In this document: piece by piece, positions 1-34,700 of the stretch
Layout of the letters: each line of letters begins with the position of its first letter
Position numbering within the stretch: position 1 is the first letter of the stretch
IMG/VR virus record: IMGVR_UViG_3300002307_000135
Location: 1 to 34,700 of that record
Length of the DNA: 34,700 bases
Reading direction: 5' to 3' (one strand)
Source of the DNA: a virus
Lineage: Duplodnaviria > Caudoviricetes
Notes under the pieces: generated by a model
The model's database searches: none
What the model was told of the DNA's origin: nothing
Seen by the model: the letters and a program-made list of their open reading frames with translations, nothing else
Translations under genes and position numbers: made by a program

Positions 1-2916
1 GGTGTCTTCTCCTTGCTCGACTGCCGTGACTGGGAAATTCCCCCACTCGCCGGTTGTCTCATGGCGCGTGTAGACCAGCATGCCGGGCTTTATATCGCCA
101 GCGTTGACCACGCCGCCACCGGCCATTGTGATTTTGATCCAAGGCGCTGGGCATGCCATACCGCTAGCTTCGCCGCCGCCCAACGATACTTGCCCGCCTT
201 GCGGTGGTTGGGTTTGGATTTGCGTCTGTGTTTGATCTCCGCCTTGCGGTAATTGGGTTTGGACTTGGTTTTGAGTTTGGTCTCCGCCGGAAGGCACCAG
301 TGTACTGATACCGCTTTGATCCGTGCCACTTTGAACTTGGTTTTGAGTTTGGTCTCCGCCGGAAGGAACTAGTGTGCTAATACCCGCAGCGCTTGGGACT
401 TGGCCTGTGAAAGGCGTTGTTGCTCCGCCGCCTACGTTGATTCCTGTTAGCGTGTTATTTCCAGCGGCTGCGCTTAACGCTTCTTGCGCCGCTTGCACGG
501 CGGGGGCACCGACGTTGTTACCCATCCACGTGTCTATTTTCCCCTTGTAATCGGGATTACTAAAGTACTGGGCAATGTCTACTCCACCAGCAACTGTCTG
601 GGTCATAGGGCTGGTAATAACGCTCCCAGTTTGCGTGGTTGTAGCCGCGTTGTTTAAAAAGTTGTTTAAGTTGCTGCCATTGCCGGTATTTGCGTTGCCT
701 TGAACAAACGCATCGTGCGCAGCTATGGTTGCCAAGTCGCTAGGCGTTAGGGTTGTGTCGTCCACTGTGGAAGACGGGACTGCTGTTGGGGCAGAAGGAA
801 CTTCTGTTGGCGCTGAGGGCTCGGAGGGTGCCGATGGTTCTGCGGGGGCAACAGGTACCGATGGCTCGGAGGGTACCGATGGCACAGACGGCTCGGCGGG
901 GGCAACAGGTACCGATGGCACGGATGGTACCGAAGGCTCAGAAGGTGCAGATGGGGACGGCACGCTAGGCGAAGGCGCGGGAGGCTCCGAAGGAGATGGT
1001 GTAGAAGGTACCGAGGGCTCAGTAGGTGTAGACGGTACAGACGGTACCGAGGGCTCAGATGGCTCAGTAGGTGTAGACGGTACAGACGGTACCGAGGGCT
1101 CAGATGGCTCAGAGGGAGATGGTACCGAGGGTGTGGATGGTACCGATGGCTCAGATGGCGTAGACGGCACAGACGGTTCTGCCGGAGGCCCAGAAGGAGT
1201 CGATGGCGCTGACGGCGCAGACGGAGCGCTAGGCGACGGCGTAGATGGTGCCGAAGGTGTAGATGGTACCGAGGGTGTAGATGGTACCGAGGGTGTAGAT
1301 GGTACCGAGGGTGTAGATGGTACCGAGGGTGTAGATGGTACCGAGGGTGTAGATGGTGCAGATGGCTCCGAGGGAGATGGCGTAGAAGGCTCCGAGGGAG
1401 ATGGCGTAGATGGTGCAGATGGCTCCGAAGGCGAAGGTGTAGAAGGCTCCGAAGGCTCCGAGGGAGATGGCGTAGAAGGTGCCGAAGGTGTAGATGGTAC
1501 CGAGGGTGTAGATGGGGGCGCGGATGGGGGCCTAGACGGCGGTGCAGATGGAGCCGAAGGAGGCGCGCTGGGGGGAGTTGGGGGAGCCGAAGGCGCTGCT
1601 TTACCCGGGCCGTAGCCCATCAAATAGTTATACGCATCAGCAGAGTCGCCTGTCATGCTGTAGTGCGGGCTCAAGGCTGCGGGTGATGCGCGGCCCTGAG
1701 CAGCGCCGATTGTGTTGTAGTGGTAAGTTGCGTATTGGTTGGGGCTTAGACCACGCGAATCTGCCATGTATGCGGCATGCGCATCGGGGTTATTTTGGAA
1801 ATAACGCAACGTGTTAAGCGAAAACGGCTGCTTGGTGTTGTCGCCAACACCTTGCGTTGCAAAATTGCCGATCGGAGGACGGTTAATTCCAAGAACTGGG
1901 CGCTCAGCTAGTTGCGGGCTAAGATCGGTTCCGTACCCCATATCCGCGCCGGACAAAGATTTTTGGCCAGTTACAGAAGTTGTAGATGGGGCTGCGGGAG
2001 TAGCAGCTGTACCGGGGTCTGTTGTTGTGTAGTTTGTTACGCCTGCGGCTAATGCAGCAGACGCGTCAAGATACTTTTTTCCGTCCGGCCCCCAGACCGG
2101 AGTCCTAGTAGGGCCACCACCGTCAAACCGAACCGCGCCGCCGCCAGCCAAGTGCACGGTAGAAGCGTCTCTAATTCCCAGCGATTGCAGGCCTTGGGTG
2201 CGTGGGTCATACGCAAACGGGCGGATGTACTGGGGTGTGTTGGTGCTGGTGGGCATCGGCGTTGTGGTATTGATATCTGCCAGCACGGGCAATGCAGCCG
2301 CAGCCATGGGCTTCCAACCAATTGACTTTGCCACTCCCAAGGGGTTTGATGCTGCTTGTTCCAGACCGGCGGTCATAGGGTTTTGAGCGCCTGCCATTTG
2401 AGATGCAATATCTGTAGCGCCCCGGTTGGCCAAGATGTTGGCTGGGTTCATTGCTTCTTTGGCGGCAAGGCGGGCGGTTTCTTCCGCCGTTTGATTCTCA
2501 GCAGCCTGCGCCATCGCACTTGTTCCCGCATTAGCCAAACCGCCTTCAATACCAGCGCCGCCCCAAGCGCCAAGGCCGGACATCAGCCCGTGCGACAAAC
2601 TACCAGTGGCCAGCGTGTCGATACCCCCAACGGTCAAGCCCGCACCCAGCGCGGCACCGCCGCCAAACATCCCACCGACAGCCCCCATAGCTTCGGGAGC
2701 AACAAAACCAAGAGCCGCGCCAACCAACGTGGGCAGCAGTTTGTCAAAAAATCCAGCTTCAGGCAGTCCCGTTTCGGGATTAATAGTCAGTGTGCCGCCG
2801 TGGGCCTGAGCCAGATGTTGAAGGCTCTGCACCTCTTTGGGTGACATGTGGACGAGCGTGGAGTCAGGCCCGCGACCCTGCGCGGCCATGTGGTTTGCTA
2901 ATACTTGCAGGCTCAT
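1..2916 (-). CDS. Large internal virion / DNA-ejection-type protein, truncated by the window edge (>=972 aa), with a long (Pro-Ser-X)n low-complexity tract
   Basis: Absent from the ORF track, consistent with running off the window. ATG at 2916 with AAGAGG upstream. N-terminus MSLQVLANHMAAQGRGPDSTLVHMSPKEVQSLQHLAQAHGGTLTINPETGLPEAGFF, a motif I recognise from podophage internal virion proteins. The frame was open in every segment read (1-300, ~1260-1350, ~1620-2100, ~2730-2916). It lies after the nozzle gene, where ejection proteins normally sit. Confidence 0.75.
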   Translation of the reverse strand, partial: MSLQVLANHMAAQGRGPDSTLVHMSPKEVQSLQHLAQAHGGTLTINPETGLPEAGFFDKLLPTLVGAALGFVAPEAMGAVGGMFGGGAALGAGLTVGGIDTLATGSLSHGLMSGLGAWGGAGIEGGLANAGTSAMAQAAENQTAEETARLAAKEAMNPANILANRGATDIASQMAGAQNPMTAGLEQAASNPLGVAKSIGWKPMAAAALPVLADINTTTPMPTSTNTPQYIRPFAYDPRTQGLQSLGIRDASTVHLAGGGAVRFDGGGPTRTPVWGPDGKKYLDASAALAAGVTNYTTTDPGTAATPAAPSTTSVTGQKSLSGADMGYGTDLSPQLAERPVLGINRPPIGNFATQGVGDNTKQPFSLNTLRYFQNNPDAHAAYMADSRGLSPNQYATYHYNTIGAAQGRASPAALSPHYSMTGDSADAYNYLMGYGPGKAAPSAPPTPPSAPPSAPSAPPSRPPSAPPSTPSVPSTPSAPSTPSPSEPSEPSTPSPSEPSAPSTPSPSEPSTPSPSEPSAPSTPSVPSTPSVPSTPSVPSTPSVPSTPSVPSTPSAPSTPSPSAPSAPSAPSTPSGPPAEPSVPSTPSEPSVPSTPSVPSPSEPSEPSVPSVPSTPTEPSEPSVPSVPSTPTEPSVPSTPSPSEPPAPSPSVPSPSAPSEPSVPSVPSVPVAPAEPSVPSVPSEPSVPVAPAEPSAPSEPSAPTEVPSAPTAVPSSTVDDTTLTPSDLATIAAHDAFVQGNANTGNGSNLNNFLNNAATTTQTGSVITSPMTQTVAGGVDIAQYFSNPDYKGKIDTWMGNNVGAPAVQAAQEALSAAAGNNTLTGINVGGGATTPFTGQVPSAAGISTLVPSGGDQTQNQVQSGTDQSGISTLVPSGGDQTQNQVQTQLPQGGDQTQTQIQTQPPQGGQVSLGGGEASGMACPAPWIKITMAGGGVVNAGDIKPGMLVYTRHETTGEWGNFPVTAVEQGEDT
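1259..1348. repeat. Five perfect tandem copies of 18-bp GTAGATGGTACCGAGGGT (PSTPSV on the minus strand), within a larger degenerate 9/18-bp repeat zone at ~810-1560
   Basis: Read directly. Also a 45-bp tandem duplication (1016-1060/1061-1105) and a 32-bp direct repeat (263-294/335-366). Confidence 0.95.
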
Positions 2917-2955
2917 ATTTGCCTCTTAAAAGGGGGGTTATCCGATATTATCATG

Positions 2956-3303
2956 TCAACCAACTTTCCAGTTAGTTCCGTCTGAATATACGGGGACAGC
3001 AACAGCGCCGCCGGTTACGACCGTAGCACCAAAAGTGGGGGCTAGCGCATCAGTCACAAAAGATCGAGCACCTGCGCCGGAAGTCGCTGCGCTAGGCAAC
3101 GTAGCCACTGTGTAGTTTTTTAATGGCGGTATAACGTCATGTGTCGTTAATTGCTGCGCCAAATTGGTTAATTGATTAAAATACAGCCGAAAAATGTTGT
3201 TGAGCTGATCTATATACTGCCGATCATACTCCGGCGTAGCCAACGGCAAGTTAGGCGCGGCAAACTTGTTAATTGGATTTTTGGTGCTAACAATGTACGC
3301 CAT
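2956..3303 (-). CDS. Conserved phage virion-associated hypothetical protein (115 aa)
   Basis: ATG at 3303 lies immediately after the stop of the 694-aa gene. AAPNLPLATPEYDRQY...LRLYFNQL-type motif; C-terminus VYSDGTNWKVG resembles fibre/spike ends. Confidence 0.7.
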   Translation of the reverse strand: MAYIVSTKNPINKFAAPNLPLATPEYDRQYIDQLNNIFRLYFNQLTNLAQQLTTHDVIPPLKNYTVATLPSAATSGAGARSFVTDALAPTFGATVVTGGAVAVPVYSDGTNWKVG

Positions 3304-3304
3304 A

Positions 3305-5389
3305 CTACCTACGTCCATCCGGGCGGATATCTATCCTCGGGGCACCCAACTGCCAAGCCGTACCAAGGTTGCTGCTACCGATCTTAAAGATCAACTGCCG
3401 CCCGCGAACCCGTGTATATACAATCCCCGTGAATTCTTCGGTAATGTTGTAGTCCGTACCTTGGGTAACGCCCATCACGCCCGGGGTGCTTGCGCCCGAT
3501 CCTGAGTTCTGCATGGGGTACAGCGTCATCGTGGTCTGGCCGGTGTACCCGCTGGTGGTTCCGCTGAAAGTCAAATCCGGCAGCACACGCCAGATGAACG
3601 AGTAGTGGTCGCCGTCCCCGATGTCAAACTCCGAAGAGGACACATACGCCACAATGGGGGCTGGGGTGCCGGTTTCGACGTCATCATTACCTTGCTCGTG
3701 TTGGACGGTGTAGCCGTTGTAAGTCGTGGCTAGCGGGCTAGGCTGAAGACCGGAATCAATCCAAGCCGTGCGCGCCATCGTGCCGTAATACCAAGTGTTC
3801 TCAAGGTAGTTGTACACCACGTACTTGTCAATTGTCGTGCTGTTGGCTGAGCAGTAGAACCACCAGACCTCGTTAAACGCCTCGACTGTGCTGGCAAAGA
3901 CCTGCTGGTTTTGGTACATATTTATATCATTAAAGATATATTTACGCAGGTCGCAGTTCTGCGTTTGTACCCGGCCATCGTAACGGTAGAACTTGTCGAT
4001 GCCCATCCAGAAAATAACGCCCGAGGCCAGCGCCACAGCGTTTGGCCCCATGATGGAGATGTTGTCGCCCAAGATCTGAGTCTGCCAAACGTAGGGCGTT
4101 CCAATGTATTGCAGGCTGTACACGGCCTGATCGGTAATCACAAATACCTCTTGTCGGGTCTGGATGACGCTGACAATCTGCGAACCATGGGACAGTCGGA
4201 TGCTGCCTGCCTGATTTGTAGCGTCTGGCGTCCAAGCGTAGGGGTTTTCCTGATCCGACCAGCGAATCAGCATTGGGTCAATTGTGCTGCTGCCGTAGTT
4301 GTTGGTGCCAAAGACAATCACAAACCGCGATGCATCCGAGACCAAAATGTTGTTCTGAACAACCGGCACGTCCACCAAGTTAGATATGTACTGGGTGCCG
4401 GACTGGGAGCCTGAAGTGTTGACCGTGTTGCCGTTAACGTCGATCAACTGGGATGTCAGGCCATCAAGGTTGTTGATGTAGTACGTTGTGCCCGCCGTGA
4501 TTCCCGTGGGCAGCGCCCCTGTGGTACCAAATTGGATGGCGGTGCCGTCCGTCAAAGCGGTGGTGTATGTAACGACGGCTGGGGTTGCAATTGTGATGGT
4601 TACGTTTCCGCCCAAACTAGACAAGAGCACCCCCGGATTTGCCGTGGTATTGCTCACCTGCCAGTAGTAAAGACCGCCACCTTTTGGGCCATAGAGCAAG
4701 TTTTCGCCAAAGTTATACGCATCCCACAAGCGTAAGTCATTTTTAACGGTCGATCCATTACCCCAAGTGCCGAACCCCCAAGGGCCCGCGCCCCACCCAT
4801 AGAACGGAACTTGAATGGCCGGGCCAGTATTAATTTGGTAGGTTGCGACTACTGCGCTGCCCCCACCAGTCGTAGAACTTGTTGCTGTACCGGTAGCTTG
4901 GATGGTGTACGTGTTGGCGTTTGGCGCGGTAAGAATTTGGTAAGACCCGCTGACTGTAACGCTGGCAACCGCAGTGGCCCCAGAAAAACTTACGAAGTCG
5001 TTGACAATAGCGCCATGTGCTGTGTGCGTCACTGTAATTGTTGTTTTTCCACCGGAGTTGGTGGTGGTATTGGTGGCGAACGGGTTTGCACCTAGCGTAG
5101 CAGTTAGCCGCACCGGGGTGATATCAAAGTATGTGTTGCCGTACGTAATGTAAAACTTGAGGTTTGTCCCCAAGGAAACGTAGTTGATGTTGGCCGTTGT
5201 GATCCAATTCCACAAGTTGCGGCAAACGCCAAGGAAAGTAGACGTAGAGTACTGAATCCACCCGCCGATTTTTTCGGGAGTACCTTGGCGAAACCGGATC
5301 TTGTCGCTTTCGTACCAGCCACTTTCATTCAAGTAGCGGGTATTTTCACGGTTAACGCCGGGTTTAAAAATCAGCTTTTGTAGAGGCAT
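3305..5389 (-). CDS. Tail nozzle / DNA-stabilisation protein (P22 gp10 / T7 gp12-like position), 694 aa, with Thr-rich inserted domains
   Basis: Long ORF with beta-propeller-like W/Y-rich segments (IRWSDQE, FNEVWWFY) and typical termini (KPGVNRE..., LGAPRIDIRPDGRR). Located between the lysis and ejection genes. Confidence 0.65.
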   Translation of the reverse strand: MPLQKLIFKPGVNRENTRYLNESGWYESDKIRFRQGTPEKIGGWIQYSTSTFLGVCRNLWNWITTANINYVSLGTNLKFYITYGNTYFDITPVRLTATLGANPFATNTTTNSGGKTTITVTHTAHGAIVNDFVSFSGATAVASVTVSGSYQILTAPNANTYTIQATGTATSSTTGGGSAVVATYQINTGPAIQVPFYGWGAGPWGFGTWGNGSTVKNDLRLWDAYNFGENLLYGPKGGGLYYWQVSNTTANPGVLLSSLGGNVTITIATPAVVTYTTALTDGTAIQFGTTGALPTGITAGTTYYINNLDGLTSQLIDVNGNTVNTSGSQSGTQYISNLVDVPVVQNNILVSDASRFVIVFGTNNYGSSTIDPMLIRWSDQENPYAWTPDATNQAGSIRLSHGSQIVSVIQTRQEVFVITDQAVYSLQYIGTPYVWQTQILGDNISIMGPNAVALASGVIFWMGIDKFYRYDGRVQTQNCDLRKYIFNDINMYQNQQVFASTVEAFNEVWWFYCSANSTTIDKYVVYNYLENTWYYGTMARTAWIDSGLQPSPLATTYNGYTVQHEQGNDDVETGTPAPIVAYVSSSEFDIGDGDHYSFIWRVLPDLTFSGTTSGYTGQTTMTLYPMQNSGSGASTPGVMGVTQGTDYNITEEFTGIVYTRVRGRQLIFKIGSSNLGTAWQLGAPRIDIRPDGRR

Positions 5390-5397
5390 CGCACATC

Positions 5398-5874
5398 CTA
5401 AGACAGGAAAAGGGCACGCTCGTCAATGCGGCGGTTCTGCAACCCTTTGAGGATTTTACCCCCAGCCATGCAATACTTCAAGAACTCATCCGCAGCGCCC
5501 GCTTTATCCCCGCGAAGCAGTTTCTGGCGAAGCGTAGAACGCTGGAGTCCACCAAGACCCAAGTTAAAAGCGAAGCTGACAAGCCCATCAAACATACCTT
5601 GTGTAAGAGGGATAGGACAGAACTGCTCGACCCCGCGCTCAAATCTAGCCAAATCTGCTGCAAGTATTGCATCAACTTCCTCCATAGGGAAAACCCTATC
5701 ATCCTCTGGACGTAGGGCAAAGCCATCACGCTCTTCCAGTTTTAGCTTACCCTGCTCAGGGTAAAGCACATGGCCCACGCCAACAGTCCAAAGGCGAGCG
5801 GGGCATCGGTACGGGCGTTGACGCACGCCTTCATGGTGCTTAATTACCCGCAGCGCTTTGTCTGAGACTTTCAT
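5398..5874 (-). CDS. Endolysin, GH24 phage lysozyme
   Basis: HEG-x5-YRCPARLWTVGVGH catalytic region (E...C/D...T triad), FDGLVSFAFNLG, GLQNRRIDERALF. Confidence 0.92.
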   Translation of the reverse strand: MKVSDKALRVIKHHEGVRQRPYRCPARLWTVGVGHVLYPEQGKLKLEERDGFALRPEDDRVFPMEEVDAILAADLARFERGVEQFCPIPLTQGMFDGLVSFAFNLGLGGLQRSTLRQKLLRGDKAGAADEFLKYCMAGGKILKGLQNRRIDERALFLS

Positions 5875-6386
5875 TTACCGAAGGCCCTGCCACCGAAGTG
5901 AAACGCCACAATACTGGCAAACAGCGCTTGGGTGTTGGAATCCCAAAGACGGTCAGCTAAAACAGGAAATTCAACGCCGTGGTTGTAGCCATAAATGAAC
6001 AAACCAACATCCACAAAACACAATAAGAAGAAGAATCCAAGGGTAATGAAGCTGCGGACACCTGCGCGTAGGTTTTTCATCCACTGGCTGGTTCCCTCGT
6101 TGAGCGACTCATCATGCTCGTAGATGGCCTGCATCTCGGCTACTTGGGCGTTGACCAAATTCTCGTTGGCCTTGGCGTTAGTCTGAAGCTCCAAGTCGGC
6201 ACTGTGGATCTGCTCAATCCTCTCCTGCGCTTCAAAGCCTGCTTTGCGTAACTCCAGTTCACGCTCAATCTGCATTCGGGCCAAGTCCAGCTCATGGCGC
6301 TTGTCAGCGCGGTCTTGGAAAAAGTCCAGCAGCTTGGGCAGACCCCCCATGAGGAATGAGATCAGCGTAGACAGGATCGTAAGCAT
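5871..6386 (-). CDS. Putative holin (three hydrophobic segments; 3-TM holin-like)
   Basis: N-terminal hydrophobic helix, coiled coil, W..NLRAGVRSFIT followed by a TM segment, and a C-terminal IVAFHFGGR. Overlaps the endolysin start (ATGA); its own start forms a TGATG overlap at 6386. Confidence 0.7.
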   Translation of the reverse strand: MLTILSTLISFLMGGLPKLLDFFQDRADKRHELDLARMQIERELELRKAGFEAQERIEQIHSADLELQTNAKANENLVNAQVAEMQAIYEHDESLNEGTSQWMKNLRAGVRSFITLGFFFLLCFVDVGLFIYGYNHGVEFPVLADRLWDSNTQALFASIVAFHFGGRAFGK

Positions 6387-6859
6387 CAGTGTTTCTCCAA
6401 CAACATAGTGAGCCACCAGAGGATAAGCCCAAGTACCAAAATAACTATGGCCCCACCAAGGAGCCAGTTGATTAACTCATCCAACTCTTTTTTCTTAGCC
6501 GCTGCGTTTTTCTCATCCAAGATTTCCTGCGCTTTGCGCTTTTGGATTAAGTCGTTTCTGGTGATGAGTAGCTGCTGCCAAACATCCGCATGACCGTTAA
6601 GCACCAGCCATTGGTTCAGTTCCTTCTCTGCGTCATCCAACTTCTTGGCTTGCATGACGATCTCAAACGCCTGCGCCGTGTCCGACCCCGCAAACCCTGT
6701 CTTTGGCTTGGACGCTGCCCGCTGGACAACATCCTTGGCCTCAAAGAACTTCATGGCCTCGCCAGTGATGGCGTGGATATCTTTACCTAGCTTTATTGCA
6801 GCTTGGACACCCTTAACCGCCGCTTGGGCCGTAGCAAAAGCGGTAATCGGGTCAATCAT
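6386..6859 (-). CDS. Hypothetical membrane-anchored coiled-coil protein (157 aa)
   Basis: MIDPITAFATAQAAV start, coiled coil and one C-terminal TM helix. Translationally coupled to both neighbours. Confidence 0.75.
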   Translation of the reverse strand: MIDPITAFATAQAAVKGVQAAIKLGKDIHAITGEAMKFFEAKDVVQRAASKPKTGFAGSDTAQAFEIVMQAKKLDDAEKELNQWLVLNGHADVWQQLLITRNDLIQKRKAQEILDEKNAAAKKKELDELINWLLGGAIVILVLGLILWWLTMLLEKH

Positions 6860-7702
6860 TTAAACGCCCATTTTTTTCCTGATCTCTGTGGCAGAAATAG
6901 CATGAGTGGCTGCATCAAACACTTCTTGTTCAATCTTGTAGCCCACATCTCGTCCATAGGTGATGTTCACCACGTTAGGCACAAGCTGGATCTCATACTG
7001 GCCCTGATACAGAGGGTCTAAATCACGCTTAATCAGGTCTTTAACCTGCTCGGCGGCAAAGGGGTTGGAGCCGTTCCAGCCTTGGCAGTCACGGATCTGA
7101 ATGACCACTTGGCCTGTCTTGGCGATAGCACGGTCAAACAATGCACGGTGGCCCGGATGCCACGGCTGCCAGCGTCCAAGCATCTGGACGGTTTCCTTCT
7201 TCCAGTCAAAGGTAGGACGGCGGCGCTCATCAAGGATGTGGTTGCCAATGAACTCAGCCCACTTCTCACAGTCCTGCTCGGTGACACGGAAATCATATTC
7301 CTTCGGAGGAATAAATGCCTTGTTGGTGTCCTCGTAGCGGCCCTTCTCAATGGTGTCCACCCAGATCGTCCAGTCGGCCTTGAAGTTGTTGCGCATCTCA
7401 ACAAGCGGAGCAACAAAGTCGCAGATCACATAGTCGGTATTGGCCTTGAGCGCAAACTCAGCCATACGCAGTGACTGACGAATGCGGCCCTCGTTGGAAA
7501 AATCCCAATCATTGAAGCTCTTGCGGACATCATCGGCGTTGAACCACTTCACGCTACATTTGTAGCTGGTGGGTATATGCTCTCCTGCGCGATACAGGGG
7601 CATATGCTTGACTGTTGAGTTTTCCTCAAGGTAGCGCTTCAAAGCGCCAGCCAAGTACGTTTTGCCAGAGCCGGGAAGCCCCATGATTAGGATTTTCTTC
7701 AT
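6860..7702 (-). CDS. Adenylylsulfate-kinase (CysC)-like P-loop domain fused to a C-terminal HxGH nucleotidyltransferase domain; candidate minimal PAPS synthase
   Basis: GLPGSGKT Walker A; NADDVR...DWDFSNEGRIRQ and ICDFVAP match the APS kinase DGDNVR...DLGFS..DR..N and ISP motifs. The second domain has GRWQPWHPGH (HxGH), YGRDVGY and ISATEIR. Confidence 0.8.
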   Translation of the reverse strand: MKKILIMGLPGSGKTYLAGALKRYLEENSTVKHMPLYRAGEHIPTSYKCSVKWFNADDVRKSFNDWDFSNEGRIRQSLRMAEFALKANTDYVICDFVAPLVEMRNNFKADWTIWVDTIEKGRYEDTNKAFIPPKEYDFRVTEQDCEKWAEFIGNHILDERRRPTFDWKKETVQMLGRWQPWHPGHRALFDRAIAKTGQVVIQIRDCQGWNGSNPFAAEQVKDLIKRDLDPLYQGQYEIQLVPNVVNITYGRDVGYKIEQEVFDAATHAISATEIRKKMGV

Positions 7703-8091
7703 AGGAGCGCGTCCAGTTCGTCGTGGCTGGTGGCTGCATCAATAGCGGCTTGCTTGGCAACCATAGTCTGACGGGCGGCTTCAATTGCGCTTGCGTCAAA
7801 TGTCATGGGGTTGCTGGCTTGCTGGTTGACCACCTGCTGGAACGTGAACTGTGCGTTGGCCTTCATACCGTTCTTGCGGTCATCTACGGCGATGTCGTAG
7901 CTGTCCCAGATGATCTGCACAGGGTCTGTGTTGAGATCATAGCGGTGTGCTGTGTAGCCTTGGCGGTGCGGCGTGATGTTTGCACGAACCTCCACTGCAT
8001 TGCGCCAGCCGTTGTTGCCGACTCCTTCTGCGGGCGGTGTATCCCACACATCTTTAACCTCACCATTTACTACCCGAACGTAATGTGTCAT
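7699..8091 (-). CDS. Hypothetical protein, possibly a tail-fibre assembly chaperone (130 aa)
   Basis: AGGAG RBS; follows a fibre gene; C-terminal AIDAATSHDELDALL is typical of fibre-assembly proteins. Confidence 0.6.
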   Translation of the reverse strand: MTHYVRVVNGEVKDVWDTPPAEGVGNNGWRNAVEVRANITPHRQGYTAHRYDLNTDPVQIIWDSYDIAVDDRKNGMKANAQFTFQQVVNQQASNPMTFDASAIEAARQTMVAKQAAIDAATSHDELDALL

Positions 8092-8113
8092 ATAGACTCC
8101 TTGTTAAAAAAAA

Positions 8114-9568
8114 TTAAGCTGGGCGAATTGCAAATCCATAATTGCCACCAGCCCCACCAGAAACCCAACTTGTTAGTGCGCCAACTTGTTTAGGAGAGGA
8201 ATATGTAGTTTCATTTCCAAGTCCCAATTGTCCACCATAACCAAATCCCCAAGACCACAGTGTCCCGTCAGTTTTTAAAGCAAGTGTTTGATATAAACCT
8301 GTCCAAACTTGTGACCAAGTTGTAAGCCCGCCAACTTGTTTAGGAGATGAATAACTATTTGTGTTTCCAAGCCCTAATTGACCCTGACTTCCAGATCCCC
8401 AAGTCCACAAAGTTCCATCGGTTTTAACGGCGGCAACATGATAGCCGCCACCAGCAACACTTAACCAATTAGTCAAAGTACCTACTTGCTTTGGAGAAGA
8501 ATAAAAATTTAAATTTCCTAAGCCTGTTTGACCAGCCCCAGCATCTCCCCAAGACCACAATGTACCGTCAGTTTTAATTGCGTGTGTAGATCCACCACCA
8601 TTATTCCAACTTCCTACGGATAATTTAGACCAATTAGTAAGAGCGCCAACCTGTACAGGAGATGAGTAATTAATTGACTGAGCAGAATATCCACCTTGGC
8701 CCCACGACCAAAGAGTCCCATCAGTTTTAATTGAAATCATACAACCATTAGCCACAACTAGTTTTGCCCAGTTTGTTGATGCTCCAACTTGAGTTGGCGA
8801 TGTATATGCCCTAAAGGAACCGCTGCCAGAAGTACCTAATCCCAATTGACCGTCATTGTTGTAACCCCAAGTCCACAGCGTACCGTCGGTTTTAACGGCT
8901 CCGCTAGACTGCCCGTTATCAACGCAAAATGACCAAGTAGATGCTGAACCAACTTGAACAGGAGATGAGTAGTTTTTAAGTACCCCATTGCCCATGTTGT
9001 ACCAAGTATCACCTGTACCCCATCTCCAAAGTGTTCCGTTGTTTTTTACAAAGGAAGGTGTTAAGAAATTTGCTCGTGCATTAATTGCACTAGAAGTTGA
9101 ACCCCAGTCCCCGCCAGAGCCAAGTTGTGTAGGCGAAGAATAAGACGTTATATTACCAAGGCCAAGTTTTCCAGTTGCTCCATCACCCCAAATAAACACA
9201 GTGGGCTGTAATGCTGGCGTTACACTATTACTTGCTGCACTTGCTGGGCCTGTGCCAGTTGCGTTAGTAGCTGTTACTGTGAATGTATACGCCGTTCCGT
9301 TGGTCAAGCCAGAGACTGTAATAGGTGATGCAGATCCCGTGCCAGTAAAGCCGCCGGGGCTGGATGTGACTGTGTAGCTTGTAATGGTGGCAGGTATGCC
9401 GAGATCTGTTGGCGCAGTAAAAGTTACAGACGCACTTAAGCTACCAGCAGTAGCAGTGCCAATTGTGGGTGCACCCGGTGGGCGAGGCCAAGTCCCCGCA
9501 GCTTTAGCATTGGCTTGGCTGCTGAGGTTCCAGATGCCTGAGTATTGAACGCTTGATGCTGTTGCCAT
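8114..9568 (-). CDS. Fibronectin type III + RCC1-repeat beta-propeller protein (putative fibre/adhesin, type B2)
   Basis: PGAPTIGTATAG...VSGLTNGTAYTFTVTATNATGTGPASAASNSVTP is FN3. About 7 repeats of KTDGTLWxWGxxxxGQLGLG...YSSPxQVG are RCC1/BLIP-II blades. Confidence 0.88.
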   Translation of the reverse strand: MATASSVQYSGIWNLSSQANAKAAGTWPRPPGAPTIGTATAGSLSASVTFTAPTDLGIPATITSYTVTSSPGGFTGTGSASPITVSGLTNGTAYTFTVTATNATGTGPASAASNSVTPALQPTVFIWGDGATGKLGLGNITSYSSPTQLGSGGDWGSTSSAINARANFLTPSFVKNNGTLWRWGTGDTWYNMGNGVLKNYSSPVQVGSASTWSFCVDNGQSSGAVKTDGTLWTWGYNNDGQLGLGTSGSGSFRAYTSPTQVGASTNWAKLVVANGCMISIKTDGTLWSWGQGGYSAQSINYSSPVQVGALTNWSKLSVGSWNNGGGSTHAIKTDGTLWSWGDAGAGQTGLGNLNFYSSPKQVGTLTNWLSVAGGGYHVAAVKTDGTLWTWGSGSQGQLGLGNTNSYSSPKQVGGLTTWSQVWTGLYQTLALKTDGTLWSWGFGYGGQLGLGNETTYSSPKQVGALTSWVSGGAGGNYGFAIRPA

Positions 9569-9571
9569 GAT

Positions 9572-10705
9572 TTATCCTAGCGCAATAAAGGAACTGTATG
9601 TGGCAGCTACAGCAAGCCAAGGAGAGCTAGAGCCTAACTGCGTTGGTGATGATCTATCTCCAGCGCCTGAACCTAAACCAAGTTGTCCAGCATTATTTCT
9701 GCCCCATGTCCAAAAAGTTCCATCTGTTTTAATAACAGCAGTGCTGTTATTGGTAATAACACCCAAAGACCAATTTGTTAACGATCCGACTTGTTTTGGT
9801 GAAGAGTAATTGGTTGTATTACCAAGTCCAAGTTGACCGTAATTGTTTTTACCCCACATCCACAGTGTGCCGTCGGTTTTTACTGCTCCAGTATTTCCGC
9901 AATCTCCCCCATTATTTCCTAAAACTTTTGACCAGTTAGTTAAAGCTCCAACTTGTTTTGGAGAGGAGTAATAAGTCGTATTGTTAAGACCGAGCATTCC
10001 AGTATTATTTAATCCCCAAGACCATAAAGTTCCATCGGTCTTTACCGCCAACATTGAAAAATATGCTCCCGTTACTGCAAGCCAAGTAGTTAAAGCGCCA
10101 ACTTGTTTTGGTGAAGAGTAATAAGTTGTATTACCTAACCCTAATTGACCGTAGTTATTTCTTCCCCAAGTCCATAATGTGCCATCTGTTTTAATGGCTG
10201 CTGCACCTTGTTGGGGGGTAACGTAAACTTTTTTCCAAGTGGTAAGCGACCCTACTTGTTTAGGAGAAGAATAGTCAGTTACATTACTTAAACCTAAAGT
10301 ACCAAACCCGTTATATCCCCAAGACCATAAAGTTCCATCTGTTTTTACAGCAAGAGTGCTTTCTCCACCAGAACTAATATTTGACCAATTGGTAAGTGCG
10401 CCAACTTGTTTTGGAGATGAATAATTGGTAGTGTTACCAAGACCAAGTTCGCCTGATGAGTTAAACCCCCAAGCCCAAAGAGTACCATCGGTTTTTATTG
10501 CAAATCCTATACCAGTTCCACCGCCTAATGAAGCCCAAGTAATTAATGATCCAACTTGTTTGGGGGATGAATATGTTGTTGTGTTGCCAAGTCCAAGTTG
10601 ACCAGAGTTATTAGAACCCCAAGCAAATAGGTTGTAAGTGTAAGTAGGCGCAGCCAGCGGGTTGTACCCCGGCTTGTTGATCCCAGCGGCATATCTGAAG
10701 CTCAC
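9572..10705 (-). CDS. RCC1-repeat beta-propeller protein (type A2)
   Basis: Seven ~50-aa KTDGTLWxWGxNxxGxLGLxNTTxYSSPKQVG repeats after a short N-terminal leader (KPGYNPL). Confidence 0.9.
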   Translation of the reverse strand: MSFRYAAGINKPGYNPLAAPTYTYNLFAWGSNNSGQLGLGNTTTYSSPKQVGSLITWASLGGGTGIGFAIKTDGTLWAWGFNSSGELGLGNTTNYSSPKQVGALTNWSNISSGGESTLAVKTDGTLWSWGYNGFGTLGLSNVTDYSSPKQVGSLTTWKKVYVTPQQGAAAIKTDGTLWTWGRNNYGQLGLGNTTYYSSPKQVGALTTWLAVTGAYFSMLAVKTDGTLWSWGLNNTGMLGLNNTTYYSSPKQVGALTNWSKVLGNNGGDCGNTGAVKTDGTLWMWGKNNYGQLGLGNTTNYSSPKQVGSLTNWSLGVITNNSTAVIKTDGTFWTWGRNNAGQLGLGSGAGDRSSPTQLGSSSPWLAVAATYSSFIALG

Positions 10706-12471
10706 GCTACGCTCCTAAGTAATGGCTTCTCACCCAACCGTGCTTTGATTTGGTCAAAGGGTGCAGACCAGTCACCAAACACCTCTTGCCTGAACAGGCG
10801 CATGGAATCATAGTAGGGGGTCTTGTCGCCGTCAAGGGCATAAAGGAAGTACGGCATGATCGGCGTGATTACCCATGTCTCAATGCCCATCGCAGCCGCA
10901 ATATGGCTCACGCTGGTGCAAGACGATATCACTAGATCACAGCTTGCCGCTGCTGCCCGTGTGTCTTCCCATGTGTTCAGAGGAACTTGTTTGACCCAAG
11001 GCGGTGTGGCCTCTGCGCCCTCGTCGCGCTGCAAGCTGATGAACTCGTAGTCGCTGTCCTTAACTGCGTCAAACATCAACTCGTAGGGGAACTTCTTGTG
11101 ATGCTCATGCTCAAACTTGCTGTTGCCCTGCCAGCGCAGACCGATACGCTTCTTGCGTCCCTTGATGGTCACAGGCTTGGAGATGTACGGCGCACCAGAC
11201 AGATCAGCAAGCTCCAGCCCCAGTGGGACTACGGCAGACATACCAGCCACCCATGAGTCGTGGTAGATGCCAAACACTGCCTCGTGCTGGATGACAGAAG
11301 AAACACCTTCAACGCCGACAAACAGGCTTGCCAGCGGGCCAGAGCAGGACACGATTACCTTGCAGCCGCGATCAGCGATCATCTTGGCATAGCGCACCTG
11401 ATGGATCTGGTCACCCAAGCCGCCTTCCAAGTACAGCAGGATTGTTCCCTTGGTCTTGCCATCCCACTGCGGTGTGGGTACATCTGGGTGCTTGTTGCCG
11501 AACACACCAGCAATACGGCCTCTGTCCATCAACTGGTAGCCCTTTTGGATCTGACTTTGGCGCAGGTAGTACCAGCCACGGTTGTAAGCAGCGCGATGGT
11601 TGTTTGGCTCCTCTGCCTCCAGTTTCTGGGCAATGCGCCAGCCTTCAGCAAAGTCACCAGTGGTGGATGCCGCCAGCATGAGGTCAAGATCGTGCAACTC
11701 AGGTACTGTGCGTGGGCGCTCAAGCCAGAACTCAGGCTGGCAGAACGTGCCGTAGTGGGACTTCAGTAGCTCACGGGGGTCTTGTTTGTGTTGGGCGGCG
11801 AGTACAGGTTTGACATCGTGCATACCCGCATGACCGTGCAACTGCTCATCGTCCTCTGCTACCGTGGAGCCGTCGATGTTGTTGAAGTCGTACTCAAACG
11901 CTGGTAGCTCCAAGAACTCGTGGATACGGGCCAATTGTCCTTTGGGGTCTGCCAGCAGGTCTTCGTACTCCACAAACAGGAAGTTCTCTGGTGCGTACTC
12001 AAAGCCGTTTTGCAGGGAGATGTAAGCAGCCCGTAGGTGATCCATTAGCTGACCAGTGTGCATGAACTCATCCAAGTCGGCTGGCTTGGCTACACGGATA
12101 AACGATGCAGCGCAGTCAGGCACGGAGCGGACGGTGGCAATGATCTTGGGAGGACGATCCAGCACTTGGGCCATAGCGCCCATGATCTGTGCAATGGGCC
12201 AGCCACGGGACTTGTCGATGATGACGGGCTTGTCGGTGTCCTCGTAGAACGCATCAATGGCCCCGCGCATGGTCTGGGCCAGCTTCTTACGCTCTGGGTC
12301 ATTCTCATTTAAGAGGCCAGCAGAGTGCCAAGTGTTTGCCAAGCCATCCAGCGCATGAACCAGACCAGATGTGGTGGACACATGGGTCATTGGGTTCTGG
12401 TTCAAAATAGCCGCAAGGACTGTCGAGCCAGAGCGAGGGATGCCAGAGAGGAAGTGCAGTGTTTTGTTCAT
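10702..12471 (-). CDS. Sulfotransferase - TPR-like - GT-B (family 9-like) glycosyltransferase fusion, 589 aa
   Basis: Start MNKTLHF at 12471. SGIPRSGST (5'-PSB loop), IDKSRGW, VRSVPDCAAS (3'-PB) and VEYEDLLADP mark the sulfotransferase. A helical repeat (HRAAYNRGWYYL) follows. EGGLGDQI, IGLRWQGN, FISLQ, DLVISSCTSVSHIAAAMG and PYYDSMRLFRQ...GDW mark the GT9-like domain. Confidence 0.85.
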   Translation of the reverse strand: MNKTLHFLSGIPRSGSTVLAAILNQNPMTHVSTTSGLVHALDGLANTWHSAGLLNENDPERKKLAQTMRGAIDAFYEDTDKPVIIDKSRGWPIAQIMGAMAQVLDRPPKIIATVRSVPDCAASFIRVAKPADLDEFMHTGQLMDHLRAAYISLQNGFEYAPENFLFVEYEDLLADPKGQLARIHEFLELPAFEYDFNNIDGSTVAEDDEQLHGHAGMHDVKPVLAAQHKQDPRELLKSHYGTFCQPEFWLERPRTVPELHDLDLMLAASTTGDFAEGWRIAQKLEAEEPNNHRAAYNRGWYYLRQSQIQKGYQLMDRGRIAGVFGNKHPDVPTPQWDGKTKGTILLYLEGGLGDQIHQVRYAKMIADRGCKVIVSCSGPLASLFVGVEGVSSVIQHEAVFGIYHDSWVAGMSAVVPLGLELADLSGAPYISKPVTIKGRKKRIGLRWQGNSKFEHEHHKKFPYELMFDAVKDSDYEFISLQRDEGAEATPPWVKQVPLNTWEDTRAAAASCDLVISSCTSVSHIAAAMGIETWVITPIMPYFLYALDGDKTPYYDSMRLFRQEVFGDWSAPFDQIKARLGEKPLLRSVA

Positions 12472-12482
12472 GTGCTTTGAAA

Positions 12483-13643
12483 TTAAGTGGTTGCAATTGC
12501 TAAAGCGGTGTACCCACCGCCAGCAACGGTAAGCCAAGTAGTTAAAGAACCAACTTGTTTTGGTGATGAGTAGGCAGTAGCATTATTAAGGCCTAATATT
12601 CCATAAGTACTTGGCCCCCACGCCCAAAGAGTATTATTAGTTTTAATAGCCAAAGAAGCCCCTGAAGAAATTATTATAGAATTCCAAGTAGTAAGTGCGC
12701 CTACTTGTTTAGGGCTGGAATAATAAGTGGTGTTTCCTAAGCCAAGTTGACCACTAGCATTTTGCCCCCAACTCCAAAGAGTTTTATCTGTTTTAACAGC
12801 TAACGAGTAAATAGCAAATTTATTATTTATATTTGACCAATTAGTAAGAATTCCTACTTGTTTAGGGGATGAATAGTACGTGAGATTGCCAAGACCTAAC
12901 TGACCATTAAGGTTATTACCCCATGCCCAAAGTGTGCCATCTGTTTTAATAGCTAGAGTAAAATTTCTACCGCAAGAAATATTAGACCAAGTAGTTAAAG
13001 CACCTACTTGTTTAGGTGAAGAGTAGTAAGTAGCGTTGTTTAAACCTAATCTACCATCTGTACCTCTCCCCCAAGACCAAAGACTTCCATCAGTTTTAAT
13101 AGCTCCAACATGATAATTTCCACCCGAAATTAGTAACCAAGTGGTAAGTGCGCCCACTTGTTTTGGAGATGAATAATTAGTTGTGTTTCCTAAGCCTAAC
13201 TGTCCAAAATCATTTTTACCCCAAGCCCAAAGCGTACCGTCATTTTTTATCGCTAAAGATGAAATATAACAATTTGTAATTGATAACCAATTTGATAGAC
13301 TTCCTATTTGTTTAGGAGAAGAGTAATTAGTAGTGTTTCCTAAACCTAATTGTCCAAAATCATTTTTACCCCAAGCCCAAAGCGTATTATCTCCTTTAAT
13401 AGAAAGGGCACTATTTCCACTATTAGATAATTTTAACCAAGTAGCCAGTAATCCAACTTGCTTTGGAGAAGAGTAATTGGTGGTGTTGCTTAAGCCGAGT
13501 TGACCGCTAAAATTTTTTCCCCACGAATAAAGGTAACCAGCGCCCGCAACAGGCCAAGTCCCCGCCGCAATGGCAGCATTTACCTGCTGCATTGTCCAGA
13601 TGCCTGAGTATTGAACCCCTGTGACTGTTGTAGTGACTGGCAT
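12483..13643 (-). CDS. RCC1-repeat beta-propeller protein (type B1)
   Basis: Start MPVTTTV at 13643, just after the upstream stop. Leader QYSGIW...AAGTWP, then seven RCC1 repeats. Confidence 0.9.
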   Translation of the reverse strand: MPVTTTVTGVQYSGIWTMQQVNAAIAAGTWPVAGAGYLYSWGKNFSGQLGLSNTTNYSSPKQVGLLATWLKLSNSGNSALSIKGDNTLWAWGKNDFGQLGLGNTTNYSSPKQIGSLSNWLSITNCYISSLAIKNDGTLWAWGKNDFGQLGLGNTTNYSSPKQVGALTTWLLISGGNYHVGAIKTDGSLWSWGRGTDGRLGLNNATYYSSPKQVGALTTWSNISCGRNFTLAIKTDGTLWAWGNNLNGQLGLGNLTYYSSPKQVGILTNWSNINNKFAIYSLAVKTDKTLWSWGQNASGQLGLGNTTYYSSPKQVGALTTWNSIIISSGASLAIKTNNTLWAWGPSTYGILGLNNATAYSSPKQVGSLTTWLTVAGGGYTALAIATT

Positions 13644-13644
13644 A

Positions 13645-14790
13645 TTAATAAAGTAATGCAGTGCTAAAGTATTGACCAGCAGCAACATTTATCCAAGTTG
13701 TTAAAGATCCGACTTGATTGGGTGAAGATTTATATGTTCCAGATCCTGATGTACCAAGGCCAAGTTGTCCACTGGCGTTATAACCCCAAGACCAAAGTGT
13801 ACCGTTTGTTTGTGTTGCTAATGCCATACTCCCGCCTCCGCTCACTGAAGACCAGTTGGTTAAAGCGCCAAGTTGTTTGGGGGAGCTATAACTTGTTTGG
13901 TTGCCCATACCTAAAGCGCCTTGGCTTCCTTCTCCCCAAGCCCATAAAGTTCCATCTGCTTTGATGGAATACATCGCGCTGTTTCCGCCTTTTACAGAAA
14001 CCCAATTAGTCAAAGCCCCAACTTGCTTTGGGGACGAATAGTACGTTGTATTCCCTAAACCCAAATTACCCGCGCTATTTCTACCCCAAGTCCATAAAGT
14101 TCCATCAGTTTTAACTGCAAATGTAGACGCATAAGTACCGCCAACAATAGACCAGTTGGTCAGTGCGCCAACTTGTTTAGGCGAAGAATAGTACGTTGTA
14201 TTACCTAAGCCAAGTTGGCCTACATAACCAGAACCCCACGCCCATAATGTGCCATCTGTTTTAATAGCAAATGTTGCATAAGCAGTGCAACCTGTATTTT
14301 TCCAAGTAGTTAAAGCACCGATTTGCGCAGGAGAGGAGCGATATGTTGTATCGCCTAACCCCAAACATCCTTGGGCGTTGTTTCCTACTCCCCAAATAGT
14401 ACCATCTGTTTTTGTAAAAATAAAATGATAACGACCTGAACTAACAGTATTCCAGTTAGTTAAAGATCCAACTTGTTTAGGTGATGAATAGCTTGATGTA
14501 TTTCCTAAACCAAGCTGCCCATAACCGTTATATCCCCAAGTCCATAATGTGCCATCAGTTTTAATTGCTGCTACGCTGTTGTAAGCTGCCTTAACTTTAC
14601 TCCAAGTGTATAAAGACCCAACTTGAACAGGGGAAGAATAATTGGTTGTACTGCTTAAACCAAGCGCTCCGCCAGAGCCAGATCCCCAGCTATACAAATA
14701 CGGGAAATAAGTAGTCGTGGTCGTTTGTGTCCCCAGAGGATTGAACCCCGGCTTCACAATACTACCTTGGAACATTTGTCGTAAAGACAT
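13645..14790 (-). CDS. RCC1-repeat beta-propeller protein (type A1)
   Basis: Leader KPGFNPL, then seven RCC1 repeats. Confidence 0.9.
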   Translation of the reverse strand: MSLRQMFQGSIVKPGFNPLGTQTTTTTYFPYLYSWGSGSGGALGLSSTTNYSSPVQVGSLYTWSKVKAAYNSVAAIKTDGTLWTWGYNGYGQLGLGNTSSYSSPKQVGSLTNWNTVSSGRYHFIFTKTDGTIWGVGNNAQGCLGLGDTTYRSSPAQIGALTTWKNTGCTAYATFAIKTDGTLWAWGSGYVGQLGLGNTTYYSSPKQVGALTNWSIVGGTYASTFAVKTDGTLWTWGRNSAGNLGLGNTTYYSSPKQVGALTNWVSVKGGNSAMYSIKADGTLWAWGEGSQGALGMGNQTSYSSPKQLGALTNWSSVSGGGSMALATQTNGTLWSWGYNASGQLGLGTSGSGTYKSSPNQVGSLTTWINVAAGQYFSTALLY

Positions 14791-14801
14791 ACTGTTCTAC
14801 C

Positions 14802-15197
14802 TTAGCTTACTACTTCGTAGCTGATTGTGTAGGTGATACCACTTGCCGTGCCGCTGGTAACGGTGATCGACGTACCCTCCATCAGGTATATCGCCGTAGT
14901 CTTGTCCACCGCAATCAAGGATGCGCTGGCTGGTACAGAGATAGTAGAGATGATGGGGTAAGCCGTACCGCCGCTAGGTGCAGAGCCTTGAGCTACCGCG
15001 CCGTTGGTGTAGATAGACACTGTTGCGTTTACAGCAGAGGAACCATTGACGTTAGCAGCAACAATCTGGTTGATCTTGTAGACCTGACCGCTAGAAGCAG
15101 CATTAGCCAAAAGAACAACCGCAGTCGTGCCGCCGGGGGTGTAGTAGGTCGTGGTGCCGGAAGCTGTTGTCGCGGCTAGTAAGTTTGGGTTTGCCAT
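14802..15197 (-). CDS. Conserved small beta-rich virion protein (fibre connector candidate), 131 aa
   Basis: AAGGAG RBS. MANPNL...KINQIVAANVNG...TISVPASASLI...IYLMEG...ISYE pattern. Confidence 0.75.
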   Translation of the reverse strand: MANPNLLAATTASGTTTYYTPGGTTAVVLLANAASSGQVYKINQIVAANVNGSSAVNATVSIYTNGAVAQGSAPSGGTAYPIISTISVPASASLIAVDKTTAIYLMEGTSITVTSGTASGITYTISYEVVS

Positions 15198-15206
15198 GTT
15201 TGCTCC

Positions 15207-16019
15207 TTAGAAGCCGAAGATGAAAGAGATCATTGTGGCCTTGGCTTGGGATACGCCAGAGGCTGCGGGTGCTGCTGATGTCCATGTTGTGCCGTTGGAC
15301 ACCAAAACGTTACCGGTTGTGCCGGGAGCTACCACTTGGAAGGTGGAAGTTCCGTTGCCGAGCAGTACATTATTTGCTGTAAATGATCCAGCACCAGAAC
15401 CGCCAGAGGCTACTGTAATTGGGGTAGAGGCAGACACCGTTGTAAACGCGCCTGCTGCCGGGGTTGTAGCGCCCACTGTGCCGTTTAAAGCACCTGCAAA
15501 CTTAGTCGCAGACAGCGATGTGCCATCCCAAGTCAAAGCAGAAGAAGCGCCAAATGCACCAGAACTGTTGAACTGTACCTGCGTGTTGGAGCCAGCAGCA
15601 GAGCCGCCACCCACGTTTACAAAGTTAACGCCATCCCAAGCCACGATGGCCCGTGTACCCGCCGCTACAGTAACGCCCGTGCCTGTTGCACCTTGAATGA
15701 TGATTGACTGCGTGCTAGACGTTTTGTTGATGACAACGTAAGTTTTAGACTGCGCGGGGACGGTAATAGTGCGGGTAGCTGTGCCGCCTGCTGTCCACAA
15801 GATAACTGCGTACTGGGAGCTATTTGCTGTCAGGCCCGTGCTGGATGCGCTTCCTGTTGTCAGCGTCAGAGTAATATCTGCATCGGTGGAGATAGTCTGC
15901 GTGCCCGCAACCGCAGCATCAACAATTTGTGAGATTGCGTTATTTACAGTGTCGCCCCATGTACCAGACAGGGTTCCCTGTACAGGTAGCGTTAAGCCAA
16001 TAAGGGATGTATTTGCCAT
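15207..16019 (-). CDS. Proximal tail fibre / spike protein, 270 aa
   Basis: AGGAG RBS. GLTLPVQGTLSGTWGDTVN anchor, AGSNTQVQFNSSGAFG and APGTTGNVLVSNGTTWTS fibre motifs. Confidence 0.75.
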   Translation of the reverse strand: MANTSLIGLTLPVQGTLSGTWGDTVNNAISQIVDAAVAGTQTISTDADITLTLTTGSASSTGLTANSSQYAVILWTAGGTATRTITVPAQSKTYVVINKTSSTQSIIIQGATGTGVTVAAGTRAIVAWDGVNFVNVGGGSAAGSNTQVQFNSSGAFGASSALTWDGTSLSATKFAGALNGTVGATTPAAGAFTTVSASTPITVASGGSGAGSFTANNVLLGNGTSTFQVVAPGTTGNVLVSNGTTWTSAAPAASGVSQAKATMISFIFGF

Positions 16020-16029
16020 TAAAAAGCTC

Positions 16030-16806
16030 CTAAGAAGTAGGAATTGCTGTCCAATTTGGGGTTTCGGTATTTGTAATAGCCGTCCACCCCGGTGTCTGGG
16101 TATTACCTATATTTTGCCAGCTTGGGGTCTGGCTGTCATCTATTACTTCCCACAAATTACGCCCTGACTCGGTAGACGTAATTGCCATTGTCTCTGTCCT
16201 GCTGACACGATAACCGGTTGTGGCTGTGTTGGAATCCGATATTGCCGTGGACTCATAAAGGAACTCTGTGTAGTACGTCCCAACTGTTGTGCTATCCGCA
16301 ATTGCCATCGACTCCGTGATGGTCATTATCAGTGTGGCAACTTGGGTTTCTGCCAAGGCCACCGACTCAGTGACGCTGGCGACAAAGTTGGCTACCGCAG
16401 TTTGAACGTCCGTGATTGCCGCCGTTTCCGTAACAGACACAGGGAAGTTGGCAGTTGCGGATTCGACTGTGGTTATTAATGCTGTTTCTGCGACAGATGC
16501 AGAGTAACTTGTCGTCGCCGTGTTGGAGTCCGTCAGCGCTGCTGTTTCTGTAACCGACTTGGCAAATGTAGCCGCTACCGCTTCAGTAGTTGATGTTGCC
16601 GCAGTTTCTGTCTGGCTGACTGCAAATGTGGCTGCTACTGCTTGGGTTGTGGCTGTTGCCGCTGTCTCTGTGATGGAAACGCCAAAGGCCGCTGTTGCGG
16701 CCTCGGTGGATGTAATTGCTACTGTTTCGGTTACGCTGTCTGCATAGACATCCCCGCCACCCCAGTAGCCACCACCCCAAGCGTTTACACCCCAGCCGGT
16801 TGCCAT
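16030..16806 (-). CDS. Thr/Ala-rich repetitive virion protein, 258 aa
   Basis: GWG..AWG N-terminus, ~20-aa SVTETAA repeats and C-terminal W..I...QTP.W repeats. Confidence 0.75.
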   Translation of the reverse strand: MATGWGVNAWGGGYWGGGDVYADSVTETVAITSTEAATAAFGVSITETAATATTQAVAATFAVSQTETAATSTTEAVAATFAKSVTETAALTDSNTATTSYSASVAETALITTVESATANFPVSVTETAAITDVQTAVANFVASVTESVALAETQVATLIMTITESMAIADSTTVGTYYTEFLYESTAISDSNTATTGYRVSRTETMAITSTESGRNLWEVIDDSQTPSWQNIGNTQTPGWTAITNTETPNWTAIPTS

Positions 16807-16807
16807 A

Positions 16808-17371
16808 TTAGGTCAGGGTAGCCGTATAGGTTACCGCGATGGTATCGCCATTAACCACAGACTTGGAACTAGAAAAGTCCCCTGCAGAGAACAAGACACC
16901 AGTTGTGCTGTCCTTGGTAGAGCTTCCACCAATGTTGATGAAGCACCCTGCTACTGTTCCAGTGCCGGTCATGGAGAAAGACACCGCCGAAGAAGTTGTC
17001 TTGCTGCCAGCCGATGCTGCGCTAAACGAAGGGGTTGGGCGGTTACCGGAGTATGTAGGGGCGTTTGCCAGACCAACTTCCAGCCAGCTTGAATGGGATG
17101 CTTGCGTATCTGCAACCACCGCCGTACCGGTTCCTTTGAGGCCCATGACTACTGCACCAGCGGCCGTGTTACCGAGGATAGTGTCCAAGGTGGAGTTTTT
17201 GCCAACAGTAGTAACAAGGTTCTCAATATCATCCTCCCACTTGATATTACCCGCGATATCGTAGCAAACAGCGTGGTAAGTACCGTGGATAGACATGGAG
17301 TCCTCTGGCATAGTGTTGTACTTGGTGACTGCTTCAGCTTTGTCAGTCGCAATGATTTTGTCGTGGGACAT
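16808..17371 (-). CDS. Virion structural protein, 187 aa
   Basis: AGGAG RBS. WEDDIENLVTTVGK...LFSAGDF...VVNGDTIAVTYT pattern of tail-associated proteins. Confidence 0.7.
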   Translation of the reverse strand: MSHDKIIATDKAEAVTKYNTMPEDSMSIHGTYHAVCYDIAGNIKWEDDIENLVTTVGKNSTLDTILGNTAAGAVVMGLKGTGTAVVADTQASHSSWLEVGLANAPTYSGNRPTPSFSAASAGSKTTSSAVSFSMTGTGTVAGCFINIGGSSTKDSTTGVLFSAGDFSSSKSVVNGDTIAVTYTATLT

Positions 17372-17380
17372 GAGGACTCC

Positions 17381-17803
17381 TTATTGGGAACGAATTAGTG
17401 CAGTTGAGTAAGTATTACTGGGCATGGTCACAGTAAACGTGTTTGTGCAAGATTTATCTGCACCAAAATCAATCACTGCTACTGAGGCGTTTGCCCGGCT
17501 TGCATTGTAAATTAGTGCGCAGCGCGTAATGAAGTTTGCTGGGTTCCAAATAACACTGTCAAAGTTAACGTACACAACGCTGTTAGTAGCGTCATAGTTC
17601 AAGGTCACTCCGGTAAGGGCTTGGCCCCCTGCGGTGTACCCGGTTCCCGTAACCTCGTTGGTCGAGCTGTACGCCGTTGTCGTCAGGTTCAGGTTGGCAT
17701 TGCCGTTATACAGCGCCATGTAAAACGTGTCCGTCGTGAAGTTCTGTGTACCTTGGAACAGCTGGTACTTGAAACTGGTGGTCTGTCCTTGGACGATGCT
17801 CAT
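17381..17803 (-). CDS. Virion structural protein, 140 aa
   Basis: TSFK..L..G...F..DTF.MALY...TTAYSSTNEVTGTGYTAGG..L conserved pattern; coupled to the upstream gene. Confidence 0.75.
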   Translation of the reverse strand: MSIVQGQTTSFKYQLFQGTQNFTTDTFYMALYNGNANLNLTTTAYSSTNEVTGTGYTAGGQALTGVTLNYDATNSVVYVNFDSVIWNPANFITRCALIYNASRANASVAVIDFGADKSCTNTFTVTMPSNTYSTALIRSQ

Positions 17804-18717
17804 GGTATGGCCACCCTAGTTTGTCCCGTGCGGTAGGCGTCGGTGCGCTCCATGCCATCACCCAAACGTTTGGCCAGAGCCAGTGCTTCGGTGTACCGAC
17901 CTTGGTACAGTTGCAACATATCAGCCTCACCCTTCATAAAGGTGTAAGCCTCCAGCAAAGTTCCGTACAACAGTACAGAATCAAAATTGTCGCCCAGCCA
18001 TGAAGTGCCGTCGGGGTTATTAACCGTTGTGACATTTGCTGTACAGGAAACGCCCGTACCACCGATGCTGGCAATTGGCGCTGTTAATGTATCCCCAACT
18101 TTGTAAAAAGATCCGCCGTTGGCAATAGTTACAGAGGACACCGTATTGGATGCAACAACTACTGTAGCCGTAGCGCCTGTGCCGGATCCGCCAGTCAAAG
18201 CTACGTTGTAGTAGGTGCCGTTGGTAAATGAGCCAGAGGCAGAGGCCGTACCCAGTGCAGTAACAATCCCCTGCACAATTGATGCTGGGTAAAAGAAGTA
18301 GTGCAGTTCAAGACCGTAATTGGTTTCCGGCGTGGGGCCAACAATAAAAGTCAGCTCGTTGGGTAACGAAGTTTGCGGGCCAAAAATGCCGTAGTACTTG
18401 GGTGTACCTTTGATCGAGGGATCGGGGTACGCCTCGCGCATGAAGTTGACGTCCTTGTCCAGCAAATAGCTGTACACCCCGGTGGACTGGTTAATAAGCG
18501 CAAGCGAGTAAACAGCTAAAAAATCTGCGGGGCAGGCAATGTACTTGTTATTACTTGATGCTACCCCTGTAACGTTCTTGCGAAGTGCGGGGAACTGGAT
18601 GGAGTTGAATACGCGCTGCTCAGCCTGCTGGACAAACGTAGGAATGTCGGCAACAAACGTAGACTCAGAGTTCTGAGTGTAGTCCTGTACAAGCTGAACA
18701 AGCTGCGCGTAATTCAT
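17800..18717 (-). CDS. Head-tail adaptor / tail tubular protein A-like, with inserted beta-rich domain
   Basis: MNYAQLVQLVQDY...IPTFVQQAEQR, GTPKYY, VGPTP, LLYGTLLEAYTFMKGE motifs. Confidence 0.7.
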   Translation of the reverse strand: MNYAQLVQLVQDYTQNSESTFVADIPTFVQQAEQRVFNSIQFPALRKNVTGVASSNNKYIACPADFLAVYSLALINQSTGVYSYLLDKDVNFMREAYPDPSIKGTPKYYGIFGPQTSLPNELTFIVGPTPETNYGLELHYFFYPASIVQGIVTALGTASASGSFTNGTYYNVALTGGSGTGATATVVVASNTVSSVTIANGGSFYKVGDTLTAPIASIGGTGVSCTANVTTVNNPDGTSWLGDNFDSVLLYGTLLEAYTFMKGEADMLQLYQGRYTEALALAKRLGDGMERTDAYRTGQTRVAIP

Positions 18718-18986
18718 GCCATTGGGCCTCTGGACATCAGTCCTTTGGTAGCGGCACCGGTGCCGCGCATCTTGATGCCGGATGTTTCAACTTTGTCGTT
18801 GATGCCAATGCTCATGCCGTTGGGCACTGGATCTTCCAAGCTCACTTGGTCAGCCACCTTCTTGGTCATGTACTCCTTGCGCGGAGTACTGCCGTCAACA
18901 GCTTGGCCTTTAGAGTTGTGTGGCTGGGCGTAAACGGACGCTGGCCCGTTTTCTTTGCCCATGCTTTTGGAACTGAACGTAGCCAT
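18714..18986 (-). CDS. Small basic hypothetical protein (90 aa)
   Basis: C-terminal GIKMRGTGAATKGLMSRGPMA; coupled to both neighbours. Confidence 0.75.
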   Translation of the reverse strand: MATFSSKSMGKENGPASVYAQPHNSKGQAVDGSTPRKEYMTKKVADQVSLEDPVPNGMSIGINDKVETSGIKMRGTGAATKGLMSRGPMA

Positions 18987-19252
18987 TATTTGCCCCTTGA
19001 AGAACCGCGCTGATTGGCAGCACGAGCCATATTGCGGCCCATAGATTTCATCGACATACCAGTAACGCCACCTTTGGCCATGCGATCAAGCCCGCCCTTT
19101 TTCAGAACGATCTTGGTGCCTTTGCCGCCTTTATGCTCTTGGGAGTCATGCTCCTTAAAAGCCTTCTTAATCATAGCGACGTCTTGCTTTTTGTCCATCT
19201 TTTCTTCGCGCTTTTGCTCAGACTTGGACTCGCCCATTTCTTTCTTGGCCAT
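18986..19252 (-). CDS. Small Lys/Met-rich protein (88 aa)
   Basis: AGGAG RBS; KKGG and AKGG motifs. Confidence 0.75.
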   Translation of the reverse strand: MAKKEMGESKSEQKREEKMDKKQDVAMIKKAFKEHDSQEHKGGKGTKIVLKKGGLDRMAKGGVTGMSMKSMGRNMARAANQRGSSRGK

Positions 19253-19261
19253 AATAAACTC

Positions 19262-19651
19262 CTATGTTGCCGATACCGTAACTGTACCAATACTTCCGCG
19301 TAAAACCAAGTTGTTTGGTGTCAATACGGAATCAAAACTGCTAGCTCCCCCAATTGGGTTCCAGCCCCACTGAATATCCCGCGACCCGCCGCCCGGGAAT
19401 CCTAAATAGTCCACGCCCGACTGCGTGTAGCTGCGATCAGGACGCGGGTTGCGAACTGCCTGCGGGTCATCTACTGGGTACATACCCAACTGCAACTGCG
19501 GCTGATCGGGATCCCAGCACTCTGGGCAGACCAATAGGTTGTACAACTTGGTCTTAATTATCTCTTTTTTCAGCTCCGTCAGCTTAAAGCGGAATCCACA
19601 CCGATCGCATTCGGCGATTGAATTCTTGCCGGATGCGAACCTATTACCCAT
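19262..19651 (-). CDS. Zn-finger-like conserved phage protein (129 aa)
   Basis: Start MGNRFASGK. CDRCGF...VCPECWDPDQPQL gives two CxxC pairs. Confidence 0.8.
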   Translation of the reverse strand: MGNRFASGKNSIAECDRCGFRFKLTELKKEIIKTKLYNLLVCPECWDPDQPQLQLGMYPVDDPQAVRNPRPDRSYTQSGVDYLGFPGGGSRDIQWGWNPIGGASSFDSVLTPNNLVLRGSIGTVTVSAT

Positions 19652-19652
19652 A

Positions 19653-20600
19653 TTATCCGCCCGATCCGATGTACATACGGCGCGGCACAAACCGCACAGA
19701 TGCTTTTTCCCGGTCTTCGTCAGACGCCAACTGCCAAGCCTCGTCGTACTGGGCTTTCAAAACCGGCAGGCGATCCATCGAGTTTGGGATCTTGAGCGCC
19801 ATGTAATAGGCAAGCCCGGCCACCATCGCGGTAATGAACCGGAACGGCACATCCATGACGTTGACGCCAGTACCTGCGTCTTGCATGCGGCGCAGCCGCC
19901 AGTACACGAATTGGTATGTGGTGGAGCCGTCCGGCGTTGGCCAGACGGTGATGCTATTTTTCTGGGACAGGGTTAACACCGAGCTGATATTGTGCGATGC
20001 CGCTGTCGTTGTCCCTTGGCCCCGTGTGCAGTTGAGCAAATAGGCCGGGGTTGTGGAAGTGGCCGCTTGGGTTTCGTTAAACCCAATTAGCTCAGAGTCA
20101 ATCGTCACAAACCCGGCTGTGGGCACGCCGGAGAGGGAAGTCACCGGGATTTGGGTGGTCGTGGCCGTGATGCCTGCCTGCAAGCTCACCGGCAAAATCG
20201 AGTCCTGCGCAGTCAGGCGCTGAATCCAAACCTGAATTGGCCGGGCCTGCACCAGTTTGTTGGGAATCGTAGCGTAGGTAGAAACGCTGATCCGAGTAAT
20301 AGTTAGGTCAGCTTGATTGTTTGGGACATTGGCTTGGGTGCGGATGACGTGCTCAAGCAAGTCCACGGTGTCGTCTGGTAGTGCGTAAGTGGGTTGCCCC
20401 TGCACCAAAGTGATCGTCTGCTGTTCAAACGTCCACATGTTGATGCCACGGTTGGCCCAATCCGCAAACAAAAGGTTTAAAGACCGACGTGCTGTACGCA
20501 GGTCATAGCCGGTGCGCAGCTCCGAGCCAGCGCGCTCATACGCTTCCTCAACAATTTCCGTGAGGTCAATATTGAACGCAGCAGCCCCGGAGGTTGTCAT
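19653..20600 (-). CDS. Head completion / adaptor protein (P22 gp4-like position), 315 aa, with Thr-rich insertion
   Basis: EEAYERAG...YDLRTARRSLNLLFADWANRGINMWT, ITVWPTPD, DVPFRF...MVAGLAYY motifs. Confidence 0.7.
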   Translation of the reverse strand: MTTSGAAAFNIDLTEIVEEAYERAGSELRTGYDLRTARRSLNLLFADWANRGINMWTFEQQTITLVQGQPTYALPDDTVDLLEHVIRTQANVPNNQADLTITRISVSTYATIPNKLVQARPIQVWIQRLTAQDSILPVSLQAGITATTTQIPVTSLSGVPTAGFVTIDSELIGFNETQAATSTTPAYLLNCTRGQGTTTAASHNISSVLTLSQKNSITVWPTPDGSTTYQFVYWRLRRMQDAGTGVNVMDVPFRFITAMVAGLAYYMALKIPNSMDRLPVLKAQYDEAWQLASDEDREKASVRFVPRRMYIGSGG

Positions 20601-20848
20601 TTTGCGGCCCTAATGTTGTCAACAAGGTTTGGGTATGGGCGACGGGCAGCTTTAGCGGTGGCTTTAGCTTTGGCTTTCTTTGCCGGTGGCAGCGCTTTTG
20701 GCGCACCGAGATTTTTAGGTCTCGGCTTGTCCCACACTTTGCCACCTTTGGCAAACTGCTCAAAGTCAGTATCGTCACGGCGAGCGACGCGCTTGCCCTT
20801 GGGCATTTTTGAGGGATTGACGTCCCCCATTCCACGGCTGGCCATCAT
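20597..20848 (-). CDS. Small basic protein (83 aa)
   Basis: MMASRGMG start, FAKGGKV, RPYPNLVDN; coupled to the downstream gene. Confidence 0.75.
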   Translation of the reverse strand: MMASRGMGDVNPSKMPKGKRVARRDDTDFEQFAKGGKVWDKPRPKNLGAPKALPPAKKAKAKATAKAARRPYPNLVDNIRAAK

Positions 20849-20855
20849 GGTGCTT

Positions 20856-21044
20856 TTACTTGCGGGTCATGCCGCCACCGCACATTGCTTTGACCTGATC
20901 TGCAAACATCTTGTGGTCGGCGGCGTGGGGGCGCATGAAATCGTTGTGGTGCTTGTGCCCTGCGGCGTGTTGCATCACGTGCTCGTTGTGCATCTTGTGC
21001 GCAGGAGTCGGCTCTTTCATCAGTGGAGGATGATCGTTTTTCAT
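20856..21044 (-). CDS. Small His/Met-rich protein (62 aa)
   Basis: AAGGAG RBS; 10 His and 8 Met. Confidence 0.75.
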   Translation of the reverse strand: MKNDHPPLMKEPTPAHKMHNEHVMQHAAGHKHHNDFMRPHAADHKMFADQVKAMCGGGMTRK

Positions 21045-21053
21045 GGTTGCTCC

Positions 21054-21443
21054 TTATTTGCGGACTTTGCCGCCGCGTTTCATACCAGTGTCGGAACCAG
21101 CCATCTTGGGCATCATTCCACGGGTCTTGCCGCGCTCGGCAATACCGTCACGGCTGGGGGCTGCGGTCTTAACTGCGCCCATTGATTTGCTGTCTGCTGC
21201 CATTTTTTTCGTTGCCATAAGTCCACCTTTTGCAAATAAGGCCTCTTGACCGTGATCGGTCTTTGGCCGGTTAACGCCTTCTAAACTAGGCCGAGTGTAG
21301 CCACCTGACCTAAACTTCTTGCCTTTGTCGGCTTGGAGGAAGTCCTCCCCGACGCTTTGCTTGATCCCAACCTTCTTGGCAAATGCAGGGTTTTTGGCCA
21401 CTGCGGCCATCAGGTTGTGTTGCTTCTTACTTGTCGACGGCAT
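21054..21443 (-). CDS. Small basic protein (129 aa)
   Basis: Start MPSTSKKQHNLMAAVA at 21443; FAKKVGI, DGIAERGKTRG, MKRGGKV. Confidence 0.75.
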   Translation of the reverse strand: MPSTSKKQHNLMAAVAKNPAFAKKVGIKQSVGEDFLQADKGKKFRSGGYTRPSLEGVNRPKTDHGQEALFAKGGLMATKKMAADSKSMGAVKTAAPSRDGIAERGKTRGMMPKMAGSDTGMKRGGKVRK

Positions 21444-21633
21444 CGTCGGCCTTCTTTTGTCCAATGACTTCGGAAAATGATTTGCCTGTTGCCATCTCAA
21501 CGATACGCATCACGCCGACAATCGCGCCAATAAGTCCAAACACAGGTGATATCACTTCCAAAAATGAACCAATGGTTGAGAATATTGCCAAGATGTCTAG
21601 GACGTCTTTCATGGCCGTGGAGTGTTCGTTCAT
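21427..21633 (-). CDS. Small membrane protein (68 aa)
   Basis: GAGG RBS; long hydrophobic segment. Confidence 0.65.
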   Translation of the reverse strand: MNEHSTAMKDVLDILAIFSTIGSFLEVISPVFGLIGAIVGVMRIVEMATGKSFSEVIGQKKADDAVDK

Positions 21634-21641
21634 ATACTACC

Positions 21642-21887
21642 TCAGCAATTCCAAGCCCGAAGGCTCTTGTTTATACGCGAATTCGGATCTTTGGCCGTCT
21701 TCTCGCTGGTAAGTTTTTTCTTCATCCCACTCATCCTTGCGCAGAAAGAGTCGCGCCTGCTGCCGCCTTCGGGCTGGGGAGGTTTCAAATTCATCCCTTG
21801 CTTTTTGGCAGAGGCCCGCCCCTTGGCGTTTAGGCCACCCTTCTCCGACTTGCCCTCTTTGCGTTGCCATGCTGGTGACTTAGCCAT
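21642..21887 (-). CDS. Conserved basic phage protein (DUF6321-like), 81 aa
   Basis: MAKSPAWQRKEGK...GGLNAKGRAS...RRDSFCARMSGM...DPNSRINKSLRAWNC. Confidence 0.75.
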   Translation of the reverse strand: MAKSPAWQRKEGKSEKGGLNAKGRASAKKQGMNLKPPQPEGGSRRDSFCARMSGMKKKLTSEKTAKDPNSRINKSLRAWNC

Positions 21888-22368
21888 AAAACACCGTAGC
21901 AGCAATGTTGGCCGGAACGCCTACATAAATACCATCAGTGGCCAAAATGCCTTCACCGGGAATAATGACGTTGACTGGCACACTGTTAGTGATGTCAATT
22001 TCCATCAACGCTTGGGCGTATACGGACACATTACCGGTTCCTGATGAAGATGGCACAGTTGCAGTAAATGTGGTTGGGCCGGTTACGGTGATAGTGTAAA
22101 TATTGTCCGTACCATTCCCAGATGTGTAGTCCAAAAACACTCTAGCGCCAGTGGCAAGCCCATGTCCAGCAGCAACAGTAACCGTGACGGTAGTTGTTGA
22201 AATGCTGTATGTGCCAGCCAATGACACGTTATTGGCAAAATATATGTTTGCCGGTGTGCCAGAAGTGGTATTTGAAACAACCGCGCCTTTTAAACGGCAG
22301 CGCGTGGTGGTTCCTACGCTAGAGGCGCTGGTCTGAACGTGAAACGACTTTACGTCGGTCTGCATCAT
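21880..22368 (-). CDS. Virion structural protein (162 aa) with inserted beta domain
   Basis: AAGGAG RBS. MQTDVKS start and IPGEGILATDGIYV...TVFYG end. Confidence 0.75.
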   Translation of the reverse strand: MMQTDVKSFHVQTSASSVGTTTRCRLKGAVVSNTTSGTPANIYFANNVSLAGTYSISTTTVTVTVAAGHGLATGARVFLDYTSGNGTDNIYTITVTGPTTFTATVPSSSGTGNVSVYAQALMEIDITNSVPVNVIIPGEGILATDGIYVGVPANIAATVFYG

Positions 22369-22384
22369 GATTGATTACTCCTTA

Positions 22385-22406
22385 AAAGTCGGGGGCCGAA
22401 GCCCCC
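22385..22406 (-). terminator. UUCG hairpin, weak terminator or stabiliser
   Basis: GGGGGC-TTCG-GCCCCC followed by GACTTTT, 10 bp after the stop at 22417. Confidence 0.55.
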
Positions 22407-22416
22407 TAGCAATCAA

Positions 22417-23115
22417 TTAGTCGAAGTTACCGTAGGGGTAAGCAGTCGTAGAACCGATGTTGTTGTCCGGCTGGGTATAGCGCAACGAAAAGTTGAACTT
22501 ACCGCCGGTAGGAGCTGCCACGGATGTGCCGGTGATCGACAAAGTAAACACAACTTGCGACAGCGGGGGTATGCCATTACCAACAACGATGTCAGTCGTA
22601 GTAGCCAGCAGGTTAGTCAACTGAGTTGCCGAGTATGTAATTGACTTACGACCGGCGGTGCCAACAGTTGTAGTTCCCAGTTGAACAGTTCCGTAGGTGG
22701 GGGTGCCAGCAGCCAAAGTCACGCCGTTCGACACAAACACGCTTACGTCAGACAGAGTGGCTCCGCTTTCGCCGGTGATTGCCAAGATGTAATCAATGGT
22801 AATGTCTTGAATCGTGCAACCTGTGGGCAGATAGAAAACTGCGCCACGGTAAACTTGGGTGCTCACGTCTGCGGCGGGGGTTGCCGTTGTGGCCGGATAG
22901 GCGGTAGACGGTGTGTAAAGCTGGGTGGGGAGATTAGGAATACCGTTGGAGTACACAAACTGACCTGAGCCACCGGCATAGCCGTTGGTGCCCGAAGTGC
23001 TATTGGAAAGGTCAATGTAAGCGTCTTGAACCAACTCAGAGTAACCTACGTTACGCAGGGGGCCAAAACGGTTATCGCCCGCGAGAACCGGGCCTTCAAA
23101 TGTGGAACGTGCCAT
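22417..23115 (-). CDS. Capsid-associated structural / decoration protein (232 aa)
   Basis: MARSTFEGPV N-terminus, of the type I associate with the gene that normally follows the Mu-gpT-like capsid gene; AAGGA RBS; beta-rich. Confidence 0.7.
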   Translation of the reverse strand: MARSTFEGPVLAGDNRFGPLRNVGYSELVQDAYIDLSNSTSGTNGYAGGSGQFVYSNGIPNLPTQLYTPSTAYPATTATPAADVSTQVYRGAVFYLPTGCTIQDITIDYILAITGESGATLSDVSVFVSNGVTLAAGTPTYGTVQLGTTTVGTAGRKSITYSATQLTNLLATTTDIVVGNGIPPLSQVVFTLSITGTSVAAPTGGKFNFSLRYTQPDNNIGSTTAYPYGNFD

Positions 23116-23129
23116 GACAAAAAGTCCTT

Positions 23130-23199
23130 ATGCAAAAGTTCCGTTACCAATTGTTGCATCATCTGCTGGGGCAGTCCGGTAACGGTAATCACCCAGATG
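23130..23199 (-). ncRNA. Structured leader RNA with two hairpins and an 8-bp loop-loop pairing; possibly the Mu-gpT-DE RNA motif
   Basis: Stem a (23192-23199 with 23160-23171), stem c (ATGCAA/TTGCAT, 23154-23159 with 23130-23135), complementary loops CCGTTACC/GGTAACGG (23178-23185 with 23141-23148). The family name is inferred from context only. Confidence 0.6.
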
Positions 23200-23205
23200 G
23201 GGGTT

Positions 23206-23233
23206 AATATACACTATTTTCAGGTAGTGTCAA
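23206..23233 (-). promoter_or_regulatory. Sigma70-like promoter TTGACA-N16-TATATT
   Basis: Perfect -35 and a 5/6 -10. Predicted +1 (~23199) coincides with the 5' end of the structured leader. Contains an ACACTA-N8-TAGTGT inverted repeat (23211-23230). Confidence 0.7.
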
Positions 23234-23234
23234 T

Positions 23235-23609
23235 ATGCCGTACAAAGATCCAGCAAAACGCAAGGAAAAGGCTAAAGAGTACTCAGCCAAGCACTACGCC
23301 GCCAACAGCGCGGCCCAAAAAGTAAGGACAAAGGCAGGCAGGAAGGTGGGTAGGGAAAAATGGAACGAATTCAAAGCAACCCTGATGTGTACCCAATGTG
23401 GGATATCACACCCCGCCGTTTTAGATTTCCACCACCCACCCGGCACAAAAGAATTCAGTGTCCACAAGCTGGTACAAAATGGCCGGTACAAAAAAGCCCG
23501 CAAAGAAGCCGAAAAGTGCATAGTCTTCTGTGCTAACTGTCACCGAATCCACCACCACGACGAACGCGCAGCAAAGAAAAAGGGGGCCGAAGCCCCCCAG
23601 TCTGGGTAG
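23235..23609 (+). CDS. HNH endonuclease (free-standing, antisense to the operon)
   Basis: CTQCG...LDFHH...EAEKCIVFCANCHRIHH: Zn-binding CxxC pairs and HNH core after a basic N-terminal helix. Confidence 0.85.
   Translation: MPYKDPAKRKEKAKEYSAKHYAANSAAQKVRTKAGRKVGREKWNEFKATLMCTQCGISHPAVLDFHHPPGTKEFSVHKLVQNGRYKKARKEAEKCIVFCANCHRIHHHDERAAKKKGAEAPQSG
23573..23597 (-). terminator. Rho-independent terminator after the acidic-protein gene
   Basis: GGGGGC-TTCG-GCCCCC-TTTTTCTTT; the 16-bp hairpin is identical to that at 22391-22406. Confidence 0.8.
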
Positions 23610-23621
23610 GATCGTACCCAA

Positions 23622-23918
23622 TTACGCAGCGACTTCTTCCTCTTCGTCAGCAGACTCCTCGTCTTCCTCAACGTCGATTTCAACCCAGTCATCTTCGTCA
23701 GCGTCATACATATACCAAACGTCGTTCTCCTCGTCCAGCCAGTACGCATTGCCTTCGTCGTCGTACACGTACTCTTCCTCGTCGTCCTCGGCTACTTCAT
23801 CGTCAATGCCTTCCATGCGCTCAACAAAGCCGACCATAGCCACGGTCTTCCAAAACTCAGTGGTAGAAAACTCAACGCTTTCGCCCCAACCCAAATCAAT
23901 TGTCAACTTAAAGTCCAT
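23622..23918 (-). CDS. Extremely acidic small protein (98 aa)
   Basis: Start MDFKL with AGGGG upstream; about 40 Asp/Glu versus 3 Lys/Arg; has its own terminator. Confidence 0.8.
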   Translation of the reverse strand: MDFKLTIDLGWGESVEFSTTEFWKTVAMVGFVERMEGIDDEVAEDDEEEYVYDDEGNAYWLDEENDVWYMYDADEDDWVEIDVEEDEESADEEEEVAA

Positions 23919-24046
23919 GATAAACCCCTGTAAAAATGGTGCAGCACGGCGCTGCGACCACATCTTATGCACGATTTATGACACTTTAAGGCGCTAATGT
24001 CTGAGAATTTAACCATGCAAATTTAACGTCAGACTTTAAAATTACA

Positions 24047-24121
24047 TGGTTGCGGAGGCCGGGGTTGCACCGGCGATCTTTCGGTTATGAGCCGAACGGA
24101 TTCCTACTTTCCCACTCCGCG
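24047..24121 (-). tRNA. tRNA-Met(CAT), initiator (fMet)-type, with encoded CCA
   Basis: CGCGGAG TG GGAAAGTAGGAATCC G TTCGG CTCATAA CCGAA AGATC GCCGG TGCAACC CCGGC CTCCGCA ACCA: full cloverleaf with C1xA72 mismatch and purine11:pyrimidine24. Confidence 0.92.
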
Positions 24122-24129
24122 ATATAGGT

Positions 24130-24369
24130 TGTTGGTGGTTGTGCACATAAAGCAGTGTAGCCTGATTTATCCGAAATGGAACTCCAACGGCGGCGCTAAC
24201 CCGCCGGACAACCACCAACACGGCTGGGGACTGCACTTAAAGTCGGAACGCGTCCCACGGCTTCTAGCTGCCTCAATCCCCATGCGTGTTGATGTTGGTA
24301 CTCGCTGCACTGTGGGCCGCATGGGTTCAAGACTCAATTGTTTTAAACCACAGCATCCGCTTTCCCAAC
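24130..24369 (-). ncRNA. Candidate cluster of three consecutive structured small RNAs upstream of the tRNA
   Basis: 13-bp perfect inverted repeat 24130-24142/24208-24220; interrupted stem CAACACG-CA-TGGGGA/TCCCCA-GC-CGTGTTG across 24216-24291; GTTGG/CCAAC plus CTGTGG/CCACAG stems across 24294-24369. No credible CDS here. Confidence 0.6.
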
Positions 24370-24385
24370 GACGCGATCATACAAC

Positions 24386-24410
24386 AAAAAAGGGCTCCCG
24401 AAGGAGCCCT
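24386..24410 (-). terminator. Rho-independent terminator after the major capsid gene
   Basis: AGGGCTCC-TTCG-GGAGCCCT followed by a T run. Confidence 0.88.
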
Positions 24411-24432
24411 CTCAGCAGGGGTAAACCCTAGC

Positions 24433-25344
24433 TTAGTAAGAACCAGCCGAGCCGTAGATGCCCAGAGGATCAGACCAGCCGAAGCTGTAACGCTCACGAG
24501 ACTTGTAACGGACGTTGCCGGTATCGAAGTCGCCGTCCATGCTGTTTTGCAGGGCGACGCGCTCGAAGTGCTTCAGGCCGTTAGGTACGTCTGTGGTCAG
24601 GAACCAAGCGTTGGGGTCGGTCAAGAAGTGGTTAACAGTGTATCCCTCGGGGATCGAACCGTTATTCTTCAAGGCATTGATGTCGTTGTTGTTTGTACCA
24701 ACGCGCAGTTCTGTTTCCAGCAGGCGGGTAGCAACGAACATCAAGGCAGTCGGGATCACCAACTTGCGAGGCTTAGCAGCGATCAACAGGCCACGCTCGT
24801 CCGTCCAAGCGGCGATCTGGATAACGGCGGCTTCCAAGGAAGTCTCGTTCAGATCGGACTGGGTAGTCGGAGTATTGCTGTTGGTACCGCCATTGACCAG
24901 CGGGTGGGAAGTGCTGAACAGAGAAACGCCATCGCCGCCAACGTATTGGGCAGAGAAACCGTTGTTCAAAACAGCAGCAGCTTTAACCTGCTTGGTGTAC
25001 GCCATAGCGCGGGCCAGACCTTTGGTGTAACGAGCAGACAGGCTGTCGTACAGGTTGTCCTCAATCGCCTCTTCGGTGATCGAGAAGCCCAAGGCAATGG
25101 TCTCGTGGTTGTAGCGTGCAGTCCATGCTTCCTGTGCATTGTCATACTGGATGGCAGAGCCCTCGCCTTTGACAGGTGCAGCAGAAAAACCAGACAACTT
25201 GGTCTCTTCTTCAAAGCTACGCTCGGAGGTTTCGGTTTCATAAATTTCTTTATGTTCCTCGCCATAACGGGCGTACTCAAGACCAAACAGGGCGTTAAGC
25301 CCGGGGAGCAACTCTTTAAGTAGCTGTGCGCGTGAAATAGCCAT
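24433..25344 (-). CDS. Major capsid protein (Mu gpT-like family, HK97 fold), 303 aa
   Basis: MAISRAQLLKELLPGLNALFGLEY, SERSFEEE, FSITEEAIEDNLY, NHFLTDPNAWF, DFDTGNVRYKSRERYSFGWSDP; AAGGAG RBS; followed by a terminator. Confidence 0.92.
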   Translation of the reverse strand: MAISRAQLLKELLPGLNALFGLEYARYGEEHKEIYETETSERSFEEETKLSGFSAAPVKGEGSAIQYDNAQEAWTARYNHETIALGFSITEEAIEDNLYDSLSARYTKGLARAMAYTKQVKAAAVLNNGFSAQYVGGDGVSLFSTSHPLVNGGTNSNTPTTQSDLNETSLEAAVIQIAAWTDERGLLIAAKPRKLVIPTALMFVATRLLETELRVGTNNNDINALKNNGSIPEGYTVNHFLTDPNAWFLTTDVPNGLKHFERVALQNSMDGDFDTGNVRYKSRERYSFGWSDPLGIYGSAGSY

Positions 25345-25357
25345 TTTAAGTTACTCC

Positions 25358-26212
25358 TTAGACTGCGGTGGCAGTGTAATACTCGTGGTTGCCGAAGTTG
25401 ATTTTCACCAAGATTTCGGGAATTTGAGTAAAGATGATTGTGGAACCGGTGGGGATTGTAGTAGCAGTGCCGCCCAAAGAGCTGGTAGCCACGTTAATCG
25501 TCACCGAAGTTGCGCCTGCTGCCGCTGCCGTGGTAACAAACGATCCAGTACGGATAATTTGACCGCTGGGGCTGGTGCCACCTGCAACATACGACACGTC
25601 TGTACCGGCAAGGATTGCGCTGGGCAAACCGGAACCAGTCAAGGTGATGGTTGTAGAAGAGGAGCTACCTGTTGCGCTAACCGACGAAGCAGTATCCGAC
25701 ACAATACCAACCACACGGCACGGGAACGTGCTAGTAGTCAGGGTAGCCGAGTACAGCAGAGCGTTGGCAGAATCGCCAGTAGTGTTGCTACCGGTGTTGT
25801 CAATCATCGAGTAGTTTTGGCCGATCATGGCGTAGCTACCAGATGCAATTGTCGTACCAGACGAGCAAACAACCGCTTTGAACACGGTGTCAGGATCGTC
25901 ACAAACGACTGCCTGCGCGTCACCAGCCAACGTGCTAGCGGGCCAGTATTGCGAGAAAGTCAATTGCTTGGTGACAGGGTTGGTGTAAGAACAGCCCAAG
26001 AAAATGCCGACCATACCGGCGGCGGTGCCGTCAGTGCTAACCGACATACGTTGGATGTTACCGCGCACCAGCTTGACGAAATCGCCATAGTAGATGCTAG
26101 TAGCAGTGCCGTACTGAATAGGCAGGAGGCGAGTAGAACCCGCGAAAACCTGCCCGCCGATCAAATTGACCGGTTTTAGCCCGTAAGGGGCCGGGACATT
26201 AGGATATGCCAT
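25358..26212 (-). CDS. Capsid cement / minor capsid protein, 284 aa, with Thr/Ser-rich insertion
   Basis: MAYPNVPAPYGLKPV...IYYGDFV...GIFLGCSYTNP...DDPDTVF pattern; immediately upstream of the capsid gene. Confidence 0.7.
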   Translation of the reverse strand: MAYPNVPAPYGLKPVNLIGGQVFAGSTRLLPIQYGTATSIYYGDFVKLVRGNIQRMSVSTDGTAAGMVGIFLGCSYTNPVTKQLTFSQYWPASTLAGDAQAVVCDDPDTVFKAVVCSSGTTIASGSYAMIGQNYSMIDNTGSNTTGDSANALLYSATLTTSTFPCRVVGIVSDTASSVSATGSSSSTTITLTGSGLPSAILAGTDVSYVAGGTSPSGQIIRTGSFVTTAAAAGATSVTINVATSSLGGTATTIPTGSTIIFTQIPEILVKINFGNHEYYTATAV

Positions 26213-26224
26213 TTAAAAACTCCG

Positions 26225-26674
26225 TTATTTAGAACCAGAACCAAATGTTGCACCACGGGTTGAAGACGATTTACGGTCTGCAAACAGCGGCATACGAGGA
26301 TCACTATTACGCATGAAGTTGTTGTCCACCGATTCCATCTGAGCTTGATTCTGCTTGGCAAAATAATCGGTCATTGCTTGGGCTTTAGCTGTCGGCATTT
26401 TGCACAACATCAGACCGCCCACTTCAACATTACCGTTATTGTTTCCTTGCAGCATCAACTCTGGATGATCCACTGCCTTCACGGGTTCCCAGCCATCGCG
26501 CATCTTACGAGACACATTGGTCGGATCAGCCACACTTAGAACTGCCGTAGCAATCCATCGAAATGACATACCCGGAATAGGGGTTGGATCAGGCAGAGTA
26601 CTCGCAGGTTTGTACTCATAGCGAACTTCTTTTTCGCGCGACACAAGGTCACGATTTACGCGGTTTTCAGCCAT
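26225..26674 (-). CDS. Conserved head-morphogenesis-region protein (149 aa)
   Basis: PASTLPDP..G..FRWI...DPTNVSRKMRDGWEPV...VGGLMLCKMP. Confidence 0.8.
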   Translation of the reverse strand: MAENRVNRDLVSREKEVRYEYKPASTLPDPTPIPGMSFRWIATAVLSVADPTNVSRKMRDGWEPVKAVDHPELMLQGNNNGNVEVGGLMLCKMPTAKAQAMTDYFAKQNQAQMESVDNNFMRNSDPRMPLFADRKSSSTRGATFGSGSK

Positions 26675-26675
26675 A

Positions 26676-27605
26676 TTAAGCCTCCAATTTCATTACTTGA
26701 GCAGCATACTGCTGCGGGGTTAAACCAAACTTCTTTGCCAACGCCATTTGCGTTGTAGTCAGCTTGATCTTTCCTGTCGCGGTTGAACGCGACGCTGAAG
26801 CAACTACCGTTGACGGTCTTTTAGCGGCTGTAGCCGAAGATTTGCTTTCAACGGCTCCGAATAATTCGGGGAACGCTGACTTCACGCGAGCATTGATTTG
26901 CTCGAAATACTCATCGCTGCTCGGGTTTATACCTGAGGTGACTAGCTTCTTATGCAGCCCTAGTGCGTAGCTGGTGTATTCCTCGAACCCCGGGGCACCG
27001 AACCACTGGTTTTTTGCCTGCCAGCGCAGTGATTTTTCGTCCGGTTGTGCCGTTTGGGGAGCGATTTGTTGCGTTTGTACAGCAAAATCGTCGTCTTGTA
27101 AAGGGGTTGGACGATAATTTTTTACCTGTTCAAGCTTGAGTTTGGCATCCATTACCGCTTCTTGGTGGTAAATAATGTCGTCTGTATTAAAGGATTCCTG
27201 CGCTTCACGCAGTTTCCGGCGGGCTTTGTCTAACTCCGCCTGTGCTTTTTCTTTAGCCGCTTCTATTACTGCTTCCTGCCCCTTGTTAACGTTTGTCTTC
27301 AAGTTCTTGTTTTCGGCAATAAGCTGTTGGGCAAGGCGCTCAAGCTCCTGTTTCTCTCGCAGGACGGCCTCCTTGCTGCGGCGCTCGTCGTGCCGGGCGT
27401 GGGTCAGTTCCTTGATGCGGTTCTTTACCTTGTCCGAGTACGACTCAATTTCTTCGTCCGTTGGGTCGGCTACTTCGTGGCTTAATGGCTTGCGGCCTCT
27501 GTCCCTTTCGGGGGTATCGTCTTCAACTTCGATTTCGATTCCAGCGCCATCATCTACTTCGATGTTGGTGTTGTCCACCTCGTCGGGAAATTTAAACTCT
27601 TGCAT
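26676..27605 (-). CDS. Putative capsid scaffolding protein (309 aa)
   Basis: Acidic N-terminus, long coiled coil (YSDKVKNRIKELT), W..KNQWFG, C-terminal LAKKFGLTPQQYA; lies between portal and capsid. Confidence 0.7.
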   Translation of the reverse strand: MQEFKFPDEVDNTNIEVDDGAGIEIEVEDDTPERDRGRKPLSHEVADPTDEEIESYSDKVKNRIKELTHARHDERRSKEAVLREKQELERLAQQLIAENKNLKTNVNKGQEAVIEAAKEKAQAELDKARRKLREAQESFNTDDIIYHQEAVMDAKLKLEQVKNYRPTPLQDDDFAVQTQQIAPQTAQPDEKSLRWQAKNQWFGAPGFEEYTSYALGLHKKLVTSGINPSSDEYFEQINARVKSAFPELFGAVESKSSATAAKRPSTVVASASRSTATGKIKLTTTQMALAKKFGLTPQQYAAQVMKLEA

Positions 27606-27614
27606 GTCTACTCC

Positions 27615-28049
27615 TTATGCGCGGGTAATTCCGCGTGGGTCGTCCACCACCGCATCGACTTGATCGTCATTGATGAGGCGGAACTCTTTGCCGTAAATCT
27701 TGAGGCGCGTACCAGAATATGTACGTGTCACCACAAAGTCTCCGGGTTTGCACCAAGGGCCGCTAGGGAACTTGGCGGGATCTTTATACGCATCGGGGCC
27801 TACCTTCAAGACAAACAGCACGGTGGTCGCGTGTTCTTCCTGACGGATGTAGGTATCGGGGCGCTCAAGATCAAGCTCGGTACCGGACAGCTTTGTCGAT
27901 ACTTCGGGCAGAACACACAGCAACTTGTAGCCTGTCGGCTCAGGAAGCATGGTGCCTTTTTCTTCAGCAGTAGCGTCGTCTTGCGGTTTATCCTGTGGCT
28001 GGATACCGGGCGGAAGACTCATACCGGGTGGCAAAATGATATTACTCAT
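27615..28049 (-). CDS. groES: GroES/Cpn10-like co-chaperonin
   Basis: PTGYKLL..., VLKVGPDAY, CKPGDFV, YSGTRLKIYGKEFRLINDDQVDAVV align with GroES PLxDRV / VLAVGxG / VKVGDxV / YxGTEVKxDGEEYLIxxExDILAVV. Confidence 0.8.
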   Translation of the reverse strand: MSNIILPPGMSLPPGIQPQDKPQDDATAEEKGTMLPEPTGYKLLCVLPEVSTKLSGTELDLERPDTYIRQEEHATTVLFVLKVGPDAYKDPAKFPSGPWCKPGDFVVTRTYSGTRLKIYGKEFRLINDDQVDAVVDDPRGITRA

Positions 28050-28236
28050 CTGATTTTTCGACTTTCTCTGCAAGGTCAATGACATAACGCTCTGCAACGG
28101 CTAGACCCTGAATAACGCCGCAGAGTTTTTGATACTCATCAAAAGTTCGACACACCCCTCCCGCCAAGTCGTCAGCGTAGTTGTTCATGTCCTTACGTAT
28201 TTGGTCGCGCAATACGTTTGCGAATTGTTGGATCAT
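28042..28236 (-). CDS. Small conserved protein downstream of portal (64 aa)
   Basis: DDLAGG...FDEYQKLCGVIQGL; overlaps the portal stop. Confidence 0.8.
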   Translation of the reverse strand: MIQQFANVLRDQIRKDMNNYADDLAGGVCRTFDEYQKLCGVIQGLAVAERYVIDLAEKVEKSDE

Positions 28237-30740
28237 TGGCTAGGTTCGCCTTTCTTAAAAGTTGCAATGTGTTGCAAAGCGTCTTTTCGCAGGGCGGCTT
28301 CGTCCTGTGCTTTGCTCCGTGCAATGTCGATGCCCATGCGGACACCTTCCCGTTGCTGGGTTGCGGCCATATCGGCCCGTTGCTTTTTGATCTCAGCTCC
28401 GACTTTCATTGAGCCCAGCTGTAGGTTGCCAGAGATCTTCTGCTGCTCCAGCTTGAGCTGGTCGGCCTTGTGCGCCATGTCTGCGGCCAGCTTGGTCGCC
28501 TTGAGCTTGAGGTCTTCCTGCTTGATTTGCAACTCTTGCTGCTGCATCTGCACCAGTGGGTCTTGAGCTTGCTGTTGTGCCTGCTTCTGGGCAGCTTGGG
28601 CTTGATCTTGCATGAGCTGTTGTTGCGCTGCTTGGGCCATCATGGTGGACAGAGCCAATTCGACTTCTGGCGGCAGATCCTCGTCCTCTGGCGGCAGGGC
28701 AACGCCCAACTGCTTTTCGACGTTCTGGCGCATTTGGAAGCCAACGTGCTCGGCGATGTGGGACATCGCTGACTGCAAGAGCATGGGTGCCTGCGGGTTT
28801 TGGCCCATCTGTTGCTGAATCAGCGGGTCGTTGAGCATGAACTGATGGACGGCGATGTGGGCCGCGTGGTCTTGGTACAGGAACGCTTTGACCGGCTTGG
28901 CCTTGAGGATGGCTTGGTTCTCTGTGACCGGATCCTTGGGCTTGTAGTCGTCCTCGACCGGCACCAGCTTCTCGGCGTTTTTGATTCCCATGACGTTGAG
29001 CATGGCGCGGTGCAGCTCGGGCAGGTCGTAGATCTGCGGAGCCATTTGGGCCATCTGGATGACGGCTTGGTACTGCACAACCCGCTGGCTCATGGTGGCC
29101 GCGTTAGGATCGGAGACGGGGATGATGTCCACCAAGTCGTAGTCAGCCTTCTTGGCTTTACGGTTGCCATACTCAGGGTCAAAGGCGTACTCAGGCGCGG
29201 TGTTGTCGCGGATCAGTTCCTTGAGCAGCTTGAGTTCTTCCTTGAGCGCGAAGTGCACACGGGCTTGCACTGCGGTCATAACCTTGAGCTGGCGCTCCAG
29301 CAGGGCCAGAGTCGTGCCCACAGGCGCACCTGCTGCGCCCATGTCGCTCATATTAGTATCAGCAGTGGCGGCAAATCTGCGGCCCTCGTCCACAATGTTG
29401 CCCAGCAACTGGTACAAAACTTGTGACGGTTCTTTATATGGTAGGGGGAGGATGGAGTCCCGGATGCTGCCGCTGGCAACGTCTACGTCGCGGAACTCTC
29501 CCGGAGCGATTGGCGTATCATCCCCCTTAATGCGTAGTCCACGCGATTTAAGCCCTCCGGGGAGATTGCTGAGCGTCCCGGCATCGACAAGTTGTCGCAT
29601 GATGCTTGTAGCCGACTTAGCAAATCCACCAATGAGGTGGAAGAGGCCGAAACCGTACGCGCCGAAGCCCGGGATGTACTGGTAGTGGACGAAGTGTTGG
29701 CGTTTGAGCTTGAGGTCATCGTCTTCCTTCCAGTTGCGGCGAATGGACAGTACCGTGTTGGTACCTTTTATTAGGGTTACTACGTAGGGAAGCGCGATGC
29801 CGGTCTCTTCGTCATCGTCGCCCTTGTCCTCAAATCCTTCCAGATCCAAGTCAACGTGGCATTCCAGCAACACATAACGGTCGTCGTTAATATCGCTGAA
29901 CCCAGTCTCCTTGTCCTTGGCCTTCTTGATATCGTCCCGGTCACGCGGTGGGTCTGGCAGGTCGCAGTCACAGTAGAACCCAGCAGCTTGTAGCTTGAGG
30001 ATCTCGTTCTTGGTCTTGCGCATGACGTGCGTCAGGCGGCGGCAGGTGTCCAAATCCGTGGTGCCATAGGGCAGGATAATGTCCTCGGCTGGGACAAACA
30101 TAGAGACGGGCCGACCAAGCGACGGGTCGTAGTAGACCTTTTTAAACCCCGATCCCGCGCTGGGCAGGTTCCACGCCAGACGCTCGTGCTCCGGGCGGAA
30201 CTCCTTCATGACCTCGGTCAGGTCATAGTTCATGTCATCTTCAACGTTGGCCGCAGCCTCGCGGATCTGCTGGTTCTCAAAACCCAAAATCTTGGTACGC
30301 ACCGGGCCGCTAGCCGGGAACGTCTCGGTAATCATCTCAGCCTGAAAGCGTACAACGGCCTCGGTAATCAGGGGGTGGAACACGCCGCAAGCGCCATCCC
30401 ATGGCTCCGTGCGCTCCTCGATCTGCAAGCCCAGCAGTTTGAGCCCCTCGACGATGCCCTTCTCCCACTCCTTGCGGGAGTTCTTGTCGTTGTCAATGTC
30501 CGAGGACAGGTCGCCAGCTACGGTTTGTAATACAGAGTCTGGGAGGAAGTCCGCTAGGTTGGAGGCAAAGTCCTCTTCGCCTTCGCTGTCATCTTCGCCA
30601 AGGCTGATTTCCATGCCATCCATCTTGATGTTCATTTCCTCGGGATCGACCACCTCGATCTCCAGCGGCGTTTCCTGTTCGGCCATCTGCGCGATCCCTA
30701 CTGGTGCGCCGTACAAGCCCTTGTCTATATTGGTAGCCAT
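28233..30740 (-). CDS. Portal protein (P22-like, with Gln-rich C-terminal barrel), 835 aa
   Basis: RTEPWDGACGVFHP, GSGFKKVYYD, PGFGAYGFGLFHLIGG, RQLVDAGTLSNLPGG, PLPYKEPS; directly follows terL. Confidence 0.88.
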   Translation of the reverse strand: MATNIDKGLYGAPVGIAQMAEQETPLEIEVVDPEEMNIKMDGMEISLGEDDSEGEEDFASNLADFLPDSVLQTVAGDLSSDIDNDKNSRKEWEKGIVEGLKLLGLQIEERTEPWDGACGVFHPLITEAVVRFQAEMITETFPASGPVRTKILGFENQQIREAAANVEDDMNYDLTEVMKEFRPEHERLAWNLPSAGSGFKKVYYDPSLGRPVSMFVPAEDIILPYGTTDLDTCRRLTHVMRKTKNEILKLQAAGFYCDCDLPDPPRDRDDIKKAKDKETGFSDINDDRYVLLECHVDLDLEGFEDKGDDDEETGIALPYVVTLIKGTNTVLSIRRNWKEDDDLKLKRQHFVHYQYIPGFGAYGFGLFHLIGGFAKSATSIMRQLVDAGTLSNLPGGLKSRGLRIKGDDTPIAPGEFRDVDVASGSIRDSILPLPYKEPSQVLYQLLGNIVDEGRRFAATADTNMSDMGAAGAPVGTTLALLERQLKVMTAVQARVHFALKEELKLLKELIRDNTAPEYAFDPEYGNRKAKKADYDLVDIIPVSDPNAATMSQRVVQYQAVIQMAQMAPQIYDLPELHRAMLNVMGIKNAEKLVPVEDDYKPKDPVTENQAILKAKPVKAFLYQDHAAHIAVHQFMLNDPLIQQQMGQNPQAPMLLQSAMSHIAEHVGFQMRQNVEKQLGVALPPEDEDLPPEVELALSTMMAQAAQQQLMQDQAQAAQKQAQQQAQDPLVQMQQQELQIKQEDLKLKATKLAADMAHKADQLKLEQQKISGNLQLGSMKVGAEIKKQRADMAATQQREGVRMGIDIARSKAQDEAALRKDALQHIATFKKGEPSQ

Positions 30741-30749
30741 GATTTGTCC

Positions 30750-32291
30750 TTAATAGTATGCAGCCCGCCTGCGGCGGAATAGGGATGGCTCGTCCTTTTC
30801 GTCCGAGTCCAAAGCAATGAACCCGCCTTGGCGAAACCGCAACAAGGCTTGGCTGGTCGTATCCACGAAGTCGTCATTATCACCGTTCGGGAAGGCCGCG
30901 ACCTCCTCAATCACCTCCCGCGCCCAGCGCGTGTCCGGTGCCCAGACTTTACCCGAACTGAATAAATCCGCAATCGCGTTGACCCGCACGATCTTATCGT
31001 TGCCCCGGCTGGGGCTGAACTCTTGCACCGGTATGCCCATGGCCCGCAGTTCTTGGATAAGTGGTGCACCGGCGGCTTTCTTCTCCACGATGAACGCATC
31101 GGGCTCCCACTGCTTGTAGTGCTTGAGCGCAGCGGCTTTTAGCTCCGGGAACTCCATGCGCTCCTTGAACGCGTCCAGCAGGATCAACTGCGCCTCGTCC
31201 TTTTCTTCCTCGTTGTAGAACACGCCCCACGTGGTACAGGCGGAATAGTCCGCCCGGTTCTTGGCTTCAAAGGCCGTGTCCCATGACTGGATAATGTACT
31301 CGCACGTAGGAGGATCGTCGCTTGGCCATACGCGCCATAGCTTTCGGGAGATGATGGCCGCAGCGTTGCTTGTGGGCTGCTGCATGTACTGGGCGTTCCA
31401 GTACTGGGGGTCGATCGACGCCTTGGTCGCCTTTAACTGCTCCAGCGGCCACTGCTCCGGCCAGAGGGATTTCTCGTTCTCCTCCCCCTCGTTCAAGATG
31501 GCTGGCAGTTCTACGATCTCCCACGGCACGGCCTGCGGGTTTTTGGTCTGGTAGTCGATCAGCCGCCCAGTCAAGTCCAGCTTACCCCAGCGCGTCATGA
31601 TGACAATGATCGCCCCACCCGGCATCAAGCGCTGCAACGGGCCAGTTTGGAACCATGACCACGCAGTATCAAACGCAAGGCGGCTGTTGGCCTTTACGTC
31701 CTGCTCTGAATGGGGATCGTCAATGACAAATAGGTCAGCACCGCGACCAGCAAGAGCGCCGCCCACGCCAGCAGCATAGTACTGCCCGCCAGCAGCAGTA
31801 GACCATTTGCCAGCCGCCTTCTGATCTGATGCCACATTGGTGTCGGGGAAAATGCCATGGTACTCCTCCGTGTCTAACAGGTTCCTGATCCGCCGTCCAA
31901 AGTCCTCGGACAGGCCCGCCGTGTGCGTGGCCATAATGATCTTCTTGCTTGGAAACTTGCCAAGGAAGTAGGCTGGGAACAGGTAGGACGAGAACTCGGA
32001 CTTGCCCATACGGGGCGCGATGTTGATGATGACCCGCTTTTTCTTGCCCTCGATCACGTCCGTGAAAATCTTGGCCAGCTTCTTGTGGTGCGGCCCTACC
32101 TTGAACCCCGGGTAGACCTCCGTGGCAAACCCCAGCATGTTGGTCTTAGCAGCCACCAGCGCTGCGCGGCGCTCCCGGATCTCCAAGTCGTCCAGCAACT
32201 CCATCTTGTCTGCAAGGGACATACTAGGCAACGCCGCCTGTATGGCGGAAATCTCCCGAGGGGTCAGCGTGGTGAACTGGTTAAGGTGCAT
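30750..32291 (-). CDS. terL: Terminase large subunit
   Basis: Walker A INIAPRMGKS, Walker B LFVIDDP, motif III IMTRW; nuclease domain QSWDTA, DYSA, IVEKKA, NDDFVD. Confidence 0.95.
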   Translation of the reverse strand: MHLNQFTTLTPREISAIQAALPSMSLADKMELLDDLEIRERRAALVAAKTNMLGFATEVYPGFKVGPHHKKLAKIFTDVIEGKKKRVIINIAPRMGKSEFSSYLFPAYFLGKFPSKKIIMATHTAGLSEDFGRRIRNLLDTEEYHGIFPDTNVASDQKAAGKWSTAAGGQYYAAGVGGALAGRGADLFVIDDPHSEQDVKANSRLAFDTAWSWFQTGPLQRLMPGGAIIVIMTRWGKLDLTGRLIDYQTKNPQAVPWEIVELPAILNEGEENEKSLWPEQWPLEQLKATKASIDPQYWNAQYMQQPTSNAAAIISRKLWRVWPSDDPPTCEYIIQSWDTAFEAKNRADYSACTTWGVFYNEEEKDEAQLILLDAFKERMEFPELKAAALKHYKQWEPDAFIVEKKAAGAPLIQELRAMGIPVQEFSPSRGNDKIVRVNAIADLFSSGKVWAPDTRWAREVIEEVAAFPNGDNDDFVDTTSQALLRFRQGGFIALDSDEKDEPSLFRRRRAAYY

Positions 32292-32883
32292 CTGGGACGA
32301 GGGGTTTGAGTTCGGCTTCGATGGTATCGGCGTCTTGGATATCTACCACATCGACCACCTGCATGAACTTGGCCAGCTTGTCTTTGATCCGCTGCTCCAG
32401 TTGCAAGTCGGTCATCTCGTCTTTCTTGATCTCAATTTTCTCGGTGAACAGCCCGACCTCGGTCACCTTGCCCAGCGCGGTCAGCGCTTTGAGCCTAATA
32501 CTGGCGCTGGGGTTCTTGGTTTCCTCGACGAGCTGGGCTACGCAGTAGCCGCGCAGTTGCTGCGCCTGATGGACAAACTCCCAGTCGTAGGCTGTCAGCA
32601 TCCCCACCAAATGCTGCACCGCAGCAGGGGCTTTGATCTGGCTGATGGAGTCTTTTGTCAGTTCTGCGGGTTGGTTGGTGACAATATTGGTGAACGCCTT
32701 GCGGGCAAAGTCGGCTTGGGCCTTGTCTACTGCGGTGTCTTCGTCCACGGCCCCCAGACTTTTGAGCCAGTTGCTTGTTTCGACTTGAGCGTCAACAGTA
32801 TCCGCCACCCCTGCTTTGTACAGCGGGGTAAAGTCGATGGCCGAGTCCACCTCTGGGTCAAAATCTATCAAATGTTCCAACAT
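32281..32883 (-). CDS. Putative terminase small subunit (200 aa)
   Basis: Immediately upstream of and overlapping terL; helical; IRLKALTALGKVTEVGLFTEKIEI resembles terS oligomerisation segments. Confidence 0.65.
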   Translation of the reverse strand: MLEHLIDFDPEVDSAIDFTPLYKAGVADTVDAQVETSNWLKSLGAVDEDTAVDKAQADFARKAFTNIVTNQPAELTKDSISQIKAPAAVQHLVGMLTAYDWEFVHQAQQLRGYCVAQLVEETKNPSASIRLKALTALGKVTEVGLFTEKIEIKKDEMTDLQLEQRIKDKLAKFMQVVDVVDIQDADTIEAELKPLVPDAP

Positions 32884-32954
32884 GCGTAAGCCCTTGCAGC
32901 CTCGTTGCGCCTAGTATATACTCGATTTCGGTGATTGCGCAACCAGTTGTGCAT
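32868..32954 (-). CDS. Candidate 28-aa upstream leader ORF overlapping the terS start
   Basis: AAGGAG-N6-ATG; MHNWLRNHRNRVYTRRNEAARAYACWNI*; its stop lies within the first 16 nt of terS. Confidence 0.35.
   Translation of the reverse strand: MHNWLRNHRNRVYTRRNEAARAYACWNI
32894..32922 (+). promoter_or_regulatory. Sigma70-like promoter TTGCAG-N17-TATACT
   Basis: Read directly; points at a terminator about 70 bp downstream. Confidence 0.6.
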
Positions 32955-33021
32955 TTGCTTCTCCTTGAGTGGGTTAACTCCCCTCCTTCAGACCCCCGGT
33001 GTTATGCCCGGGGGTTTTTTT
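32929..33021 (+). ncRNA. Candidate ~90-nt small RNA with two anti-Shine-Dalgarno CTCCTT motifs
   Basis: Bounded by the promoter above and an intrinsic terminator; no plus-strand ORF; CTCCTT at 32961-32966 and 32983-32988. Confidence 0.55.
32992..33021 (+). terminator. Rho-independent terminator
   Basis: ACCCCCGG-N8-CCGGGGGT followed by a T run (7 T in total). Confidence 0.8.
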
Positions 33022-33343
33022 CATTGGGGTTGTCTAGCGTTTGACAGGGTTTTTCTTGGATTTTCCTAGAAATTTTTAGGTTTGGTGTTGGATTTTCGAG
33101 GGTGGGGGGTTTTGTAGCTTTTGGGCTACAGGGTTGTTTGGGATTTTTGTAGTTTTGATTTGCGGGTGCAAAACACTGTTCATGGCGGCATGGTCAGACC
33201 ACGGCCAAAAGGGGTTCCGGGGGTGCGGTGGGGTCGCCGAAAAGGGTCAGAATGACCCGAATATACCCCCATTTGAGACAATAGAGGCATCGGTTAGGGG
33301 TTGGCCCTATCCGATATTTAACCTTTACTCATTGGAGAAAATT

Positions 33344-33718
33344 ATGTCAAACAAAGCTCAAGCATTCGCTGTTCTCAACGCATTCGCCGATTCCCGCGTG
33401 GCCCTCATTGAGGGTATGCGCAAGGCCGGTTACGCGACTGTGGAGGAATGCAAACCCGTGGTAATCGAATGGGCCTGCGCCAAGACGGGCGCGGAATTCC
33501 GCGAGACCAAAGGCGGCAAGATTGTGCTGGTCAGCGACCATGCGCGCTACGAGGCAGCCAAAACCACTGTGCGTGACGTGATGCTGATGATCCAAGGCAC
33601 GACTCGCCATGCGGTAAGCGCACGCAAGGAGAAAGACCCTATCGCGGAGCTGGCCGCGAAGCTGGCCAAGTTGAGCGCAGCCGACCAGCGCAAGGTTTTG
33701 AAGCTGGCAGGTCTGTGA
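33344..33718 (+). CDS. Early-region hypothetical protein (124 aa)
   Basis: GGAG RBS before MSNKAQ at 33344 (the track's upstream extension is unlikely); coding-like composition. Confidence 0.8.
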   Translation: MSNKAQAFAVLNAFADSRVALIEGMRKAGYATVEECKPVVIEWACAKTGAEFRETKGGKIVLVSDHARYEAAKTTVRDVMLMIQGTTRHAVSARKEKDPIAELAAKLAKLSAADQRKVLKLAGL

Positions 33719-33879
33719 TTCGGGTCAGCCTGACCCGATTTTTCCGCGTCAGACCCTGAGGGCGGGGCTGGCGCGTTGTTCCCTTTGTTGTCCAACCAAA
33801 CCCAACGTTATGCAAAATCCGCATAACCCTCAGTCCATTTTGTGACTGCTCAGTCACTTTTTAACTTTAGGAGTTCATC

Positions 33880-34029
33880 ATGCGTAAATTACTCAATGCC
33901 TACAAAACCCTGCCCTCGCCCACAAACCGCGCCAAGCTGCAAACCTACCTGAATAAGCACATGATGGCGGTTTGCTTAGCCACGCCCGAAGAAATAGCCT
34001 TCCTCAAAGCCCACGACTTCACCATCTAA
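33880..34029 (+). CDS. Early-region small protein (49 aa), below the ORF-track cutoff
   Basis: AGGAG RBS; MRKLLNAYKTLPSPTNRAKLQTYLNKHMMAVCLATPEEIAFLKAHDFTI*; its stop overlaps the next RBS (TAAGGAG). Confidence 0.75.
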   Translation: MRKLLNAYKTLPSPTNRAKLQTYLNKHMMAVCLATPEEIAFLKAHDFTI

Positions 34030-34039
34030 GGAGCACACC

Positions 34040-34231
34040 ATGAAATACAACAAGCAAACCACCATCCATTACCGCGACAAGCTGCGCCTACTGCGCGACG
34101 AGTTCGCCGAGCGTGCAGCCGCCAATGAAAGACGTAGGCTTGCCCTACTAGCAGCCGAGCGCTGTGCCATGATTGAGATTAGCCGCGACTGGCGACATGG
34201 CGTGAAGCCCCTGAGAAAAGGGTCAGCCTGA
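34040..34231 (+). CDS. Early-region small basic protein (63 aa)
   Basis: TAAGGAG RBS; Arg-rich helix. Confidence 0.75.
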   Translation: MKYNKQTTIHYRDKLRLLRDEFAERAAANERRRLALLAAERCAMIEISRDWRHGVKPLRKGSA

Positions 34232-34263
34232 CCCGAATGTGGTAAAAAAACAACAAAAAAATT

Positions 34264-34543
34264 AGTGTCCGAGATTACCGCAGCTGGACAAAAACCCCGA
34301 CACAAATTTAGCGTTACAAATCAACGACTTAGCTAACCCCCGTCCTCCCTATATATATATATATCTAATTAAAAGAGTTTTATATATATGTCCCCATAAG
34401 TTGGACGAACTTTGTTTGCTTTACTTTGGGTGCTTTTCATTCCCAAAACAGACAGATACCCCGACACAAACAACCTAAGCCCTTGATTCATAACGCAAAA
34501 ACAATGTCGCCGTTTTTGTCCCGATGCGGAAACCTCGGACACT
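34264..34543. other. Putative replication origin (or packaging site): 69-bp imperfect inverted repeat around an AT-rich (TA)n core
   Basis: Arms 34264-34332 and 34475-34543 align ungapped at 54/69. Each contains an IHF consensus WATCAANNNNTTR and repeated GGACA/CGACA pentamers. Confidence 0.65.
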
Positions 34544-34623
34544 TTTGTATAATCTCGGACAGTTTTTGTCTAACCGCGGTAACTTTCTTTGTATAATCTC
34601 GGAACCCCCAACCAAGGAAACCA

Positions 34624-34700
34624 ATGGCTTACCTCTACCCACACCTCATGAAGCTCACCGCAAACGAGCTGCACAACCACCTAAGCAAGCGCAAGCTACC
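34624..34700 (+). CDS. Hypothetical protein, 5' part only
   Basis: AAGGA RBS; MAYLYPHLMKLTANELHNHLSKRKL... open to the window edge; two TATAAT boxes upstream (in TTTGTATAATCTCGGA repeats). Confidence 0.6.
   Translation, partial: MAYLYPHLMKLTANELHNHLSKRKL

Follow-up and report, generated by a model that had tools for sequence, protein, structure and literature searches.

The 280-aa protein encoded on the minus strand of this phage fragment is likely a miniature PAPS synthase that carries a third kind of ATP sulfurylase and probably supplies PAPS for sulfating the phage's tail proteins or the sugars on them. Computation establishes its two folds, their motifs, purifying selection and the neighbouring genes; from gene context we infer both enzyme activities. 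We read the small C-terminal domain as a sulfurylase because of the genes around it in phages, in SAR11, in haloarchaea and at a nodulation locus. We further consider it probable that this domain represents a third ATP sulfurylase family derived from NadM, that it evolved independently, that it is the 'missing sat' with which SAR11 completes AprMBA sulfite oxidation, and that the fusion is the smallest PAPS synthase, used by thousands of phages to sulfate tail-fibre proteins or glycans and also by haloarchaea.

The window (the whole stretch of DNA analysed, 34,700 nucleotides) is a tailed-phage fragment with terminase, portal, capsid, tail and endolysin genes all on the minus strand. Its capsid protein shares 62–72% identity with those of Pag-Yong1, DSL-LC04, HTVC023P and HTVC027P. 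Two further genes were seen in passing: a collagen-repeat gene at 725–1615 on the plus strand, whereas the structural operon is on the minus strand, and, at 27615–28097 on the minus strand between the portal and capsid region, a GroES-like gene. The features discussed below are as follows.

6860..7702, minus strand: fusion gene, 280 aa, candidate miniature PAPS synthase (ORF from ATG to TAA; AlphaFold2 mean pLDDT 93.5)
7223..7702, minus strand: APS-kinase-fold domain, residues 1–160 (PF01583, VIA, profile search)
7658..7681, minus strand: P-loop GLPGSGKT, residues 8–15 (motif)
6863..7210, minus strand: small HxGH nucleotidyltransferase domain, residues 165–280; candidate ATP sulfurylase whose family derives from NadM
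7148..7177, minus strand: GRWQPWHPGH, NadM-type form of the HxGH motif (HPGH, residues 182–185)
7091..7093, minus strand: Arg204, putative sulfate-binding residue
6938..6958, minus strand: YGRDVGY, residues 249–255, counterpart of the Sat GRD loop
6878..6898, minus strand: ISATEIR, residues 269–275, common to Sat and NMNAT
10702..12468, minus strand: 588-aa fusion of a sulfotransferase (PF13469 63.7 bits, cut-off 27) and a TPR/GT9-like glycosyltransferase region
8114..14790, minus strand: span of four RCC1-repeat beta-propeller genes (8114–9568, 9572–10705, 12483–13688 and 13645–14790)
7699..8091, minus strand: 130-aa gene that belongs to no known family; its stop codon overlaps the fusion-gene start in ATGA

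Two domains of the fusion protein

The fusion gene is intact, its stop abuts the start of the next gene, and the size of its family, its coverage by PHROG 10255 and a dN far below dS show that it is not a chance ORF. Of the 7998 candidates scored at the 90% cluster level, 7699 matched at E ≤ 0.001, as did 1959 clusters at 50% identity. PHROG 10255 spans residues 53–279. Against ten close relatives, dN was far below dS in both domains, indicating purifying selection (C-terminal domain dN 0.004–0.032 against dS 0.22–1.6, with dS saturated in two of the ten). Among cultured phages, 12 of 15 matching records cover the fusion nearly whole at 35–39% identity (Sano, Salvo, DLP6 and kin). The PHROG 10255 'kinase' and the phage 'cysC' genes are the same or overlapping proteins, named kinase, adenylylsulfate kinase or hypothetical.

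The first-pass annotation had described a 280-aa fusion with a CysC-like kinase at its N terminus, and this description holds. The kinase domain passes Pfam PF01583 (APS_kinase) with 29.2 bits against a cut-off of 21.1, also exceeds the KTI12 cut-off (26.4 against 22) and stays below the equivalog cut-off of NCBIfam TIGR00455 (20.8 against 138.7). APS kinases were the top PDB matches of a 50-sequence profile and made up all matches listed by Foldseek for the AlphaFold2 model. They were also the best five matches in VIA (Z 16.9–14.7; next family 13.8), with 4rfv at Z 16.9, rmsd 1.9 and 128 residues aligned; NR kinases ranked far lower in both the profile and the VIA rankings. In alignment with APS kinases, conservation is high at K14 (100%), R60 (100%), F68 (98%), R73 (95%), F96 (90%) and P99 (94%), and we take the conserved P-loop and R/F/R/FxxP residues to be those of the APS site. 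The phage kinase resembles CysC (PF01583, TIGR00455; 4rfv, 2yvu, 1m7g) in its P-loop, its DxxR, FSxExR and FV/IxP motifs and its fold, and differs in missing the TIGR00455 cut-off and in a lid between R104 and F130 that is 23 residues shorter than in canonical haloarchaeal CysC. The full lid segment RDxKGLYxxAxxGxIxxFTG is not present and the register of the remnant is ambiguous; with its lid trimmed, kinase activity is not guaranteed. Separately, the subgroup of the window's protein has an insertion of ~22 residues at positions ~29–50 (window 7553–7618) that is without counterpart in most family members and holds most of the sequence variation.

The C-terminal domain of ~115 aa does contain the HPGH, YGRDVGY and ISATEIR motifs reported at first pass. 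Their reading as a Sat signature could not be upheld: they are not diagnostic of Sat, because archaeal NMNAT also has GRFQPFHKGH and SGTEIR. Folded alone, the domain adopts an HxGH nucleotidyltransferase fold with a pLDDT of 94.6. Foldseek with the small domain alone returned no match at E ≤ 0.001, and the fold ranking was taken from VIA in its place. M. jannaschii NMNAT (1f9a) scored Z 10.3 (rmsd 2.2, 104 residues aligned), PPAT 10.1 and NadM 10.0 and 9.4; the ATP sulfurylase of T. thermophilus (1v47) reached 8.5, TagD 7.6, HldC 6.8 and other Sat enzymes 6.1–5.3. The superposition that had been proposed to separate ATP sulfurylase from NMNAT and TagD thereby places NMNAT above both, although the Sat catalytic domain belongs to the same superfamily. 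In sequence, matches of the small-domain family profile at E < 0.01 were NMNAT-type chains only (best E 6.5e-10).

Sat ancestry was rejected. Sat enzymes are described by the motifs QXRN, HXXH and VGRDHAG in the accessible part of PMC6607087, and the Gln and Arg of QXRN hold the sulfate according to the available text of PMC3779200. QXRN occurred in none of 97 aligned small domains; in its place, 80 of the 97, fragments included, have GRxQ[PG]xH. PF01747 gave no match for the window protein and weak matches for 8 of 24 members (best 20.7 against a cut-off of 24.3). An hhalign comparison with two Pelagibacteraceae Sat sequences, as a template of only two rows, yielded a probability of 3% over at most 15 columns. 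Neither CysD (TIGR02039) nor CysN (TIGR02034) was among the 24 NCBIfam families with E ≤ 1. What the small domain has in common with Sat (PF01747; A. vinosum 4dnx, T. thermophilus 1v47, yeast 1j70) is HXXH (H182 95% and H185 99% conserved), a GRD-like loop and the C-terminal S(G/A)TxxR helix, in which R275 of ISATEIR is invariant. In the YGRDVGY loop, G250, R251 and G254 are invariant and D252 is 70% conserved, with the HAG of Sat absent (GRDVGY for GRDHAG). The small domain also lacks the N-terminal domain of Sat and is ~115–125 aa long against 340–400 aa.

With NadM and archaeal NMNAT (1f9a, 1ej2, 2qjt, 2qjo; TIGR01527), its nearest relatives in sequence and fold, the small domain shares GRxQPxHxGH, an NP(F) loop and S(G/A)TxIR. 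This closeness favours a role in NAD salvage, in which the small domain would be an NMN/NaMN adenylyltransferase and the kinase would act on a nicotinamide nucleoside as in NadR. We regard that role as very improbable. The NMNAT models were far from being reached (TIGR01527 26 against 181.2; NF002243 27.2 against 127), the kinase is of the APS-kinase type, and the acceptor side of the small domain has changed. After strand 2 it has Arg-Asp for the Gly-Ser of NadM, and position 204 is Arg or Lys in 92 of 92 aligned representatives and Gly in NadM. The spacing from the HxGH glycine to GY is 78 residues against 103 in 1f9a, a middle part shorter by ~25 residues; the domain has a YGRxVGY loop and ends ~30 residues earlier. 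In NMNAT the stretch between that glycine and GY presumably carries the nicotinamide-stacking Trp, and we take the Gly-Ser and the middle segment of NadM to be part of the nicotinamide pocket. Without the QXRN of Sat and differing from NadM too, the small domain is a member of neither family. An acceptor site smaller and more basic than that of NadM would suit sulfate, and Arg204 may bind it, a putative role read from sequence.

Activation of a sugar or alcohol phosphate for a GT9-like neighbour, by a kinase and then an NDP-transferase as HldE or TagD would do it, is about equally improbable. It would agree with matches to PF01467 (CTP_transf_like) at E ≤ 0.1 in 23 of 24 members and with the name 'cytidyltransferase' that databases give to small-domain proteins (the ESM Atlas gave such clusters only). 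TagD and HldC, however, rank below NMNAT and T. thermophilus ATP sulfurylase in fold. The kinase of HldE has a ribokinase-type fold, and that of the fusion is not of this type.

The first-pass annotation had likened the protein to metazoan PAPS synthases, with the same order of domains in more than twice the length. The length comparison is borne out (human PAPSS1 chain, 630 aa). The order is indeed kinase then small domain, yet it is not fixed in the family: 3 of 150 representatives are reversed fusions, and in SAR11 the genes are split. The likeness in order is thus coincidental, and the fusion is not a descendant of metazoan PAPSS. PAPSS1/2 (1x6v) is alike in having an APS-kinase fold first and an HxGH-superfamily domain second, and likely in catalysing the same two reactions; the phage protein differs in its shortened lid and its NadM-like second domain (Z 5.9 to 1x6v against 10.3 to 1f9a). 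Among other arrangements, the short kinase has different partners in P0171, P0244, P0181, P0196, P0211 and P0248, namely an SGNH/GDSL-like domain, sulfotransferase-like regions without Pfam match or a DUF2061-like tail. The partners in P0181, P0196 and P0211 look sulfotransferase-like by eye, have no Pfam match and were not counted.

Sulfotransferase cassettes in phages

The sulfotransferase gene at 10702–12468 lies 3 kb upstream of the fusion gene, among the four RCC1 propeller genes, and its product is the likely consumer of PAPS. Its C-terminal part has no Pfam or NCBIfam match over cut-off; PF01075, present in 13–60% of the members of the feature's look-alikes, was the lead to the GT9-like region. 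A PDB search with this gene gave weak StaL matches alone (E 0.1). The RCC1 propellers are likely tail or receptor-binding proteins and may be the acceptors of sulfation.

Among 48 IMG/VR carrier contigs, taken for their length from a set of 80, 41 had a PF13469 match over cut-off. The figure was 0 of 36 for contigs matched by capsid, and these likewise have no fusion. The 36 were all the contigs of 10 kb or more in a set of 80 picked by capsid alone, 7 of them at least 90% complete; the positive control for this test gave 5 of 5. Four of the seven misses (L001, L003, L013, L015) end close upstream of the fusion gene or inside the sulfotransferase gene, one has a sub-threshold match and two have no Pfam match at all. 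Within the fetched flank, the window's sulfotransferase was matched in 59 of the 80 carrier loci, RCC1 genes in 49, the GT9-like region in 50 and the 130-aa gene, by tblastn, in 41. These co-occurrence counts are not independent, as carrier contigs are kin and some near duplicates, and the RCC1 and 130-aa genes co-travel. Because RCC1 genes travel along, the linkage indicates a cassette and not, by itself, coupling. In carriers L037, L039, L052, L058 and L066 the sulfotransferase and GT9-like parts stand in reversed order.

The GT9-like region, in the neighbouring gene and in so many of the loci, speaks for sugar activation; against it, a stand-alone sulfotransferase lies directly upstream with no GT match in L005–L007, L012, L016, L017, L064 and L079. 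No sulfotransferase over cut-off was found in the cultured phages Sano and DLP6 or in the complete contig G031. Sano has a sub-threshold match only (PF17784, 20.7 against 22.8) two genes upstream, and none appeared among the seven neighbour genes scanned in DLP6. The gene between the Sano match and the fusion encodes a NADAR protein, a direct neighbour that would fit NAD salvage. In Sano (L081:5963–7002) these sulfotransferase-like and NADAR genes precede the fusion among small non-structural genes and outside the tail region, and the acceptor there may differ. Divergent sulfotransferase candidates beside L044, L063, L019:7375 and L083 had no Pfam match and were not counted. Two other loci are recorded here as observations. 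In L044:8911–13302 (G031, a 383-kb phage) the fusion is followed by TctA and TctC-like transporter genes, and two genes have P-loop-like N termini and no Pfam match. In phiRSL1 (L084:4995–10444) a kinase-only gene sits in a glycosyltransferase run ending with an annotated galactose-3-O-sulfotransferase.

Context in SAR11, haloarchaea and Microvirga

Scanning GTDB with the small domain gave 80 loci, and the titles of 78 name Pelagibacteraceae, Pelagibacterales or Pelagibacter, the SAR11 bacteria that abound in the ocean. In 64 of the 80 the small domain has a gene of its own directly after a short kinase gene, and the stand-alone SAR11 gene encodes 124–130 aa. Across 121 Pelagibacteraceae genomes (G172 and G122 enter only these tallies), we counted the small gene in 93, aprA in 91, the short kinase in 77, Sat in 5, CysD in 5 and nadD in 115. 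The small gene and aprA occurred together in 86 genomes and were both missing from 23, with 12 discordant (7 small gene only, 5 aprA only); Fisher values overstate this association because the genomes are kin and incomplete. All 77 genomes with the short kinase also have the small gene, and of the 16 carriers without the kinase, 14 have aprA. The small gene accompanies Sat in all five Sat genomes and is found in none of the five CysD genomes. Five aprA genomes show no small gene, Sat or CysD, the genomes being incomplete.

In nine of the carriers without the short kinase, the small gene precedes aprA by ~1.4 kb, both on one strand. All six loci read have the order small gene, a 263–266-aa membrane gene, aprB, aprA and then a TauE exporter, with a gap of 49–75 bases between the small gene and the membrane gene and no adjacent kinase. 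We named the membrane gene aprM from its position and a weak QmoC match. PF01583 did not exceed its cut-off in any of five tested genomes with the small gene before aprMBA. Elsewhere the order is kinase, small gene, CADD and aprMBA (L220), or the small gene is convergent with aprMBA (L227, L240). In the accessible text of PMC3779200, sat of Allochromatium vinosum stands immediately upstream of aprMBA, the position that the SAR11 orthologue of the small domain occupies. P. ubique is reported to be without sat and cysDN in the part of PMC5069961 available, which also describes one common pattern of cysC and aprA over seven genomes; aprAB is strongly conserved in SAR11 according to the accessible part of PMC12636525. 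At L263:3922–6131 (G100), CADD, the small gene and TauE follow one another and aprMBA is missing from between them, as though the apr genes had dropped out of the operon. The few Pelagibacteraceae Sat genes (L255, L256; 344 aa) begin with HTRN where QTRN would be usual; they are located away from aprA, in the company of surface-glycan-type genes.

These genomes also bear on NAD salvage. A nadD match is missing from six genomes, every one of them a carrier of the small gene (6 of 93 carriers against 0 of 28 others), as that role would have it; against it, nadD is present in the remaining 87 carriers, and its presence in 115 of 121 genomes leaves no NAD gap for the small gene to fill. Sulfur-gene neighbours in four lineages further set the small domain apart from NadM. 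NMNAT, part of the main alternative named at first pass, describes the ancestry of the small domain and probably not its function.

Of 11 plasmid matches, 10 are haloarchaeal, and 9 of these are annotated cysC. The haloarchaeal fusions have 283–284 aa with the kinase first, and both of the two scored pass TIGR00455. All four plasmids read (L270–L273, ~4900–8100 on each) have a sulfotransferase, the cysC fusion and a YqcI/YcgG gene, the last with weak similarity to a family of heme N-hydroxylases (60 against 145 bits); a search of these four plasmids found no Sat. In these cultured archaea the cassette has the look of a cluster for small-molecule sulfation that has not been described before. 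In P0226 the small domain comes first and is followed by a CysC that passes TIGR00455, and in L264 small-domain and canonical CysC genes stand side by side. Sugar activation leaves both this fusion to a canonical CysC and the slot before aprM unexplained.

A nodulation locus on a plasmid of Microvirga lotononidis (L274:1908–8350) carries nodJ, a sulfotransferase, a short-kinase fusion, cysD and cysN. The cysN product has no kinase domain and ends in DUF2061 instead of APS kinase. The fusion keeps the conserved kinase residues, and in its small domain R251, R275, the HxGH glycine and P214, 92–100% conserved elsewhere, are changed. This single locus fits a working short kinase with a sulfurylase that may have been made redundant by CysDN. 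G611, which has an intact fusion plus CysD, runs contrary to that pattern. The distribution is patchy: among 401 Pseudomonadota genomes sampled evenly, 400 gave no match to the small domain at E ≤ 1e-15.

Proposed pathway and its meaning

We propose that the small domain would convert ATP and sulfate to APS and PPi, and that the kinase domain would convert APS and ATP to PAPS, the kinase and host pyrophosphatase together pulling the unfavourable sulfurylase step forward. PPi removal was rate-limiting for a classic sulfurylase/kinase pair in the available portion of PMC10322725. PAPS would then pass to the sulfotransferase encoded upstream, giving sulfated phage tail proteins or sulfated sugars on them; the simplest guess for the acceptor is a glycan that the fused GT9-like region would attach to the RCC1 proteins. 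In SAR11 the small protein could run in the reverse direction behind AprMBA, from APS and PPi to ATP and sulfate, and in haloarchaea the fusion may serve small-molecule sulfation. Of the stripped-down bifunctional enzyme first envisaged, the PAPS-making function is retained on gene context; descent from Sat or PAPSS is not, given the lack of QXRN, the PF01747 result and NadM as nearest relative.

It is unlikely, though less so than the two alternatives above, that the small domain handles APS without being a working forward sulfurylase, that is, binds, channels or breaks it down while the kinase uses host APS. Every context indicates APS and none a direction, and the slot before aprMBA needs APS consumption. 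The missing QXRN casts doubt on the forward reaction. In addition, 54 of the 150 representatives match the kinase profile only (many of them fragments), and the cultured phages RsoM2USA and phiRSL1 have the kinase without the small domain. Against APS handling alone, the nucleotidyl-transfer residues (both histidines, R177, R251 and R275) are 95–100% conserved, the decay in Microvirga beside cysDN fits redundancy with a forward enzyme, and known ATP sulfurylases catalyse a reversible reaction, as stated in the accessible part of PMC3779200. For an enzyme that destroys APS, fusion to a kinase and linkage to a sulfotransferase would make little sense.

A third ATP sulfurylase remains our preferred reading of the small domain, which likely forms a new enzyme family with a known reaction as its predicted activity. 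Two unrelated ATP sulfurylase families, Sat and CysDN, are in common annotation use, and pathway calls hinge on detecting one or the other. A literature search that covered few subscription journals and no supplements found no account of the small domain as an ATP sulfurylase. Viral cysC has been reported in virome papers (PMC13172472, PMC13584214); in the parts of these that were searchable, cysC appears alone as a sulfur-metabolism gene, with no occurrence of a fused sulfurylase or a sulfotransferase. In SAR11, aprAB without sat or cysDN leaves the fate of APS open, as far as the accessible text of PMC12636525 and PMC5069961 goes. If the proposal is true, this gap would be closed by a gene of 124 residues that currently goes by the name 'cytidyltransferase' and could easily be tested, and a 280-aa protein would offer biotechnology a single-gene source of PAPS. 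Many phage 'cysC' genes would then be self-contained PAPS supplies for sulfation and not helpers of host metabolism, which would point to sulfated virion proteins.

Follow-up and report, generated by a model that had tools for sequence, protein, structure and literature searches.

The CI RNA of phage P4 belongs to the C4-like phage antisense RNAs. C4 of phages P1 and P7 is described, in the accessible part of PMC5320573, as a stem-closed RNA of about 77-90 nt that is matured from a longer transcript and in which variable single-stranded parts, one of them lying over a ribosome-binding site (RBS), are set in a constant structure. For processing signals of the T7 R1.1 type, the available sections of PMC1540722 state that cleavage can be restricted to one strand by an internal loop, leaving a protective 3' hairpin. 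The base-pairing sRNA GcvB carries a G/U-rich segment complementary to A/C-rich sequence beside the Shine-Dalgarno (SD) sequence (PMC3879156, excerpt). Moreover, the accessible part of PMC4933390 lists T4 band C/D and PAK_P3 sRNA1/2 as RNAs of about 100 nt beside phage tRNAs with unknown function; according to the same source, a function is known for only a small number of the small RNAs of lytic phages.

The stretch of DNA analyzed here (the window) is a 34.7-kb tailed-phage fragment carrying terminase, portal, capsid, tail and lysis genes. Its capsid protein shows 62-72% identity to those of MinM2/Yong1, DSL-LC04 and HTVC023P-type phages. Comparison with homologous sequences establishes that three conserved and covarying phage RNA families, termed units I, II and III, are inserted behind the terminator of its capsid gene (Table 1). 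All coordinates and pairings that a first-pass annotation had assigned to these units on the minus strand, including the 5-nt overlap of units II and III, were correct on re-checking against the sequence. Its statement that they belong to no known family was borne out by an Rfam 15 scan of the three units in the window and 40 homologous loci, in which only tRNAs reached the gathering threshold; C4 (RF01695) gave no match even at E 5-10. In cultured phages, the units yielded only tRNA, terminator or chance matches. Furthermore, no description of the three RNA families was found among the literature matches listed, and no motif match was obtained in seven supplementary files of PMC10690425.

As far as the cited excerpts describe these systems, unit III resembles C4 in its constant fold, its variable part predicted to cover an RBS and its predicted processing from a precursor. 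Unlike C4, which has a' and b' loops, it features a single extended open segment flanked by two hairpins, neither a covariance-model match nor a target in its own genome was found for it, its carriers lack a tyrosine integrase, and its 5' end is linked to either an RNase III-like stem or a promoter. Unit II shares with T7 R1.1 the long irregular stem, the U-A/U·G distal box and the predicted cut register, but separates non-coding RNAs, has a lower stem in common with the next unit, carries highly diverse tops (56 clusters among 110) and possesses a non-canonical proximal box. The G/U-rich open segment of unit III, enriched in UGUUG, recalls GcvB; in contrast to GcvB, unit III is phage-borne, forms a closed circle of stems without a terminator tail, and has a segment that is swapped between phages. 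Like T4 band C/D and the PAK_P3 RNAs, the cassette consists of small RNA units adjoining a phage tRNA, but its modules follow a fixed grammar and carry swappable inserts.

Table 1. Coordinates of the RNA units and neighbouring features in the window.
Feature	Position	Strand	Remarks
Major capsid protein gene	24433..25344	-	Upstream neighbour of the RNA units
Intrinsic terminator of the major capsid gene	24388..24413	-	Insertion starts directly behind it
TATGAT, -10-like hexamer	24376..24381	-	6 nt ahead of G24369 (first base of unit I)
Unit I	24294..24369	-	Covarying P1, GAAA/AGUA internal loop, inner stem, folded cargo
Unit I cargo, 32 nt	24316-24347	-	Folded
Unit II	24216..24291	-	18-position irregular stem, core 24220-24287
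Unit II cargo, 40 nt	24234-24273	-	
Unit II distal-box-like U-A/U·G step	24231-24232 paired with 24275-24276	-	
Predicted RNase III cut	between U24220 and G24219	-	G24219 corresponds to the predicted start of promoter-led unit III copies
Unit III	24130..24220	-	13-bp closing stem; predicted antisense sRNA scaffold
Unit III hairpin A	24188-24206	-	
Variable 30-nt segment, predicted guide	24158..24187	-	Sub-family anti-SD UUCC(U), window UUCCA
Unit III hairpin B	24144-24157	-	Second conserved hairpin
tRNA-Met(CAU)	24047..24121	-	C1·A72 mismatch, encoded ACCA

The RNA block is a mobile insertion behind the capsid terminator. Near-identical capsid terminators are followed by nothing, by unit III only (L425), by units II and III (L409), or by another first module together with units II and III and the tRNA (L232). 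At the empty sites of L121, L122, L152 and L140, the terminator is directly followed by the next gene; comparison of the relatives' loci revealed that the -10 box is present at filled sites and missing at empty ones. The tRNA-Met(CAU), which we take to be of the initiator type by the C1·A72 rule, lies 8 nt from the end of unit III and is missing at empty sites of close relatives as well. None of the units was present in the fetched loci of 80 capsid relatives (86-96% identity; 0/80), 71 of which had at least 300 nt of downstream sequence, and unit III was also found in phages of other capsid types. No protein common to all 14 carrier genomes was found, which led to the rejection of a dedicated phage-encoded protein partner, and a tyrosine integrase was detected in none of 13 carriers, compared with 14 of 14 controls; both results fit the use of host enzymes by lytic phages. 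The spacing of TATGAT corresponds to the family mode (6-7 nt), although the box has no -35 partner and is absent from the sigma-70 scan list.

Further features were noted in the window and at related loci. A highly acidic ORF of 116 aa (23622-23972, minus strand) directly follows the tRNA and is retained in empty-site relatives; it has no PHROG or NCBIfam match, and its product could be a nucleic-acid mimic. A recurrent non-coding motif, CCCAGCAGACGATGCAACGATT, lies about 60-150 nt past the capsid stop and upstream of the next gene in L123, L124, L127, L128, L130-L133, L138 and L143, and represents a candidate structured leader RNA. Moreover, the tail region (8114-14790, minus strand) contains four ORFs with RCC1 repeats, and a GroES-like gene scoring under the curated cut-off is located between the portal and scaffold genes (27615-28097, minus strand).

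By exact patterns, unit I is represented in roughly 1600 viral stretches (an estimate from 6 of the 64 parts of the viral set), unit II in about 250 and unit III, searched with its 5' half, in about 140. Single-sequence folding supports units II (z -3.7) and III (z -4.1) and offers no support for unit I (z -0.5), the structure of which is backed by covariation among its homologues: 451 of 468 cells of stem P1 are paired, compared with a mean of 294 and a maximum of 328 in 1000 shuffles that ignore kinship, and up to four Watson-Crick types occur per position. In unit II, compensatory changes from ACG/CGU to AAG/CUU and AUG/CAU were observed in copies located via unit III starts. The stem of hairpin B of unit III (n=108) has CAC/GUG in 101 copies, CUC/GAG in three, and CGC/GCG and CCC/GGG in two each. 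The homologue and covariation check thus returned three families with covarying stems. The idea of constant scaffolds bearing variable inserts was likewise sustained; in unit I, for instance, the constant parts GAAAGCGGAUG and GCAGCGAGUA flank inserts that fall into 98 clusters among 121. Sequence comparison also supports the postulated co-transcribed cassette of such scaffolds, its transcription being predicted.

Based on these comparisons, the following mechanism is proposed, which we consider slightly better than an even bet in its complete form: an inserted, swappable cassette yields one RNA that is cut by host RNase III to provide unit III as an anti-RBS small RNA. Transcription would proceed from the cassette's own -10 box, with G24369 as the start. 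Unit II may fold during transcription by borrowing the first GUUG of the next unit as its lower stem, whereupon RNase III, positioned by the U-A/U·G distal box, would nick the 3' strand at 24220|24219. After the cut, the GUUG would switch to the closing stem of unit III, which would explain the overlap of the two units. RNase P acting at the 5' end of the tRNA, followed by trimming, could generate the 3' end of unit III, and the freed RNA of about 90 nt would cover SD and C/A-rich enhancer sequences, thereby reducing target translation. Unit I, together with its own cargo and that of unit II, may persist as RNA protected by a 3' hairpin, which is the least supported of these steps.

Unit I is a scaffold with a folded cargo and would most likely act as a protein-binding carrier, again the least supported element of the proposal. 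Its GAAA/AGUA internal loop is presumably loop-E-like, and the unit may resemble domain V of group II introns, CsrA loops or CRISPR repeats. The unit directly follows the C-terminus of an SSB-like protein in 43 of 115 cases. The inserts of both units I and II adopt folds (paired fraction 50-56%, mean z about -1.2). Those of unit I are not enriched in anti-SD words (19 versus 33 in shuffled sequences). A search of GTDB returned 35 matches to unit I, about 20 of which keep both stems as judged by eye; 14 of the latter are located in Burkholderiales/Betaproteobacteria records, the sole pointer to a host. Since copies are present in the genomes of cultured Cupriavidus and Comamonas, part of the proposal is testable at once. 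As a separate observation, cargo types common to the scaffolds of units I and II were recorded for 4 of 121 at a score of at least 14 (shuffles 0-2), e.g., in L046, L224, L051 and L228.

Unit II is likely a processing stem and not a guide, because unit III starts at the register of a predicted RNase III cut. According to the available sections of PMC1540722 (Pertzev and Nicholson), the distal box of E. coli RNase III consists of U-A followed by U·G, the wobble being stringently required, and forms part of a helix of 11 bp; cleavage of a substrate of 34 nt yields a product of 28 nt. A cut of the 3' strand 13 nt from the distal-box A is deduced from these values, so that with this A at 24232 the predicted cut falls at the G of GUUGG; the box rules are those of E. 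coli and may not transfer. The 13-nt offset coincides with the predicted +1 of unit III in 57 of 65 cases, the product end itself being a prediction. After exclusion of 80 reverse-strand re-reads, the U·G of the distal box was found to be kept in 157 of 165 sense-strand copies (C-G in five), and in an unbiased set of unit II copies U-A occurred in 27/27 and U·G in 23/27. The proximal box, mostly U-A, A·G, C·C, G-C, does not correspond to the canonical GC, AU/UA, AU, AU/UA. Its position 4 is G-C in 242 of 245 copies, a pair classified as a catalytic antideterminant (PMC1540722, same sections), which could confine cutting to one strand or mean that no cutting occurs. Three of the 27 copies carry a loop of merely 4-5 nt, which indicates that the stem works without cargo. 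Anti-SD words are not clearly enriched in unit II inserts (44 versus 36 shuffled). In the structural ensemble, the shared GUUG is paired with unit II at 16-30% and with unit III at 63-84%, and can therefore join either unit, which a switch following the cut would require.

The 5' context of unit III follows a simple pattern. Among 89 distinct copies, 58 are located directly behind the 3' strand of unit II, only one of them with a -10 box, whereas 26 of the 31 others are preceded at a distance of 5-8 nt by a -10 box (3.9 on average and at most 11 in shuffles). AGU at exactly -13 was found in 57 of 65 promoterless copies versus 1 of 28 promoter-led ones; eight promoterless copies carry AGU at 18 too, and none does so at other offsets from 8 to 19. 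As both contexts are nearly exclusive, promoter and unit II appear to be alternative makers of the same first base. This promoter-or-unit-II rule and the exact RNase III register are new here. The release of the RNAs by tRNA processing, as envisaged in the first-pass annotation, could apply at most to the 3' end of unit III, because its 5' end is linked to either unit II or a promoter.

A different maturation route, in which every unit mimics a tRNA precursor and is cleaved by RNase P at G+1 of its acceptor-like stem, unit II being just another cargo RNA, is considered unlikely, even though several features agree with it. RCY (mostly ACC) directly follows P1 of unit I in 91 of 115 copies (the first pair being G-C in 81 of these 91), U precedes unit III in 70 of 89, an Rfam-called tRNA (L304) has the same 7-bp GUUGGUG/CACCAAC stem, tRNA-like D arms occur after unit II in 7 of 115, and C4 is matured by RNase P (PMC5320573, accessible part). 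However, the tail of unit III reads ACC in only 13 of 89 copies, and empty unit IIs exist. Moreover, promoterless unit IIIs lie at a fixed distance of 13 nt from the U-A/U·G step of unit II (57/65), whereas, to our knowledge, RNase P requires no conserved leader. Cutting of unit II by RNase III remains the preferred route to the 5' end of unit III.

The earlier layout of unit III was accurate for the 13-bp stem and the first hairpin but overlooked hairpin B, the presence of which limits the open segment to the 30 nt given in Table 1. Within the family, this segment comprises 18-42 nt and is A/U-rich (38% GC, 34% paired); in the window copy it is partly paired in its own predicted fold, and its anti-SD word is weaker than that of the family. 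When a single member was drawn from each family, strict anti-SD words were found on average in 16.5 of 38 guide families, compared with 5.8 (maximum 12) in shuffled segments, while sense GGA is not enriched (12.4 versus 12.1). The anti-SD word is placed in the 5' half of the segment in 17 of 20 cases, and 14 of 55 contain UGUUG, which is complementary to CAACA, versus 1.7 shuffled. Reverse-complemented segments read as enhancer, SD and spacer, sometimes with ATG (L451, L376, L439), as would be anticipated for an RNA that covers a start region. Judged from these sequence features, the variable middle of unit III is predicted to pair with ribosome-binding regions of messages that are most likely host-derived. 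Of the antisense role suggested for all three units, this likely retains the part concerning unit III, whose segment is open and enriched in anti-SD words; the folded inserts of units I and II, without clear anti-SD enrichment, do not qualify as single-stranded guides. Likewise, the CAT triplets interpreted as anti-start codons are not enriched (unit I, 37/114 versus 48 shuffled; unit II, 51/145 versus 58; unit III, 33/115 versus 44), and a function as decoy for RNA-sensing defence found no support.

Alternatively, unit III could be a protein- or ribosome-binding decoy whose loops bind a host factor and whose middle is a spacer or a general mimic of the 16S 3' end, a reading we judge to be quite improbable. 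It would account for the almost invariant loops of both hairpins, for the lack of a strict anti-SD word in over half of the guide families and for the failure of every target test to provide a specific target, but not for the strand-specific enrichment of anti-SD words and UGUUG with its bias to the 5' half, or for the persistence of related but distinct segment families across unrelated phages.

Searches for targets of the predicted guides gave no specific result. The target pattern was absent from 301 family genomes (0/301), occurred in 17 of 61 genus genomes, under the reversed control, and in 4 of 251 further genomes versus four control matches; of two metagenome scans, one gave none and the other 23 chance-like matches. 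Pairing of 116 guides with 960 start regions of G313, one genome of the genus of G001 from which 1.8 of 2.95 Mb (61%) were covered, scored 30.6 for real and 30.6 for reversed guides, and no unit III target was found in the sampled Burkholderiales. The best match in G313 was that of the L399 guide to the isocitrate dehydrogenase (icd) leader (score 41 versus a shuffle maximum of 33), partly conserved in 7 of 9 leaders and with z -4.1 for the window guide. This candidate was rejected: the match is located upstream of a conserved, -10-like TAGAAT and is hence probably not part of the mRNA, and z < -2 was also reached by 19 of 100 unrelated guides. A conserved element TTGTGACTGATTT precedes TAGAAT in 7 of 9 icd leaders of this genus (L701-L707) and is probably a promoter or operator. 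The missing target is weak evidence against an antisense function, because the target genes may be variable. Contigs homologous to the units, and contigs only, were present in three of four RNA libraries (unit III in X14; unit I in X15 and X17); their shares are small, and capsid relatives are covered too.

It is very improbable that unit III controls early genes of its own phage or keeps out competing phages in the manner of C4 immunity. This assumption has a precedent in C4 (PMC5320573, accessible part), and reverse-complemented guides resemble phage start regions in a k-mer model (z 8.1 versus 3.8 for the sense strand), a model that is confounded. On the other hand, the targets of 17 guides in their 14 own genomes were no better than those in other genomes or of shuffled guides (mean rank of the own genome 7.8 of 14), so self-targeting was rejected, and a two-seed match in G383 is located within a coding region; furthermore, a scan of viral contigs for the target pattern of the window gave five matches, none convincing, and the 13 carriers lack a tyrosine integrase. 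The notion of unit II as an attC-like DNA recombination site, with the units as integron-style cassettes, is scarcely credible and was rejected: its CAAC...GTTG ends and 5-nt spacers presumably resemble the attC layout and the modules are visibly shuffled, but the AAC/GTT triplet is variable (CAAG in 38 of 245 copies), the inner stem has no extrahelical base, tyrosine recombinases are missing (0/13 carriers, 14/14 controls), and promoter spacing and the GAAA/AGUA loop indicate RNA.

Returning to unit III as an anti-RBS small RNA released from unit II, a wider interpretation is offered tentatively and with more doubt than the mechanism itself: lytic freshwater phages may share a protein-free, programmable RNA-silencing toolkit in which unit II serves as connector and a retargetable unit III directs guides of 20-40 nt against the RBSs of variable host genes, e.g., those for defence. 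If true, this would represent a phage-host arms race at the RNA level. The three abundant, uncatalogued families have a grammar in which the cut is predicted to the base and the guide is readable from the sequence. Should mRNAs of host defence or metabolism prove to be the targets, the guides would amount to a list of what uncultured lake phages must switch off, and the unit III scaffold could become a compact silencing tool.

Additional modules were observed near the units. Modules opened by GTTGG after unit II (L201-L319; n=115) comprise 11 of the GAATGCG(C/T)AGGCTGATG type, seven of the GTTAAGCCAGCA type, seven tRNA-like and 75 others, and 88 of the 115 close on a complementary hexamer versus 27 in shuffled sequences. 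One of them (L304, 188-300, minus strand), located directly behind unit II, is a tRNA that has a GTTGGTG/CACCAAC stem and whose anticodon arm carries a long insertion. Furthermore, sub-threshold matches to Betaproteobacteria toxic sRNA and anti-hemB (E 1.5-2.3) lie just upstream of unit III in L444 (190-248) and L449 (140-194).
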